Part shown: positions 1 to 64,000 of the stretch, one piece after another
Numbering within the stretch: position 1 is the first letter of the stretch
How the letters are laid out: each line of letters begins with the position of its first letter
DNA from: a virus
IMG/VR virus record: IMGVR_UViG_3300042526_000402
Location: 32,001-96,000 of that record
Length of the DNA stretch: 64,000 bases
Direction: 5' to 3' (one strand)
Program-made: the position numbers and the translations under genes
Notes under the pieces: generated by a model
The model's database searches: none
What the model saw: the letters and a program-made list of their open reading frames with translations, nothing else
Told to the model about the DNA's origin: nothing

Positions 1-393
1 ATATTAAGTTGTTCTGTAGGAAAGATTATTTATCTGTTCAGCATTATGCACAATGCTACTATGTTGTCTCCACCGTGTGTAGCATTGGCACTTTGCTATT
101 GGTAATCAAGCAGTTATATTTTTATAATTCTTGTGAAAGTGTGAGTGATTGTGGTAAAAGGTGTCATACTCCTTCACTATATTAACAGTTCAGCATGCTT
201 GCAAAATGTAGTAAATACCTGACTATTAAGAATAATATAGCTAGAACATGACTAAACAGTACCTTGTAGACAACATATTAAGAGTGTCTATACATATATT
301 AATCAGTATTACTATTACTATTAGTGTTATCTGCTTTAAGACAGTAATTACTTCCGGAAACTCTCTAAAATCTATAATCTAAATAATATAATC

Positions 394-600
394 ATGAAAA
401 CTTACAAAATTTATTGGTCAGTAGACCAAAGAACAGGTGATAACCTTATTAAAGCTACTTCAGAAGAATTAGCTATTGCAGAATTTAAATCTGCTTATCC
501 TAATAAACTTGTTGAACAAATAATAAACTGTTCAACACAAGAATATCAGCTTGCTTATGATAATGAGCAATTTGATTCTAATGGTAGAAGAAAATTCTAA
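394..600 (+). CDS. hypothetical early protein
   Basis: 68-aa ORF with ATG start and A-rich leader, followed by a terminator. Confidence 0.75.
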   Translation: MKTYKIYWSVDQRTGDNLIKATSEELAIAEFKSAYPNKLVEQIINCSTQEYQLAYDNEQFDSNGRRKF

Positions 601-620
601 GGGGTAGAAATACCCCTTTT
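599..620 (+). terminator. intrinsic terminator
   Basis: AAGGGGTA-GAAA-TACCCCTT hairpin running into T residues. Confidence 0.65.
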
Positions 621-629
621 ATAAAATAA

Positions 630-640
630 TAATCTCAAAA
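630..640 (+). promoter_or_regulatory. TAATCTCAAAA leader motif, copy upstream of ORF 651
   Basis: Exact copies at 630, 1484 and 4366, one-mismatch copy at 2295; each starts 21-22 nt before an ATG. Confidence 0.55.
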
Positions 641-650
641 ACTAAAAACC

Positions 651-1028
651 ATGACTAATTTATTATGGTGTTCTGCTCATACACCAACAAAAGAGCAAAT
701 GGAATCACTGAATTCAATGGGACGTGTAATATTCTTGAAAGATATTAACACAACTATACAAGATAAAATAAATAACTGCTCTTCTGATAGAAGTGAGTTA
801 ATGGATCTTGCCCAAGAATTAAATAAAATAAGACTTGACCTTGACTGTACAATAGTGCAATTAGGTGGCTCACCGATGTTCTTGTATATTGCTGGAGCTA
901 GTATTAATAGCTGTTTATCAAAACAAGCATTAATATTTGCTCACTCAGAAAGAGTATCAGTAGATATACCACAAGAAGACGGAACTGTAGTGAAAACCAG
1001 TGTGTTTAAACACATTGGTTGGATCTAA
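651..1028 (+). CDS. Csx20-like protein, candidate cyclic-oligoadenylate ring nuclease
   Basis: N-terminal H-x-x-T-x-E-Q, central VQLGG and C-terminal AHSERVSVDIPQEDGTVVKTSVFKH match the Csx20 pattern as I recall it; 125 aa fits. Confidence 0.6.
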   Translation: MTNLLWCSAHTPTKEQMESLNSMGRVIFLKDINTTIQDKINNCSSDRSELMDLAQELNKIRLDLDCTIVQLGGSPMFLYIAGASINSCLSKQALIFAHSERVSVDIPQEDGTVVKTSVFKHIGWI

Positions 1029-1035
1029 TAAAATA

Positions 1036-1146
1036 CTCTGTAATATCAGTTGTAATACCTGAATAATGGTCACATCAAAAGCATGTAGGTATATATCAAT
1101 ATTACATTGATTGAAGTATCATGCTATTACAACTGAGTGCAGAGGG
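1036..1146 (+). ncRNA. structured element E1
   Basis: CTCTGTA/TGCAGAG and 12-bp TCAGTTGTAATA(1046-1057)/TATTACAACTGA(1125-1136) stems, with inner stems AGCATG/CATGCT and ATCAAT/ATTGAT; shares a 16-mer with E2. Confidence 0.6.
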
Positions 1147-1156
1147 ATTATTAAAA

Positions 1157-1257
1157 GGTTAATAGCAGTCCTTAAATGCTAGATGCAGTGGATAAGCAGT
1201 TTAAACCACTAGGGATACCGTAAATCGGTCAAGGAAAGGTAGACTCCTTATAAGCTA
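1157..1257 (+). ncRNA. cloverleaf-like structured RNA T1
   Basis: Weak closing stem GGTTAAT/ATAAGCT enclosing four hairpins: AGCA/TGCT, AGTGG/CCACT, ACCG/CGGT and AAGGA/TCCTT. Confidence 0.4.
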
Positions 1258-1274
1258 CTTTAATAAAATGTACC

Positions 1275-1371
1275 ATTCTCACTTCCCAAGGGTGAGCAGT
1301 TGTAGTGAACATTGTGCAGTGCTTTTAGTAGCTAAGCTAAATCACTTCATTACAACTGAGTGCAAGGGAAT
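1275..1371 (+). ncRNA. structured element E2
   Basis: CTCAC/GTGAG hairpin, then 13-bp CAGTTGTAGTGAA(1297-1309)/TTCATTACAACTG(1346-1358), then AGTGCAAGGGAA. Confidence 0.6.
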
Positions 1372-1372
1372 T

Positions 1373-1463
1373 ACTCTTGTCCAAGCAGGATTAATATACT
1401 ACCTATCTGATCATAATATCAGACTATAGGATGTATATCAGGGATTGCAACCCTGCAAGAGTA
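1373..1463 (+). ncRNA. tRNA-like RNA T2
   Basis: 7-bp ACTCTTG/CAAGAGT stem directly stacked on a 5-bp/7-nt arm (CAGGG-ATTGCAA-CCCTG); long central arm; no canonical anticodon loop or CCA. Confidence 0.55.
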
Positions 1464-1483
1464 CTAATTAATAATCTAAATAA

Positions 1484-1494
1484 TAATCTCAAAA
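1484..1494 (+). promoter_or_regulatory. TAATCTCAAAA leader motif, copy upstream of ORF 1505
   Basis: Exact copy, 21 nt before ATG 1505. Confidence 0.55.
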
Positions 1495-1504
1495 TTTAAA
1501 CCTT

Positions 1505-2260
1505 ATGAAAATTCATTTAAACTCTAGAAATGGTGTGTATACTGTAAAGTCTTACAATAATACATACATATATTTAGTAACTAAGCATTATGAAATGCGT
1601 GTACCATGCAGTGACTTTAAAGCATTTGCTGGTGGTAATCATAACTTTAGCATTAATACAGAAGAAACAGATAAGTTTCTTGCTACTGTTAATCCATCAA
1701 TGTTTCAGCATCAAGCAAAGATGACTGAAAATATTATAGAAGCTGTCAAAGCTTTATCTACTAAACAAATAGAGTTAGATGATAAAGAAGAAATTGATGA
1801 AGCTGATAACATACAATATGAAAATTGGTATTATCAGAAATCGGAAGAGTTAGCTAAGTATAAAGACAAGATCCGCAAGACTGCATCTGATGTGTATAAA
1901 CAAAAATTAGACTTTAGTGATCTTCAAATTCATGATGGTATCAAGTTTATCATACAAGCTAAGCATGATGAAACAGACTTTAGATTCTGTTTTGATCCAT
2001 TTGGATTTGTAGATAACTTTCATAGTTCAATCAGTAATATATACCGTGAAATTGGTTATGGTACTATTAATGGTGGTTGGATTAAAGTAATAAACAAAAA
2101 TGTTATTCTATACTACAAGTCTGGTGACTATGGTGTGTATGATGATATCATTGCTATAGAAGCAGCAAAGAAATTGTTCCCGAATCATAATATCAGCTCA
2201 TATGCTGGTAGACAGTGGGATAATGAATTGAATGTAAAATATGATGATTTACCTTTCTGA
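1505..2260 (+). CDS. protein with a C-terminal Janus/Ocnus (phosphohistidine phosphatase PHPT1)-like domain and a DDLPF tail
   Basis: GIKFII...FHSSI...GGWIKV...LYYKSGDYG...KKLFPNHNI follows the PHPT1 motif order. Confidence 0.5.
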   Translation: MKIHLNSRNGVYTVKSYNNTYIYLVTKHYEMRVPCSDFKAFAGGNHNFSINTEETDKFLATVNPSMFQHQAKMTENIIEAVKALSTKQIELDDKEEIDEADNIQYENWYYQKSEELAKYKDKIRKTASDVYKQKLDFSDLQIHDGIKFIIQAKHDETDFRFCFDPFGFVDNFHSSISNIYREIGYGTINGGWIKVINKNVILYYKSGDYGVYDDIIAIEAAKKLFPNHNISSYAGRQWDNELNVKYDDLPF

Positions 2261-2316
2261 TATGAGTGAGCAATAATAAGCTCACTCATTTTATTAATCT
2301 TAAAAACCAAATCAAA

Positions 2317-2520
2317 ATGAAAACAATTAAGTATGTAATGTCTATTAGTCTAGGATTAATAGCATTAATCTTTGTAGAAGCAATATTCACATTTGGTAAT
2401 GCTTTTATAATAAGTAACTACAACCTGTTTGGTTGGGTAATTCAAGCTATAGTAATAACATTCACTGTCAGTGCTTCAGTTATTATTTGTAATAACCTGA
2501 TAAATGAAAGTGAGTTATGA
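2317..2520 (+). CDS. small two-TM membrane protein
   Basis: Two hydrophobic stretches; ATG 2317 preferred over 2266 because it sits 22 nt after the leader motif. Confidence 0.7.
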   Translation: MKTIKYVMSISLGLIALIFVEAIFTFGNAFIISNYNLFGWVIQAIVITFTVSASVIICNNLINESEL

Positions 2521-2792
2521 AGAATTACTACTGGACTATGAAGAATGGTCAAAAGATAAATATTGATGATATGGATATAAATCATTTGAGAAATAGTCTC
2601 AAATTGATTGTAAGATCTATGAATAATATTGAAGCTGAGTTAGCTAAAAGAAAAGCTAAAAGACAGTTCAGTGGAGGTGAACTAATGTCTGAAGATGCTG
2701 ATAAAGCTATGTTATATGGAATATCTCCTGAATTAACATGTGAGTGTGATGAAGTACACACATGTCAACAGTGTTTAATGAATGATTTTTAA
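2517..2792 (+). CDS. hypothetical protein
   Basis: ATGA overlap with upstream gene; C-terminal Cys cluster. Confidence 0.7.
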   Translation: MKNYYWTMKNGQKINIDDMDINHLRNSLKLIVRSMNNIEAELAKRKAKRQFSGGELMSEDADKAMLYGISPELTCECDEVHTCQQCLMNDF

Positions 2793-3036
2793 AACAAATA
2801 GTATGAGTAAAATAATTTTTATGTGGTGGCTCCTTAATGGAACCATCACTCCTGCGGGAAAACATGAAGACCACAAGTTATATACTGTGTGGTTTTCTGA
2901 TGGCAAAGTTGCAGACTATGCCTATAAAGGAGAAGTAATGAATTATATTAAAACAGGTAAGTTTGAGTATGATGAATCTCTTGAATTAAAAGATGATGAA
3001 ATACTTGATGAAGAAGTATTTTACAGTAAAAATTAA
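2782..3036 (+). CDS. hypothetical protein
   Basis: ORF in a tightly packed cluster; start may be slightly downstream. Confidence 0.65.
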   Translation: MIFKTNSMSKIIFMWWLLNGTITPAGKHEDHKLYTVWFSDGKVADYAYKGEVMNYIKTGKFEYDESLELKDDEILDEEVFYSKN

Positions 3037-3048
3037 AAACTAAAAGTT

Positions 3049-3234
3049 ATGATTGCTAAAAGAAAAAAACAAATTGAAAAGGTAGAGGTTACAAAATTTG
3101 TAGCCTCTTTACCAGGTTATGAAGATTTTGATTATAAACCAATTATGAAAATACATAGCTGGTTTTGGAAAAGAAGTAGTACTGATTATAAAACTCATGA
3201 ACAATGGAAGAAGCAGAGATTAAGTATAGGTTAA
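3049..3234 (+). CDS. hypothetical protein
   Basis: 61-aa ORF with A-rich leader. Confidence 0.6.
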   Translation: MIAKRKKQIEKVEVTKFVASLPGYEDFDYKPIMKIHSWFWKRSSTDYKTHEQWKKQRLSIG

Positions 3235-3449
3235 ACAGCATTGTATTGTATATGCATCATGTTGATAGAAGTGATACTCCAATTGAATTAAAAAGGGAAA
3301 AGTTAAATGAATTGGAAAGGGAGAAATTATTTCTTGAATGCATACTAGATCATAGAAAACAAAATAAGTTGATTAAAGAAATTGCAATAACATCTGTTGC
3401 AATAATGGTAGGTTTTGTATTATTTTACTTAATAATATTTTATGGGTAA
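3204..3449 (+). CDS. hypothetical protein with C-terminal TM helix
   Basis: Coiled-coil-like segment plus hydrophobic C-terminus. Confidence 0.65.
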   Translation: MEEAEIKYRLNSIVLYMHHVDRSDTPIELKREKLNELEREKLFLECILDHRKQNKLIKEIAITSVAIMVGFVLFYLIIFYG

Positions 3450-3867
3450 TGAACAAATCAGTTTTATGGTATCCTTAAATAGAGATAGCATAGCAATTCT
3501 TATGGACAATATAATCAATAGTAATAACAATTATGCTAAAAGGAAGTTAATAGATGTTTTAAAACATGTTATTATTTCAGACAGTACTTTGTGTAATACT
3601 CTTGTGGATATTGCTATAGGAAAAGAACTCCCGGTAGAAATCAAAGTGGGTACAACTGTAAAGATTGATCCAGACAATACGGGTTGGTTATCATCTGAAG
3701 ACAAAGCTATACTTCAAGATAACACAACAGAAAGTGAAATTTATGGTCTAGTAAAACAGTTTGTTGGCTACCATAGTTATTCAAACTATATAATAGCTTT
3801 TAAAGGAAATAAAGAAATATCTTTACCAAGTAAAGCTATTACATCTGTAAAAGATGTAGTGATATAA
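3442..3867 (+). CDS. hypothetical protein
   Basis: 141-aa ORF overlapping the previous gene. Confidence 0.75.
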   Translation: MGNEQISFMVSLNRDSIAILMDNIINSNNNYAKRKLIDVLKHVIISDSTLCNTLVDIAIGKELPVEIKVGTTVKIDPDNTGWLSSEDKAILQDNTTESEIYGLVKQFVGYHSYSNYIIAFKGNKEISLPSKAITSVKDVVI

Positions 3868-3906
3868 TATTCTGTCCTGTGTGGACGCTTTTCCAGGTTA
3901 ATAGTA

Positions 3907-3929
3907 TGAGAGAGTTAATAGCTCTCTCA
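3907..3929. terminator. intergenic hairpin, possible terminator
   Basis: TGAGAGAGT-TAATA-GCTCTCTCA; weak U-tract. Confidence 0.35.
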
Positions 3930-4019
3930 ATATTGTTAGCTATATAATGCCATATTTATTCAGCTAATTGATACCAGTTGTTTATTAATGTGATATTTTT
4001 ACTGCACATTAGAAAACAG

Positions 4020-4280
4020 ATGTTATACCAGTTGCCAAACGGAAAAGTAATTAATATCTCAATTGATCAGTTTTTAGATATGACTGATCATGATATTCAG
4101 TATCTAATGTCCATCAATGGCGGAGATTATTGTAGCAATCCATTTACAGAATCAGCATGTATAGACAATATCAAAGAAAAAGTATATGACTTTGACTATG
4201 TGCCTGATGATGATAATGATGACAATAATGATTTACCATTTGATGATATCATAGACCTATCAGAAGGTTTGGATTTATAA
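4020..4280 (+). CDS. hypothetical protein with acidic tail
   Basis: MLYQLPNGKVINISI...; ATG 4020 preferred over TTG 3978. Confidence 0.75.
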   Translation: MLYQLPNGKVINISIDQFLDMTDHDIQYLMSINGGDYCSNPFTESACIDNIKEKVYDFDYVPDDDNDDNNDLPFDDIIDLSEGLDL

Positions 4281-4365
4281 GTGCAATCATGCATTTATCA
4301 CTTACTGCACTATGAGTAATGGTGTCAGTATAGTATTCTATTTACTCACAATCAATTTTATTTAT

Positions 4366-4376
4366 TAATCTCAAAA
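4366..4376 (+). promoter_or_regulatory. TAATCTCAAAA leader motif, copy upstream of ORF 4388
   Basis: Exact copy, 22 nt before ATG 4388. Confidence 0.55.
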
Positions 4377-4387
4377 AACTTAAAGAG

Positions 4388-4885
4388 ATGAGCACAAAAG
4401 TTAAAGTTGTAGCAGATGCTACTACAGGATTGGTTATTAATCAATCAGCAAACCCATTATTTGGTTATGTTAGAGTAACTCAAATGAGAACAATAATTGA
4501 TGACAACTCATTCATGAAAAAGAAAGAGTTCTCTGCACTTATTCATGGTGATATTGAAGAATTAAAATCTGAAAACTATTATGAAGGTCAGGAATTACCT
4601 GGCTCAATCATAGCTGAAGAGTCTTTAGAGCCTTTTAGTAAAAAAGGTCCTAATAAGCCAAAAACAGCTGGTGATACAAATGTAGTATGTACATTGGGTG
4701 GTTTTCCAATCTACAGAAGAACTAAATACACAACTAAAGTAGGTGCAGAAGATATCTTGATAGCACATGACAACAAAGCAGAAGTTAAAGCTGCTTATGC
4801 TGCTGCAGAAGCTGCTAAAGCTAAAACAAAAACAATGCAACCAAATACTGAGTTTGACAATTCATCAGAAGAATTTGGTTTATAG
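4388..4885 (+). CDS. beta-rich protein with acidic-aromatic tail, possibly ssDNA-binding
   Basis: 165 aa ending SSEEFGL, with its own terminator; function is inference only. Confidence 0.45.
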   Translation: MSTKVKVVADATTGLVINQSANPLFGYVRVTQMRTIIDDNSFMKKKEFSALIHGDIEELKSENYYEGQELPGSIIAEESLEPFSKKGPNKPKTAGDTNVVCTLGGFPIYRRTKYTTKVGAEDILIAHDNKAEVKAAYAAAEAAKAKTKTMQPNTEFDNSSEEFGL

Positions 4886-4894
4886 TGAATAACA

Positions 4895-5383
4895 ATGAGC
4901 CTGTTACGGCAGGCTCTATTTTATGATTTAAAAATGTATATGATTATGGAAAAGCTAAAACAAGACATCAAAGATTATATGGCAAAACCTGTGAAATATC
5001 AGGATTTTGAACAAGATAAGTATAGTACTTATCAAAACTATTTGTATAAAAGAGCTCTATATGGTTTAGACTCACTATCAGTAGATGAGTTGAATAGTAT
5101 GTGCAGTAAGAAAAGGTCCCGCATAGTCAATGTGTATAACAGAGCACAAATAGTGGTAAACAACTACAAGCACAAGGTAACCAAGCAGTTAACTGATAAG
5201 TTATTATCATCACTATTTCCTAAAAGTTCACTTATAAGTGAAATCATTAGGTATGATGACATAGATTCTAAATGTAAAAACACACTTACATTCAAAGATC
5301 TGTCAATACACAAGGATCAGTTAGTTGACCAGTTTATCTTGGAAGGTGTACTACCTAAAAATTTCTTATCTTTGGAAAAATAA
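4895..5383 (+). CDS. hypothetical protein; true start probably downstream of the terminator (about 4934-4946)
   Basis: ORF track; the first codons overlap the terminator hairpin. Confidence 0.7.
   Translation: MSLLRQALFYDLKMYMIMEKLKQDIKDYMAKPVKYQDFEQDKYSTYQNYLYKRALYGLDSLSVDELNSMCSKKRSRIVNVYNRAQIVVNNYKHKVTKQLTDKLLSSLFPKSSLISEIIRYDDIDSKCKNTLTFKDLSIHKDQLVDQFILEGVLPKNFLSLEK
4897..4923 (+). terminator. intrinsic terminator
   Basis: GAGCCTGT-TACG-GCAGGCTC followed by TATTTT. Confidence 0.6.
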
Positions 5384-5392
5384 AAAAAACCA

Positions 5393-5602
5393 ATGTCAAG
5401 ACAAAATGATTATAAACCAGCCTTTGCATCAGTAGAGGCTGGTTACCTTCAATTAGGTATGTCCAAAAAAGAATATGTTATTAATACAGTTACACAAGGC
5501 TTATTAGCTGATGGTAAGTGGAAAGGTATTGAAGAAGGATTTGCTGATAGAATAAACGCAATAACCGAAACAGTATTAAATCTGATGGATGAAAAAGCTT
5601 AA
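5393..5602 (+). CDS. hypothetical protein
   Basis: 69-aa ORF. Confidence 0.7.
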   Translation: MSRQNDYKPAFASVEAGYLQLGMSKKEYVINTVTQGLLADGKWKGIEEGFADRINAITETVLNLMDEKA

Positions 5603-5981
5603 AGTTTGTAGTGCCTGTCAAGAAGAAAAAGTTATCTGGAAAAATCATGAAGGTAACAAACTTTGTCAATACTGTTGGAACAAAGTCAAATCAGATGACC
5701 CTGAGTATAAGAATGTTATTCCTAAAATATCTGACAAGAAAAAGAAACAAGATGCTGAGTATTTAAAACTCCGGTATAAGTTCCTTAGTGATAACACCAT
5801 GTGTAAGGTTAGTGTTGCAGGTTGTTCAATCAAAGCAAGTGATGTTCACCATACATATGCAGGAGCTAACAGAGATGCATTCTATTTAGTACAAAGTACT
5901 TGGTTACCTGTATGTAGAAATTGTCATGACTGGATACACACACATCCAGAAGAAGCAAGAGTTATGAACTGGTTGAAATAA
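5589..5981 (+). CDS. Zn-finger/HNH-like endonuclease
   Basis: CxxC pairs, DVHH and CRNCHDWIH motifs. Confidence 0.6.
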   Translation: MKKLKVCSACQEEKVIWKNHEGNKLCQYCWNKVKSDDPEYKNVIPKISDKKKKQDAEYLKLRYKFLSDNTMCKVSVAGCSIKASDVHHTYAGANRDAFYLVQSTWLPVCRNCHDWIHTHPEEARVMNWLK

Positions 5982-5989
5982 TTAAAACT

Positions 5990-6895
5990 ATGACTGAAAA
6001 AGAACAATTTAAAATAATTCAAGATAAGCTAAAGATTGCTAACAAAAGAACAGTAAAGCAAATATTAGCACATAAAGAGCTTTGCGAGGATATTATAAAA
6101 AGAGATGTGATATCTGAACATGAGCTGGTGGAGGAATATGAGATTCCTCAGAACCATTTGAAAAATTTAAAAACACAAGGTAAAATATCCTTTTTTACTT
6201 CTTCAGGTGAACTGAATAAAACTAACCGTGGAACTAAAGTATATTATTTTGTAGATGATGTGAAAGATTTGTTTGGATATAATATCCGCTACAATAAATC
6301 TTTTATGTTGAAAAATAACATATTTAGTAAACTTATTGTAGATATTTCAAGTAAACTTCTTACAGAAAAAGAAACTAAAATGTTAGATATGCTTCTTAGA
6401 AAAAACATTTCTATTGAAGAAATTGCTGAAGAATTTTCTCTTAGTAAGTTAAGAACTAATGAAATTGTTTCAAAAGCTGCTAGAAGAATGATTGGTAGAA
6501 TATATAACCTTCAATGCATGTTTGCTGATTATAATACAGCTCTTGATTATAAAACTGAAAATATATTACTTAAACAACAAAATAAAGAATTATACCGTAA
6601 GTTTTTAAGAAACCAAGAAGATCAAGCAAATAAAGATGCTGATTCTAATCCAATTGTTCAATATTTTATTAAAAATGGATATGATATTAAAGACTTAACT
6701 AAAGAGTTTTTGTTTCATGAACACTTATCTGTAAGAGCTGTTGGATGTTTAAGAGCAGCTGATATTAATAACATTGAGGAGTTACTTTCTTATCATAAGT
6801 CTGATCTTTTAAAATTTAGAAATATGGGTAAGAAAACTTTAGATGAAATTTGTTATTGGTTGGAATATAAGTATGACTTACAATTAAAAAATTAA
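5990..6895 (+). CDS. transcription factor: N-terminal HTH + sigma70 region-4-like HTH + RNA polymerase alpha-CTD-like domain
   Basis: LTEKE...SIEEIAEEFSLSKLRTNEIVSKAARRM (sigma4-like); LSVRAVGCLRAADI...DLLKFRNMGKKTLDEI (alpha-CTD). Confidence 0.75.
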   Translation: MTEKEQFKIIQDKLKIANKRTVKQILAHKELCEDIIKRDVISEHELVEEYEIPQNHLKNLKTQGKISFFTSSGELNKTNRGTKVYYFVDDVKDLFGYNIRYNKSFMLKNNIFSKLIVDISSKLLTEKETKMLDMLLRKNISIEEIAEEFSLSKLRTNEIVSKAARRMIGRIYNLQCMFADYNTALDYKTENILLKQQNKELYRKFLRNQEDQANKDADSNPIVQYFIKNGYDIKDLTKEFLFHEHLSVRAVGCLRAADINNIEELLSYHKSDLLKFRNMGKKTLDEICYWLEYKYDLQLKN

Positions 6896-6899
6896 AGTT

Positions 6900-8000
6900 A
6901 TGATTACAAAAGATGATGTACAAGATATTGCATTAGCTAAAACTGATGATCACAGAAGATGTACAATAGTATTAGGAACCGGTGTAGGTAAAACTAAAGT
7001 AGGTTTAAACCACATCAATAGAAATACATCTCCTCTAAACAAAGTATTAGTTGTTGCACCAAAGAAATCTATATTTGTATCATGGATTGATGATGCTGGT
7101 AAATTTGATATGGCTAATCTACTTGGTAGAATAGTATTTACTACTTATCTAAGCATAAACAAACATGATCCTAATGATTATGATATTGTTTATTTGGATG
7201 AAGTACATAGTCTTCTTGATAGTCACAGACTTTTCTTAGAGAACTTTAAAGGTAAAATACTTGGTCTTACAGGTACACCACCAAAACATCATGGTTCAGA
7301 AAAAGGTAAAATGGTTGATGAATTTTGTCCAGTAGTATATAGCTTTGAAGCTGATGATGCAGTAGAGAATAATATCTTGAATGATTATAAGATATTTGTT
7401 CACATGCTAAGTCTTTCTGATAAAAAGGATTATTATGTAAAAAACAAAAGTAATTCATTTCTTACTTCAGAAACATTAAACTATCAATACTGGTCTCAAA
7501 GAGTTGAGTCCGGAGCAGGTAATTTACAAATGCTTAGAGTAATGAGAATGCGCGCTCTTATGGAGTATCCTAGCAAAGAAAGATATACTAAGAAACTTAT
7601 TGAGAGTATTTCTCAAAAAAGTAAAGTAATTGTTTTTGCTAATACACAAGAGCAGGCTGATAAATTATCTAAATATTCATATCACAGCGGTAATAGCAGA
7701 AGTGATGAAAATCTTGAACTATTTAAAAACAGTAGTATAAACTGTCTCACAACTGTACATCAGTTAAGTGAAGGTGTTAATATTCCTGATTTGAGACAAG
7801 GTATTATTATGCATGCATATGGTAATGAGAGAAAGTCAGCACAGAGAATTGGTAGGCTTTTAAGGCTTAATCCAGATGACACAGCTGTAGTACATATTTT
7901 ATGCTATAAAAGTACTATGGATGAGCAATGGGTTAAACAAGCTTTGGAAGGTTTTGACCAAAGTAAGATAACTTATAAAACTTTTAATGTATTATACTGA
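6900..8000 (+). CDS. superfamily 2 (DExH) helicase
   Basis: GTGVGKT, DEVH, TGTP, EGVNIP and QRIGRLLR motifs. Confidence 0.9.
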   Translation: MITKDDVQDIALAKTDDHRRCTIVLGTGVGKTKVGLNHINRNTSPLNKVLVVAPKKSIFVSWIDDAGKFDMANLLGRIVFTTYLSINKHDPNDYDIVYLDEVHSLLDSHRLFLENFKGKILGLTGTPPKHHGSEKGKMVDEFCPVVYSFEADDAVENNILNDYKIFVHMLSLSDKKDYYVKNKSNSFLTSETLNYQYWSQRVESGAGNLQMLRVMRMRALMEYPSKERYTKKLIESISQKSKVIVFANTQEQADKLSKYSYHSGNSRSDENLELFKNSSINCLTTVHQLSEGVNIPDLRQGIIMHAYGNERKSAQRIGRLLRLNPDDTAVVHILCYKSTMDEQWVKQALEGFDQSKITYKTFNVLY

Positions 8001-8022
8001 AAAAAATTCCATAAATTATAGT

Positions 8023-8262
8023 ATGGAGAATAAAACACACAAAATAATATTATTTAATGATGACAGACATGATTTCTTGTATATCATTGCTTGTCTTATT
8101 AAATATTGTAATCATGATCCTTATCAGGCAGAACAATGTGCTATACTAGCACATGGTAAAGGATCAGTAGATATTGCCTCTGGTAGTTATATGGATATGT
8201 TTGAAATGAGTAGTGCATTAGAGAATATGGAAGTTGAAACAGAAATAGAAGAGTATGTTTAA
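8023..8262 (+). CDS. clpS: ClpS-like Clp protease adaptor
   Basis: IILFNDD...F..II..L...C.H...QAEQCA..AH.KG matches Bacteroidota ClpS. Confidence 0.8.
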   Translation: MENKTHKIILFNDDRHDFLYIIACLIKYCNHDPYQAEQCAILAHGKGSVDIASGSYMDMFEMSSALENMEVETEIEEYV

Positions 8263-8518
8263 AGTTGTCTGTGTCAATGACCAGAATAAACCTAAAAAGA
8301 TTCCTTTATCTGAATGGGTTGTTCAAGGTAATGTATATACTGTAAGAAGAGTTGTTCCTTTAGCACTGGGAAATAAACTAGGATTTGAATTGGAGGAAGT
8401 ATCTCTTTCTCCAGATTCTTTTCCGTATGAATACTATAGTGCTTCACGTTTTATACTATTAGAAGATGAAAAAGAAATTGCAGAACATAAAGAAGTGGAT
8501 TTATCAGAAGCTTTCTAA
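8255..8518 (+). CDS. hypothetical protein
   Basis: 87-aa beta-rich ORF. Confidence 0.7.
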   Translation: MFKVVCVNDQNKPKKIPLSEWVVQGNVYTVRRVVPLALGNKLGFELEEVSLSPDSFPYEYYSASRFILLEDEKEIAEHKEVDLSEAF

Positions 8519-8828
8519 AAAGAAAACTTTACCACAATCAAATCAAAACTTAAAAGTTCTGATTATTGATGATGCAGATGAAACTATCACAGGTACATTA
8601 GGTATTACACCTGAAAGAAAAAATGAGTTGTATGCAATAACAAAAACAGCTTGTGATCAGGAGTCTATAACAAATATACTTGCTGAAGCAAGCATACATG
8701 TAAAACATCCTAATGAGCTTGCATTTGTATGTTTTTTAGTTGGACATAAACTTGGTAAAGGAGAAATTGATCCTTATAAAGGCATTATTCGTGCAATTTT
8801 AAGAGGTACACAACATGGGGAAGATTAA
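8466..8828 (+). CDS. hypothetical protein
   Basis: 120-aa ORF. Confidence 0.65.
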   Translation: MKKKLQNIKKWIYQKLSKKKTLPQSNQNLKVLIIDDADETITGTLGITPERKNELYAITKTACDQESITNILAEASIHVKHPNELAFVCFLVGHKLGKGEIDPYKGIIRAILRGTQHGED

Positions 8829-8982
8829 GCAAATTTACATAGACCTAATAAACTCTGGTGTTACACCTGATGGTTTATCTCTTGGAGAAGCTCTTGATAT
8901 TCTAAAACAAAAAGAGAATGAAGAAGGAGAACAATATGCCAGACAACAATCTGGTGAACAAGAAAATAGCAGAGAGGCTTGA
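8815..8982 (+). CDS. small hypothetical protein (55 aa, not in ORF track)
   Basis: MGKIKQIYIDLINSG...; fills the gap in the gene string. Confidence 0.5.
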   Translation: MGKIKQIYIDLINSGVTPDGLSLGEALDILKQKENEEGEQYARQQSGEQENSREA

Positions 8983-9118
8983 GTATTTCAACAAGCTTGC
9001 TGAAAAAGAAAGAAAGTCTAAACAAACTAAAAATACGGGAGTGAATAAGTAGCTCAAAGCCTTGCGGATTACAACAGGGTATAGCAGGTGGGATTCCTGC
9101 ATTTTTAAAAATATTTAT

Positions 9119-9634
9119 ATGAAAATAACATTAATGTTTATTGGTATTGCTATCAGTGTAAGTGTGATAGCAAGTTTTGGAGAAAATAAAAAACTGGTAA
9201 AAGCAAAAAAGAAAATTATGATTGAAGATACTACAGAAGTAATACCTGTAGTAGACAGTACAAAGATTACAAAAGATATGCTTATTGAGTATATCCTGCA
9301 ATCTAAAATAGCACATCCTGAGATTGCATACAGTATAATCATGACTGAATCCGGAATGTGTAGTAAATTATTCAAATCAAATAACAATTTGTTTGGTATG
9401 AGACAGCCTGGTGTTAGACCTACAATGAGTAAAGGTCCTAAATATGGCTTTGCATCCTTTGAGAAGTGGCAACACAGTGTACTAGATTATAAACTATACT
9501 TGGAGTTTGTTGGTGGTCATAAGTTAACTAGAGATCAATACTTAGCACATCTAGATAGAAACTATGCACATAAAGGATACAGTTCTTACATCAGTAAATT
9601 TTTTAATGAGTTTTACAGTTACGTAAACAACTAA
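9119..9634 (+). CDS. glucosaminidase/FlgJ-like peptidoglycan hydrolase with N-terminal signal anchor
   Basis: Hydrophobic N-terminus; IMTESG, NNLFGM, F..WQHSV.DY and YA motifs. Confidence 0.7.
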   Translation: MKITLMFIGIAISVSVIASFGENKKLVKAKKKIMIEDTTEVIPVVDSTKITKDMLIEYILQSKIAHPEIAYSIIMTESGMCSKLFKSNNNLFGMRQPGVRPTMSKGPKYGFASFEKWQHSVLDYKLYLEFVGGHKLTRDQYLAHLDRNYAHKGYSSYISKFFNEFYSYVNN

Positions 9635-9638
9635 GCAT

Positions 9639-10511
9639 TTGAGTTTAATTAAGGAAGTTACCAGGAAGTCTATGATAATTAGACCTTCTGGTAGATCTAC
9701 TGATTATATATCACCGTCCTTTGGACATGGGTGTTTATATGACTGTAGTTACTGTTACATGAAAAGAAATAAACCTACAGGTTTATCTATTGCTAAAAAT
9801 CATGGAGATATATTAACTGCTATCAATGACCATGCATGGTTTGCTGATGTGGAAAAACCAAATCAAACACATGAAGAGTATATAACTTATGACATAAGTT
9901 GTAATGAAGACTTTGCTCTACATGCTAAATATCATCAGTGGGAAAGAATATTTGATTTCTTTGTTATGCATCCTAAAGCTATGGGTTCTTTTGCTACTAA
10001 GTATGTAAATGAAAAGTTTCTAAGCTTTAATCCACAAGGTAAGATTAGAATAAGATTTAGTCTTATGCCAGAAATTTATAGAAATAAGCTTGAACCAGGA
10101 ACAGATCATATTATTGATAGATTATCTGCTGTAAAAGAGTTTCTTGATGCGGGTTATGAAGTGCACTTAAATTTCAGTCCTGTTATTGTTACTGCAAATT
10201 GGCTTACAGAATATAAAAACTTATTTTATGATATATCTATTATAGCTTTGTCAAATCGTTGGGCTGATGACAGAGTAAAAGCTGAGGTAATATTCTTAAC
10301 TCACAATGTAGATAAGCACTATGCTAATATTGCTAATAATCTTCCGGGAGAAAGTTTGCTTTGGAAACCAGAAATACAAGAGATGAAAATATCTCAGTAT
10401 GGAGGTGCTAACTTGAGGTATAATTATACTCTTAAAGCAGATTATATTGAACAGTTTAAGCAATTACACGAAGAGATAATCCCTTGGAACACAATTAGAT
10501 ACATATTTTAA
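9639..10511 (+). CDS. splB: spore photoproduct lyase-like radical SAM enzyme
   Basis: GCLYDCSYCYM (CxxxCxxC), FATK, RIRFSL, GYEVHLNFSPVI; TTG start. Confidence 0.75.
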   Translation: MSLIKEVTRKSMIIRPSGRSTDYISPSFGHGCLYDCSYCYMKRNKPTGLSIAKNHGDILTAINDHAWFADVEKPNQTHEEYITYDISCNEDFALHAKYHQWERIFDFFVMHPKAMGSFATKYVNEKFLSFNPQGKIRIRFSLMPEIYRNKLEPGTDHIIDRLSAVKEFLDAGYEVHLNFSPVIVTANWLTEYKNLFYDISIIALSNRWADDRVKAEVIFLTHNVDKHYANIANNLPGESLLWKPEIQEMKISQYGGANLRYNYTLKADYIEQFKQLHEEIIPWNTIRYIF

Positions 10512-10522
10512 ATTAAAAGATT

Positions 10523-11044
10523 ATGATTTTAAAGAAACTAGGAACAGAGTATAAACTCTATGAAGAAGATGCCAGTTGTATAGCTACAACTCAAGAGTCA
10601 CCACATAAAAGATTATCTAAGGAGAATTGTGATGAGATATTTGGAGTGATTGATGTTGAGAAGTTGGCTAAAGAATATGCTAAAAAAGCAGATGATATAA
10701 GTGCAAAATACAGTGGAAAAGTATTTGGAGATAATAATTCTACACCTTTTAAAGATGGCTTCCACAAAGCAATGGAACTTAATAAAGATAAGTTGTTTAC
10801 TGTTGAAGATATAAAAAGATTTGTAAGATGGGGAATACATCAGGCATATCTTGAAGATATCTATGATACAACTCATCTTGAAAAAGCAACAGTTGAAATA
10901 TGTAATCAACTTATAGAAGTCATCCAACAACTAACAGAAATAGAGGTTGAGATTGAGATGTGGTTTCATGGAACTAGACATGAAAAAGGTAAATGGATTG
11001 AAAGATTAGATGAAAATGGTTGTTTAATACTTAAAAAGAAATAA
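10523..11044 (+). CDS. hypothetical protein
   Basis: 173-aa ORF. Confidence 0.75.
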   Translation: MILKKLGTEYKLYEEDASCIATTQESPHKRLSKENCDEIFGVIDVEKLAKEYAKKADDISAKYSGKVFGDNNSTPFKDGFHKAMELNKDKLFTVEDIKRFVRWGIHQAYLEDIYDTTHLEKATVEICNQLIEVIQQLTEIEVEIEMWFHGTRHEKGKWIERLDENGCLILKKK

Positions 11045-11045
11045 G

Positions 11046-11285
11046 ATGAAACAAGAAACATTAGAAGAAGCTGCTCAAAACTATAGTGTAACATTTATAG
11101 AAGATGATGGAACAGCAGAAGTAGATTTTATAGCTGGTGCTAAATGGCAAGCTGAAAGAATGTATAGTGAGGAAGAAGTTGAAAATATTTTATTTAGATA
11201 TGCAGAAGAAGAACATGCTTGGTTTTCTTGTAAATCAGAAATAGATTCATTTAATGAATGGTTAAAACAATTTAAAAAGAAATAG
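11046..11285 (+). CDS. hypothetical protein (ETLEEAA...GAKWQAERMYSEEEV type)
   Basis: 79-aa ORF with a motif common in small phage proteins. Confidence 0.75.
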   Translation: MKQETLEEAAQNYSVTFIEDDGTAEVDFIAGAKWQAERMYSEEEVENILFRYAEEEHAWFSCKSEIDSFNEWLKQFKKK

Positions 11286-11286
11286 T

Positions 11287-11385
11287 ATGAGAAAATTTTT
11301 AGAAGCTATTAATGACTATCCAACAACAAGTGTTTTACTTGTGATAGCTTTAATAGCTATTATAGAAGTAATCAAAAGAAAATAG
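11287..11385 (+). CDS. 32-aa single-TM peptide (not in ORF track)
   Basis: MRKFLEAINDYPTTSVLLVIALIAIIEVIKRK fits exactly between neighbours with 1-nt spacers. Confidence 0.55.
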   Translation: MRKFLEAINDYPTTSVLLVIALIAIIEVIKRK

Positions 11386-11386
11386 T

Positions 11387-11572
11387 ATGACACCTGATAT
11401 ACCCTTACTATTTCAAAAAACAGTTCTGCAAGTAGAGTATAGAACTTTGTCAAGAGTAAGAGAAGAGTTTCCAAAGAAATCTAATCATAAAGCTGTTGTC
11501 TATGTTGAAAAGGAAATGACAAGAGTTATTAATGAGCTAGATTCTATTAACCATCAGTTAAATTTAAAATGA
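11387..11572 (+). CDS. hypothetical protein
   Basis: 61-aa ORF. Confidence 0.65.
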   Translation: MTPDIPLLFQKTVLQVEYRTLSRVREEFPKKSNHKAVVYVEKEMTRVINELDSINHQLNLK

Positions 11573-11946
11573 GTGACAATCAGATTATTAATGATAAGTA
11601 TAATACCAAGTACCGTAGATATAGTACTAATACACTCTTAGAGTCTTTAAAGAAGTTTGATAAAGACTCTGAGATTTATTTAATTATCATGATGATTCTT
11701 GTAAAAAGAATTTCAACTAAAGATAGCTATTGTAATGCAGCTATTATTCAGTTACAAAAAGAAAGGCTGGAAAAGCTTAAAGATAATAGAGTACACTTTG
11801 GTTCAAAAGATGAAGCTTATTTTACAGAAGAAGAAATGCTAAAAGAATATGTAGCACCTACTTATGAAGAATTAAGTCCTGAAGAACAAAAGCTTTATGA
11901 CTATGATGATGAAGTGTTTTACCCTGAAAATTATTTCCATGAATAA
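11569..11946 (+). CDS. hypothetical protein
   Basis: 125-aa ORF with ATGA overlap. Confidence 0.7.
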   Translation: MSDNQIINDKYNTKYRRYSTNTLLESLKKFDKDSEIYLIIMMILVKRISTKDSYCNAAIIQLQKERLEKLKDNRVHFGSKDEAYFTEEEMLKEYVAPTYEELSPEEQKLYDYDDEVFYPENYFHE

Positions 11947-12142
11947 AGAAGATAGAAAATCAGATTATGTATGTGTAAATTGTGGAGTATCTTTTCTTAC
12001 AGAAGAACAAAAAGATAAAGCAAGAATTTGTACATTTTTTATTGATAAGTGTGGGTTATGTGGTAAAGAAGATCCTGTCACACATATTAGAAATTATAAC
12101 TATTTAAACAAAAAAGATGAGAAAGTTAATAAAGCTGATTAA
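11939..12142 (+). CDS. small Zn-ribbon protein
   Basis: CVNCG...CGLCG; ATG 11939 preferred. Confidence 0.6.
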   Translation: MNKEDRKSDYVCVNCGVSFLTEEQKDKARICTFFIDKCGLCGKEDPVTHIRNYNYLNKKDEKVNKAD

Positions 12143-12239
12143 GCAACTGACATGTAAGCATGTATACATAGATCTTAGAAAAATAGGATTTGAAAGATGC
12201 ATAGACTGTGGTAAAGAAAGAAAAAATGGCAGAGTATGA
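12117..12239 (+). CDS. small Zn-ribbon peptide (40 aa, not in ORF track)
   Basis: CKH...CIDCGK; stop overlaps the next ATG. Confidence 0.5.
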   Translation: MRKLIKLIKQLTCKHVYIDLRKIGFERCIDCGKERKNGRV

Positions 12240-12478
12240 AAGCAACATTTGAATTTGACATGAATGATCCAGAAGATATGATGGATCATAAAAGAATGAG
12301 TAATGCTCTTGGTATGGCTTTAGTACTATGGGAACTAAAAGTCAATGTAAAAAGAAAAATAGAGTATATGATTGATTTTGATACTTTATCAGGTCAAGAA
12401 ACTCTAGATAGAGTATTTGAAATGATTGGAGAATTAATGGAAGACCAGGGTCTGAATATAGAAAATTTAATACAATAA
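12236..12478 (+). CDS. hypothetical protein
   Basis: 80-aa ORF. Confidence 0.75.
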   Translation: MKATFEFDMNDPEDMMDHKRMSNALGMALVLWELKVNVKRKIEYMIDFDTLSGQETLDRVFEMIGELMEDQGLNIENLIQ

Positions 12479-12481
12479 GTT

Positions 12482-12661
12482 ATGGTGAGTAATATATCTG
12501 AAACTGATGTGGTAGTGGTAGCTAACAGCATCAAAAAAAGTTTAACAACTGAGCAAGTAAATCAAGTTCTTGCTATGTATGCAGATGAAGAAGAGTCTGA
12601 TCCTTCAGCTACTTGGAATCTTATTGTAGAGAATTGTATTTATCAAGTATTACGGCCATGA
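12482..12661 (+). CDS. hypothetical protein (59 aa, not in ORF track)
   Basis: MVSNISETDVVVVANSI...WNLIVENCIYQVLRP. Confidence 0.6.
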   Translation: MVSNISETDVVVVANSIKKSLTTEQVNQVLAMYADEEESDPSATWNLIVENCIYQVLRP

Positions 12662-12712
12662 AAAGGTTGTTCTATAGGATAGCTGAGGAGTTCAGGTTAT
12701 TAGTAATATTAC

Positions 12713-13156
12713 TTGTATATGGGAAACAGTGATATAAAGGCTGATGTTGGTAAAGAAGTATTGTATTTAGCAAAAGATCTTCTTAGAGATCATACTAGTA
12801 TATCTCAATGGTTAAATTCTGATATAAATTATATTTTATTTAAGCATCAAGTAAATATGACAAGACCAAGATATGACTTTCTTAATAAGAAAGAATGGTT
12901 GTTTGTATATAAACTTGAGCTTAATTTACTGCAGTTCTTAGAAATAATTTCTCAAGAAGAAAATAATAGAATTTTTGAAATGCTTTTAGCTAATGAAGAT
13001 GATATTTATATAGCTGTTTTAAGTTTAAAACAGTTTTGGAACACCCGAAGAGATACATATGCTGTTTTATTAGGTCACCAGATTTCTAATGAAGACTATA
13101 CATCTAAGATTGCAACACCAGAGTTAATGATGTTTAAAATGAAAAACAAATTATGA
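12713..13156 (+). CDS. hypothetical protein
   Basis: 147-aa ORF; ATG 12719 is the likely start. Confidence 0.7.
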   Translation: MYMGNSDIKADVGKEVLYLAKDLLRDHTSISQWLNSDINYILFKHQVNMTRPRYDFLNKKEWLFVYKLELNLLQFLEIISQEENNRIFEMLLANEDDIYIAVLSLKQFWNTRRDTYAVLLGHQISNEDYTSKIATPELMMFKMKNKL

Positions 13157-13410
13157 AAGAGCAAGATTTAATTGATGCTGGATTTACTAAAAGAATTGTT
13201 ACAAAAGAAGAAAGTGGAAATAAAGAAGACTTTTATTACTATTTTCTTGAAGTATTAGATGGTATTACTTTAGTATCTGATGCTACTGTAGAGATTGAAG
13301 GAGATCAATGGACTGTAGACTGTTTTGAAGTAGATAAAATACTTATTACAGAACCAGAACAATTGTTTAATTTTCTTGAAACTATGAAAATATGTACACA
13401 GGTAAATTAG
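13153..13410 (+). CDS. hypothetical protein
   Basis: 85-aa ORF with ATGA overlap. Confidence 0.75.
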   Translation: MKEQDLIDAGFTKRIVTKEESGNKEDFYYYFLEVLDGITLVSDATVEIEGDQWTVDCFEVDKILITEPEQLFNFLETMKICTQVN

Positions 13411-13766
13411 TAAAGAAAGATGGTAAGCTAACATATGCACATCCAAAGGATAAGTTGGCTTATGAAATTTTTGTAGGAAAACTTTCTGAAGGTCAGGAAA
13501 TAGAAATGTATATTGATCTTGCTAATGCAGATCATAGCAGAGCACAAATTAATAAAGTGCATGCTTGTATTAGAGAGTTAGCCAAAGAATCTGGCTATAC
13601 TTTTGAAGAAATGAAGAAGATTGTGAAAGAAAGATCTGGTCTTTGCTACACAGACTCAGAAGGTGAGTTTTGCAAATCATTTGCAGAGTGTAGTAAAGAC
13701 CAGTTGATGCTTGCTATAGAAGCTTGTATTGAAGTAGGAGTTGAATTAAATGTTAACCTTCAGTAG
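13392..13766 (+). CDS. NinB/Orf-like recombination protein (tentative)
   Basis: SRAQINKVHACIRELAKESGYTFEEMK and SFAECSKDQL resemble the NinB-family pattern. Confidence 0.45.
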   Translation: MYTGKLVKKDGKLTYAHPKDKLAYEIFVGKLSEGQEIEMYIDLANADHSRAQINKVHACIRELAKESGYTFEEMKKIVKERSGLCYTDSEGEFCKSFAECSKDQLMLAIEACIEVGVELNVNLQ

Positions 13767-14064
13767 GAGCAACATATCCTTCATCTGTTGGCTCCAAGAT
13801 TTCTTTCTCAGCAGTTAAGTTTTGTTTTTCAGCTTGTGTTTCAATCTCAGCAATCATTAAACCTACTGTTTGAAGATTTCTTTGAGTTTCATTTAACTGA
13901 TCATAAGTTTTTTCAAAACTGTCTTTAATATACTGAGGATCTTTATTCTCATTTAACAGTTGTTGAGTTAATGAATAAGCAAGGTTTTTAACCATAAAGT
14001 AGTATGTTTTATTAACTACTATACTTACTAGAGCATCATCTTTAAGTTCTTTTACTTTTATCAT
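13753..14064 (-). CDS. hypothetical protein, the only - strand gene in the + arm
   Basis: 103-aa ORF fills a gap with no + ORF; A-rich leader and normal composition. Confidence 0.75.
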   Translation of the reverse strand: MIKVKELKDDALVSIVVNKTYYFMVKNLAYSLTQQLLNENKDPQYIKDSFEKTYDQLNETQRNLQTVGLMIAEIETQAEKQNLTAEKEILEPTDEGYVAPTEG

Positions 14065-14081
14065 GTTGGTTGTTTTAAAAA

Positions 14082-14089
14082 TACATTTG
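14082..14089 (+). promoter_or_regulatory. Bacteroidota-type -7 promoter box TACATTTG
   Basis: Matches TAnnTTTG in the 32-bp divergent intergenic gap before ung. Confidence 0.4.
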
Positions 14090-14096
14090 TAAAATT

Positions 14097-14810
14097 ATGA
14101 AAGAAAAACTAGATTTAGACAAAATTGTAGACAAATTATATGAAGATTTGGTTCCTTCTGGATGGGCCAGAGTTTTGAGATCTTTTATGTATAGTTCTGA
14201 TTTCAAAAATATACTTCAAACACTTGCACAAGAAAGTGGAGCTGATAAAAGATTTACTCCACCTATCAAAGATGTATTCAGAGCTTTTAAAGAATGTCCT
14301 TATGATGAACTTAAAGTTGTAGTTGTAGGACAGGATCCTTATCCAAGCATTAACATTGCTGACGGTATTGCATTTAGCTGTAGTAAAACAATGAAGTTAC
14401 AACCAAGTTTAAAGTTTATGTTAGATGAAGTAAACAGGACTGTTTATAATGGAGAGTATATTAGTAATAGTCCGGATTTAACCAGATGGGCAAATCAAGG
14501 TATACTCATGCTTAATACAGCTCTCACAACTCAAATAAATAAAGTTGGTGTACATTATAATATATGGAAACCATTTTTAAATTATCTTTTTGATTTCTTA
14601 TCAAATTATAATAATGGATTGGTGTATATTTACATGGGGAAAGAAGCAAGTACTTGGGCAGATAGTCTTAATGACAATTGTTATAAGCTATTCTGTGCTC
14701 ACCCAGCATCTGCTATTTATAACAAATTCAGAAGTTGGGACTCTAAAGATGTATTTCCTACAGCACAAAAAATAGTACAAGAAAACTATAACTATTCAAT
14801 TATTTGGTAA
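14097..14810 (+). CDS. ung: uracil-DNA glycosylase, family 1
   Basis: GQDPY, GIAFS, WANQGILMLNTALT and HPAS motifs. Confidence 0.92.
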   Translation: MKEKLDLDKIVDKLYEDLVPSGWARVLRSFMYSSDFKNILQTLAQESGADKRFTPPIKDVFRAFKECPYDELKVVVVGQDPYPSINIADGIAFSCSKTMKLQPSLKFMLDEVNRTVYNGEYISNSPDLTRWANQGILMLNTALTTQINKVGVHYNIWKPFLNYLFDFLSNYNNGLVYIYMGKEASTWADSLNDNCYKLFCAHPASAIYNKFRSWDSKDVFPTAQKIVQENYNYSIIW

Positions 14811-15397
14811 TGGAAGAAATATTTAACAGACTCATAGTTGCAGAGTTAATGCCTAATACATATTACATGCTCTACTGTTTAAAAGAGAAAGTAATACCTA
14901 ACAAATTTATCAATAAAGAACTAGAACTGAGTAGATTAAAAGCTAATGATTGGGTTACTCAAGATTTGGTTTTAACAGCAAAAAGTCTTATCTTTATTGA
15001 AGAAATCAACAGTTTCTTTAAGAAAACCAAGAAGAAAACTATAAGTGCATTGATGGGTGATTCATATATGGAAAGAATAAGTTTATACTTAGAGATCTTT
15101 CCAAATAGAAAACTTAACTCCGGTAAACCTGCCAGAGTAAATGCTAAAAACTTAGAGGCTCCTTTTAAATGGTTTTTTGAAACTTATGACTATGATTGGG
15201 AAACAATATTACAAGCAACAGAAAAATATGTATCTGAATATGAACTTAAAAGGTTTGAGTATATGAGAAATTCACAGTATTTTATCCGTAAACAAAATTT
15301 GGATAAATCTTTTGAGTCAGATCTGGCTACATACTGTGAACTATTCATATCTGGTGCAGATGAAGTTCCTACTTATTTTAGGGACAACATAGTGTGA
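14810..15397 (+). CDS. replication-module protein (possible initiator or helicase partner)
   Basis: TAATG overlap with ung; wHTH-like N-terminus; directly precedes the helicase; function inferred from position. Confidence 0.4.
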   Translation: MEEIFNRLIVAELMPNTYYMLYCLKEKVIPNKFINKELELSRLKANDWVTQDLVLTAKSLIFIEEINSFFKKTKKKTISALMGDSYMERISLYLEIFPNRKLNSGKPARVNAKNLEAPFKWFFETYDYDWETILQATEKYVSEYELKRFEYMRNSQYFIRKQNLDKSFESDLATYCELFISGADEVPTYFRDNIV

Positions 15398-15417
15398 TCA
15401 ATTTTTAAAATCCACAT

Positions 15418-16425
15418 ATGTCAAATTTATTTAATGGAGCAAGACCTTTACTACCTGTTAGTGAAAGGCAGTCAGTAGAAAAAGCTATCTATAAAATTAG
15501 AGCTAGGAGACAGGGTACATTAAAATCCCTAAAGAGTGCTTGGCCTAAATTTAATGATGCTTTCTGTGATGGTCTTGAATGGAGAACAATTACCGTGGTT
15601 GGTGCCAGACCTGGAACAGGTAAAACTTTATTTATGGAACAACTAATTAGCGATATAATTGCTAATAACAGTGATCAATATTTTAGAGTTTTGAAGTTTC
15701 AGATGGAGATGGTAGATGAAACCAGCGGTGTTAGAAAACTAAGTCTGATTACAAGTGCTGATTACAACACATTAATGAGTAAAGACGGCAAACAAGTAGA
15801 TAAGAGAATCTATGATGAATGTGTTAAGTATTACCAAAGTATGCAAGCAACAGACAGAATTAATGTTGTCTATGATGCTTGTACAGTAGATGAGATGTGT
15901 GCTACTATACACTATGAGATGGATAAGTACAAAAATGAAGATGGTACTTATAATAACATGCTTGTTGGTATAGATCACTCAGCTTTATTTAAAGTTGGTA
16001 AAGGACAGAAAGACAAATTTGAAATGCTAGGAAGCTTAGGTGAGGCTCTCACTATGATGAAAAAGAAATATCCTATAGCATTCATTGTCTTGAGTCAGCT
16101 AAACAGAAACATAGATGATCCTAAAAGACAAGAAGAAGGTGTTTATGGAAATTATGTGTTAGATTCTGATATTTATGGGTCTGATGCTTTACTACAACAT
16201 GCGGATGTGGTAATGGGTATTAATAAACCTTCTGTAAGAAAGATTAGGTTGTATGGTCCGGAAAAATTTATTATTGCGGATGAAGACATCTTAGTGTTTC
16301 ATTTCCTTAAATCAAGGAATGGTACCACTAGGATAAGCTTCTTCAGACTTGATAGAACTTTGATGAGGATTATAGAAGTACCAACACCTCCCACCGCAGT
16401 TAAACCAAAAATTTCAACAACATGA
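15418..16425 (+). CDS. dnaB: DnaB-like (SF4) replicative helicase
   Basis: GARPGTGKT, QMEM, GIDH, LSQLNR and KSRNG motifs. Confidence 0.88.
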   Translation: MSNLFNGARPLLPVSERQSVEKAIYKIRARRQGTLKSLKSAWPKFNDAFCDGLEWRTITVVGARPGTGKTLFMEQLISDIIANNSDQYFRVLKFQMEMVDETSGVRKLSLITSADYNTLMSKDGKQVDKRIYDECVKYYQSMQATDRINVVYDACTVDEMCATIHYEMDKYKNEDGTYNNMLVGIDHSALFKVGKGQKDKFEMLGSLGEALTMMKKKYPIAFIVLSQLNRNIDDPKRQEEGVYGNYVLDSDIYGSDALLQHADVVMGINKPSVRKIRLYGPEKFIIADEDILVFHFLKSRNGTTRISFFRLDRTLMRIIEVPTPPTAVKPKISTT

Positions 16426-17117
16426 GTGTAACAACAGTAAGAAAAACAAGAGAGAAAGAATTCTATGTGAATCACATAGAAACTTTTAAGAAAGTAGGTG
16501 AGTCTGATCCTGCATTCTTGATTAAAACTGCCTTTTTTCAAAAAGGTAAGTATGGTAGACAAGTACAATTTTTTGAGTCTGAATTAAATAAGGGTCAAGA
16601 TTTGTATGTAGAGTTTTATGACAATGTAACTGATAACTCTGGTACAGTTGTAGATGTAAAACCATTCTATGAAAACAGACAATTGTTTAGATATAGGTAT
16701 AATCCTTTCTATTCAGAAGAATATGATAAAAAAAGTGGTGTATCTTCTGCAGGATCTGACTATTCATTATTTACAGTTCCATTACAAGAATTATTAGCTG
16801 TTAATCCTGACGGAAGCACACTTAGCTATGGTTTGTTTGAGAAAAGACTTGCTGAGATTGAAGAGAAGAAGAAAAGTTCTGACTTTGATATAGATTTACC
16901 AAGACTACAGAATTCTTTAGTTAACAACAATGATTTTCCTGATTTTACAGAAGAATTGAAACCAAAAACTAATAATTCTGTGTCAGAGATTAAATCTATT
17001 CCTAGCATTCCAGATGTATTATATTCTGAAATGACTATTGCAGATTATGCAGCAATTATATGGAAAAAACCTGTAAGCAACAGACAGTGGTTAAATGAAT
17101 TAATTACAAAACAATGA
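16422..17117 (+). CDS. hypothetical protein
   Basis: 231-aa ORF with ATGA overlaps at both ends. Confidence 0.8.
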   Translation: MSVTTVRKTREKEFYVNHIETFKKVGESDPAFLIKTAFFQKGKYGRQVQFFESELNKGQDLYVEFYDNVTDNSGTVVDVKPFYENRQLFRYRYNPFYSEEYDKKSGVSSAGSDYSLFTVPLQELLAVNPDGSTLSYGLFEKRLAEIEEKKKSSDFDIDLPRLQNSLVNNNDFPDFTEELKPKTNNSVSEIKSIPSIPDVLYSEMTIADYAAIIWKKPVSNRQWLNELITKQ

Positions 17118-17833
17118 GTATAGTACTTCCAACTACAAAGGTAAAGGCTCAGAGAGCTAATCCTAAAAGATTGGTTATCTATTCAAAACCTAAAACAGGT
17201 AAAACTACTTGTTATGCAGGTCTTGAAAATAATCTTATCTTAGATTTAGAACATGGTGCAGATTTTATTGAAGCATTGAAAGTTCCAATTACTAGTTTAC
17301 AAGAGTTATTGGATACTGGTAAAGCAATTAGAGAAGCTAACAAACCTTACAAGTACATTACTATTGATACTGTAACAGCATTAGAAGAAATGATTCATCC
17401 GCTTGCAATAAAATTATACAAACAAACACCAATGGGTAAAAATTTTGATGGAGATACTGTCACTACTTTACCAAATGGTGCAGGATATTTGTATATTCGC
17501 CAAGCTTTTTTCCAAGTGCTGGATTTTGTAGATACCTTAGCTGATCATGTAATCCTATCAGGACACATTAAAGATAAGCAAGTTGATGACAAAGGTGAAA
17601 TGGTTATGGCAGCTAATATAGATTTGACAGGTAAAATCAAATCTTTAGTGTGTGCTAATGCTGATGCAATTGGTTACATGTACAGAAAAGGTTCTAAAAC
17701 TATACTAAGTTTTAAAACTAATGATGAAGTAACTTGTGGTGCAAGACCAGATCACTTGAGAAATCAAGAAATAGTGATTGCTGATTCTAGTGAAGGACAA
17801 TTGAATGTGTCTTGGAATGAAGTATATATTTAA
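17114..17833 (+). CDS. P-loop ATPase (AAA_24/Sak4-like recombinase)
   Basis: YSKPKTGKTT, ILDLE, ITIDTVT; lies upstream of an SSB-like gene. Confidence 0.75.
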   Translation: MSIVLPTTKVKAQRANPKRLVIYSKPKTGKTTCYAGLENNLILDLEHGADFIEALKVPITSLQELLDTGKAIREANKPYKYITIDTVTALEEMIHPLAIKLYKQTPMGKNFDGDTVTTLPNGAGYLYIRQAFFQVLDFVDTLADHVILSGHIKDKQVDDKGEMVMAANIDLTGKIKSLVCANADAIGYMYRKGSKTILSFKTNDEVTCGARPDHLRNQEIVIADSSEGQLNVSWNEVYI

Positions 17834-17869
17834 AAAAATAAGTTTAACAATTAAAAAAGTAAAAAAAAG

Positions 17870-18553
17870 ATGGCTTTAAGTACAACTGATTTAGGAACAG
17901 GCTCCGGGATGCCTAAAACAATTACACCAGGTAATCATGTTTTAAAAATTAATTCTATTACATTAGAAGATTTCTCATTTATTGAAGGTGCATACCACTT
18001 GATGTTAAATGTAGAAACACCACCTATTGCTGATTATGAAGGTTTTATGATTGACAAAGATGATGAAAGCAAGGGTCGTTATGCAGGTCAAATTGGTAGA
18101 GTGAAAGCAAGCCAATATGCATTTGCTGATGGTGAGACTAAAACTGGTGTTAAGATTCAAAGAAATAGATCTATCATGATTTTCTTGAAAAACTTAGCAC
18201 ATACATATGGTGCTGATGAATGGTTTGTAGCACAAGATAACAAGTTTGATACTATTGAAGACTTTGTTAAAAACTTCAGTGAAAATGCTCCAATCAAAGA
18301 CACATATCTTAAATGGTGTGTAGGTGGTAAAGAATATATGGGTAAGACTGGTTATACTAACTATGACATGTATTTACCAAAAAGTGAAGGTAATAAGTAT
18401 GCTTATGGTAATGTTGAAAATGGTAATATTGTTGAGTATAATGAGGCTAAACACCTTAAAAAGCTTGAAGTAGTTGAGAAAAAAGAATTTGGAACACAAG
18501 AAGATGATTTTTCTATTCCAAGTAAGAATGCTGCTGACTTTAGCTTAGATTAA
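17870..18553 (+). CDS. single-stranded DNA-binding protein (putative)
   Basis: Beta-rich N-terminus, acidic tail ending ADFSLD, located between ATPase and primase. Confidence 0.55.
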   Translation: MALSTTDLGTGSGMPKTITPGNHVLKINSITLEDFSFIEGAYHLMLNVETPPIADYEGFMIDKDDESKGRYAGQIGRVKASQYAFADGETKTGVKIQRNRSIMIFLKNLAHTYGADEWFVAQDNKFDTIEDFVKNFSENAPIKDTYLKWCVGGKEYMGKTGYTNYDMYLPKSEGNKYAYGNVENGNIVEYNEAKHLKKLEVVEKKEFGTQEDDFSIPSKNAADFSLD

Positions 18554-18571
18554 AAGTAATTAACTTTTGAG

Positions 18572-18599
18572 AAAGGGGGTCTCAGTGCTCCCTTTTTTA
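18572..18599 (+). terminator. intrinsic terminator
   Basis: AAAGGGGGT-CTCAGT-GCTCCCTTT followed by a T run. Confidence 0.65.
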
Positions 18600-18616
18600 T
18601 TCTAAAATAAATTGTT

Positions 18617-19591
18617 ATGATTTCTACTAAAGCAATTATATATGATTTGAATCAGGTTCCTACAGAATGGCCTTTTGAATTTTATCTTAATCTTCCAGAA
18701 AAACTCACTGGACAAGATGTTAAAATCAAATCAGTATTTTCTGCAGAAAAAACACCTTCATTTTGTATATATTCAGATAAAATGGGTAAATACAGGTTTA
18801 AGGATTTCTCTACTGGTAAATCTGGTGATACAATTGATTTTGTGTTGCACTATTATAATCTAGAGTCTAGAGGTATTGCTGTAAGAAAGATAATGGATGA
18901 TTATTCTGATTATGTTTCAAGAAATGATATAACTCCCAGGGAATATAAACCAGAGAGTAGATATGAAGTTTCTGATTATGAAATCAGACACTGGAATAAT
19001 CTTGATCAAGATTTTTGGTTAAGCTATAAGATAGGTTCTAAAGTATTAGACAAACACAATGTTCAACCACTGAAGTATTTTATACTTAGTAAAAGTGATC
19101 AAGATGGTGCTATAAAAGAGCTCCGGTTTGAAAATAACTATACATATGGTTATTTCAAAAATGATGGTACACTATATAAAATCTATCAACCTAAAAATAA
19201 GGTCAGCAAGTTTATTAAAGTTTCTGATTATATTCAGGGTTCTGAACAAATTACTTTTGAAAGCAAGTATCTAATAATTACAAAATCTTTAAAAGATATC
19301 ATGTCTTTCAAAACTCTTGGGATTGGTAATGTAGAAACAATTGCACCAGATAGTGAGAATTCAATGATTGCAGAAAATATTATGAAGAAGTATATCCAAA
19401 AATATGCTAAGATTATATTAATTTTTGACAATGATGAGCCCGGTATTGAAGCAGCTAAAACTTACAAGAAAAGATATGGTTTTGATTATGTGGTTCTACC
19501 ATTTGAGAAAGATATATCTGATACTGTAAAAGCAAGAGGTATTCAAGAAACAAGAAACATAGTATTCAAATCAATAAAAGCACTATTATGA
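18617..19591 (+). CDS. DNA primase (Toprim)
   Basis: EKTPSF...FKDFSTGKSGD N-domain; ITKSLKDIM and FDNDEPG...KDISD Toprim motifs. Confidence 0.85.
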   Translation: MISTKAIIYDLNQVPTEWPFEFYLNLPEKLTGQDVKIKSVFSAEKTPSFCIYSDKMGKYRFKDFSTGKSGDTIDFVLHYYNLESRGIAVRKIMDDYSDYVSRNDITPREYKPESRYEVSDYEIRHWNNLDQDFWLSYKIGSKVLDKHNVQPLKYFILSKSDQDGAIKELRFENNYTYGYFKNDGTLYKIYQPKNKVSKFIKVSDYIQGSEQITFESKYLIITKSLKDIMSFKTLGIGNVETIAPDSENSMIAENIMKKYIQKYAKIILIFDNDEPGIEAAKTYKKRYGFDYVVLPFEKDISDTVKARGIQETRNIVFKSIKALL

Positions 19592-20028
19592 GTAAACCAA
19601 TAGATTTTTGGACATATAAAGGAAAAGTATTTAAAGAATCTGATATCCCAGAAGGAGCTATTGGCTTTATTTATCTTATGACAGCTATAATAGATGGTAA
19701 GTCTGTTTCTTATATAGGCAAGAAGAATTTTTTTGCTAATATAAAAAGACCGTTAGGTAAGAAAGCTTTGGCTATGAGTACTGATAAGAGACTTAAAAAG
19801 TATACTAGAGTTCTTAGACCAGATTTTCTTAATTATTATAGCTCTAATAAAATACTGAAAGAAGCGCACAAAATGGGTGTAAATATTAAAAGAGAAATTC
19901 TTAGAATATGTTACTCAAGTACTGAGCTTACTTATCAGGAAACAAAACATCACTTTGTACATGAAGTGTTAGAAAAAGAAGAGTTTCTTAATGGAAACAT
20001 CTTAGGTAGATTCTATAAAGTAAAATAG
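19588..20028 (+). CDS. GIY-YIG family endonuclease
   Basis: GFIYLMT...YIGKK, Y.SS, REIL and FLNGNI motifs. Confidence 0.75.
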   Translation: MSKPIDFWTYKGKVFKESDIPEGAIGFIYLMTAIIDGKSVSYIGKKNFFANIKRPLGKKALAMSTDKRLKKYTRVLRPDFLNYYSSNKILKEAHKMGVNIKREILRICYSSTELTYQETKHHFVHEVLEKEEFLNGNILGRFYKVK

Positions 20029-20030
20029 TT

Positions 20031-20123
20031 ATGAAAACACTTAAACGCATTTACAGGTATTTAGCTTTTATTGAAAAGCATGTTAAAAAATGTAGAGAGA
20101 AGTCTCTATTTGGTAAAATGTAA
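20031..20123 (+). CDS. 30-aa basic peptide (not in ORF track)
   Basis: MKTLKRIYRYLAFIEKHVKKCREKSLFGKM fills the gap. Confidence 0.4.
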   Translation: MKTLKRIYRYLAFIEKHVKKCREKSLFGKM

Positions 20124-20134
20124 AAAAAAGACTG

Positions 20135-20539
20135 ATGGAAAAAGTAAAATTTGGAAAAGAAGAATGCAAGAATCTGATTGCAATGATTAATTCTTCTGAT
20201 GAAAGTAATTCAAATTTAGCACATACAATTATTGATTCTTTAGACATTAATGATAACCTATTCTGGATTTTTATGGTTTTTATCTTTTCTGGTAAAGATG
20301 AAACCTATTGGGAAAAAAATAAATTTTATGATGCTTTAAATCTAGAATTAGGATTTAATTTTTCTCTTTGTTTTAAGGATAAACAAAAAGTACTCAATGT
20401 TATAGAATACTTCATAGTATGTCCTGACCACACTGAGTGTATAACTTTTTATTTTGAAATGTATGTAGAAGTTGTAAAAACTAAACTTGAAAAATTTGGT
20501 TTTGAATTTGAAGGAAATCTAAAAATAGTAAAAAAGTAA
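20135..20539 (+). CDS. hypothetical helical protein
   Basis: 134 aa; shares a 44-aa motif with ORF 23134. Confidence 0.75.
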   Translation: MEKVKFGKEECKNLIAMINSSDESNSNLAHTIIDSLDINDNLFWIFMVFIFSGKDETYWEKNKFYDALNLELGFNFSLCFKDKQKVLNVIEYFIVCPDHTECITFYFEMYVEVVKTKLEKFGFEFEGNLKIVKK

Positions 20540-20545
20540 GAGTTT

Positions 20546-21853
20546 ATGAATAAAGTAGATTTACTAAGCAAGGCCAGTAAGGACATAATGCTTAAAGAGC
20601 CCTATTATGGGTATTTTCTAATCCAGCTAAATAAGCATTGGAGAAATGACATTCCTACAGCAGGAGTTAGTAAGAATGGAATAAACTACCAGTTAGCAAT
20701 TAATGAGACTTTCTGGTGTGGATTGACTGATTTAAATAGATTAGGTTTGTTAAAACATGAGCTATTACACATTGCATTTGGACACTTAACAGCATATCAT
20801 AATTTTGCTGATAAGAGAATGGCCAACATTGCAATGGATATGGAAATTAACCAGTATATAGAAAATGACTGGTTACCGGGTGGAGAATATACTACAGAAG
20901 AATTTACACTGTTGAAAGATGCTGTAATGACTGAGTATAAAAAAGCAAAAGATAATAATGCTACACCAGAGGAACTAAAAGAAATTGAATCTAAGATACC
21001 TTGCAGAGGTATAATGATTGATGATTATCATGAGTTGAATCTTGATACAAAGGCAGGTACTAAATACTACTATAAGAAGCTGAAAGAGGCTCAGGAGCAG
21101 AAGGAACAAACTGGTACTTCAGGTTCAGAAGCTATGGATCAATTGCTTGACCAAATGGAACAAGGAATGAGTCCAGGTGATGATCATGGTACATGGGAAG
21201 AGTTTGACGGCATAAGTGAAACAGAACAAAAACTTATGGAAGGTCAAATTCAAAGAATTCTCACCGAAGCTAAAGACCAGACTGAAAAGAAAAGAGGTCA
21301 TGTTCCTGGTGAAATGTCCAGTCTTATTAAAGTAGAAGAATTTGTAAAACCAAAATTTGATTGGAGAGGTTATGTAAGAAGATTTACTGGTACAAGTACA
21401 AAAGTATTTACCAAGAAACTTCAAAGAAAGGAAAACAGAAGATTTCCGGCTTTTCCAGGTCTAAAAATTAAAATGCGTCAGCACATCTTGTTAGCTATTG
21501 ATACTTCAGGTTCAGTAAGTGATTCAGAGCTAAAAGAGTTTATGAATGAGATTCATCACATTTATAAAACAGGTGTTGATATTACTATTATCCAATGTGA
21601 TACAAAAATCAACAGTATTGAGCCCTATAAAGGCAAGAATGATTTGAATGTTGTTGGTAGAGGTGGGACTGAATTTGATCCCGTCCTAGAGTATTATGAT
21701 GCAAACATCAGAAAGTTTACAAGTTTAATATACTTTACTGATGGTGAGTGTTATACAAGTATAAAGCCAAAAGGCAAAATATTGTGGGTATTATCTGAAA
21801 GATCAGATATGAATGATAAATTACCAGGCAAAATTATTAAGTTAGAGTTATAA
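20546..21853 (+). CDS. metallopeptidase-like + vWA domain protein (DUF2201-type)
   Basis: HELLH (HExxH), NIAMDMEINQ; MIDAS DTSGS, GGT and FTDG. Confidence 0.85.
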   Translation: MNKVDLLSKASKDIMLKEPYYGYFLIQLNKHWRNDIPTAGVSKNGINYQLAINETFWCGLTDLNRLGLLKHELLHIAFGHLTAYHNFADKRMANIAMDMEINQYIENDWLPGGEYTTEEFTLLKDAVMTEYKKAKDNNATPEELKEIESKIPCRGIMIDDYHELNLDTKAGTKYYYKKLKEAQEQKEQTGTSGSEAMDQLLDQMEQGMSPGDDHGTWEEFDGISETEQKLMEGQIQRILTEAKDQTEKKRGHVPGEMSSLIKVEEFVKPKFDWRGYVRRFTGTSTKVFTKKLQRKENRRFPAFPGLKIKMRQHILLAIDTSGSVSDSELKEFMNEIHHIYKTGVDITIIQCDTKINSIEPYKGKNDLNVVGRGGTEFDPVLEYYDANIRKFTSLIYFTDGECYTSIKPKGKILWVLSERSDMNDKLPGKIIKLEL

Positions 21854-21872
21854 AAAATTAAAAAAGAAAGTT

Positions 21873-23042
21873 ATGAGTCAAGTTCAATTAAATTTAGATG
21901 AGTTAAAAGATTTTATAAAGTATATGGTTACTAATAACCAACATATACAAGCTAATGGTAAAGTTCCTGTAGCAGTGAATATAGAGGGTGATGCTGGTTT
22001 GGGTAAAACTTCATCAGTAAAACAATTAGCTTCAGAGCTTAACATGGATATGATCAGACTAAACTTAGCAGAGTTTGAGGAATTAGGTGACCTAGTAGGT
22101 TTTCCTGTAAAAGAATTTGAGATTTCAAATGCAGAAGGTAAGACTACCTGGATTAATGAGCATCAGATTGATGCAGCAATGAAGAAAGGTTACAAAGTAA
22201 TCAATAAGAGAATGGCTCATGCTGCTCCTGAATGGATTCAAGGTAGAGGTGAAGGTGGATTCTTAATCTTAGATGACTATACCAGAGCTGACCACAGATT
22301 TATGCAAGCTACCATGACTCTTATTGATGAGCAAGCATATGCTTCTTGGAAATTACCAAAGAACTGGCATATCTTATTGACAACTAATCCAGACAATGGT
22401 GATTATAATGTAACTTCTTTAGATGTTGCTCAGAAGACAAGATTTATCTCTACAGAAGTAAAATTTGATGCTAACATCTGGGCTAAGTGGGCAGAGAAGT
22501 CTAATATTGACAGTAGATGTATTAACTTTTTATTGATGAATCCAGAATTAGTTTCTCAAAGAATTAATCCAAGGATGATTACTACTTTCTTTAACTCTAT
22601 CAGTTCTATTCAAGATTTTTCTAAGAACTTACCAATTATTCAAATGATTGGTGAAGGTTCTGTAGGTCCTGACTTTGCATCTATGTTTACTATGTTTATT
22701 AATAACAAACTAGATAAGATTATTGGTCCTAAAGATATCTTTGAAAAAGATGAGCAGTATGTGTTAAATACACTTAAATCTGCTATAGGAGAAGGTGATG
22801 ACTTCCGAGCTGATTTATCTAGTGTAGTTGCAACAAGAGTTGTTAACTATGGTTTAACATTTGCTGAGAAAAATACCATTACTCAACCAATGATTCAAAG
22901 AATTATAAAACTTACTACTGAATGTGATTCTTTCACTGATGACTTGAGATACTATGTCATCAAAGAGTTAATCAATGGTAACAAGGTTAAATTTGCTTCA
23001 TTGATGATGAATGCTAATGTAGTAAAGATGTCAGTAAAATAA
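21873..23042 (+). CDS. MoxR-like AAA+ ATPase
   Basis: GDAGLGKT, LILDD, TTNP and TRF motifs; adjacent to the vWA gene. Confidence 0.8.
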   Translation: MSQVQLNLDELKDFIKYMVTNNQHIQANGKVPVAVNIEGDAGLGKTSSVKQLASELNMDMIRLNLAEFEELGDLVGFPVKEFEISNAEGKTTWINEHQIDAAMKKGYKVINKRMAHAAPEWIQGRGEGGFLILDDYTRADHRFMQATMTLIDEQAYASWKLPKNWHILLTTNPDNGDYNVTSLDVAQKTRFISTEVKFDANIWAKWAEKSNIDSRCINFLLMNPELVSQRINPRMITTFFNSISSIQDFSKNLPIIQMIGEGSVGPDFASMFTMFINNKLDKIIGPKDIFEKDEQYVLNTLKSAIGEGDDFRADLSSVVATRVVNYGLTFAEKNTITQPMIQRIIKLTTECDSFTDDLRYYVIKELINGNKVKFASLMMNANVVKMSVK

Positions 23043-23092
23043 ACAGGACTAACCAGTTCCCTGTAAACACAAGTAACTTAATTATTAACTAT

Positions 23093-23122
23093 GATAGGGG
23101 TGGATTACATCCCTATCTTTTT
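23093..23122 (+). terminator. intrinsic terminator
   Basis: GATAGGGGTG-GATTA-CATCCCTATC followed by TTTTT. Confidence 0.65.
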
Positions 23123-23133
23123 ATGTTTAAAAA

Positions 23134-24474
23134 ATGAAAGCAAATATTTATATAGAATTAGATAATCGTGGTGGTTTAACCACTAAACTTAAACACTTTG
23201 TCAATAGTGCAAAACCATTGTTTAATATTCAAGATATAGATTTTCAACCAAAGAAAGGTGATAAAATATATATTTTACCAGGTGTTAACATTCCTAGAGT
23301 AAAAGTAAAACAGTTTAATGAAGAAAATGGTACTAAGACTATTAGAGATTTAATAACTGCAGATTATATCTTTGGTTCTGATAGAACACAAAATGAGTAT
23401 TTTGATGCAAAAGGTAATCATTGGATTTACAAAATGCCTGTAGCTGATATGGAACAGTTAATGGCTTATTTTACAAGTGAATTAGAATGTGATCCAACTG
23501 ATGTAGCAGATTTAAGAGACATAATTGAAGCTCACAAAACAGTTGAAGAAAATTTAGAAATTTACTACAACTATACAACCATGAATAATTTAAGAGATGT
23601 CAAAAATAGGCGTAATCTTAAAATTCATGAAAACTATGATGACTCAAATACTTATCATATGATTGATCTTGAGTTTCTTGAAGAAGTTGAAATGTTAGAA
23701 ACTTTAACAATTTATAATGTTAATGCTCTGATAAATGCAGTTAATTCTAAGAATGTGACAATTGATTATGAGATGTTTGGTCAGTTAAAAAACATGTTTG
23801 AAAGTAATGACAATGATAATCATGTCTTAGCAATGGAAATTATGGCTAACTCAAATATTATTGAAAGTTTACTTTTTATTGAAATGCTGTTTAAAGAACA
23901 TAGTTATCAGATGTATAACAGTCACACAAGAAACCATGTAAACTTTAAAAGTTTATGTAACACAATTGCTAAAGATAAATATAGATTCAACACAGAGATT
24001 GATGATATAGTTAAATCTTTGAGAACATTTAATGTACTTACAGCTGATAAACTAGATATTTTAATGAAGCATTATCATGAAGAAATCATGAGAAATGGTG
24101 ATTCTACATTTTTTAAAGTTAAGACTATTACTGTTGCAGATAATGTGCATGAGATTCTAAATCAGAACTATACATATACTGTTAAAGATGATTATCAACC
24201 TGTAGCTCAAGATGAAGAAGAAGTTGTTGTAGAAGAAGAAGTTTTAGAAGAAGAACTTGTTGAAGCTGTAAACACTGAAAGTTTAAACATAGAAAGTGTA
24301 GAAGAAGAACCATCTTTTGAATTAGCAGATGTAAATGTAATTGAAGAACCAGTTACTGAAACAGTTGAAGAAGTGATAGAAGAACCTCAAGATGTTATTG
24401 AGACTATTCAAGAAGAAGTTATTGTTGAACCTAATAAAGAAGAAGAAGATGAGTCAAGCATTGATTGGTTCTAA
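23134..24474 (+). CDS. hypothetical protein with BRCT-like N-terminal segment and long Glu-rich tail
   Basis: KIYILPGVNIPRVKVK...TIRDLITADYIF; about 90-aa acidic C-terminus. Confidence 0.7.
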   Translation: MKANIYIELDNRGGLTTKLKHFVNSAKPLFNIQDIDFQPKKGDKIYILPGVNIPRVKVKQFNEENGTKTIRDLITADYIFGSDRTQNEYFDAKGNHWIYKMPVADMEQLMAYFTSELECDPTDVADLRDIIEAHKTVEENLEIYYNYTTMNNLRDVKNRRNLKIHENYDDSNTYHMIDLEFLEEVEMLETLTIYNVNALINAVNSKNVTIDYEMFGQLKNMFESNDNDNHVLAMEIMANSNIIESLLFIEMLFKEHSYQMYNSHTRNHVNFKSLCNTIAKDKYRFNTEIDDIVKSLRTFNVLTADKLDILMKHYHEEIMRNGDSTFFKVKTITVADNVHEILNQNYTYTVKDDYQPVAQDEEEVVVEEEVLEEELVEAVNTESLNIESVEEEPSFELADVNVIEEPVTETVEEVIEEPQDVIETIQEEVIVEPNKEEEDESSIDWF

Positions 24475-25468
24475 TGAAGAGTTAGAACAGTTCTATAAGA
24501 AGAAGTTTTACTTCAGTTATAGTGGAATTAACAAGTTGTTATATTCTCCGGTGATATTTTATAACCATTATGTTCTTAATCAAAGAGAGGACTCTACAGA
24601 CGCGCACCTAGTTGCAGGGCGCGTTCTGCATTGTCTACTATTTGAAGAAGAAAAGTTTGATGAAAACTTTTTAGAACTACCTGGCAAAATGCCTACAGAT
24701 AGCCAAAGAAAAATTATTTATGATGTGTTCAAAATACATTTGTCAATAAGTAATAATTCACTATCTTTGGAAGACTACTCCCAAGACATTCTCACATTAC
24801 TTCTCACAGCTAATCTCTACCAAACTCTCAAAACAGATCAGCAAAGACTTGACAAGATTCTTACAGAAGAAAACAAGACTTATTTTGAATTCTTGAAAAA
24901 CAGCATTGGCAAAACTGTTGTGGATCAAGAAACTCTGAGTGGCTGCAGAGTTCAGATTGAAATTCTAAGAAGCAATAAAGATGTTAGAGCTTTATTACAA
25001 TTAGATAGAAAACCTGAAGATAATCATCTTGTTGTAGAAAGTGAGTTGCATTTAGAGTATAACAACCCTAAATTAAGCTTTGGTCTTCATGGAGTTCTTG
25101 ATCATGTAGTTGTAGATTCTGAATCTAAGACTATATTCATCAATGATCTCAAGACAACATCAAAAGCAATTCAAGATTTTCCAGAGACCGTAGAATACTA
25201 TAAATATTGGATGCAAGCCGTTATTTATACTATTCTTGCAAACAACAGATACCTTGCTAACAGAGAAGATAAGTTTGATTGGAAGTTTCAAGTAACATTT
25301 ATTGTTATTGACAAGTATAATCTAGTGTATCCATTTCAAGTTAGTCAGGAAACCTTAGAGAAATGGAAGGAGTCTTTTAATGAAATAGTAAAAACTGTTA
25401 AGTGGCACTATGAAAATAGAAGATATGACCTACCATACTCATTAGTTGTAAATAATGTAAAATTGTAA
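24449..25468 (+). CDS. PD-(D/E)XK exonuclease (RecB/Cas4-like)
   Basis: FSYSGI, GRVLHC, GVLDHV, INDLKT and QAVIY motifs. Confidence 0.8.
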   Translation: MSQALIGSNEELEQFYKKKFYFSYSGINKLLYSPVIFYNHYVLNQREDSTDAHLVAGRVLHCLLFEEEKFDENFLELPGKMPTDSQRKIIYDVFKIHLSISNNSLSLEDYSQDILTLLLTANLYQTLKTDQQRLDKILTEENKTYFEFLKNSIGKTVVDQETLSGCRVQIEILRSNKDVRALLQLDRKPEDNHLVVESELHLEYNNPKLSFGLHGVLDHVVVDSESKTIFINDLKTTSKAIQDFPETVEYYKYWMQAVIYTILANNRYLANREDKFDWKFQVTFIVIDKYNLVYPFQVSQETLEKWKESFNEIVKTVKWHYENRRYDLPYSLVVNNVKL

Positions 25469-25473
25469 GAATT

Positions 25474-26115
25474 ATGGCTTTAAATTCAGTGTATAGGAAG
25501 TATTTCCAAAAATCTCAGGTGTTTGTATATCCGCTCCTGGGTATTAAAAGAGGCGCAGCATATGTTCCTAAAGCAACTTATGTAGCTTGGGAAGAAAATT
25601 GCACGTCCTCTGAGGATATGAAACTAATATGTGTGTATGACAATGATGGTTCAAATACTTTTGAAGTATTTGTAAAATCTGTTTTACTTAAACATGCTAG
25701 ATTATTTGGGTATGTGAAAGCTGACTCAAAAACTAGTGTGTTCACATTTGAGTTTTCTGATTTAAGTGATGACTGGGTAAATTTTCTGATGGGAAGGTAT
25801 AGTAAAATAAATCTGAATTTAAAAGCTAAAATTTTAAACTTTTTTGATCCACAAAGTGGTAATTACCAATATATAAAAAGTTATTTGTATCCTGAAAAAT
25901 ACTATAATGAGTATGCAGATTTGTTAAATACTAATGTGGAACTACTGAAATCTGTTGTTGAATTATGTACTAAACCTGACTTAGCTAAAGAAACTCTACA
26001 ATTAGAGATAGCTAATTTAGGAAGTATGGAAGAATCTGCAGTAAATTTGTTAATTAATAATTTAAATAATAACTATGAACAACTCAATGATGATTGTCCA
26101 AGCAACTTGGAATGA
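25474..26115 (+). CDS. hypothetical protein
   Basis: 213-aa ORF. Confidence 0.8.
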   Translation: MALNSVYRKYFQKSQVFVYPLLGIKRGAAYVPKATYVAWEENCTSSEDMKLICVYDNDGSNTFEVFVKSVLLKHARLFGYVKADSKTSVFTFEFSDLSDDWVNFLMGRYSKINLNLKAKILNFFDPQSGNYQYIKSYLYPEKYYNEYADLLNTNVELLKSVVELCTKPDLAKETLQLEIANLGSMEESAVNLLINNLNNNYEQLNDDCPSNLE

Positions 26116-26446
26116 AACACAAACTTTTAGATTAATCCCAATTGCGACAGAGTGTCCATATGTGGAATGTATCTTTGATCCAGCTACAAAAGTATTTGTA
26201 ATTATATCTAAGATCACTAAACAAAGTTTACACATGTTGCCTAAAATGGATGAAAATGGTGATCCAGTTGCATGTAAAGTAAAAAGACCTAATGGTAGAA
26301 ACTTTAAAGAAGAGAGAAACAAAATTGAAGTTTTTCAAGAGTATTATGTTGAAGATAGAATTGCTATTGAAGATTTAATTAATCTTTTTGCAATCAATGC
26401 TTCCACATTTGACTACAAAGCTTTTACGGAAGCAGAGACAAAGTAA
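26075..26446 (+). CDS. hypothetical protein
   Basis: 123-aa ORF; TAAATTTG box at 26042-26049 upstream. Confidence 0.8.
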   Translation: MNNSMMIVQATWNETQTFRLIPIATECPYVECIFDPATKVFVIISKITKQSLHMLPKMDENGDPVACKVKRPNGRNFKEERNKIEVFQEYYVEDRIAIEDLINLFAINASTFDYKAFTEAETK

Positions 26447-26457
26447 TTAATTAAATT

Positions 26458-26547
26458 GCTTATTTGGTGTAAGGAGGAATGAATACTCTACATGGTTTTA
26501 ACATGCTAACTTGTTAGTGGATAAGGGTTAGAATCCCTTAATAAGCA
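26458..26547 (+). ncRNA. non-canonical tRNA-like RNA with a UUU (Lys-type) loop
   Basis: Acceptor GCTTATT/AATAAGC, D-stem GTGT/ATAC, T-arm AAGGG-TTAGAAT-CCCTT, hairpins CATG-GTTTTAA-CATG and CTAAC-TT-GTTAG; no CCA. Confidence 0.65.
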
Positions 26548-26588
26548 ATTTTAACTTAACGGGGAGACAGCTTAACTGAATAAATCCT

Positions 26589-28574
26589 ATGAAAACCAAC
26601 TATGTACACGACTATGAAACACTCAAGAATTGTTTCATTGGAGTCTTTGAGGATGTAAAATCTGAGAATAAAAAAATATTTGTGTGTCATGAATCCAGAA
26701 ATGATATCTTTGATTTAATAACATTTTTAGAACACAACATTGCCTATAATGAATGGCATATAAGCTTTAATGGTTTAGCATTTGATGCTCAAATAACAGA
26801 GCATATTCTTAGAAATAAGAGAATGCTGCTTTCTAGCAATGGAGACAAGATAGCAAGATTTCTTTATTACAAAGCACAAGATGTAATTTCAAGACAGAAC
26901 AGAGGAGAATTTGCAGAGTTTAAACCTAAGCAAATTAAAATCAATCAGATTGATTTGTTTAAACTTAATCACTGGGATAATCCAGCTAAAAGAAGTTCAC
27001 TAAAGTGGATTCAGTATACAATGGATTGGGCTAACATAGTAGATATGCCAATTCACCACACTAAAGAAATTACTGCACAAGAAGTAGACACTGTTATTAG
27101 TTACTGTATTAATGATGTCAAGTCTACTAAAGCTATTTTGATGTTATCTAAGAGTCAGATTGATCTCCGGAAAAATCTAACTATGGAGTATAATATTGAT
27201 TTATTCAGTGCCTCTGAACCAAGAATTTCTAAAGAATTGTTTTTGCATTTCTTGAGTGAAAAAACTGGATACAAAAAATGGGACCTAAAAGAACTCAGAA
27301 CTTATAGAAGCCTCATAAAATTTGAAGATATTATTCTTCCTTACACAAAGTTTGAGACAGCAACATTTCAAAATTTACTAAAGAAGTTTAAGGAGATTGA
27401 ATTAGATCCGATGTATACCAAAGGAGGGTTTAAGTATTCTGTGCAATATAAGGGTGTGAAAACAGATTTTGGTCTGGGTGGTGTTCATGGAGCTAGAACA
27501 GCTGGTGTATATGAATCAGATGATGATATGGTAATCATGTCTTCAGATGTTGTCAGTTATTATCCAAACTTAGCTATTAGAAATAAATGGGCCCCTTATC
27601 ACCTTCCTAAAGCAGAATTCTGTGATCTGTATGAATGGTTCTTTAATGAAAGAAAGAAAATAAGCAAGAAGGATCCAAAGAACTATGTATATAAGATTAT
27701 CCTTAACTCAACTTATGGTTTGAGTAATGATGAGAATAGTTTTCTGTATGATCCAGAGTTCACAATGAGGATCACTGTTAATGGTCAGCTAAGTCTAATG
27801 ATGCTGTATGAGATGATTTGTGAAGAGATTCCAGACGTTACTCCGCTAATGCAGAATACAGATGGTCTAGAGACAATGATTCCTAGAAAGTATTATGATA
27901 AGTATATGGAAATATGTGAGAGATGGCAGAATATAACTAATCTGCAGCTGGAGCATGATACATATAGTAAAGTAATACTTGGTGATGTAAATAATTACAT
28001 TGCTGTAACTGAAAGAAAGAAAATAGACAAAGAAGTTTATGAGGAACTCAAGAAAAAAGTCCCTTATGATGTCTATGAAGAAATTAATGGAGAATATTTC
28101 TTTAAAGCAACTAAGTCCAAGGGCAGATTTGAGTTTAGTAATCTAGCATTACATAAAAACAAAAGCTTCTTGATTATTCCAAAGGCTATATTTATGTATT
28201 TTGTACATGGAATAAAACCTGAAGATTACTTTCTTACAGAAAACAACATATTTGATTACTGTGGTGGTGTTAAAATCAAAGGGAATTGGGAATTTGTAGA
28301 ACACTATGTAGATAAGGGTGATTATACAAAAAACAAATTACAACATACTTTGAGGTATTACATCTCTAATACTGGTAGTAAGATAATCAAAGAAAACAAA
28401 GATGACAAGCGGGAAATTCAGATAGAAGCTGGACGCTGGTTGCAAACAGTTTATGTAAAACATGTAGAAACACCATTTGAAGAATATGGTATTAATCTGA
28501 AATATTATTCAGATAAGGTTTATAAAGAGATACAATCTCTTGAACCACTAGTTACTCAATTAAAATTATTTTGA
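26589..28574 (+). CDS. family B DNA polymerase with 3'-5' exonuclease
   Basis: HDYET and FNGLAFD (Exo), SDVVSYYPN (motif A), KIILNSTYG (B), QNTDG (C). Confidence 0.92.
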   Translation: MKTNYVHDYETLKNCFIGVFEDVKSENKKIFVCHESRNDIFDLITFLEHNIAYNEWHISFNGLAFDAQITEHILRNKRMLLSSNGDKIARFLYYKAQDVISRQNRGEFAEFKPKQIKINQIDLFKLNHWDNPAKRSSLKWIQYTMDWANIVDMPIHHTKEITAQEVDTVISYCINDVKSTKAILMLSKSQIDLRKNLTMEYNIDLFSASEPRISKELFLHFLSEKTGYKKWDLKELRTYRSLIKFEDIILPYTKFETATFQNLLKKFKEIELDPMYTKGGFKYSVQYKGVKTDFGLGGVHGARTAGVYESDDDMVIMSSDVVSYYPNLAIRNKWAPYHLPKAEFCDLYEWFFNERKKISKKDPKNYVYKIILNSTYGLSNDENSFLYDPEFTMRITVNGQLSLMMLYEMICEEIPDVTPLMQNTDGLETMIPRKYYDKYMEICERWQNITNLQLEHDTYSKVILGDVNNYIAVTERKKIDKEVYEELKKKVPYDVYEEINGEYFFKATKSKGRFEFSNLALHKNKSFLIIPKAIFMYFVHGIKPEDYFLTENNIFDYCGGVKIKGNWEFVEHYVDKGDYTKNKLQHTLRYYISNTGSKIIKENKDDKREIQIEAGRWLQTVYVKHVETPFEEYGINLKYYSDKVYKEIQSLEPLVTQLKLF

Positions 28575-28575
28575 C

Positions 28576-29760
28576 ATGCCAAAAAGAATTAGCGAGTGTA
28601 GCAAAGCACATTTAATTAATGTGCCATTACCACAACACGGATCAACTTATACAGTAATCAGCCACCAATTTGTGATTGATTATGTTCATCAAGCCCTAGC
28701 ACTTGCAGGGTTTAACATTTTACATGAAGAATATAGATGTACTGCAGACGGTCAGATAGCTCAAGGGATTCATAAGTTAGCTTATAATAGTGATCCTGAA
28801 CTATCAATGATGTTTGCTTGGACTAATAGCTACAACAAACAGATTAAATTTAAATGTATTGTTGGTGCATATATTGAAACTACCAGCACTGTGATGGTAT
28901 CCGGTGACATGGGAGTTTGGATTAGAAAGCATATGGGTACTGCAGATACTGAGACTAAAGATACAATTGATGAGCAAATTAAAAATGCACATCAGTATTA
29001 CAATCAGTTGTTGTCCGATAAGAATGAGATGATTGACAAGACTCTGGATCTTAGGAAAAAAGCTCAACTTTTAGGTATTTTGTTTGCTGAGTATGGTATT
29101 TTAACTACTGAGCAAGCTAGTATTGTAAAGAACTTTATTGATAGACCAATGAAGAACTTTACAAATCCTAATAGTTTGTGGACTTTCTATAATGCAATCA
29201 CTATTGCTTTACAACAGTCACATCCTAGAACTTGGATGGAAGACCAAAGAGTATTACACTATTTTATAGATAACATCTACAAATTTCCTAAACAAGTTTT
29301 CACAGCTCCTGTAGCTGTTATTGAACCCGTAGAAGATGTAGTAGAAGAAACTGTTACCTCAGAAGCTTCTGAAGAAATTCCGGATCCTAATCAAATAAGC
29401 ATCTTTGATGTTATTGCGGAAGTTGAAGAAGAAGAAGTAGCTGTTTGTCCTCCACCAGCTGAAGTTATTGAAGAACCAGAAGTAGAAAGTGAATTTGCTG
29501 TTGAAGATAATGTTGATGAAGTTGTTATCTACACAGATCCTGCAGGAAATACATTTGAAGCTCCGCTGTTAGAAGATGTAGTAACACACAAGGTATTTGT
29601 TAATCCTTCAGAAGAACCAAAAACTGAAAAATTATCACTTGATGATATTTTAATAAGATTACCAAATGAAGAAAAAGCTAAAGAAGAACCAGATTTTTCA
29701 TTAGACTTTAGTTCTTCAGATGAAGAAAAAGATTCTGATTTCATACCTGATTTGTTTTAA
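28576..29760 (+). CDS. DUF932-like protein with long acidic tail
   Basis: YTVISH, NSYNK, KHMG and SLWTFYNAIT motifs. Confidence 0.6.
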   Translation: MPKRISECSKAHLINVPLPQHGSTYTVISHQFVIDYVHQALALAGFNILHEEYRCTADGQIAQGIHKLAYNSDPELSMMFAWTNSYNKQIKFKCIVGAYIETTSTVMVSGDMGVWIRKHMGTADTETKDTIDEQIKNAHQYYNQLLSDKNEMIDKTLDLRKKAQLLGILFAEYGILTTEQASIVKNFIDRPMKNFTNPNSLWTFYNAITIALQQSHPRTWMEDQRVLHYFIDNIYKFPKQVFTAPVAVIEPVEDVVEETVTSEASEEIPDPNQISIFDVIAEVEEEEVAVCPPPAEVIEEPEVESEFAVEDNVDEVVIYTDPAGNTFEAPLLEDVVTHKVFVNPSEEPKTEKLSLDDILIRLPNEEKAKEEPDFSLDFSSSDEEKDSDFIPDLF

Positions 29761-29781
29761 TAGTTAATTTTTATTTTTTTT

Positions 29782-29807
29782 AGAGGTAGGAAACTGCCTC
29801 TTTTTTT
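29782..29807 (+). terminator. intrinsic terminator
   Basis: AGAGGTAG-GAAA-CTGCCTCT followed by a T run. Confidence 0.7.
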
Positions 29808-29818
29808 ATCTTTACAAA

Positions 29819-29950
29819 ATGAAATTTTTAATTATTATACTTATGCTAACTTCATGTGCAACTACCAGTGAGTATAGCTGGAAGATGAAAAAAACACATA
29901 AGGAAAGTAAGAAAATGTTCCGCAAAGTACAAAGATCAAGAAAGTATTGA
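29819..29950 (+). CDS. small basic lipoprotein (43 aa, not in ORF track)
   Basis: MKFLIIILMLTSC signal peptide with lipobox. Confidence 0.6.
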   Translation: MKFLIIILMLTSCATTSEYSWKMKKTHKESKKMFRKVQRSRKY

Positions 29951-30360
29951 ATAAAATAATGAGAAAGAAAACTATTGAGATTGTTCAATTAATTCAGATA
30001 CCCTTAATAAATCAAGATTTTATGTTTATTTATGGTGTTAAGGATTATAAAAGATTAAGTACTTATTTTATTGGTCAACATGAATTAGCAAAAAGAGTCT
30101 ATGCTGACTTTGATAAAACTAGTTTATATACAGATGCATATGTTGAATGCTATACAGAAGAAGATGATAGTTTCTATTTAAGCTTTGTTCTTAAAAAAGT
30201 TGAATTAGGAATTATTATACATGAGATAACACATCTTATGCAGCATATCAGAACCCGCTTTTTTCCAAATGGAATAGAAAGAGAGTTTGAAGCTTATCTT
30301 ACTGAATGGATATTTAATGAAATATATAAGATATTAAAAGATAATAAACTAATACAGTAA
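29947..30360 (+). CDS. HExxH zincin-like protein
   Basis: IIIHEITHL...EFEAY; true start may be ATG 29959. Confidence 0.65.
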   Translation: MNKIMRKKTIEIVQLIQIPLINQDFMFIYGVKDYKRLSTYFIGQHELAKRVYADFDKTSLYTDAYVECYTEEDDSFYLSFVLKKVELGIIIHEITHLMQHIRTRFFPNGIEREFEAYLTEWIFNEIYKILKDNKLIQ

Positions 30361-30362
30361 TC

Positions 30363-30542
30363 ATGGAAGAACAACAAATTAAAAACCAAATTGAAGAGTA
30401 TAAGAAACTCTTAACAGGTGATCTTTTTGCTGATAGTGATATTCAGCAAAAAATTTATGATTTAAAAAAACAATTAAACCCAAGAATTGAAGAGCATCCT
30501 GAAGAGGATGATGATGAGGGTTGTTCAAACTGCGGAAGCTAA
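30363..30542 (+). CDS. 59-aa protein ending in acidic CxxCGS (not in ORF track)
   Basis: MEEQQIKNQIEEYKK...EEDDDEGCSNCGS. Confidence 0.7.
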   Translation: MEEQQIKNQIEEYKKLLTGDLFADSDIQQKIYDLKKQLNPRIEEHPEEDDDEGCSNCGS

Positions 30543-30548
30543 ATTATT

Positions 30549-31103
30549 ATGGAAACAGCAAAAAAACAAGACCTAGACATATCACAAGAAGATTCAATTA
30601 GAATAGTCAGAATTGTTGTAAAATGTTCTGACTTATTATCTGACTATGATTTATTAGCTGATAAAATAGAGAAGAAAAATGCAAAGTATGTTAAGCATGA
30701 ACTTAAAAATATAACTTTAGAATTAGGAGAGTTTGTTGATAAATTTAGTGGAGCTTTTTTAGTTCCTTTTGTTAAAACAGATGATGAGCTACAAATGGAA
30801 TTACAAAAGTCATTTAGTGCTTTTTCTAAAAACATAAATGTAAAAAACCCTGAATTAACAGCTTTAATATTACTTTACATCAAATGTAAATCTATTTTAG
30901 ATGATATATTTGAAATGGAACATGCTGATAAATTCTTAGGTTTACTTATAGAAATGTGTAAGCTTTTTTGTGAGACTGTTGAGAAAAAATATGTCTTTAT
31001 TAAAGACTTAAAGGATCCTAAATCTGGATATACAGTTGAAATGTTAGCAAATGCTATGAGTGAGTTAGGTAAAAAAATAATGTATGGAGAAAAACCAGAA
31101 TAA
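30549..31103 (+). CDS. hypothetical helical protein
   Basis: 184-aa ORF. Confidence 0.75.
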   Translation: METAKKQDLDISQEDSIRIVRIVVKCSDLLSDYDLLADKIEKKNAKYVKHELKNITLELGEFVDKFSGAFLVPFVKTDDELQMELQKSFSAFSKNINVKNPELTALILLYIKCKSILDDIFEMEHADKFLGLLIEMCKLFCETVEKKYVFIKDLKDPKSGYTVEMLANAMSELGKKIMYGEKPE

Positions 31104-31110
31104 CAAAAAT

Positions 31111-31767
31111 ATGAAAGTAGAATTAATTAACTATTTTGGAGATGTCCAAATGGTGGCGGAAGTTGCCCGTGTAAGTTATGATAAATCAGCTATTAATTAT
31201 ACACAAGAACAAAACAACAAACTTATAAAATACTTGTGGAAGCATAATCACACAAGTCCTTTTAGACATTTATCATTGCAGTTTAGAATCACATGCCCTA
31301 TCTATGTAGAGCGTCAGTTAGCAAAACACCAGGTAGGAATATCAATTAACAGTATTTCAGGCAGATATGTGGATTTCTCCGATACCTATACTCTGATTGA
31401 TGAATGGAGAGAGCAAAGTAAAGATAGTAAACAAGGTAGTGCAGGTTCATTAGATTATGAAGGACAAGAAGCTTGTAATATTATTGAGCATAATGTGTAT
31501 CAAACATGTAAGAAAGCTTATGCTGATTTAATTAAGTTGGGTGTTTCTAAAGAACAAGCAAGAACAATACTACCTCTTAACTTGAATACAACATTTATTT
31601 GGACAGGTAGTTTTCTTGCCTTCATACATATGTGTATATTGAGACTTAAACCAGATGCTCAGTATGAAACAAGAAAAGTTGTTGATGCTATGTTAACTGC
31701 TGTAAGAGAGATTCCGGGAAACCCTTATGAACAATTATTAGAAATTATAGATTCAGAATTAATATAA
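31111..31767 (+). CDS. thyX: flavin-dependent thymidylate synthase
   Basis: ARVSY, HTSPFRH, RQLAKH...NSISGRY, EQAR.ILP and AQYE motifs. Confidence 0.92.
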   Translation: MKVELINYFGDVQMVAEVARVSYDKSAINYTQEQNNKLIKYLWKHNHTSPFRHLSLQFRITCPIYVERQLAKHQVGISINSISGRYVDFSDTYTLIDEWREQSKDSKQGSAGSLDYEGQEACNIIEHNVYQTCKKAYADLIKLGVSKEQARTILPLNLNTTFIWTGSFLAFIHMCILRLKPDAQYETRKVVDAMLTAVREIPGNPYEQLLEIIDSELI

Positions 31768-31772
31768 GCAAA

Positions 31773-31982
31773 ATGAATTTTTTAAGATATTTAATAATTA
31801 ATGGTGTTCAAAGATGGGGCTCATTTATGTGGGTGGGAACTCATGTAAGTATGACTCAAACTGATTGGCATTGGATATTAGAAACTATCTTATGTATTGG
31901 CTTAGACATAATTTTGGTTATGGGTTTGTATTTAGAGTGGGTAGAACATAAAAAAAATAATAATAATGAAAAAACAAATTGA
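31773..31982 (+). CDS. small membrane protein
   Basis: 69 aa with hydrophobic helix. Confidence 0.6.
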   Translation: MNFLRYLIINGVQRWGSFMWVGTHVSMTQTDWHWILETILCIGLDIILVMGLYLEWVEHKKNNNNEKTN

Positions 31983-32361
31983 ATCAGTAAGAGAGTTCCA
32001 TGAAACTTTCAACCAGGAAAATGGTAAACAACCAAGACTTCTTACAGAAGAAGAATTCTCATTAAGATACAACTTAATGGATGAAGAGAATAAAGAATAC
32101 TTCATGGGTTGTGAGAACCAAGACCTTACAGAAATAGCAGATGCATTAGGTGATAAACTTTATATTCTATGTGGTACTATACTTAAACATGGTATGCAAG
32201 ATATAATAGAAAAAGTATTTGATGAAATCCATAGGAGCAATATGAGTAAAGTTGGTGATGATGGAAAAGCTATCATGAGAGAGGATGGAAAAATCTTAAA
32301 AGGACCCAATTATTTCAAACCTAACTTAAAACAATTTATTGAAAATGCTGACAACAAATAA
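31966..32361 (+). CDS. MazG/PRA-PH-like NTP pyrophosphohydrolase
   Basis: VREFH, EENKEY, DALGDKLY, EIHRSNMSK and REDGKILKGPNYFKP motifs. Confidence 0.88.
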   Translation: MKKQIESVREFHETFNQENGKQPRLLTEEEFSLRYNLMDEENKEYFMGCENQDLTEIADALGDKLYILCGTILKHGMQDIIEKVFDEIHRSNMSKVGDDGKAIMREDGKILKGPNYFKPNLKQFIENADNK

Positions 32362-32517
32362 AAACAGAAACAGAAAAACAGTAATAAAATTAGATCTTAT
32401 GTGTCCAATTAGTTACAAAAGATTTAAGTTTAGAGAAAATAAAAGAGGTGTTATTAATCATATCAGAAGAGATAATAAGATTCTTAACAAAATCAATGAT
32501 GATTTAAATTAACAATT

Positions 32518-32691
32518 ATGCATCCAGGAGTATTTAAAAAACTTATGATTGAAGCATACCTAGCGGGTGCTACTGTTATGGATTGTGGTTGTTATGAAAG
32601 ACCCACTAAGCAAGAAGCTAGAGAATGGTTTACTAATGAATATGGTAAACAAGATTCTAATGAAGAATGTGACTGTTGTGATGAAGAATAA
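32518..32691 (+). CDS. 57-aa Cys/acidic protein (not in ORF track)
   Basis: MHPGVFKKLMIEAYLAGA...EECDCCDEE; ends just before the terminator. Confidence 0.55.
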   Translation: MHPGVFKKLMIEAYLAGATVMDCGCYERPTKQEAREWFTNEYGKQDSNEECDCCDEE

Positions 32692-32694
32692 ATT

Positions 32695-32725
32695 AGGGAG
32701 AGCTTTCGGGCTCTCCCTTTTTTTT
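32695..32725 (+). terminator. terminator at the convergence of the two gene arms
   Basis: AGGGAGAGC-TTTCGG-GCTCTCCCT followed by a T run. Confidence 0.85.
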
Positions 32726-32735
32726 CTTTGACAGC

Positions 32736-35700
32736 TTATCTAATTCTTGAAGCACCTTTTTCTAAGTTTTTAAGTAATGCTTCAGGATCTCCTGCACCAC
32801 CACTAAAGCCCATTAGATTAAATGCTCTTTTCCAAATTTTAAGTTCTCCTTTTTTCTGAAACCAGTACGGACCAGCATCTCTTTTGTATCTACCTGCTTC
32901 ATTAAAGGTTGCAAAATTAAGAATGTCACCAATAATTTCCATGTAAGTCAAAATAGTATTTCCAAAAACAGTACTTGTAGAAGTTAACATTTTAGCATAG
33001 TCATCTGCTCCTAAGTTCACACCTCCAATTTGTGGTAAAGGTATGAATGCACTTGTCTCAGCTTGTACACCTAGAAGTAACAATAAAGCATGATTTGTTA
33101 AGAATCCATAAGTATTAAAAGTATCACTGTTTATTGCTCCAGATCTAGCTTTTATTTTTTTCCATCTGTCTTTATCATCATCATCATAACCAAACAACAT
33201 TGAAGCAAGTAAAGAAGTAATAACTGTTATCATACCTTCAGCAGTAGCTCTTTTTAAATCACCTTTTTCATCATCAGTCATAAACTGAAACTCTACACCT
33301 TTAGATTTAATACCTCTATAGATTACCTGAAGAGCATTAATATAAAAACCTTTGGTTGTTTTACCTAAAGCCCAATCATATCTTGCTCCTCCAAAGTTTT
33401 CTTTAGAAGTATCCATTCCAAATCTGTTAACAAACATTGGAGTAAACCACTGTCTCATAAAGAAGAACATTCTGTAAAGCAATAGTTTGTTACCTTCTGG
33501 TTGTCCAAAATCATCATAAACCCCAAACAATGCTCTTGAAGTACCTTGTAATCTGTTTTTAAATAGTTTATAGTTTTCTGATTTAGAAATAATAATCTCT
33601 TGACCATCTGCAACTTGAATTTCAGATTTGATTCTGTTTTTTGCTTTTAGTTCATCTACAGTTACATTGTATTTTTTTGCTATTTCTTCAAATGTTTCTC
33701 CTTTTTTATAAGTATGGTAAACTGATATATTACTCCAACCTGGATGAATTCCTGCTTTTAATCTAGCAATACCATTTTCATCTTGTTCCCAGGCATCTAC
33801 ATATCTTATAGTAGCTTTACTTCCATTAGGTAATGTTTGTTCTACTTTTTGACCATATAAGAAAGCACCAAATAATCTCATGGCTACTTCCATCTCACCA
33901 AATTTTCTATGCATGAAAGTCCATTCAAAGTTCATCATATCTTTAAACATACTTCTATATATAGTATTACCATATTGGTCAGTAGTCTTAAAGTTTGGAT
34001 CAAATATTTGTACTAATTGCGTAGATAAATTACCCGGACCAGTTGTGTATATACCATTAGAACTCCAATCAAACATAGCTTTAGTTGCCCAAGCAGCAGA
34101 AAGTGCTAAATCACGGGAAGTAACAAATCTACCTCCTGTAGATTCAATAATAGTTTGAACATAACCTGAAAACTGGTTTTTCAAATCTGATGGTATGTTT
34201 AATCTTAATGATGCACCACTTGACCATTTAGTTAAATTACCCATCCATTTTGTAAGCCTTGGGTTGGCTTCTTCCATATCACTAACCTTCCTACCGTAGT
34301 ACTCTCTTTCAATAAGAGATCTTACTTGCTCTAACCTGTTATAAGTACTAGTTCTTAAATTAGCATACTCTCTAACTTTAGTCTTAGCATTTTGTAGCTG
34401 TTTAGATTTTTTATCTAAGTTTTTTGGTTGATTTTTTGGATCCTCCAATGTAGATAAAACAGATTGTACTAATGGTAAAGACTTATGTAATTGTTTTTGA
34501 GTTTGTAATGATAAACCATATCTAAAAAGTGAATTAAAAACATCAGCATCCGCTATATCAGCATCAATATTAAATATACCTGTAACTGGTATGTATGAAA
34601 TTTCATCACCATTTAAATCAGTATTTACTAAGTTATTATCAGAATCATAGTTTAAATCATTCAGATAATCTTCTGTAGATTTACCAAACTTTTGTTTCAA
34701 CCATTCTTTAACATTGGCATTGACATTGTTAAATTTATCACCATATTGACCTTTTTGAAACACTTGATAGAAATCTCCTTTCTTAGTGGTATACCTTGGT
34801 ACATCTAAATACAATTTACCATAGTTACCAGCATTTTGTTGCATTTCTAAATGATGATCTTTCATCAAGTTTAATAACTCAAACTCTGGTGAGTTAGGAT
34901 TAGCTTTTAAAGCTTGATATCTCTTATCAATGAATCTATCATCCTCAGCACTGTATTTAGTACCTGGTTCAAAAGATCTTGGTAAAAACTCACCTTTATT
35001 GTTGATATACTTACCAATGTAATCTTCTCTATTAGCTCCTCTTGGAATAGTTCTATACTTGTTTTTTACTTCTCTTCTTGAGTGTCTTGCGTTAGGGACA
35101 CCTAATAATGTAACTTCTTGTTGAGTTTCATTGTCAAAGATTTTTGTAGTTATAAAATATTTACCATCACTTGGTCTTAATACAGAATTAGCAGAGGTTC
35201 TTTGTAACTTCTCTACTTGTTTTCCTTTTTCATATTTTTTTACTGTAACATGGTTTAAAACAAACCATTTTCTAAGTTCATCATCTTTTTCTAATAATTC
35301 TTCAAACTCCTCACTATTAACAAAGTTGTCTACTGTAATATCAGTAACTTCAGTAACATTGTATTTAGATAAGTATGTATTGATAGCTTCTAAATAATAC
35401 TCTGTAGGTACTTTACTAGAAAGGTCAGATAAAGAACTAAAAATTTCCGTCATCTCTTCCACTAAGCCTACATCAATACCATTGTCTTTTTGTTTTTGAA
35501 TAAGGTTATTTAAAGTCTTTGCCTCACTAGAGTCTAATGATTCTGTTTTAGATTTTTGCAATAAGAAATTTAATGTATCAGCTTCTTCTTTAGGAAGACC
35601 TGTTTGATAGTCAAATTTTTCTCTGAAATTTATAATGTCTTGTTCTAACTCTTTTATTTTTCTAATTCTGTCTTCTCCTAATTGTGTTGTATCTGGTTGC

Positions 35701-38700
35701 CCAAATTCATCACGGTATGTGAAAATTAAATCTGAAATAGTTTTGTAAGCTCCTGAGATATCAAAAGTCAAATTCATACTTTGTTTCATTCTAGCTTGGA
35801 TTTCAGAAAGCCTATTTAATAAAGCAGCTCTATTTTCATAAAATTCATCTGAATACTTGATTTTAACATTTTGTTTTTCCCATTTCCTTAACTCAATTTC
35901 AAACGCTGGATCAGTTCTTTTAATATTTTTAGCTTCTAACTCAGTAACAAATTCATTATAAGCTGTATCTAATGAATTAGTAATAGGAACCCACTCATAA
36001 AAATCACTAGTTGCATTTCTATGTTGGATTAATACTTCTGCAATAGATTTATCATAATTATCATTTGCCGGGTCATCAACTTTTTCTGTACCATCTTCAT
36101 AGTATAGAGAATACAATTGCTGATAACTTCTGAAAGCTGCTTCTATAGTACTATAGTTTTCAAACCTTTCTAATTCTTTTTCAAATTGGTTTTGTAAGTT
36201 TATGAAATTATCAAAAGCATTCTTTTTAGATAAGTAAGCAAGTTTTCCTATGTCAGAGGTATTAAATATATCATCTTTCTCATAAAATTCAGGAACATAT
36301 TCCTGCCACATATAAGCTTTGTTAAATTTTCTAACTCTGTCTAAAGCCTCAGCAATTTTGTTTTTATCACCACCATCTTTAGCTTCTGCATATTCATATT
36401 CTAACTTATCTTTCTCATATCTCCAACCATTACCAAATTCATTTAAGAATGTCCATACTTCTTTAGGAACAGGTTGTCCGGTTTTCTTGTCAATATAAAA
36501 TATGGTGTCTTTACCAGCTACCATATCTCTTATCTGCAAAGAATTTAATTTGCTAAAATTAACTTGAGGTAAGATTTTTGAAAGCTTGTTTCTAAATATT
36601 TGAGACTTATCCCAAACTTCATTCTCAACTTCAGTCTTTTCATTTTGAATATACATAGCAAGTGAACCTACTATAGGGTCATTACTTGAAGAATAAGATT
36701 CTAACCATCTATTGAACCAGCTTACATCTTTTGTTTTACCAGACAATACATCATTAATTCTTTTTTCATTAATAACATAGGTATTGTATTGCTCAATAAA
36801 TCTATTTAATACTTCTTTGGGAACTCCTTTTTCATAAAGTCTTATCAAGTCTTCATCTTGTATAGTTCCTTTTACAACTTTATTGTAAAGATTATCTACC
36901 TCAGCTTCTTGTTCATCTGCAGGTAAATTTTTTAAAGCGGTTTTTAAATTAGTATTTAATTGCTCTTCTACAAACTTGGTCATGTAACCAGTTATCTCAA
37001 CAAAAAACTGAACATTATTCTTTTTATAAATATCAGAAACCTTTTTAACAACCATTTTAGAGTTGTTCAAGATCTCATTTACTGTTTGATAAAATGGGTT
37101 ATCACTATCTATAGTACTATCTTCAAGAATATTATTAATCTCATCTACCAAATTCATCCAAGAATTAGCAGTGGACTTATACAACTGAAGCAAAGCAACA
37201 ATGTTTCTATTATTGATTAATGAATCATTTTGCTCAATTATTCTAAGTTCATTTAAAGTATTTATACTAGAGCTTTTAATACGGTCCATACTATTTACAA
37301 GTGCTACAGCTTTTATTCTAGCCATCTCTTGTATTTTCTCTTCCGCATTAAGACTATTTTCAATTACTGATTCAGCATTAATATTATTTGTAGGTATTAC
37401 ATCTTGAAAACCTCTCAAACTTTTATCTACTGCTGGTAATAATTCTGTAGTACCTTCTTTTAATAAAGCTCTTTGTAACATAGCTTTATTTACCGCATCT
37501 TTACCTGTATTAAATTCTCTTGCTTGAGTTACAGCAGCTTTATTATTTAAGTAAGTTTGATTTATGATAGCCTGAGCTGCTTCAGGAGAAGCATGTTTTA
37601 ATAGTTCATCTGCTCTTTCAACTACATCTTTATAAAACATTACTATGTCAGCCTCAGTAATATTTGTTGGAATATCACCTAAGTCTAATTCTTCATCATT
37701 CAATAATCTATCTGCTAAATCACTGATAGTATCTGTACTTTTGAGATCTTTCACTTTTACACCAGTTCCAAATACCCTGCGCATAATATCTTTTAATGCA
37801 GCTAACAACTTGTTTATAAAAGATTCAAAGCCTTGTGATTCAATTTGATTATTTATTTTATTCATTGCATTCATCTGTAATGCAAAAACAATACATTCTT
37901 CTTTAAATAAAGGAGTATTTGTACCAAGTTCTGGATATAATTTTGTAACATGATTAATGATAGCCTGACCCTCTGTTGATCTTTCTAACTCATTAAACAA
38001 ATTCTCAAACAAATCAATATTATTTCTTCTTATAGCTTGAACAAATGGATGTGCAAATTCATGTAAAGCAGTATTAGCATTAAGATTATCTCCTACAAAA
38101 TAAACTGTACCTGCAAAATAAAATGCAGGTTCACCCATATATGGTTTTGAACTACGTGATAAAATTTCTTGAGCTTCTTTAGGTGTTACAGATTGATATT
38201 CAACATTCATTTTAGCAGCAAGTTTTTTAGCTAAAACTTCACCTAGTTCTCTGCTGATACTATCATTGATACTATCTAAGCTTATATTTAAAGTAGATTT
38301 TTTTGGTTTATAAACATTATCATTTGGTACATATCTGTTATAATCCCAAATATCTTTTAATCTACCAAAATCTAGTTTAGCTTTAAAAGTATTTCTCCAA
38401 TCAGCAATTTCAAGTTCTACACCAGAATTTAAAATTATCTTTTTACCAGTTGCCTTTTCTTTTATATCCTTTGGATAACTAAAAATATCAATCAGCTTGG
38501 CCTCTACATCACCTGTATGTGAATCTGTTAAAGGTACATAACTGCTAACAATATTTCCATTTATGTCAACTACATCATAACCAACAATTTTATTGGTATT
38601 TCCAACTTCTACACCATCTTTTAATACTTTTTTTGAATTATCAAAAGTTAAATTTTCTATTGTATATCCTTCAGGTGCAATTAACCAAGTATCAGTTTGG

Positions 38701-40622
38701 TAATCTTCATTATATATATTTCTAATATATTTATTATTAGGATATAAGCTAGTAAAAATTTTAATTGCTTCAGCTCTAGTCACAGGACTTACCCAATCTA
38801 TATCATGTATTTGATTTTCAGTTGGTCTATATACAGTACCTTGTTCAGATAGTGTTATACTTCCTGTAAGTACAAAATATGGAGCCATTTTTTCAATAAT
38901 AGACTTTCCAAACTCATCTGATTTCATAGCTTCTTCTAATGATATTTTAGAAACTGGTTTTCCAACTGAGCCCGGTTTAAATACTGATTGTGTTATTAAT
39001 GACTGATTTTGTAATAGTATATTGTCTGCAATAATTCCTACATTTTTATTAATTCTTGAAATTTTAATCTCATTTAATAAGTTAAAGAATTGTCTTATTA
39101 AATTTTTGATAGCTTCAATAAGTGAACTTGGTAGTTCAGTGTTTGTTTTGTTATGTAATTCTTTAGATATCAAATCTCCAACAGCATCTAAAAGTTCATC
39201 TTTTGATAAATTTTTAAACATACCCATTTTACGCATGTTACCTGTTATTTCAGTTACAAGAGGATTATGTTGCATCATATATGCAATTAATTTACCAGCT
39301 TGTTGGGGATAATCAACCTGATTATTTTTATCAGTATAAAGAATTTTATTTAAGATATCTACATGTGCTAAACTATCAATACCTAATTTGTCTTGAATAT
39401 CAGATAAGACCTCAGTTTTTATACCAAACTTAGAAAGATATGTTGCTAAAGTTTTATTTAGTTCATTGTTTAAATCCTCATATATTTTAGGATTATTTAA
39501 TAAGTCAGTCTTATCTATATTTATTTTATTTATAGAAGAATTTTTAATGATTTCACTAACTATATTATCTACATCTTTATCTGTTACAGTACCAGATTTA
39601 ATTTTTTTAAGAAGCCTGTAAGCATTGTGATCATAAATACCAATTTGATTTAGTATAGGAAATACTTTATCATAATTTCTTCCTTCATATGCACTCTTTA
39701 ATTCAAATATTAAGCTCCAATAATTGTAAAATGTATCATACTTTTTAATGTCTTCATATGTTACACTCTCAGGTTTTTTCTTAAATATTTTCTCAACTAA
39801 ATTACTACTACTGAAGTAAAGATTTTTTATCATATCTTCTCCTCTGAAGTTATATGGTTTGTCTACATTAAGTTTATAAAGACCTTTTTTCTCAAGCATT
39901 TTACCAATATCTTCAGGTACAGATGCAACAAAATCAATATTAGAAATTAATGTACCTAACTCAACAAATAACTCTTTTATATTAGGAGAAGACATCAGTC
40001 TTCCTTTAAAGACATTATTTTTAGCATCCCATTCACCAAAGAAATATGTACTTCTTGATTTAAAAACTTGTAAATTTTCAAACACCTGATTAAATTTTTC
40101 TCTAGTAATAGCTTTACCCTCTCTTTTTCTATCCATAAGATTAACATAGTTATTATAGATATTATCTATTTCTTCTTCAGGTAGATTTAGGTAAGTACCA
40201 TTAGATACAATTTTAAAAGAGTTAACATCTGGTAATTCAGATTTTTCTTCTCTCATAAATTGAGGACCCTCTTCATCAGTATTAGGTACAATTGACTGTT
40301 TAGCTATTTCATTTAAAGCATCATACTTACTTTTTAGTACTTGTAATTGTTCAAACAGAGGTACATTAGGCTCTGCTCTTTCAACTTTAAATGTGGTATC
40401 TCTATAGTATGTTGAATTTCTTTCATCAAGAATTTTCTTACTTGTTGTATCAAACAGCATTTGACCATTTGTAACAAGACCATATCTATCAATTGCTAAT
40501 TGTGTTAGATACTTGTTTGCTTTTTCAAACAATGAGTCATTGATGATTTTTCTTGTATCATCAATGACTTTTACTTTTCTCAGAGTATTAATTGCATTTA
40601 CTGTAACTTCACAAACCATCAT
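32736..40622 (-). CDS. giant virion cargo (polyvalent) protein with nucleotidyltransferase-like, zincin and LysM domains
   Basis: About 2630 aa; LTGS...HDIDW, LHEFAH and LysM (KKGETFEEIAKKYNVTVDELKAKN); start overlaps the RNAP stop (TAATG). Confidence 0.75.
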   Translation of the reverse strand: MMVCEVTVNAINTLRKVKVIDDTRKIINDSLFEKANKYLTQLAIDRYGLVTNGQMLFDTTSKKILDERNSTYYRDTTFKVERAEPNVPLFEQLQVLKSKYDALNEIAKQSIVPNTDEEGPQFMREEKSELPDVNSFKIVSNGTYLNLPEEEIDNIYNNYVNLMDRKREGKAITREKFNQVFENLQVFKSRSTYFFGEWDAKNNVFKGRLMSSPNIKELFVELGTLISNIDFVASVPEDIGKMLEKKGLYKLNVDKPYNFRGEDMIKNLYFSSSNLVEKIFKKKPESVTYEDIKKYDTFYNYWSLIFELKSAYEGRNYDKVFPILNQIGIYDHNAYRLLKKIKSGTVTDKDVDNIVSEIIKNSSINKINIDKTDLLNNPKIYEDLNNELNKTLATYLSKFGIKTEVLSDIQDKLGIDSLAHVDILNKILYTDKNNQVDYPQQAGKLIAYMMQHNPLVTEITGNMRKMGMFKNLSKDELLDAVGDLISKELHNKTNTELPSSLIEAIKNLIRQFFNLLNEIKISRINKNVGIIADNILLQNQSLITQSVFKPGSVGKPVSKISLEEAMKSDEFGKSIIEKMAPYFVLTGSITLSEQGTVYRPTENQIHDIDWVSPVTRAEAIKIFTSLYPNNKYIRNIYNEDYQTDTWLIAPEGYTIENLTFDNSKKVLKDGVEVGNTNKIVGYDVVDINGNIVSSYVPLTDSHTGDVEAKLIDIFSYPKDIKEKATGKKIILNSGVELEIADWRNTFKAKLDFGRLKDIWDYNRYVPNDNVYKPKKSTLNISLDSINDSISRELGEVLAKKLAAKMNVEYQSVTPKEAQEILSRSSKPYMGEPAFYFAGTVYFVGDNLNANTALHEFAHPFVQAIRRNNIDLFENLFNELERSTEGQAIINHVTKLYPELGTNTPLFKEECIVFALQMNAMNKINNQIESQGFESFINKLLAALKDIMRRVFGTGVKVKDLKSTDTISDLADRLLNDEELDLGDIPTNITEADIVMFYKDVVERADELLKHASPEAAQAIINQTYLNNKAAVTQAREFNTGKDAVNKAMLQRALLKEGTTELLPAVDKSLRGFQDVIPTNNINAESVIENSLNAEEKIQEMARIKAVALVNSMDRIKSSSINTLNELRIIEQNDSLINNRNIVALLQLYKSTANSWMNLVDEINNILEDSTIDSDNPFYQTVNEILNNSKMVVKKVSDIYKKNNVQFFVEITGYMTKFVEEQLNTNLKTALKNLPADEQEAEVDNLYNKVVKGTIQDEDLIRLYEKGVPKEVLNRFIEQYNTYVINEKRINDVLSGKTKDVSWFNRWLESYSSSNDPIVGSLAMYIQNEKTEVENEVWDKSQIFRNKLSKILPQVNFSKLNSLQIRDMVAGKDTIFYIDKKTGQPVPKEVWTFLNEFGNGWRYEKDKLEYEYAEAKDGGDKNKIAEALDRVRKFNKAYMWQEYVPEFYEKDDIFNTSDIGKLAYLSKKNAFDNFINLQNQFEKELERFENYSTIEAAFRSYQQLYSLYYEDGTEKVDDPANDNYDKSIAEVLIQHRNATSDFYEWVPITNSLDTAYNEFVTELEAKNIKRTDPAFEIELRKWEKQNVKIKYSDEFYENRAALLNRLSEIQARMKQSMNLTFDISGAYKTISDLIFTYRDEFGQPDTTQLGEDRIRKIKELEQDIINFREKFDYQTGLPKEEADTLNFLLQKSKTESLDSSEAKTLNNLIQKQKDNGIDVGLVEEMTEIFSSLSDLSSKVPTEYYLEAINTYLSKYNVTEVTDITVDNFVNSEEFEELLEKDDELRKWFVLNHVTVKKYEKGKQVEKLQRTSANSVLRPSDGKYFITTKIFDNETQQEVTLLGVPNARHSRREVKNKYRTIPRGANREDYIGKYINNKGEFLPRSFEPGTKYSAEDDRFIDKRYQALKANPNSPEFELLNLMKDHHLEMQQNAGNYGKLYLDVPRYTTKKGDFYQVFQKGQYGDKFNNVNANVKEWLKQKFGKSTEDYLNDLNYDSDNNLVNTDLNGDEISYIPVTGIFNIDADIADADVFNSLFRYGLSLQTQKQLHKSLPLVQSVLSTLEDPKNQPKNLDKKSKQLQNAKTKVREYANLRTSTYNRLEQVRSLIEREYYGRKVSDMEEANPRLTKWMGNLTKWSSGASLRLNIPSDLKNQFSGYVQTIIESTGGRFVTSRDLALSAAWATKAMFDWSSNGIYTTGPGNLSTQLVQIFDPNFKTTDQYGNTIYRSMFKDMMNFEWTFMHRKFGEMEVAMRLFGAFLYGQKVEQTLPNGSKATIRYVDAWEQDENGIARLKAGIHPGWSNISVYHTYKKGETFEEIAKKYNVTVDELKAKNRIKSEIQVADGQEIIISKSENYKLFKNRLQGTSRALFGVYDDFGQPEGNKLLLYRMFFFMRQWFTPMFVNRFGMDTSKENFGGARYDWALGKTTKGFYINALQVIYRGIKSKGVEFQFMTDDEKGDLKRATAEGMITVITSLLASMLFGYDDDDKDRWKKIKARSGAINSDTFNTYGFLTNHALLLLLGVQAETSAFIPLPQIGGVNLGADDYAKMLTSTSTVFGNTILTYMEIIGDILNFATFNEAGRYKRDAGPYWFQKKGELKIWKRAFNLMGFSGGAGDPEALLKNLEKGASRIR

Positions 40623-43600
40623 TAAGAACATTTAAAAGGATCAGACTCAAAACCATACTTTTGTAAGATCTCATCATCTGACACACCTTGTTTATTATAT
40701 ACTATATCACTTACCTGTTTATTCAAAAGAGAACCTGGATTCAAATATCTTAATTTTTCATATAACTCTCTACTTAAATATACAAATAAATCTTGAGGCA
40801 TGAGGTCTGGATTTCCAAATCCTGCTGTAGGAAGTGCTATATCAAACCCTTTTTCTTTAGCATTTTCAGCTGCACTCAAAATTTTACTCCAGTATTTTTT
40901 AATTTCTTCTTTATCATCTGCTGATAAGTTAGCAAAATTATCATCTTTACCATCAGATATCAAAACTGGAACAGTCATATCTGGAGCATGTAATTGTAAA
41001 ATAGATTGGTCAGTAAAGTTTTTGTTTCTACCATCTTGAAGTTCAGAATTAGTATAAGAATGTAAGAAAATTACTTTAGAGTTTTTATTTGTAAGATTTT
41101 TATAATAAATACTATCTTTATCTACTGAATCATACAAGAATACATTTGGTTCATTAGTCTCAATTAAATCAGATTTAACATCTACTAATCCTAATGGAGT
41201 AGCAAGTGATTCAACACTAGTAGATAGTTGAGTATCATAATCAGTAATATCTTCAGATTTAATATCCTCAAGCATTTGTTTATATGATTCAGCATGTCTA
41301 TCTATAGTTTCATCTGATACATTTGCTCTGTTTTCTCCTCTTACTAGTTGTGCTTTAATTCTTTGTTTGGCTAACTTAGCATTTAATGGCATAAGTTTAT
41401 ATTGAATATTAGCATTAGGTATTGCTTTTTTAATAGCTTCAACAAAAGGTCTTCTTTTATCTTTAGTAAGATTGGTAGTATCAAACACTACTTGTTTACC
41501 TTGTTTAATAGCTTGTATAGCTCTATTAGCTGCTTCAATATAAATCTCTTTGTCTTTAGATTTATTATTTATATCTCCTGTAAATTCAACTCTCATTGCA
41601 TCAGGTTCTATGACTACTAAATTTTCTTGAGGTAAAGACTTTATAAATGTAGATTTACCACTTCCGCTTGTTCCTATGGGAAGTATTACATCAGCTTGCT
41701 GTTGAGTTTTTGTCTTACTAACTTTAATTTTATTAATGTCAAAATTTGTTAAGTAACTTTTGAACTCTTTTTTAGTTGGGTTAGTCACCTTGTTATTAGC
41801 AAATTCAAATTTTTGTAAGTAATCACTAAGTAAATACTCTCTTCTTTCTGGATCATTTTCTAATACATTTAAAACTTCATTACCGGCATCTTGTATAATA
41901 TCAATTACTTTAGTATAATCCACAAATGGAACTAGGTTATATGATGATTTGTTTATACCTGATTGCAAGTATGCAAAGATCGGAAGCATAGAAAACACCT
42001 CTGTTATTTTCTTTATGTCAGCATCATTAAGCTTTAAAGCTTTGGCATAATTTTTTAAAACTACTGGATTAGCTAAGTCTTTTAAGTTACTAATATACAT
42101 GTTAGCTTTAGTACTGTTAATATCTCTATCAGCAATACCTAAGTTAAATATAGTTTGGTCAAAATTTGATTCTGATTTTAATACTGCTAAAACATCAAAC
42201 TTTCTAACTAAATCTGGATACTCATTTATGATTTTAGATACTCTATTACCATATGCTGTATCTGCATTATTAAATAAGTGATAGAAATTAAAAGTATTAT
42301 CTAATGCTTTTTCTGCTAAAAACTTTTCATACTCAGCTTTAGATTGAGAGTCTTCTTTAGGGAAAACACTTCTTAAATATTCTCTTTCTATAACAAACTT
42401 TTTGTACTGTTCAAAGTTTTGATCTTTTTCAAGTGCTGTAAAAGTCATAGGATCTACTTGGTGTAGACCTAATACAACATATGGGTTATCATCCTCAACA
42501 TCATCTGTAGACCATGCGTTGTTTTCAAATTGTAATTTTAAAACTGAATCATTTACAAATAAAGTTTTTGAACCATTGTTATTTGTTTTAACATATGCTC
42601 CAAAATATTTAGACTCAAAGTTTTTAACAGCCAGTTCTTCTTTTAAATCATAAGACATGTATGTGTCTCCTAATTTGCTTTTAAGTAAAGCATTTTGGAA
42701 TATATAACTTACAAAATCATTTCTAAATGCATTAATGAACTGCTTCTCATTATCTTCACCAAAAGTTTTTTTCAACACATCATCTAATTTACGTGTCTTC
42801 TTTAAGTCAATTATATAATTACTAAATGCTTTGTTATATCTCAATTTAAACAAAGGTTTACTTAATGCTAGTGCTAGAGGTCCATTAAAGAAGGAACTGA
42901 TAACAGAATCTTTCATTAAACTATTAATCAAAGGAGAAAGAACCTCATCTTCTAATAAATCTTCTATTGTGCTCTCAGATAACTCAATATTTGATAACGT
43001 AGTATTAGTATTAGTATCAGGATTTGCATTCATCTTAATCTTAGTTATACCCTTGATTTGATCTTCAATCTTCAAGTAATGTAAAAACAGTAACAAAGAT
43101 TTGTTCTCTTTCTTTATATCTGGGTTAACAGAAGATTTTTCAATTAAATCCAACAAACTTTTTTCTGAAAAGAATTTATCTTCTCTACCTTTAAAAGCAG
43201 CTTCTAAAAGCTTATCTGCAGTATCTAATATAACAGCACCTTTTGCATTAGAAGGAAGTATGTTTGTAGGAAAATTTTTAGCTATGACATTTTTCATAGC
43301 ACTGAATTTAACCAATCCTCTAGAATCAACAGCTTTACCTAACATAGGTGCAAAAGTGGAACCAATTAAACGTTGTTGTTCTACATAATCTCTAACTAAT
43401 GGTTGTGACACAAAGTAAATAGCTTCTTTAACAGGTACTCCTGCTTTGATTAAAAACAATAATACAGGTGCTACTTCATAGTTACCTTGAATAAAGAAAA
43501 TCCAGGCATCTTTTTCAACATCCACCCAACCATTGATTGCTTGTGAGAATACATCTGATATTTTATTTATATTATCAACATCATAGATATCTGAAAGAGA

Positions 43601-46600
43601 AATTCTTTTTTCTCCATCTACATCCATAGTTCTATGTCTTAGGGCAAGAGTAACATTTCTTGTTGTCTCTTTATCACCAGACTTACTCAAATAAGTGTTA
43701 GGAAGATTTGCTCCTATAGAATTAAACAAGATATTAAATGTATTTTCAATAGCTCCTAAACCTAATGTAGCTTTACCAATCATGTTAGACTCATGCTTAT
43801 ATAAGTTATATCTTGTTTCAAGAATTCTTGTAGGGCTAAGTTGTTTATCCTTACCTTCTGTCATCTTAGTACCAAAAGGATTATAATCCATAACATATTT
43901 AGCTAATTCATCAGCTGTTTCTTTAAGTAAGAAAGTACCATTAGGTGTAATTAGAGATACAAAGTTTTCAGGTAATTCTAATATTGCTTTGACATCTTTA
44001 ATTAACTCATTTTCTAAACCTGCTTTTTGTTGTTTAAATAACTCATTTAAAGATTCACCTGCAGCATTTTTTTCTTTTACAGTTTTTTTAACAGCTTCAA
44101 TATCAGCTAATGTTGGTTTAATTAATTCACCATTTAAACCAATATTAGTCATGAATATTGTAAGTTTATCAATATCAAAGTCACCCCCTGACTTAGCAAC
44201 TATCTCAGCTGGAGGTATGATAATATTACCTGCTTGAGCTGGTAAGAATTGATAAACTTCCATAAACTCCATAGAGTTTAGACCCTGAACCGGAATCCTA
44301 ACCCCTACAAGAGTTATTGCTTTTCTGTTAGCACCATCATTTGCATCTAACCATTCATCATCTTTGATTGCTCGGTTTAATCTATCTATAGTCTCAACAG
44401 TTTCCCCTTTATATTCAAGATTCAACAAGTTAGCATAGTCCCCCTGTAATGCAATCATAACCTTCATTGCTGCAGTTTTACCATCCGCCTTCTTATGATA
44501 TGTAGGAAGTACATTGCTACCAACCCATTTTTTCTTTTCTTCATCTGTAGCATTTCTGAAATTTTCTGTTTTAGTAACATTGTTTTCATACATTGCAGAA
44601 GACACTTGAACTAATGGTTCACCTTTAATTTTTTGCTTAATGATTCTTTTATTAATCATAGACAAAAGCACTTTCTCAATTTTAAGTACTTCAGGGTGAT
44701 ACGATAAGTCTATTGCAATCTCACCAGAATCTAATGCATCAATAAAGTCTATCAATTCATTTCCATAAGCATCTTCTCTTTCTAGGTTAGCTCTAATAAG
44801 TTCTAACAATTTAGAAATACTGTCTTTATCTCTTGGTGCATATTCTCCTTCAGATACTTCATCATAACCAATTTCTTCAAGTAATTCTAACTTAACTAAC
44901 TCAGTATAATCACTTACATCTTTTAAGTATTTCTCAACAATTGGTTTAGCACTTGGAGAAATAATATCACCATTTTTATATAAGTTGTCTAAAATCAACT
45001 TTCTCATCTGAGTAGAAAATATAGACTTGCCTTTAAATTCAGCATTTACTTCAGTTTGATTCTTTAAGAATTCTGTAAAGATTGTATTAACAGTAAACTT
45101 ACTGTCTTTAAGGAAGTTACCATCTTTATCAAAGATCTCATCACCATTTCCTACATGACCAATTTTAGAACCAGATTGATAAACAACATAGTCTACTTTA
45201 TCTTGCATCATTTTTAAATGTAAATCATAAAGTGGTGTACCTTTTATTGCTACACCCGGTATGATTGGATTAAGGGAAAACTTATGAAAAGATGTTACTG
45301 GTAATAATTCTGATTGCATATTTCCAGCATACTGTAATTTATAAGGAGGAAAAAATTTAACTATATCTACTACAGAAACTTCTTCACCTTTAGCAATTTT
45401 TGTATAAAGTTCTTCTTGCTCTGGTAACCAGTTTCCTTCAAGATTTTTTAATTTTCTGTAACCTTCAAAAGTAACATGACCTTGACCATCACCAATCTCC
45501 ATACCTCTATAACCTTTAAGTGTTATTTCAGTAAGTTCTTTTGCTTTGGCTTTGTCTTTTAATCTTGAGTAGTAATCATCATATACAGCATCATAGTACT
45601 CATTATAATAAATTGACTCATCTACAACTCTTTCTTTTAAAATAGCAGTTTTCAAAGTACCATCAAAATTTCTTGATGTTACACCATCATTAGCAAATGA
45701 TTCTGCATAGATGTTTGGTAATGAATTTACATAAGTTAGTATTTTCATATCTGCAGAGAAGCTTCTACCACCCCCGCCAAAACCAGCATTTCTTTTATGG
45801 AATTCTTCTTTAGCGTGATTATACTGTGCAAAGTCTCCATATATTAAAACAGCAGTTTCAAATTTATGCATCCAAGAGTTGTAAGTATAGGCCTTCATCA
45901 AGGTCTCATTTACTTGCTCATTGGAAAGTTTTTCAAAACCAGGTACTCTTTCTTTTAATCCAGAGTCAATATATTTAGCTTTTTCTAATTCAGCTAGATT
46001 CTCTTCTGTAAGGGCTTGAAAGTATGCTGTAACATCTTTCTCTATTCTTGCTCTTAAATTAGGATTAGAGTTAATTACATCCATCATGTCAAAAGAAGTA
46101 TCTTTAGTGTCTACTGCATTATCTATGATAGCATATAATTCTGTTTGTGTTTCTTCTGTAAGAACGTCATCAAATGCAGTAAATGCATTCCCAGCCATTG
46201 TCTCAGTTTTGTTCTTATCTTTTCTTTGTACCTTTCTGTTATAACCCTTGTAGTTTTTGAGAACATCTTTGTTTAAACCAAACTTAAATATTCTATTAGA
46301 CTCAGCCATTATGTAGCCAGCAATGATATCAAAAGCTCTTGATTCACCAGGACCATATGGAGCAAAGTTTTTAATGTCTACATATAACTTACTGTCATCT
46401 TTAATAACACCTGTATCAATTTTACCAGTTACAGTCAAACCTTGAGCCATTTGTTTAGATGCATGTCTCATAAATTCCTCAACTCCATTCATCAACATAG
46501 TGTGAATCTCTTGTAAGAATTTACTTGTTTTGTCCATAGAAGCTGTAGAAATACCTTCTTTCTTTTCCTTACCACCTTTTCTATCTTCTATTAACTGTGT

Positions 46601-49600
46601 ACCAGCAACATTATTGATTAGTAAAGAGTTGTTTAATCTGCTTCCGTCAGGTTTTTTCTTATCTCTCAAATTAAAAATAGAAGCTAATAATTGAGAATGT
46701 AAAGAATAAGGATTGATATCTTCAGATAACCAACGCATGTGTTGGAACTTGTTACTTGGATCAGCTTGAACTCTTGTAAGTTCTTGCCATGATTTAGCGT
46801 GATTAATAGAAGTAATTACTCTTGTTGTTGTACTATCTAAGAAATGCTCCCATACTCTATTTCCTTCAGGACTTAAAGCACTAAAATTTGAGTACTTATC
46901 AGAATTAGCAGCTTGTATTTTTGCTAATTCTTTTACTCTACTGTTTGAAACATTAGTTTTAGTATTAGTAATAGGGTCCTTAGTAACACCCTCCATTATA
47001 TATTTGATAGGATTAGATGCAATAAATCTTGCTTCAACATTTGATGATGCTACAGCAGCTCTAATAGTTTTAAATATTTGGTCTACACCATATTTAATAC
47101 CAAATTTTGGATCATCTACTATGTCTTTGATAGCTTTATTTGTATAATCTAATCTTATACCTACAGCATCTAAGAAGTCTTTTGATAATTCTGATTTAAA
47201 GTTTCCTTGCTTATCTGTAAAAGTGCTAAAAACTTTTTTGATATCTAATACATACTTACTTTCTATTTCATCAAAAATTAAAAATTTGTTTGTAGATGGG
47301 ATATCCATAACAAAACCGAAATTCCAATCTCTAATCACACTTGTTACAGGAAAGTCTGCTTTAGCCATTCTTGCATCATAAACAGCATCATTGTTTTTAG
47401 CAGGAGTTTTGTTTATGTTTAATTGCAAGTAAGAAATTCTTGGTTTCTTTAAATCTTGCCAAAAGTTCACATCTATACTAAACTCAGTATTGTCTTTGTA
47501 TGTGGTAGAAGATGGGTTAGGTAGTAAACTTAAAAGTTGTTTTATCTCAGGTTCTGATTTAATTGCATTTTGTAACTTGGTATACATCTCAACTTTATCA
47601 AAAGATCCCGCAAGAATTTTAGCAAGCTTATTCCAAATAATATTAAAATCTACTAATATAGGTTCTCCAAACTCATTTAACTCATACTCAATATTAAACT
47701 TAGTCACACCATCTACAACCTCAGAAGTAAATTTACTTCTGTCAACTTTATAGATACTACTTAAAATAGTTTTAGTAGCTTCACTAGCTTCATCTTTTGA
47801 TGATATAGTATTTCCACTATCTAATTTAAATGTTTGAGATTGCTGCATGTTTGTAGGATCATTATCAACTTCTACATAAGTATTTGCTAGAATTTTAAAT
47901 CTTGAGTTTTCCAAGTGATATGTAACAACTCCAGACTTTTGACTTCCTTCTACAGATTCCCTTACATCTCCAAAATTGGTAATCATTTTTTCAATGAACA
48001 CCAAATTACTTAAAAGATTATCTGGAACATCTTCACCATTTATTGCTAATTCTGCAGTCTGTCTTTTAAGATTTTCAAACATTGTTTTCAATCTCTTTTG
48101 AACAGTCTCATACATAGCAACACGGTTACTATTGTTGTAAAGAATTTTAATAGCACCTCCTGAATTATCCTTAGCTTTATTATAAGCCATGAATATTTTT
48201 GGTAGGATACTATCAATTAAACTTGCAGCCTTCAAAGACTCTGATTCTGTAAATTCAGTGTATTGACTTTTAAATTCTTTAAGGGGTCTGATTACTTTAG
48301 CTCTGTTAAGTTTAGTAAACATAAGGTTCTCTGTAGAAGGTTGCATATGTTGCAATAGCTCTGGTCTATTAGATGCCTCATATAACTTATCAAACAGTTC
48401 TTTAACTGCAGGAATATCTCTTGGTCTTAGTACAGCTTGTGTTCTAGACACTTTACCAAAGATGTTATTTAAGAACTGGTATATTCTTCTGAATATTTCA
48501 CCCAAAAATCCTTTAGGTTCTTCTTTTTTACCTTTGCTTTTAGCATAATCTCTAAAATCTTCAGCAATATCTTCTTCAATTTCAAAGAAAGAGTTGTTGG
48601 CCCACTTTGGTTGGCCCTTTAATTCACTGTATAATTTAATTTTTTCTGCTTTTGTTAAGAATAACTGCGAGAATCCGTGCCATGCTTCATGATATATATC
48701 TATTGGAGTACCTCCATCACCTTCATAAAGTGTAATACCAGTACCCATAAATGTTGCAAAAGCATCTGAGTTTACAACTTTTGATATTCTTTCTAAACCA
48801 ATAAGACCTAAATGTTTATACTTTTTATTTTTTGCATGCTGACTATCTTTATTCAATGGAGAATTTTTCCACCAATCTTCAGCTGCTGCTTTGTCAGCTT
48901 CAGTAGTAAATAACTTATCTAAAAAAGTTTCCAGTCTTTTATTTCTTTCAAACATATCTGCATCAAAATCATCATCAAGATCCTCTGGCATGTCTGATAA
49001 ATCTACTTTATCTATTGTATCATCAGTAATAAAATTTACTTCTTCTTCAAATGGTATTTCTTCTGAAACAGCTTCTGTTGCAATTCTACTCTCTTTATAT
49101 TTTTCTTCATTAGTTTTAGGAGGAGCTGAGTTTACTTTTACATTTTCTGCTTCAATTGCATATTCAGAATCTCCCATGTATTCAGCCGGAATCTCATATG
49201 TTAAATATGGATTATTACCATAAGCAAATTTTGCATATTCAACACTAAAATTAGCTTTAGCATAATTTTTAATAAAAGGAATATACATTACAGTATTAAC
49301 AGTAATCTTATCACCATTCACCTCATAATCTGGAAAGTAACCAAGAGCCTTTACTTTCTCATTAAACTGTACTGAAGCAGGATAACTGTTACCTTTTTTT
49401 GAAGTTTTATTAACTTTAAGATGACCTTTAATTATAGCTTTAGCTTTATCTGTGTATAATTCATCTCCTTTTATTACAGTTTCTTTACCTTCAAAATCTT
49501 TAATACTAACTACTAGAGCACCATCTTTAATTTTAACAGTAATATTTTCTCTGTTGTATTTACCGTAAAAACCATTACCTGATTTTTCTAAACTATTATC

Positions 49601-51022
49601 AATAAATATTTCAAAATAAGCTTGTCTTTGCTCATTATCTAGTTCTTTACCTGTTGGAAGTTTAGCCTTTGTTGTTAAAACAGTTGCAACTTTTTCTGCA
49701 AGATTTTCATCAAAATCACCCCTTTGCATATCAATGATTTGCGGAATTTTTCCTACAGGAGTATCAACATGTACAGTAATAACAGGTCTACCTTTTTTAG
49801 TATTATTTTCATCTTTAATGATGTCATAAGTAGCTAAATCTTCTTCAGTAATACCAAGTTGTGATATTGGTTTAGCATATACTTCTGGAGCAATACCTAA
49901 ACTACCACCAGTTATATTTAATTTAACAGGATTCTCAGATGACTCAACTTCTTTTCTTAGTTTATATAAACCATTCATCAAAGCAGTTTGCTCTTCAAAT
50001 ATTTCTTGAGCTCTTATATCAACCCAATCATTATCTATTTCACCACCTTGTGCAGCAAGTATATCAGCTTCTCTATTTGCTATCTTTAATGCATCAACAA
50101 GAGTATTTTTGTATCTGTATAATTTTCTGTTTTCACCTTTACCAAGCGTTCTGCTGTATAATAAAGTAAGTACACCATCAATCTTTTCAACTTTTCTTAA
50201 AAATGTATATACAACTGTTCCATTTTCAGCATCAGTTATGTTACCTTCTTTATCAAAGAAAAGGTAATTACCATCTGTATCAGTGATAACAGCATATATA
50301 CCTACAGATTCACTATCTTCAGAACTTAGGTGCTCTGCTAATTTATATTCATTAGGAAAAGCTGATGACTTAGTTGCTGATAATATAATTGGAGTATCAC
50401 CATATAAAACTTCAGTCTCATTAATAGAGCTGAAATTTATAGCAGCAATAATATTTTTTTGAACAATATTAAATACTGTTTTTTTAGGGTCATCAGGATT
50501 TCTATCATCTCCTTTTTTAAAACCTGCAGGATTTTTAGATGCTGATGTTTGTAAACTTGTTACATTAGGAAATTCAATTTTAGCAGAATTTCTACTTTCT
50601 AAATCTGATTGACTTAACTCACTATCATCAGAAATTACAACATCCTCTTTGGTTTTGTTTATTTCTTTAAGCTTGTTTTCAACATCATCAAATGTTTCTT
50701 GTTCCTCTACAACATATTCACTAACTTTTTCAAGATCTTGAAATTGTCTACGCAAAGATCTTATAATATTAGTATCAAAGTCCATTTCATCTAAAAGGTC
50801 ATTGATTTTACTATTGTTGCTAACTATATTAAAAATATCAGGAACTGCTTGTGCATATTGCAAAGCTTTTCCTGTATCTTCTGTAGCTTCAAGAACTCCA
50901 TTATAAATCTTTTTTATTAACCCTTTTAAATCAAAACTTTCTGAAGGGTTAGCTCCAGAAAGTTTTTTATAGATTAATTTATATACATCACCAATTTGGT
51001 CTTCATTAAGTGAACAAGCCAT
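40622..51022 (-). CDS. virion-packaged RNA polymerase (crAss-like, phi14:2 gp66 type)
   Basis: 3466 aa; RIPVQG...SGGDFDIDKL catalytic loop (44168-44182); zincin YHEAWH (48677-48691); middle gene of three giant ORFs. Confidence 0.88.
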   Translation of the reverse strand: MACSLNEDQIGDVYKLIYKKLSGANPSESFDLKGLIKKIYNGVLEATEDTGKALQYAQAVPDIFNIVSNNSKINDLLDEMDFDTNIIRSLRRQFQDLEKVSEYVVEEQETFDDVENKLKEINKTKEDVVISDDSELSQSDLESRNSAKIEFPNVTSLQTSASKNPAGFKKGDDRNPDDPKKTVFNIVQKNIIAAINFSSINETEVLYGDTPIILSATKSSAFPNEYKLAEHLSSEDSESVGIYAVITDTDGNYLFFDKEGNITDAENGTVVYTFLRKVEKIDGVLTLLYSRTLGKGENRKLYRYKNTLVDALKIANREADILAAQGGEIDNDWVDIRAQEIFEEQTALMNGLYKLRKEVESSENPVKLNITGGSLGIAPEVYAKPISQLGITEEDLATYDIIKDENNTKKGRPVITVHVDTPVGKIPQIIDMQRGDFDENLAEKVATVLTTKAKLPTGKELDNEQRQAYFEIFIDNSLEKSGNGFYGKYNRENITVKIKDGALVVSIKDFEGKETVIKGDELYTDKAKAIIKGHLKVNKTSKKGNSYPASVQFNEKVKALGYFPDYEVNGDKITVNTVMYIPFIKNYAKANFSVEYAKFAYGNNPYLTYEIPAEYMGDSEYAIEAENVKVNSAPPKTNEEKYKESRIATEAVSEEIPFEEEVNFITDDTIDKVDLSDMPEDLDDDFDADMFERNKRLETFLDKLFTTEADKAAAEDWWKNSPLNKDSQHAKNKKYKHLGLIGLERISKVVNSDAFATFMGTGITLYEGDGGTPIDIYHEAWHGFSQLFLTKAEKIKLYSELKGQPKWANNSFFEIEEDIAEDFRDYAKSKGKKEEPKGFLGEIFRRIYQFLNNIFGKVSRTQAVLRPRDIPAVKELFDKLYEASNRPELLQHMQPSTENLMFTKLNRAKVIRPLKEFKSQYTEFTESESLKAASLIDSILPKIFMAYNKAKDNSGGAIKILYNNSNRVAMYETVQKRLKTMFENLKRQTAELAINGEDVPDNLLSNLVFIEKMITNFGDVRESVEGSQKSGVVTYHLENSRFKILANTYVEVDNDPTNMQQSQTFKLDSGNTISSKDEASEATKTILSSIYKVDRSKFTSEVVDGVTKFNIEYELNEFGEPILVDFNIIWNKLAKILAGSFDKVEMYTKLQNAIKSEPEIKQLLSLLPNPSSTTYKDNTEFSIDVNFWQDLKKPRISYLQLNINKTPAKNNDAVYDARMAKADFPVTSVIRDWNFGFVMDIPSTNKFLIFDEIESKYVLDIKKVFSTFTDKQGNFKSELSKDFLDAVGIRLDYTNKAIKDIVDDPKFGIKYGVDQIFKTIRAAVASSNVEARFIASNPIKYIMEGVTKDPITNTKTNVSNSRVKELAKIQAANSDKYSNFSALSPEGNRVWEHFLDSTTTRVITSINHAKSWQELTRVQADPSNKFQHMRWLSEDINPYSLHSQLLASIFNLRDKKKPDGSRLNNSLLINNVAGTQLIEDRKGGKEKKEGISTASMDKTSKFLQEIHTMLMNGVEEFMRHASKQMAQGLTVTGKIDTGVIKDDSKLYVDIKNFAPYGPGESRAFDIIAGYIMAESNRIFKFGLNKDVLKNYKGYNRKVQRKDKNKTETMAGNAFTAFDDVLTEETQTELYAIIDNAVDTKDTSFDMMDVINSNPNLRARIEKDVTAYFQALTEENLAELEKAKYIDSGLKERVPGFEKLSNEQVNETLMKAYTYNSWMHKFETAVLIYGDFAQYNHAKEEFHKRNAGFGGGGRSFSADMKILTYVNSLPNIYAESFANDGVTSRNFDGTLKTAILKERVVDESIYYNEYYDAVYDDYYSRLKDKAKAKELTEITLKGYRGMEIGDGQGHVTFEGYRKLKNLEGNWLPEQEELYTKIAKGEEVSVVDIVKFFPPYKLQYAGNMQSELLPVTSFHKFSLNPIIPGVAIKGTPLYDLHLKMMQDKVDYVVYQSGSKIGHVGNGDEIFDKDGNFLKDSKFTVNTIFTEFLKNQTEVNAEFKGKSIFSTQMRKLILDNLYKNGDIISPSAKPIVEKYLKDVSDYTELVKLELLEEIGYDEVSEGEYAPRDKDSISKLLELIRANLEREDAYGNELIDFIDALDSGEIAIDLSYHPEVLKIEKVLLSMINKRIIKQKIKGEPLVQVSSAMYENNVTKTENFRNATDEEKKKWVGSNVLPTYHKKADGKTAAMKVMIALQGDYANLLNLEYKGETVETIDRLNRAIKDDEWLDANDGANRKAITLVGVRIPVQGLNSMEFMEVYQFLPAQAGNIIIPPAEIVAKSGGDFDIDKLTIFMTNIGLNGELIKPTLADIEAVKKTVKEKNAAGESLNELFKQQKAGLENELIKDVKAILELPENFVSLITPNGTFLLKETADELAKYVMDYNPFGTKMTEGKDKQLSPTRILETRYNLYKHESNMIGKATLGLGAIENTFNILFNSIGANLPNTYLSKSGDKETTRNVTLALRHRTMDVDGEKRISLSDIYDVDNINKISDVFSQAINGWVDVEKDAWIFFIQGNYEVAPVLLFLIKAGVPVKEAIYFVSQPLVRDYVEQQRLIGSTFAPMLGKAVDSRGLVKFSAMKNVIAKNFPTNILPSNAKGAVILDTADKLLEAAFKGREDKFFSEKSLLDLIEKSSVNPDIKKENKSLLLFLHYLKIEDQIKGITKIKMNANPDTNTNTTLSNIELSESTIEDLLEDEVLSPLINSLMKDSVISSFFNGPLALALSKPLFKLRYNKAFSNYIIDLKKTRKLDDVLKKTFGEDNEKQFINAFRNDFVSYIFQNALLKSKLGDTYMSYDLKEELAVKNFESKYFGAYVKTNNNGSKTLFVNDSVLKLQFENNAWSTDDVEDDNPYVVLGLHQVDPMTFTALEKDQNFEQYKKFVIEREYLRSVFPKEDSQSKAEYEKFLAEKALDNTFNFYHLFNNADTAYGNRVSKIINEYPDLVRKFDVLAVLKSESNFDQTIFNLGIADRDINSTKANMYISNLKDLANPVVLKNYAKALKLNDADIKKITEVFSMLPIFAYLQSGINKSSYNLVPFVDYTKVIDIIQDAGNEVLNVLENDPERREYLLSDYLQKFEFANNKVTNPTKKEFKSYLTNFDINKIKVSKTKTQQQADVILPIGTSGSGKSTFIKSLPQENLVVIEPDAMRVEFTGDINNKSKDKEIYIEAANRAIQAIKQGKQVVFDTTNLTKDKRRPFVEAIKKAIPNANIQYKLMPLNAKLAKQRIKAQLVRGENRANVSDETIDRHAESYKQMLEDIKSEDITDYDTQLSTSVESLATPLGLVDVKSDLIETNEPNVFLYDSVDKDSIYYKNLTNKNSKVIFLHSYTNSELQDGRNKNFTDQSILQLHAPDMTVPVLISDGKDDNFANLSADDKEEIKKYWSKILSAAENAKEKGFDIALPTAGFGNPDLMPQDLFVYLSRELYEKLRYLNPGSLLNKQVSDIVYNKQGVSDDEILQKYGFESDPFKCS

Positions 51023-54000
51023 TATTTACAGTATTTAGAATTATCTTTTAATTTATTAAATATATCATCATCATTTTCATCTTCAGCCTCACTTTCTAAT
51101 TTAATGATTTTATCCTTAGCATTAGAGAATTTTTCAAGATTATCATGAGATTCTTTTGATAATTCTTTATCTTGTTCTGTTACTGGGGCTTTACCAACTT
51201 TTTCTTTTTCCATTGCTTCTTTAGAATACATAGTGAAGTTATTTTTAATTTCTTGTTCAGTAAACACTTTCTTAGTGTCTGTACCATAAAGTTTAACAAC
51301 AACTTGATTAGTGTCTTTATTTATCATGAACACTTCTACTACAGAATTTTCTGCTCCTTCAAAGATAGGTTTTTTTGAGATAAGTAATGTGCCTTTTTTA
51401 ATTGTATCTGCGGATACATTTGGCAATTCTTGTTCTCTTTTTTTATAAGCTTCTTGTATTGTAGTATAAGAAATATCTCCTCTATTATTTATAGCATCTT
51501 CAAAAGCTTTATCAAGTTCATCTTTATCTTTAGCTTTATTAATAGCTTCAAAAAATGATGGGTTTTCTCCTAATTCTTTTTCTTTTTTAACTGCTGTAAG
51601 AGAAGGTTTAATACTGCGAGCACTGTTAACTATTTCTTTGAGTTCATCTGTTGAGACTGTTTCTCCTTTTCCAGATAATCCAGGAACTGTTTCTGCTTGT
51701 CTGTTGGAAGACTTTTCATTCTTAGGTACACCAGACCTTTTCTGTACTTTGCCGGCATTTGGTCCGAAGACTTTGTTTGCTGCTGCTTGTTGTTTACTGA
51801 ACCTTGCTTTCTTGGTTTTTCCATCTTTTATAATTTTGATTAAATTTAAATCATTTTTTAATTGTAACAAACTATTTATTTGGTTAGATATATCATCTAC
51901 TAAGTCACCTCTATTAACAACTGACACACCTAAACTATATAATTCATCAACTTTTTGGTCAATCCATTTATAAATATAATCTAATTCACTAATAGCAATA
52001 CCTTGAACACCTACTTCAAATAATATATCTAATGTTTCAGGATACTCTTCAGTGTCTAATATTTGTGTGATAGCTTTACTAACTGCTGCTGATAAACTTA
52101 ATCTATCCATCTCTTTAAGATGTTTCTTTTCATCTTGAGGCTTGAATGATTTAGTTGCTTTCTGAAAGCTGTTAGGTAAAGAATTTAAAGCAAATATATA
52201 ATCATTTGCATTACCACCTTTTTGAAACACTACATCATTAGTATTTAATAAGTCTTGTTTTTCTTTTTCAAGTCTAGTAACACGGTCTTTAAGTTGAGAA
52301 ATTTCATTTAACAAATAGAATTGAGAAACCTTGCTTCTTTTGATATCTTTAGGCTTAACTAATTCAGATAATCTTTTGATTTCACCAAGAGCAAATACAA
52401 TTTCTTCATCTATTTCAGAAATTATTTTATCATTTCTTTTATAGCTTAACCCAACAATTGACCCTGACTTATCTCTTACTACATCATAATGTACACCATT
52501 GATAGTTGCTTTAGTTTCATCAGCATTATCAAACTTAGCTTTTATAACTTTGCCGTTAACCTTATTTGTTTGGAAAGGGAAAGTAATACCAGTAATCACA
52601 GATATTCCTAAATCCATTGTATTTAATGAACCGTTTGTAGCAGGTTTAAAATTATGATATACTACTTCAATTTCCTTTTCAGGTTTATCTAATAAAGCCT
52701 TTGTATCAGCAATAGCTTTTTCAAGTTGTTCTCTTATATCAGATTCAGTTTCTGTATCTAAATCACTTTGAAATTGCCCTATCATTTGTTTAAGCAATGC
52801 TTCATCTTTAACAGTATTTTTCTCTACAGCAAATGAACCATCTTCTAACATGATTAACTTACCAGCAGAACCATTAAACATTACTGTTTTGTTTACCAAA
52901 TCATTTAGAGATATGTTTACTAAGTCCTCTGTTTCTTCTAGTACTTCTGGGGTAGATGTTAATTCATCAGTTCCCGTATCACCAGAATCATCATCAGCTT
53001 CTTCCTCAGTAAATTCTGGTTTAATCATCATTACACCATATTCTGAAACAGCATCTAAGAATGGTAATTCATAGTAACCTGGAGCAAGAACTTTTTTACT
53101 AGTGCTACCATCTTTATTTACTACATCATTACCTTCAGCATCTTTAACAGTTACTTGAGCTTTATCAATATCATTTACATAACCCTCTGTATTTACATTT
53201 ATACCTAATGGTAATATTTGTAACTTGCTAACTTTTATACCGGTCATGTTATAAAACAATGTAGCATAAATTGATAACTGAGCTTGGTGTTTTATTCTGT
53301 TATAACTGTTTTCAGACTCATATCCATCCCAATTTTTTGAAGTTTTGATATCTATAATCATTACTTCTCCTTTAGCATTAACAGCTAATAAATCTATCTC
53401 ACCTGTTATACCTAAAGTTTTATCAAACACTAGTAAGTTTTCTGGAAACAATACAAACTCCCCGTCAATCATTTTACTTCTTATAGAAGAAACAATACCG
53501 CCTGGACCAAATAGTCTATTAAAAGCTTTCTCAGACATGAATTCTGAAACCTTATATTCTACTCCATTTATATCTATGCTACCTGTGTAATTAACTTCAG
53601 CAAAACCTTCACCATTACCAGTATCAATAGTTAAGAATTTTCTGATTAATTCATCAACTTTTGTTCCCGCCTCTGAAGATTCAATAAATGCATATTTATC
53701 TATTGTTTCTCTAACACCTTCAACTGTAGGATTTTTTCTTAAATCTGCTTCTATTCTTTCAATTTTAGATTTAGAATTAAAAGCTTTAGATCTTTTAGCA
53801 AGTAGTTTAAACTTATCCATAAAGATATCTACAGCCTTTTGAGGATCAGTTTCATTTTCTAAAATTTCAGCAAAAGTATTTGCATAAAAATCTTTTCTGT
53901 TATATCCAGTCCAAGCTTTACCAGTTATGTCTTCAGTAATTTTAGCTGCAATTTCAGTAACCCTTTTTAATTGTGTACTTGGTTCTGTAGTAGTTTTATC

Positions 54001-57000
54001 CAAAGCAGCTAATTCTTCAAAAATACTAGATACACCATTAAATACTTTTTCTATTTCTGATTTAAGTGTGGGGTTAGTTTTTATTAATGATGAACTGGCT
54101 CCATCAAGATAATCTTGATAACCTGATACATCAATATTACCTAATTTACTTTGCCAATCTTTTAATATTATTGCAATTGCAGCATAATTCTTAAAATCAT
54201 AAATACCATTATTATCTTCATAAGAAACATCTAGATTTAATCCACCAAGGGGAAGTAATGATAATAATTGTTGATTATTACCTTCTACTTTTGCAATTGG
54301 TTTATCATATTTATAATTTTTATTTAAACTATCAAGTATTTGTTTAATAATAGGATTATTATAACCATCTTTATAAGTATCAGCACCTGCTTTTACAAGC
54401 CAGTCTCCACCATTAAAAAAGAATGGATACCACTCACCTTTTGTTTTACTACTAGTTCCTTGTGAGCTTCTGTATACAGGTACTATTGCTCCATCAATAT
54501 TAAATACTATTGCATCTCTGCCAGTAGATTGTTTAAAAAATGCACTATTATTAATTTTTTCTACATAACCTTGTTCTGCTAACTTATCTAAAATTTCTGG
54601 TAATGCTGCTCCTAGTTCAAATTGAGACGTGATAATATCAGCAACTCTACTTCTTTTCTCTATATCAGCTTTTTTAGCTTCTATATCAGTAGAAACAGTC
54701 TCTTCACCAGCAAACTTTCTAGTTTTTCTACCTTCCTCATCAAATACATCTTCTACTTCATCTCTTCTGTTAATTACTCTTTCAATAATAGTATCTACTA
54801 CTTTTTGAGCAACAGACTTAGGCTTGTATGTTTTAGCTATAGCATCAAGATAACCTTGAAGATTTTCCAAGTCTTCATTTAAGTCTGCTTTTTGCTGTTC
54901 TGTAAGGTTATTACCTTTAGCATCCTTACCTGTTTCAGATAGTTTTTTTAATTGTTTGTATAACTGATTTAATGCAAAGATTGTATCTCCAGAAGTTACT
55001 TGCTTCTTGTTGTACTTTAGGAAAGGTGGTTCTTTTAACTTTTCCGCACGGGCTTTTGATTCAGCAAATGCTTTTTCATTATAAACCTTAATTATTTCTC
55101 TAGCATCACTCTGAGGTGATTCAAGCCATCTCTCTCTTCTAGATTCATACTCTGCAAGGTTTACCTCCTTCAATGATGCTTTGTCACCTATTTCTTCTAA
55201 GAACTTATCAAAAGATATATCTAACTGAGCTTTTAATTCATCAGGCATTTGGTCATAAGGAGTATTTACAGTAATTTCATCTACAGTATCTTCAGTTATA
55301 CCTTTTTGTGCAAAACTTTCTTTTACTTCTTTTTCAGATTCATCATAAGAAGCATTAATTTGCTCTACTTTTTCTGTGTAAACATTAAAAGCTTTAGTAG
55401 ATTCTACATCAAATATTTCTGCAGGTTCTTGACTTAACACTTGTTTTTGTGCATTAATTGATTGTGCCAAAAATTCTGGTAAAGACATTATAGAAAGACC
55501 AGCTTTAAGCACATCTTCTTTAGATAAACCAGGAGTATAAATTTTTGAAACAAGAGCTTGTAATTCTTGAATAACAGCTGGGTCACTATCATCTAATGTC
55601 AAAAGCTTGTCTAAATCTTCTTCAGAGATTATGTTTTCAGCAACTAATGCATCAACAGTTTTAATAATTTTTTTAACATCATTATCAGCTATAGCCTCTA
55701 AAGCATCTGTTAAAAGTTTTATATCTGCTTCAGCTTTCTTTTTATCTTCTTCAAGTTTAGTATTAGCATCAGTAATAACAGTATTTTCTTGTTCAACTTC
55801 AGAAAGAGTCCTACCTATTTCATCCGCAAATTGTTGCTCATATACTTCTCTAGCCTCTTTTATTTCAGCTTCTTTTGCAGTCTTTAATTCATTTAATTTA
55901 TCATCAAGCTTTTGCTTGTCTGTCATTGGTTCTCCTGCAGGTTTTTTTGCTAAAGCATTTGAAGCTCTCATAAATATTTCAGCATACTCACCATACAAAA
56001 CACTATTTTCATTAATGATCATATTGTTTGTAGTGTCAATAAATTCATCTGGAATATTTTTTGAATCTTCAACCCAATCAGCAAATTTATCTAAGTCAAC
56101 ATAAATACCTTTACTTGCAAGTTCATTAAGTACTTCATTCTTTTCTGCATTTGCAAACTCTTGATTTACAATGTCTTTAACATAATCTTTTCTGTTATCA
56201 TACATGTTTTTCATCCACTGGAAATTTCTTTCCACATGCTCATTAAACTCTTTAGGATCAGCAAGAATATTTATGTAATCAGATAGTATGTTTTTATCTT
56301 TTACTAATAAATGAGTGTCATAAAGAGAATCAAATAGTTCTTCAAACCCACCATTCTCATCAATTTCATTTTGTAACTTAATTCTGTTTTCATTGCTTCC
56401 TGCAATTGCATCAAGTACATTCTTAAAAGTATCAGCATATTCTTGACGCAATTCTGGAGATATATCAGAACCAGTTTCTTGTACTTGTGCTTTTTCTTCA
56501 GGTGTACCAAAAGCACTAACAAACATATTAATACCAAGAATCTGTGATACTTCTTGCTGTGTCTGTTGAAATCTATAAAGAGAAGATAATAGTTTTCTTT
56601 TTTGTTCAATCTCTTGTTGTGTTTGAGGGTCTCCACTTTTAGTACCTAATTCAATATCTGATTTAAGCATTTCAACTTCTCTGTTTAACTTATTTTCATT
56701 GTTAGTCAGTATAGAAAAATTTGAAAAAGAATTCCCTGATATAGAAGATAACTTAGATAAAGAACCATATAATTTATCTAATCTTTTTAATGTATCATCA
56801 AAGTTAGATTGTAAAAATACAAATGAGTTAATACCTTCTTGATGAGCCATTTGGTATATCATAGCTTTTTTGTATTCTTCAGAATCTTTTTTTAGATTTT
56901 GTGTAGAAAGTTGAGGCTTGAATTTTCTATATGCATAATCATATCTATTCTTAATTGTTTTAGCACTTAATACAGCTTTGTCCAAGTTTTCTAAAGCTTT

Positions 57001-58965
57001 TGTTCCCTCACCTTTCTGTAATCCCCAAGCTTCTTCAATTTCTTGAGGTGATGCATTTTTATATTTTTGCATTTGGTCAATGTACATATCAAATGTACCA
57101 GCTCTCAAAGAAGTAGTTACATCTGATATGAATGCAGCACTTGAAGCATCTTTTAATTTTTTAGTAGTTTGCTCATCCGGTTCATTTACATTTCTTGCAA
57201 GAGCAGATATTGTTGCATAGTTATTGATTCTTGGATCAAACATCTTTTCAGGATTTGAAAGAAGTCCATTAAATGCATTTACTATCTGATCTGCTTCAGC
57301 ATCTTTTTGTTTAATATAAGTGTCATAAGAATCTTTTGATTTAAAGATCTTGTTACCTAATCTTGAACCATGTTTTACTAATTTAGAAGGTCCTTGTAAT
57401 AAAGAACCCATAGCAAAACCAGACAAGAATGTTTCAGAAAAAACACTTTGTTCAGATAAACCATCTGCTAATGCTGACATAGCAAATCTATAACTCTTAA
57501 CAGAAGGATCATAGAAAGCTTTTGTATAATAATCTTCTACAGCTGCAGATAGAGCTTCTTGACCAACTTCTTGGAAACCTTCAATTAAGTTAGCTTTAAA
57601 ATAGTTGATTGCTCCCGCACCCATTTTACGCGGGTTTGTTACAGCTTTCAATGAGTTTTTAAAGTTAATAGGAACTTTCTCCATTGATGCTTTAGCAATA
57701 TCATCAGCATTATTCATAACAAGCTGAAACTCTTTTCCTACTGTACCCACAACTTTACCAGCATTTAAACTTGGTAAGCCTTTTAAAAATTTAGCTTTTG
57801 TTATTGATGGAAAAGCTAGCTTATTAGAATAAAATACTAAAGCAGTATTTGCAATAGTATTTGTAGTACCTGCAGCTTTAGCAGTCTTCATCATTCCTAG
57901 TGTTGTCTTTTCATCCGGAGCTTTGTTATACTTATCTACATAATTATTATAAAAGTTGTTAAACTTAGTTTCTTCAGACATACCACCTTCAAGCTTACCT
58001 TCAGATAAAGCTAAGTTCATAGCCATCATATCATGCCAGAAAGCACCAGCAGTTCTTGTTGACCTAGCAAGACCAGTTAAATTATCTACATTTTTCCATT
58101 CACCTAACTTAGTTATAGCCTCAACTGTATTCTCTAAAGGATTCAAACCTTTTCCTAAAGTAGTAGCAGCTGATTTAGCACCATTCCAAAATGTCTTTGC
58201 AGAGTTAACAGCAGTTAAACCATCTATAGCTTTACCTAATTTTGATATAGTCTTAGCTGTTTTATATAATGCTCCTGGAACTTTCCATAAGTTTTTTAAA
58301 CCTCCACCAATACCTCCAAGTACTGCACCTGGTATAGCACCAACACCACCTTCAGCAAAACCTACAACACCACCAATAACAGCTCCTTCTACAGCACCCT
58401 CAAGCATGATACCAGCAGAGTAAGAAAATGAATTTAATAAGTTTACACCAAATCCACCAACACCTCCTCTACTAGAGTAACCTAACATGTTATAGTATTC
58501 ATAATCTTTTGCAGATTCTGTATTAGCAGCAAATCCTTTACCAGTAGCAATGTCTTTATAAGACTTCAAAGGGTCCATAAAACCTAAACCAACCATTGGT
58601 AATGCAGCAGATGTCAACCATCTCTTCATCTCATCACCTGTAGTTGTACCTTTGTTATAATTAAGTTCATTATTGATTAATGGATCAAATCCAATTCTAT
58701 CATATGTTTTTTGACCAAAAGCTTTATATCTTTCTTTAAATGATCCAGTGGGTGAACTATCAAAAGCAAAAGCTTTACCATACTCATTAGTATCATTTAA
58801 AGAAAGTATATTGTTTCTTGTACTTTGTACAAGTTGTTGACCAAATGCTTTAGCTGGTGACACTTCAGGTTTAGGTTGTCCTTTAGGAGCAGGTGTTGCT
58901 GGAACTCTTGATTTTAATCCATAGTTTTGAGCAAACGCGTCAAGTGAACTTATGTTATCTGCCAT
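51022..58965 (-). CDS. giant virion cargo protein with Gly-rich membrane segment and PD-(D/E)XK nuclease domain
   Basis: 2647 aa; GAVIGGVVGFAEGGVGAIPGAVLGG; TGEIDLL...IIDIKT...QLSIYA. Confidence 0.75.
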   Translation of the reverse strand: MADNISSLDAFAQNYGLKSRVPATPAPKGQPKPEVSPAKAFGQQLVQSTRNNILSLNDTNEYGKAFAFDSSPTGSFKERYKAFGQKTYDRIGFDPLINNELNYNKGTTTGDEMKRWLTSAALPMVGLGFMDPLKSYKDIATGKGFAANTESAKDYEYYNMLGYSSRGGVGGFGVNLLNSFSYSAGIMLEGAVEGAVIGGVVGFAEGGVGAIPGAVLGGIGGGLKNLWKVPGALYKTAKTISKLGKAIDGLTAVNSAKTFWNGAKSAATTLGKGLNPLENTVEAITKLGEWKNVDNLTGLARSTRTAGAFWHDMMAMNLALSEGKLEGGMSEETKFNNFYNNYVDKYNKAPDEKTTLGMMKTAKAAGTTNTIANTALVFYSNKLAFPSITKAKFLKGLPSLNAGKVVGTVGKEFQLVMNNADDIAKASMEKVPINFKNSLKAVTNPRKMGAGAINYFKANLIEGFQEVGQEALSAAVEDYYTKAFYDPSVKSYRFAMSALADGLSEQSVFSETFLSGFAMGSLLQGPSKLVKHGSRLGNKIFKSKDSYDTYIKQKDAEADQIVNAFNGLLSNPEKMFDPRINNYATISALARNVNEPDEQTTKKLKDASSAAFISDVTTSLRAGTFDMYIDQMQKYKNASPQEIEEAWGLQKGEGTKALENLDKAVLSAKTIKNRYDYAYRKFKPQLSTQNLKKDSEEYKKAMIYQMAHQEGINSFVFLQSNFDDTLKRLDKLYGSLSKLSSISGNSFSNFSILTNNENKLNREVEMLKSDIELGTKSGDPQTQQEIEQKRKLLSSLYRFQQTQQEVSQILGINMFVSAFGTPEEKAQVQETGSDISPELRQEYADTFKNVLDAIAGSNENRIKLQNEIDENGGFEELFDSLYDTHLLVKDKNILSDYINILADPKEFNEHVERNFQWMKNMYDNRKDYVKDIVNQEFANAEKNEVLNELASKGIYVDLDKFADWVEDSKNIPDEFIDTTNNMIINENSVLYGEYAEIFMRASNALAKKPAGEPMTDKQKLDDKLNELKTAKEAEIKEAREVYEQQFADEIGRTLSEVEQENTVITDANTKLEEDKKKAEADIKLLTDALEAIADNDVKKIIKTVDALVAENIISEEDLDKLLTLDDSDPAVIQELQALVSKIYTPGLSKEDVLKAGLSIMSLPEFLAQSINAQKQVLSQEPAEIFDVESTKAFNVYTEKVEQINASYDESEKEVKESFAQKGITEDTVDEITVNTPYDQMPDELKAQLDISFDKFLEEIGDKASLKEVNLAEYESRRERWLESPQSDAREIIKVYNEKAFAESKARAEKLKEPPFLKYNKKQVTSGDTIFALNQLYKQLKKLSETGKDAKGNNLTEQQKADLNEDLENLQGYLDAIAKTYKPKSVAQKVVDTIIERVINRRDEVEDVFDEEGRKTRKFAGEETVSTDIEAKKADIEKRSRVADIITSQFELGAALPEILDKLAEQGYVEKINNSAFFKQSTGRDAIVFNIDGAIVPVYRSSQGTSSKTKGEWYPFFFNGGDWLVKAGADTYKDGYNNPIIKQILDSLNKNYKYDKPIAKVEGNNQQLLSLLPLGGLNLDVSYEDNNGIYDFKNYAAIAIILKDWQSKLGNIDVSGYQDYLDGASSSLIKTNPTLKSEIEKVFNGVSSIFEELAALDKTTTEPSTQLKRVTEIAAKITEDITGKAWTGYNRKDFYANTFAEILENETDPQKAVDIFMDKFKLLAKRSKAFNSKSKIERIEADLRKNPTVEGVRETIDKYAFIESSEAGTKVDELIRKFLTIDTGNGEGFAEVNYTGSIDINGVEYKVSEFMSEKAFNRLFGPGGIVSSIRSKMIDGEFVLFPENLLVFDKTLGITGEIDLLAVNAKGEVMIIDIKTSKNWDGYESENSYNRIKHQAQLSIYATLFYNMTGIKVSKLQILPLGINVNTEGYVNDIDKAQVTVKDAEGNDVVNKDGSTSKKVLAPGYYELPFLDAVSEYGVMMIKPEFTEEEADDDSGDTGTDELTSTPEVLEETEDLVNISLNDLVNKTVMFNGSAGKLIMLEDGSFAVEKNTVKDEALLKQMIGQFQSDLDTETESDIREQLEKAIADTKALLDKPEKEIEVVYHNFKPATNGSLNTMDLGISVITGITFPFQTNKVNGKVIKAKFDNADETKATINGVHYDVVRDKSGSIVGLSYKRNDKIISEIDEEIVFALGEIKRLSELVKPKDIKRSKVSQFYLLNEISQLKDRVTRLEKEKQDLLNTNDVVFQKGGNANDYIFALNSLPNSFQKATKSFKPQDEKKHLKEMDRLSLSAAVSKAITQILDTEEYPETLDILFEVGVQGIAISELDYIYKWIDQKVDELYSLGVSVVNRGDLVDDISNQINSLLQLKNDLNLIKIIKDGKTKKARFSKQQAAANKVFGPNAGKVQKRSGVPKNEKSSNRQAETVPGLSGKGETVSTDELKEIVNSARSIKPSLTAVKKEKELGENPSFFEAINKAKDKDELDKAFEDAINNRGDISYTTIQEAYKKREQELPNVSADTIKKGTLLISKKPIFEGAENSVVEVFMINKDTNQVVVKLYGTDTKKVFTEQEIKNNFTMYSKEAMEKEKVGKAPVTEQDKELSKESHDNLEKFSNAKDKIIKLESEAEDENDDDIFNKLKDNSKYCK

Positions 58966-58978
58966 GATTTAAATTATA

Positions 58979-61900
58979 TTAATATGAAAAACCAGCATCT
59001 TTAGGTGTGATGCCAAAGAATTTTGTCATGTTTGCTAATGCTTTTTGATTATTTTCTTTATGGAATTTTTGAAACATTTGTATGTTATGCTGATTAGCTG
59101 ATTCTATTTTTGAAATAATCTCTTGTTTTGCTTCTGAAATATTTTTACCAAGAGCTAATGATTCAGTATCATTTAAATCAGGTACTAAATTACCATCCTC
59201 ATCTGCAACATGGTATTTAACATTATATCTAATGTCTCCTGATTGAGGATCTTTTTCAAATACAAAATTACCACCATTGTTTGGATCAACATATCTAATT
59301 TTACTTTTAAGATTAAGCATAGCCTCACTTGGATCAATTTCATTTGATTGAAACATTTGATTTTTCCATGAAGATTTTGGAGCTACATAAGTAATACCAT
59401 TGTTATAAATCTTTTCTAATTCTGTTGCACTAATTTTGTAATCTCCATCTTTGAGATGTTTTTCTAAAAACTCTCTTGGAAATTTAATAGTCATAGCACC
59501 AGCATTTTCATTTTCAAATGCAATCTGACTCTGAAGTAGTTTAAACAATACAGGTTTGTCTTTTTGTTTTTGACTTGCTAGATATAACAAATCATTTGCT
59601 AATCTCTTGTATTTATTAAACTTACCAGCATTTTCTTCATTAACTTCTATTTTACCACCTTTATTTGGACCATCAATACTTATACCATGTAATCCATCTT
59701 GGTTTGAAAATGAAATTTTATTTATATCCTCAACAGTTTGTGCAAAATACTGATACCCATCAGAACCTTTCCAACCTAAATTAACATCAATACTTGTTGG
59801 AACTGCTGCTAAACTACCTTTACCTTTACCTTGCATTTTAGTTGGAGCTACTGTTCTCATACCAATTTTATTATTAGAATTAGTAACAGTAGCATTAAAT
59901 GTTTTGTTAAGCATTTTTAAAATTGAAGCTCCATCTTCATTATGAGTATAAACATCACCTGCTTTTATTTGAGATGTTGAACTAATGTTTGTTGTTGGTG
60001 ATACAGTTGTATAAGAACCACCTGGTGTTTTTTTATTATTTGCATGAACAAGTTTCTTTTTTCTTCTATTTGCTCCAATAATAGAATTTTCAACCAAATC
60101 TTCAAATCTATCTTCATCTATTTTACCTTGTAAATATTGTTCATTATAAAGTTTTAAAATTTCTTTACTTACTTGGTCAGATAAATTTGCAGATGCTAAA
60201 GCTGTAGATAAATCTTTTTGAATAACCTTATAATTATCTTTTTTAGCCTCTTTATAAACTTTAAAGAATTGTCTAACTTCTTCAAAATTACCAGAATCTT
60301 TAGCTTTACTTAAATAATTTCTTGAAAGAGAAGTACCATCATTTGCATAAGCCCATCTATCCATTTTATCTTTCATATTAAAAAGCTTTCCTTGGACAGT
60401 TAAATTTCTTACTGTTTGTGATTTATTATTTCTATAGTCTTCTTTAATTTTTCTAAACTCTTGTAAAGCTTTATCAGGAGTTGTTCCTAATATACCAGCT
60501 AATTCAACTCTATCAATTTCTGGATTAGAACCTTCAATACCACTGGAAATTAAATTAATTAAGTTATTTGCATAACCAGTTGCATTTTTATCAACTGTTT
60601 GAAATAAGTAATCTCTATTATGCTTCATCCAGTTTACAGTCACATTACCTGTATTACCAGCATTAATAGGTTCAAACTTCTGAGTATTTTTTGTTGCAAC
60701 TATATTACCATTTTTATCAAGTTCAGCGGCACCAATAGATAACATGTGCTCTTTAACTAAATTATCTTCTTCAAATTTAGCTTTAGCAATTGCCATTTTT
60801 TCATCATGTTTTTGCTGATCTTTAAATTTAGAGATTTCAAAGTCATACTTCATTTTATCTCTCTGCATATTAAATGCATTTTGACTAGCATCTCTTCTCA
60901 TGTTATGAGAATGTCTCATATTTTCAAGACCAATAGGATTTACTTTTGTATCATAAATCATACCTATTTTAGCATAATCATTAGCAGCACCTAGTATATC
61001 TTCTTGAGCTAATAAGTTAGCATATCCAGAATCTATTTTATCTCTACTTAATTCTAAGTTATCAATATCCAGACCACCTGTTTTAGCACCTAAACCTTGA
61101 GTATTTACAGTGTTTGATTGACCATTTAATTGTTCATTAAGTTTAGAGTTATGATCTTTAATAAAAGATTCAACTTCAAGAGACTGTTGAATTCTTTGTA
61201 AATAAGAACCTTGTTTAGGATGTACATCACCTTTTTCTATGTCATTCTCAACAGAACTTTTCTTATTGTTTTCAACTGTTACTTTTTCATCAGCTTGTGT
61301 ACTTTTTTCTGAAACAAAATTACTCAAGTGTCTGTACTGTTCTTGTAAGTAATCTTTTTCAGCAGCTTTTTTATCTCCATTAAACTTAGAAGCTCTTGTA
61401 TCAATCTCAGTTTTTCTTTTTACATATGCTTCTGTGGCATAAACTCTTTGTAATTCTGGATCATTTACATAGGTATTTAAAAATAATTTCTGTAAACTTG
61501 GAATTACAAGTTCACCATTTTTTTGTCTTACCATGTACATTCCTGATTTATCAGGTTGTGTAATGTCAACAGAAATATTATATTCTTTTGCTAAATCAAA
61601 ATATTTTTTTTGAGCATTAACATAAGGTGTGTAAGATATATTAGAAAAACTTAAAACTTCAGAAGCATCCGCATTTTTAAATTCTTCTAATCTCATTTGC
61701 ATAGCCTTTACACCAACATCCCAGTACCTAGCTCTTTCTTTTTCATCCTTACTATTTAGTAATGAGGTAGCCATTCCTACCTCAGAATTATAATTTTTTG
61801 TAAGTGCTATATCTTTTATTAAATTTTTATTTTCATAAAAAGGCTTGAAAACTTGTGTAGCTTGCTGAACATTTTGTTCTAATGATAAATCTAATCCTGA

Positions 61901-62134
61901 TACTCTTTTTAATTCAAAATCAATTTTTTTAAGATAGTCATCTTTCATCTTATTACTATCATCTCTTGTGACAGCACTGTTGTATAATTGACCGTATAAG
62001 TTGTTTATATTATTAAAATTGGTATCATATTGATTTTGCTTTGTTTGCAAAACATTCAGATAAAAATTATAATCTGGCTGAAACGGTTGTATTTCAGGAA
62101 TATAATCTGTAACACCTTGTAAATAAGTAGCCAT
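58979..62134 (-). CDS. large virion-associated protein (putative cargo)
   Basis: 1051 aa, co-oriented directly upstream of the giant genes. Confidence 0.65.
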   Translation of the reverse strand: MATYLQGVTDYIPEIQPFQPDYNFYLNVLQTKQNQYDTNFNNINNLYGQLYNSAVTRDDSNKMKDDYLKKIDFELKRVSGLDLSLEQNVQQATQVFKPFYENKNLIKDIALTKNYNSEVGMATSLLNSKDEKERARYWDVGVKAMQMRLEEFKNADASEVLSFSNISYTPYVNAQKKYFDLAKEYNISVDITQPDKSGMYMVRQKNGELVIPSLQKLFLNTYVNDPELQRVYATEAYVKRKTEIDTRASKFNGDKKAAEKDYLQEQYRHLSNFVSEKSTQADEKVTVENNKKSSVENDIEKGDVHPKQGSYLQRIQQSLEVESFIKDHNSKLNEQLNGQSNTVNTQGLGAKTGGLDIDNLELSRDKIDSGYANLLAQEDILGAANDYAKIGMIYDTKVNPIGLENMRHSHNMRRDASQNAFNMQRDKMKYDFEISKFKDQQKHDEKMAIAKAKFEEDNLVKEHMLSIGAAELDKNGNIVATKNTQKFEPINAGNTGNVTVNWMKHNRDYLFQTVDKNATGYANNLINLISSGIEGSNPEIDRVELAGILGTTPDKALQEFRKIKEDYRNNKSQTVRNLTVQGKLFNMKDKMDRWAYANDGTSLSRNYLSKAKDSGNFEEVRQFFKVYKEAKKDNYKVIQKDLSTALASANLSDQVSKEILKLYNEQYLQGKIDEDRFEDLVENSIIGANRRKKKLVHANNKKTPGGSYTTVSPTTNISSTSQIKAGDVYTHNEDGASILKMLNKTFNATVTNSNNKIGMRTVAPTKMQGKGKGSLAAVPTSIDVNLGWKGSDGYQYFAQTVEDINKISFSNQDGLHGISIDGPNKGGKIEVNEENAGKFNKYKRLANDLLYLASQKQKDKPVLFKLLQSQIAFENENAGAMTIKFPREFLEKHLKDGDYKISATELEKIYNNGITYVAPKSSWKNQMFQSNEIDPSEAMLNLKSKIRYVDPNNGGNFVFEKDPQSGDIRYNVKYHVADEDGNLVPDLNDTESLALGKNISEAKQEIISKIESANQHNIQMFQKFHKENNQKALANMTKFFGITPKDAGFSY

Positions 62135-62152
62135 AATTTTTTATTATTTAGT

Positions 62153-62164
62153 ATTGTAAAACTA
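62153..62164 (-). promoter_or_regulatory. possible -7 promoter box variant TAGTTTTACAAT
   Basis: TAnnTTTACAA also occurs at 29807 (+) and 14097 (-), each shortly upstream of a start codon. Confidence 0.35.
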
Positions 62165-62198
62165 TTAAAATATTATAAGTTTAATAAACATATCAAGT

Positions 62199-64000
62199 TT
62201 AAAAAATAAAAGGAAAAGTTATATCACTATACATAAAACCACCCATTTTAAGTGGCGGTGTTTTGTCTGTTGCTGGATATTGAGCTAATATAGCGGCTTT
62301 AGCATCAGCATCTAAATCTGAACTTTCCGTAGTTTTACTTTGAGAATCTTTTAAACACTTAGCTAATGCCTCTCCAGATAAACCTAATTTTTTACAGTCC
62401 TCAGCATTACTAAAATAATCATTAGCTGTAGTTGGAGTATGTTGTTTAGCTTTTGTTGGATCAAATGTAACTCTACCACCTGTTCTAGGATCTGTTTTGT
62501 ATTGAGGATGCATAGTATTCATAGCTTGAGTCTTAGCAGCATTGGTAATTCCTGATACAGTTTGATTTATCACGTCATTAACTGATGCTCTCTTAAAATT
62601 ATCAAACTGTTGATTAGCTACTGTATTTTGGTCATACATCTTAGCTTGATTAGCTTGATTCATTGAAGCCTCTTGATTGTTAATATTTGCAATATTACTT
62701 TCAAATTGGTTTGCAATGTTTACATTGGCATTATTGTACTTAGCCATTACATCCGCAGCATTTTTAGATGCTTGTCCTTGTATAGAAGCAGATCTAGCTG
62801 ATAATGCTTGTGGTCCTGCAAACTGAGCCATACCAGCAGTTTGAATATTTGCTTGTTCTGCATTAGCAGCAAGTTCTCTAGTAGGATCCATAAAAGTAGG
62901 TTTTGGTGTTTGCAAGTCTACTCTTGCAGCTCCCATAGGCATATACTTTTTAGCAGAAAATAAATTCATAGCTGCACCTGCAGTCTTGATTTTATCTTGT
63001 AACCAGAATGGAGCATCTTCTTCTGTAGGCTGTTCTACAGTTTCATCTTTTTCCTCTGTGTTAATAACAGTACCATCTTCAGTTTTTACTTGTGGTTGTT
63101 CATCATCTACATATTCTCCTTGGTTATTTGCAATACCATAACTTTGAGCAGCTGTTGTGTTACCTTCATATCCATCAATAGGTGAAGTTTGAGCAAACAA
63201 TTTACCACCAGCAGTTTCATCAGTATCACCTGTATGATATAAAAATTTACCACCTGAAGCATCTTTAGGATCACCTAACATGTTTTCTAAAGCATAAGCT
63301 TCATTAGCGTCAGTATACTTACCAGATCTAAAATCATTGTTTAACTGAACATAACCTCTACCAACAGATTGAGCTAATTTTACATCTAAAGAACCTTCTT
63401 TTGGTGCAACTGTAATACCTGCTTTTCTTTGAACAGCTTGTAAGCTGCTCCAATCTTGTTTTTCATATTTATCAATTTCAGCTTGTGCTTCTTTTACATC
63501 AGTAAACACACCTGCTTTTACAAGGTCATCAGCACTTTTTAATTTTTCACCACTGTTAGTAAACATAGCTGTATTTACACCAGTTTCTTTAAGTTTATTT
63601 GCTCTTCTAGTCTGATCAAGCATTATTTTTGCTACACTATCTTCAGTTAATGTTCCATTTTCAATAGCTTTTAGCATTGCTGGATCAACTTTACCATTTG
63701 AATAAGAAGACTTATCTTTTATCTGCATCAAAGTAGACTCATACAATTTCTTTTTTACAATAGGATCTTTTAAAGTTTCTTCCAACAGTGCTTCTTGAGC
63801 TCTATTTATTTTAGCTAATTGTGTAAGATCCTTACCATCAAAAGTTTCACCTTTTGGAGCAATGTATTTTTGTTTCTTACCATCTTTTATGTAATCAACA
63901 TCTTTACCTTTATTGTCATACCTCAGTCTTCTGATTTCTGCAGGAGTCTTACCTGTTATATCAACTTTCTGTCTTTCTTTTACTTCACCTTGTGTTTGAT
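62199..64000 (-). CDS. virion-associated protein, 5' end outside the window
   Basis: Frame is open from the window edge through 63785; Ala/Asn/Gln-rich; C-terminal KMGG motif. Confidence 0.7.
   Translation of the reverse strand, partial: QTQGEVKERQKVDITGKTPAEIRRLRYDNKGKDVDYIKDGKKQKYIAPKGETFDGKDLTQLAKINRAQEALLEETLKDPIVKKKLYESTLMQIKDKSSYSNGKVDPAMLKAIENGTLTEDSVAKIMLDQTRRANKLKETGVNTAMFTNSGEKLKSADDLVKAGVFTDVKEAQAEIDKYEKQDWSSLQAVQRKAGITVAPKEGSLDVKLAQSVGRGYVQLNNDFRSGKYTDANEAYALENMLGDPKDASGGKFLYHTGDTDETAGGKLFAQTSPIDGYEGNTTAAQSYGIANNQGEYVDDEQPQVKTEDGTVINTEEKDETVEQPTEEDAPFWLQDKIKTAGAAMNLFSAKKYMPMGAARVDLQTPKPTFMDPTRELAANAEQANIQTAGMAQFAGPQALSARSASIQGQASKNAADVMAKYNNANVNIANQFESNIANINNQEASMNQANQAKMYDQNTVANQQFDNFKRASVNDVINQTVSGITNAAKTQAMNTMHPQYKTDPRTGGRVTFDPTKAKQHTPTTANDYFSNAEDCKKLGLSGEALAKCLKDSQSKTTESSDLDADAKAAILAQYPATDKTPPLKMGGFMYSDITFPFIF

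Follow-up and report, generated by a model that had tools for sequence, protein, structure and literature searches.

The DNA analyzed here, referred to as the window, is a 64,000-nt stretch that corresponds to positions 32001 to 96000 of a virus record of 135,860 bp. It has a GC content of about 30% and carries three opposite-strand ORFs of 2631 to 3466 aa, a combination of giant-ORF layout and base composition that fits a crAss-like phage, a label that is unproven. Among the 12 records listed for the DNA polymerase match, the top bit score was that of Cellulophaga phage phi14:2, which we take to be crAss-like. A tblastn search with a giant ORF gave no match, and Terminase_6N was searched for and not found.

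The subject of this study is a gap in the coding sequence (positions 1029 to 1504) between ORFs of 125 and 251 aa (Table 1). The gap, picked out by a model-made first-pass annotation, is real: it contains no credible ORF, the ORF list giving just 53 aa (1268-1429, + strand) and 27 aa (1229-1312, − strand) inside it. The bounding genes had been described as candidate anti-host genes; neither they nor a 68-aa ORF at 394-600 matched a Pfam or PHROGs family. The same annotation divided the gap into four foldable units, i.e., two homologous elements, E1 and E2, each followed by a tRNA-like unit, T1 and T2, respectively. These names are kept here; the twister pseudoknots that are also known as T1 and T2 are always called pseudoknots.

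Taken as a whole, the + strand of positions 1030 to 1470 folds better than shuffled controls (z = −3.76, equaled by 0 of 100 shuffles); the result for the − strand is less clear (z = −2.40, with 2 of 100 shuffles as good). Positions 1000 to 1520 gave zero blastn matches against 50,697 phage records. Rfam searches yielded no match at the gathering score in the whole 64-kb window and, at E values up to 10 in positions 950 to 1560, one chance snoRNA match and nothing else. Two further segments of the same record (G000:31500-33600 and 29500-32000) gave nothing credible with Rfam and no GOLLD. The sole tRNA called by ARAGORN in the whole window is a tRNA(CTA) at 26457-26548, and none of E1, E2, T1, and T2 is a real tRNA. 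In the stretch immediately upstream of the window, promoter-like boxes are repeated after terminators.

Relatives of the 251-aa ORF, with 65 to 76% identity, are present in five IMG/VR loci. An E+T unit lies upstream of the gene in only one of these five closest relatives (L121); L120 has neither E nor T, and in L122 to L124 a small ORF is found in place of the array. Since just one of the five has any E/T unit, the array is, on this comparison, an accessory, mosaic feature that can be dispensed with.

TABLE 1 Position and basis of the features in and around the gap (window coordinates)
Feature	Position	Strand	Basis
Upstream ORF, 125 aa	651..1028	+	ORF list; no Pfam or PHROGs match
E1, putative non-catalytic twister-type relative, long hairpin	1036..1144	+	Fold; match to model R1; repeats
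E1 outer helix	1036-1042 with 1138-1144	+	Fold
E1 conserved P5-type stem, then variable distal arm	1047-1057 with 1125-1135	+	Fold
"T1" spacer between E1 and E2	1146..1260	+	Fold no better than shuffles; no homolog
E2, P5-extended twister-type homolog (type P1)	1261..1373	+	Alignments A1/A2; model R1; fold
E2 P1	1261-1264/1370-1373	+	Alignment
E2 predicted scissile bond	A1266/A1267 (A1266|A1267)	+	Alignment
E2 AA after predicted cut	1267-1268	+	Alignment column counts
E2 P2	1269-1273/1360-1364	+	Alignment
E2 P4	1278-1282/1292-1296	+	Alignment
E2 loop L4	1283-1291	+	Alignment
E2 pseudoknot T1	1285-1287/1366-1368	+	Alignment
E2 P5	1297-1309/1346-1358	+	Alignment
T2, member of the T family	1372..1463	+	Fold; alignments A3/A4; 21-mer
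T2 closing stem, 8 bp	1372-1379/1456-1463	+	Fold
T2 hairpin 1, loop AAGCA	1380-1390	+	Fold
T2 variable arm, 6-nt loop	1393-1438	+	Fold
T2 hairpin 3, loop AUUGCAA	1439-1455	+	Fold
T2 proposed loop-loop pairing	1385-1387 with 1446-1448	+	Loop covariation in L079, L028
Downstream ORF, 251 aa	1505..2260	+	ORF list; no Pfam or PHROGs match

E elements and the twister class

A 16-mer common to E1 and E2 occurs in at least 118 IMG/VR stretches, with the partner strand of the stem lying upstream in 101 of the 123 matches listed. The 106 distinct copies from the loci listed comprise 71 of type 1 (E2-like, with a complete, adjacent 5′ half), 19 that keep the loop motif with P2 and P4 having their 5′ strands farther off, 15 without the L4 loop motif, as in E1, and 1 truncated by the end of its locus, two copies having been reassigned among these classes by eye. 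In the copy of L101, the seemingly missing 5′ half proved to be present, the fold being unchanged apart from a 76-nt insertion within L4.

The Rfam consensus for twister-P1 runs P1, UAA, P2, GCC, an optional P3, P4 with the loop GUCCCAAGCC, UAAA, P2′, GAGGG, and P1′. In type 1 E elements, the 5′ part consists of P1, UAA, UGCA(C), C, a short linker, and P4 with the loop UUCCCAAGG, and the 3′ part of a long P5 arm, A(G), UGCA, GAGGG, and P1′. P2 of the type 1 consensus measures 4 to 5 bp and is followed by a linker rich in C. The order of the elements is equal in the two, as are the capital-letter bases of L4, of the cut site, and of the stretch preceding P1′; like the twisters of type P1 (RF03160), E has P1, UAA, P2, P4 with UCCCAAG, GAGGG, and pseudoknot T1 in that order. 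According to the available text of PMC5408937, twisters require P1, P2, and P4, have P0, P3, and P5 as optional stems, and contain the pseudoknots T1 and T2, P5 of the E elements thus being a known optional twister stem. P3 is absent from E. Unlike in other twisters, P5 is long in E (an insert of about 35 to 160 nt) with a sequence-conserved base. Where canonical twisters have the UAAA linker, E has P5 and a single A, a fifth covarying P2 pair stands where pseudoknot T2 would be expected, some members have insertions in L4, and about 1 in 7 copies, E1 among them, are without the core.

Covariation among homologs, by which the first-pass annotation had proposed to judge the region, is present in the E family, with compensatory pairs in every helix. 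Two alignments were used, one of 46 sequences (A1) and one of 77 sequences fitted to a covariance model (A2). In A1 and A2, 94.2% and 94.8% of cells, respectively, were paired as proposed, versus 28 to 50% for partners slid out of register, and 0 of 500 shuffles reached any of five covariation measures. On A2, compensatory changes were found at 4 of 5 pairs of P1 (75.9% of cells paired in fixed register), 2 of 5 of P2 (100% paired, the changed pairs being in independent copies), 5 of 5 of P4 (99.7% paired), 3 of 10 of P5, and 2 of 3 of pseudoknot T1 (CCA:UGG and CAC:GUG; 98.2% paired). The loci behind these figures were picked by an exact word that spans P5 and P2 on their 3′ sides. Part of the 3′-strand invariance thus follows from the selection, and the sequence variation in A1 and A2 is supplied by extra copies in the same loci without the search word; some loci are near-duplicates, and the counts are not independent. 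With these qualifications, the covariation supports P1, P2, P4, P5, and pseudoknot T1 of the family. U-G wobbles are frequent (28 at one P1 pair), consistent with an RNA made from the + strand. In the columns of pseudoknot T2, the CC and GG are present but invariant, so the pairing carries no covariation signal; the first C instead covaries as the fifth P2 pair (C:G to U:A in four sequences).

The bases that mark the twister core are conserved as well. The two A residues after the predicted cut are invariant (77 of 77), and the preceding position holds U in 73 sequences, C in 2, and A only in E2, one sequence having a gap there. The L4 bases (UCCCAAG), the same loop word as in the Rfam twister-P1 consensus, are conserved in 69 to 76 of the 77. 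For the GA between P2′ and pseudoknot T1, the G is present in 75 of 77, a feature of the family as a whole that E2 is without. As far as the available text of PMC5408937 goes, strong conservation applies in twisters to the A that follows the cut and less to the U that precedes it, which makes hardly any contacts.

No E copy in 32 loci was scored by Rfam, its twister models included, at the gathering score or at E values up to 10, and the long P5 insert together with the altered linker probably lowers the score. Rfam twister-P1 matches were found in the same islands, at L053:855-923 (48.5 bits, E = 6e-10, against a cutoff of 67.2), about 100 nt upstream of an E element, and at L098:2781-2839 (52.1 bits); these matches to RF03160 share sequence blocks around P2 with E, namely, UAAUGCA and UGCAGAKGG. 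The HDV fold is a nested double pseudoknot, with which the helix order of E would be incompatible; an HDV-like or theta ribozyme was rejected on this ground. The twister-sister class was likewise excluded, by the covarying pseudoknot of E, a feature for which twister-sister shows no evidence according to the available text of PMC5408937. Judged by architecture, conserved bases, and covariation, the E family is a variant of the known twister class that Rfam 15 does not score. The first-pass annotation had recognized no named family for this arrangement, and in this it has to be corrected, twister being an existing named family with the architecture of E2. A literature search gave no description of the E twister variant or of the T RNA, either of which the supplementary RAGATH and 224-motif lists may hold; in the available text of the theta-ribozyme paper PMC10879173, twister, hammerhead, and crAss are unmentioned.

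E2 itself scored 84.4 bits against model R1, a covariance model of E2-type relatives in whose training set it is included, and folds with z = −2.85 against shuffles. It is the sole member of the 77 to carry A where U normally precedes the predicted cut and the sole member in which a conserved core G (the G of the GA before GGG) is deleted; it is otherwise intact, with P1, the AA, P2, P4, L4, pseudoknot T1, and P5. Because of these two deviations, both unique among the 77, self-cleavage of E2 is uncertain, the chances being about even that it cuts or that it may do so poorly or never.

E1 is clearly related to E2, as had been claimed: the two share a 25-nt direct repeat with 88% identity and a common inverted-repeat stem. 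E1 matched R1 with 40.2 bits (E = 3.6e-7) in an alignment from which 19 model positions of P4/L4 are deleted, and its fold was equaled by 0 of 200 shuffles (z = −3.85). The P4 hairpin and the L4 loop are missing from E1, as is a partner for pseudoknot T1, and its 5′ strand (1036-1042) pairs with 1138-1144, the strand that in twisters forms P2′ and the 3′ half of pseudoknot T1 (T1′). By its predicted fold, E1 is a plain, long, irregular hairpin and no ribozyme. A role as ribozyme or processing signal, as had been proposed for the E elements, holds for E2 by homology (twister architecture and conserved bases, with two core deviations) and fails for E1, from which the catalytic core is absent. 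Other copies are unknotted too (L012, L075, L076, L100, and L109), with a full helix of 10 to 11 bp and a P4 hairpin closed by an ordinary loop; in these, the 5′ strand covaries with the 3′ strand (e.g., in L100). Because E1 and others, 15 of the 106 copies, are without the L4 motif, cleavage would seem unable to be the sole function of the shared module formed by P5 and the 3′ strand.

The T1 spacer and the T family

The cloverleaf proposed for T1 did not withstand comparison with shuffled controls: positions 1157 to 1257 gave a z of −0.64, equaled by 49 of 200 shuffles, and positions 1147 to 1262 a z of −0.09 (88 of 200). The minimum-energy fold of T1 is no cloverleaf, blastn found no homolog of it in 118 loci, and a T1 21-mer had 0 exact matches in IMG/VR. 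With neither a supported fold nor relatives, T1 is treated here as a spacer, and its description as a tRNA mimic is unsupported.

T2, on the other hand, has a well-supported fold (z = −4.23, 0 of 200 shuffles equal), in which the 8-bp closing stem is abutted by a hairpin of 5 bp with a 7-nt loop, as the first-pass annotation had broadly seen. The tRNA likeness is one of outline only, as the gap yielded no tRNA call with ARAGORN and positions 950 to 1560 no match to the Rfam tRNA model at E values up to 10. T elements in 13 scanned loci (L018, L023, L025, L029, L032, L035, L048, L064, L069, L073, L081, L117, and L121) were likewise not called by the tRNA finder or Rfam.

Relatives of T2 were first found in loci fetched for E. 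A 21-mer from the 3′ part of the family occurs, as an exact match, in 115 IMG/VR stretches and only once among 185,579 species genomes (one genome each), on a 3.5-kb contig of a metagenome bin. The same phage genome holds a paralog of T2 (G000:30446-30650), about 18 nt after a promoter-like box. The core of the family consists of an 8-bp closing stem, a hairpin of 2 to 3 bp whose loop reads AAGCA or AAUUGCA, and, adjoining the closing stem, a hairpin of 5 bp with the loop RUUGCAA, which we take to differ from the canonical T-loop (TΨC) word. The part between the hairpins is variable, whole elements measuring 48 to 199 nt; because of this variation the middle arm of the cloverleaf is to be regarded as optional, and in the minimal members of 48 nt (L130 and L223) it is absent. 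Compensatory changes were found at 5 of 8 pairs of the closing stem (98.6% paired; 2 of 8 in alignment A3) and at 1 of 5 pairs of hairpin 3, in A3 as well. The loop-loop pairing GCA:UGC is replaced by UGUA:UACA in L079 and by AUA:UAU in L028, two events that were identified by eye.

As regards the tRNA features themselves, an 8-bp plus 5-bp geometry that may or may not be that of a stacked acceptor stem and T arm is conserved in the T family, with the loop RUUGCAA, and an anticodon arm of constant position and 7-nt loop is absent. T2 is genuine and conserved as an RNA and is shaped like a tRNA, with no tRNA-defining feature identified in it. Homologs and covariation point to T as a second phage-restricted RNA family, built of a closing stem, two loop-paired hairpins, and an optional variable arm.

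E and T are often found together. In 100 loci chosen by the T 21-mer, some of them near-duplicates, so that the counts are not independent, a same-strand E was present in 59 (model R1, E values up to 0.001), and in 51 the E element starts −4 to 400 nt past the 3′ end of T. E abuts the 3′ end of T in 7 of the 100, which places the predicted cut a few bases past the closing stem of T. The order is reversed in the window, T2 coming after E2; in most loci, T comes before E. E2 does not trim T2, because T2 lies downstream of it here, and the release of T2 by E2 that had been envisaged does not follow: the predicted cut is at the 5′ edge of E2, which would leave T2 attached to E2 as long as no other nuclease separates the two. 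The arrangement with T right after E was also seen in L069 and L121, and in L114 a genuine tRNA-Gln begins at the 3′ edge of E, the place where T2 starts in the window.

Possible roles of the array

We lean, if only slightly, toward regarding the gap as an RNA island of reusable modules, comprising a twister homolog (E2) that would split messages if active, a decayed or repurposed relative of it (E1), and a member of a second family (T2). There is no + strand terminator-like site between 1028 and 1505, the only one in positions 1 to 2600 being at 2262-2289, after the 251-aa ORF, and for this reason we infer that both ORFs and the gap are transcribed as one RNA. Twister ribozymes cut at their own 5′ edge. 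E2, if active, would cut the + strand transcript between A1266 and A1267, thereby setting the 3′ end of the T1 spacer. The upstream product would be a message for the 125-aa ORF that ends in the E1 hairpin and the T1 spacer and carries a 2′,3′-cyclic phosphate; the downstream product would be a message for the 251-aa ORF that begins with a 5′-OH and the compactly folded E2+T2, 40 nt ahead of the start codon. E1, as a decayed or repurposed relative, would serve as a stable hairpin and not as a catalyst; of the family fold, only the P5 arm and the 3′ strand would be left in it, paired into a plain helix. The most likely function of the E/T modules would be transcript processing and stabilization in an early operon. 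What the data document is how the modules are related, how they fold and covary, and where they lie relative to each other; that the region is transcribed and cleaved and serves to split and stabilize messages is what we infer.

A serious, if unlikely, alternative is that both E copies are past their life as ribozymes and that E and T2 persist as stable folds, which could protect message ends, insulate translation, or give small RNAs by way of the variable P5 arms. It would account for the uniqueness of E2 among the 77 at two conserved core positions and for the P5 stem and the fully paired 3′ strand kept by E1 and the other copies without L4 (15 of 106). Classes of distal P5 insert are, moreover, common to copies with differing 5′ halves (L025/L076, L027/L075, and E2/L101), which suggests selection on the arm itself. 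The alternative has to contend with the retention in E2 of P1, P2, P4, L4, pseudoknot T1, and the invariant AA, and with a base before the cut that is less conserved in twisters and makes hardly any contacts (PMC5408937, available text); furthermore, a one-base register shift (UCC:GGA) could restore the spacing of pseudoknot T1. The retention of the P5 arm and the 3′ strand in non-cleaving copies is fully accounted for by none of the readings considered here.

We regard as decidedly improbable the original proposal that T2 (and T1) are tRNA mimics freed from a polycistronic RNA to act as defense decoys or as substrates of RNase P or RNase Z. The 8-bp stem of T2 stacked on a hairpin of 5 bp and 7 nt is close to the 7+5 geometry of an acceptor/T-arm, its two loops pair like the D-loop/T-loop elbow, the tRNA-Gln of L114 occupies the place of T2 at the 3′ edge of E, and the shortest arm-bearing T (L032) is tRNA-sized, at 72 nt including 3 flanking nt per side. 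Phage ribozymes adjoining tRNAs are also documented (PMC10879173, available text). Yet T2 and the other T elements examined go uncalled by ARAGORN and the Rfam tRNA model, the insert that would be the "anticodon" arm is variable and is missing from the 48-nt members, T1 is without fold or relatives, and the locus shows no tie to a defense system. There is also no CCA, and the 7-nt loop presumably differs from the TΨC consensus. The least probable reading, for which we see only a very slim chance, is that of an element acting at the DNA level (an origin, a packaging or recombination site, or a promoter array) or of chance symmetry in an AT-rich spacer. The conserved stems do double as inverted repeats in DNA, and the promoter-like boxes upstream of the window are repeated; however, compensatory changes keep the pairing as the sequence varies, also in the pseudoknot, which would be meaningless in duplex DNA, the frequent U-G pairs correspond to A-C mismatches on the opposite strand, the + strand fold beats the − strand fold, and in every locus examined the elements run in the direction of the genes.

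A further reading, speculative and unlikely, is that T constitutes a new phage RNA class, a minimal elbow of 48 nt upward, made of the closing stem and two kissing hairpins, that shares a transcript with a dedicated twister-type ribozyme and in many phages has its 3′ end trimmed by it, and that E forms a ribozyme-to-hairpin series. If so, the T/E pair would be a ribozyme-matured effector RNA, e.g., a tRNA-elbow mimic engaging RNase P, the ribosome, or a host nuclease, and the E series would lead from active type 1 copies through L4-insertion forms to unknotted copies such as E1, the scaffold being reused, via the P5 arm, for a non-catalytic purpose.

Related systems and neighboring RNAs

According to the available text of Perreault et al. 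2011 (PMC3088659), prophage hammerheads flank short genes and were shown in vitro to cut polycistronic RNA, with gene-length pieces being proposed. The E elements resemble these hammerhead clusters in lying between short phage genes and differ from them, as far as that text goes, in that the window has one candidate of the twister type, with an impaired-looking core, beside RNA modules that are not ribozymes. Theta ribozymes, which are minimal and HDV-like, adjoin gut-phage tRNAs and form their 3′ ends, in the available text of Kienbeck et al. 2024 (PMC10879173); a cutter acting at its 5′ edge right after a tRNA-shaped RNA is what the 7 of 100 T-selected loci would also present. Unlike in the theta system, E has a twister fold, its partner T is not a tRNA, and the E2-T2 order in the window is reversed. 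T2 resembles a tRNA in its cloverleaf-like outline, the closing stem being coaxial with a hairpin of 5 bp and the two loops being able to pair; unlike tRNA, T has no conserved anticodon arm or CCA, its first hairpin has 2 to 3 bp and a 5-nt loop, and 0 to 1 linker bases follow the closing stem.

What the islands add is a twister-type family missing from Rfam that is tied, by position and strand, to the T RNA, other ribozymes, and large RNAs among early genes, and they offer concrete substrate-ribozyme pairs open to testing. For annotation, such gaps are neither empty spacer nor tRNA genes. The window itself is the less telling case, with an impaired-looking E2, a dead relative in E1, and an unsupported T1; the T family and its link to a ribozyme are the part most worth following.

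Several other RNAs accompany the modules, which in all loci examined are co-oriented with the genes. The E/T islands also contain tRNAs, and in L071 a hammerhead-like match overlaps the 3′ end of E. L083 carries a pistol ribozyme (42.1 bits, above the Rfam cutoff of 34.5) as well as a GOLLD-like match of 84 bits (E = 2.8e-20, against a cutoff of 150) that ends 5 nt before the E match.

Unknotted relatives and apparently exchangeable arms of the twister-type element

Eight relatives of the twister-type element E (L012, L075, L076, L100, L109, L004, L047, and L093) are "unknotted," the 5′ strand pairing continuously, with covariation, with the strand that forms P2′/T1′ in the ribozyme. P4 has an ordinary loop in these copies, which would be unable to cleave but keep both the P5 arm and the 3′ strand. 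The distal inserts of P5, which are variable among E copies, group into sequence classes common to copies with differing 5′ halves (e.g., L001/L009, L018/L026, L025/L076, L027/L075, and window E2/L101). The P5 arm looks like an exchangeable cargo under selection. A CAUGUAG-like word recurs within P5 arms, including that of E1, the non-catalytic window copy.

RNA modules neighboring E and T

In locus L083, the E element begins 5 nt past the end of a GOLLD-like match (E value, 2.8e-20; its 84 bits fall short of the cut-off of 150) and is followed 260 nt further on by a pistol ribozyme scoring above its cut-off. L063, L065, and L073 show the same 3′ words ahead of E.

The tRNA-shaped T family also has recurrent neighbors. 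Of 86 distinct contexts, at least 11 (L023, L035, L145, L151, L158, L167, L178, L180, L185, L191, and L200) have, directly 5′ of T, a conserved hairpin of ~55 nt (stem CCACAAG/CTTGTGG, conserved interior) followed by a U-run. A second recurrent hairpin, also small and containing GCAUGA as its loop word, lies 5′ of T in about 10 contexts. On the 3′ side, several loci (L018, L095, L121, L128, L171, L178, L183, and L207) carry a further conserved module consisting of AAUAGAAAGG, a short hairpin, and then GCAUGUAGA-like words. When 185,579 species genomes were searched with an exact 21-mer from the 3′ part of T, the single match was to L226, a 3,540-bp contig of a Phycisphaerales metagenome bin; this contig is probably phage DNA that was grouped with a bacterium during binning.

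Non-coding stretches and the tRNA of the window

The window opens within a ~500-nt non-coding stretch that lies 3′ of a promoter-like box and a terminator. L108, L104, and L089 share this stretch at ~70% identity, and it can still be recognized in L120 to L124; it gave no match in Rfam and may represent a long non-coding RNA or leader. Just before the window, the strand-switch region contains a GC-rich non-coding stretch of ~450 nt with repeated CTAACCCTT boxes 3′ of it, each preceded by a terminator-like hairpin that has a pyrimidine run; a T-family RNA lies 18 nt 3′ of one of these boxes. The only tRNA called by ARAGORN in the window reads UAG, raising the question of stop-codon reassignment in the late genes.

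Coordinates of the RNA features and non-coding regions (G000, whole virus record)
Feature	Position	Strand	Remark
GOLLD-like match	L083:641-1036		
Twister-type E element	L083:1042-1172		
Pistol ribozyme	L083:1434-1498		
Stretch with the strand-switch region	G000:29600-32000		L125
T-family RNA	G000:30446-30650		
Conserved non-coding stretch	G000:31881-32395		window 1-395 plus ~120 nt before it
tRNA	window 26457-26548	+	anticodon CTA, 92 nt
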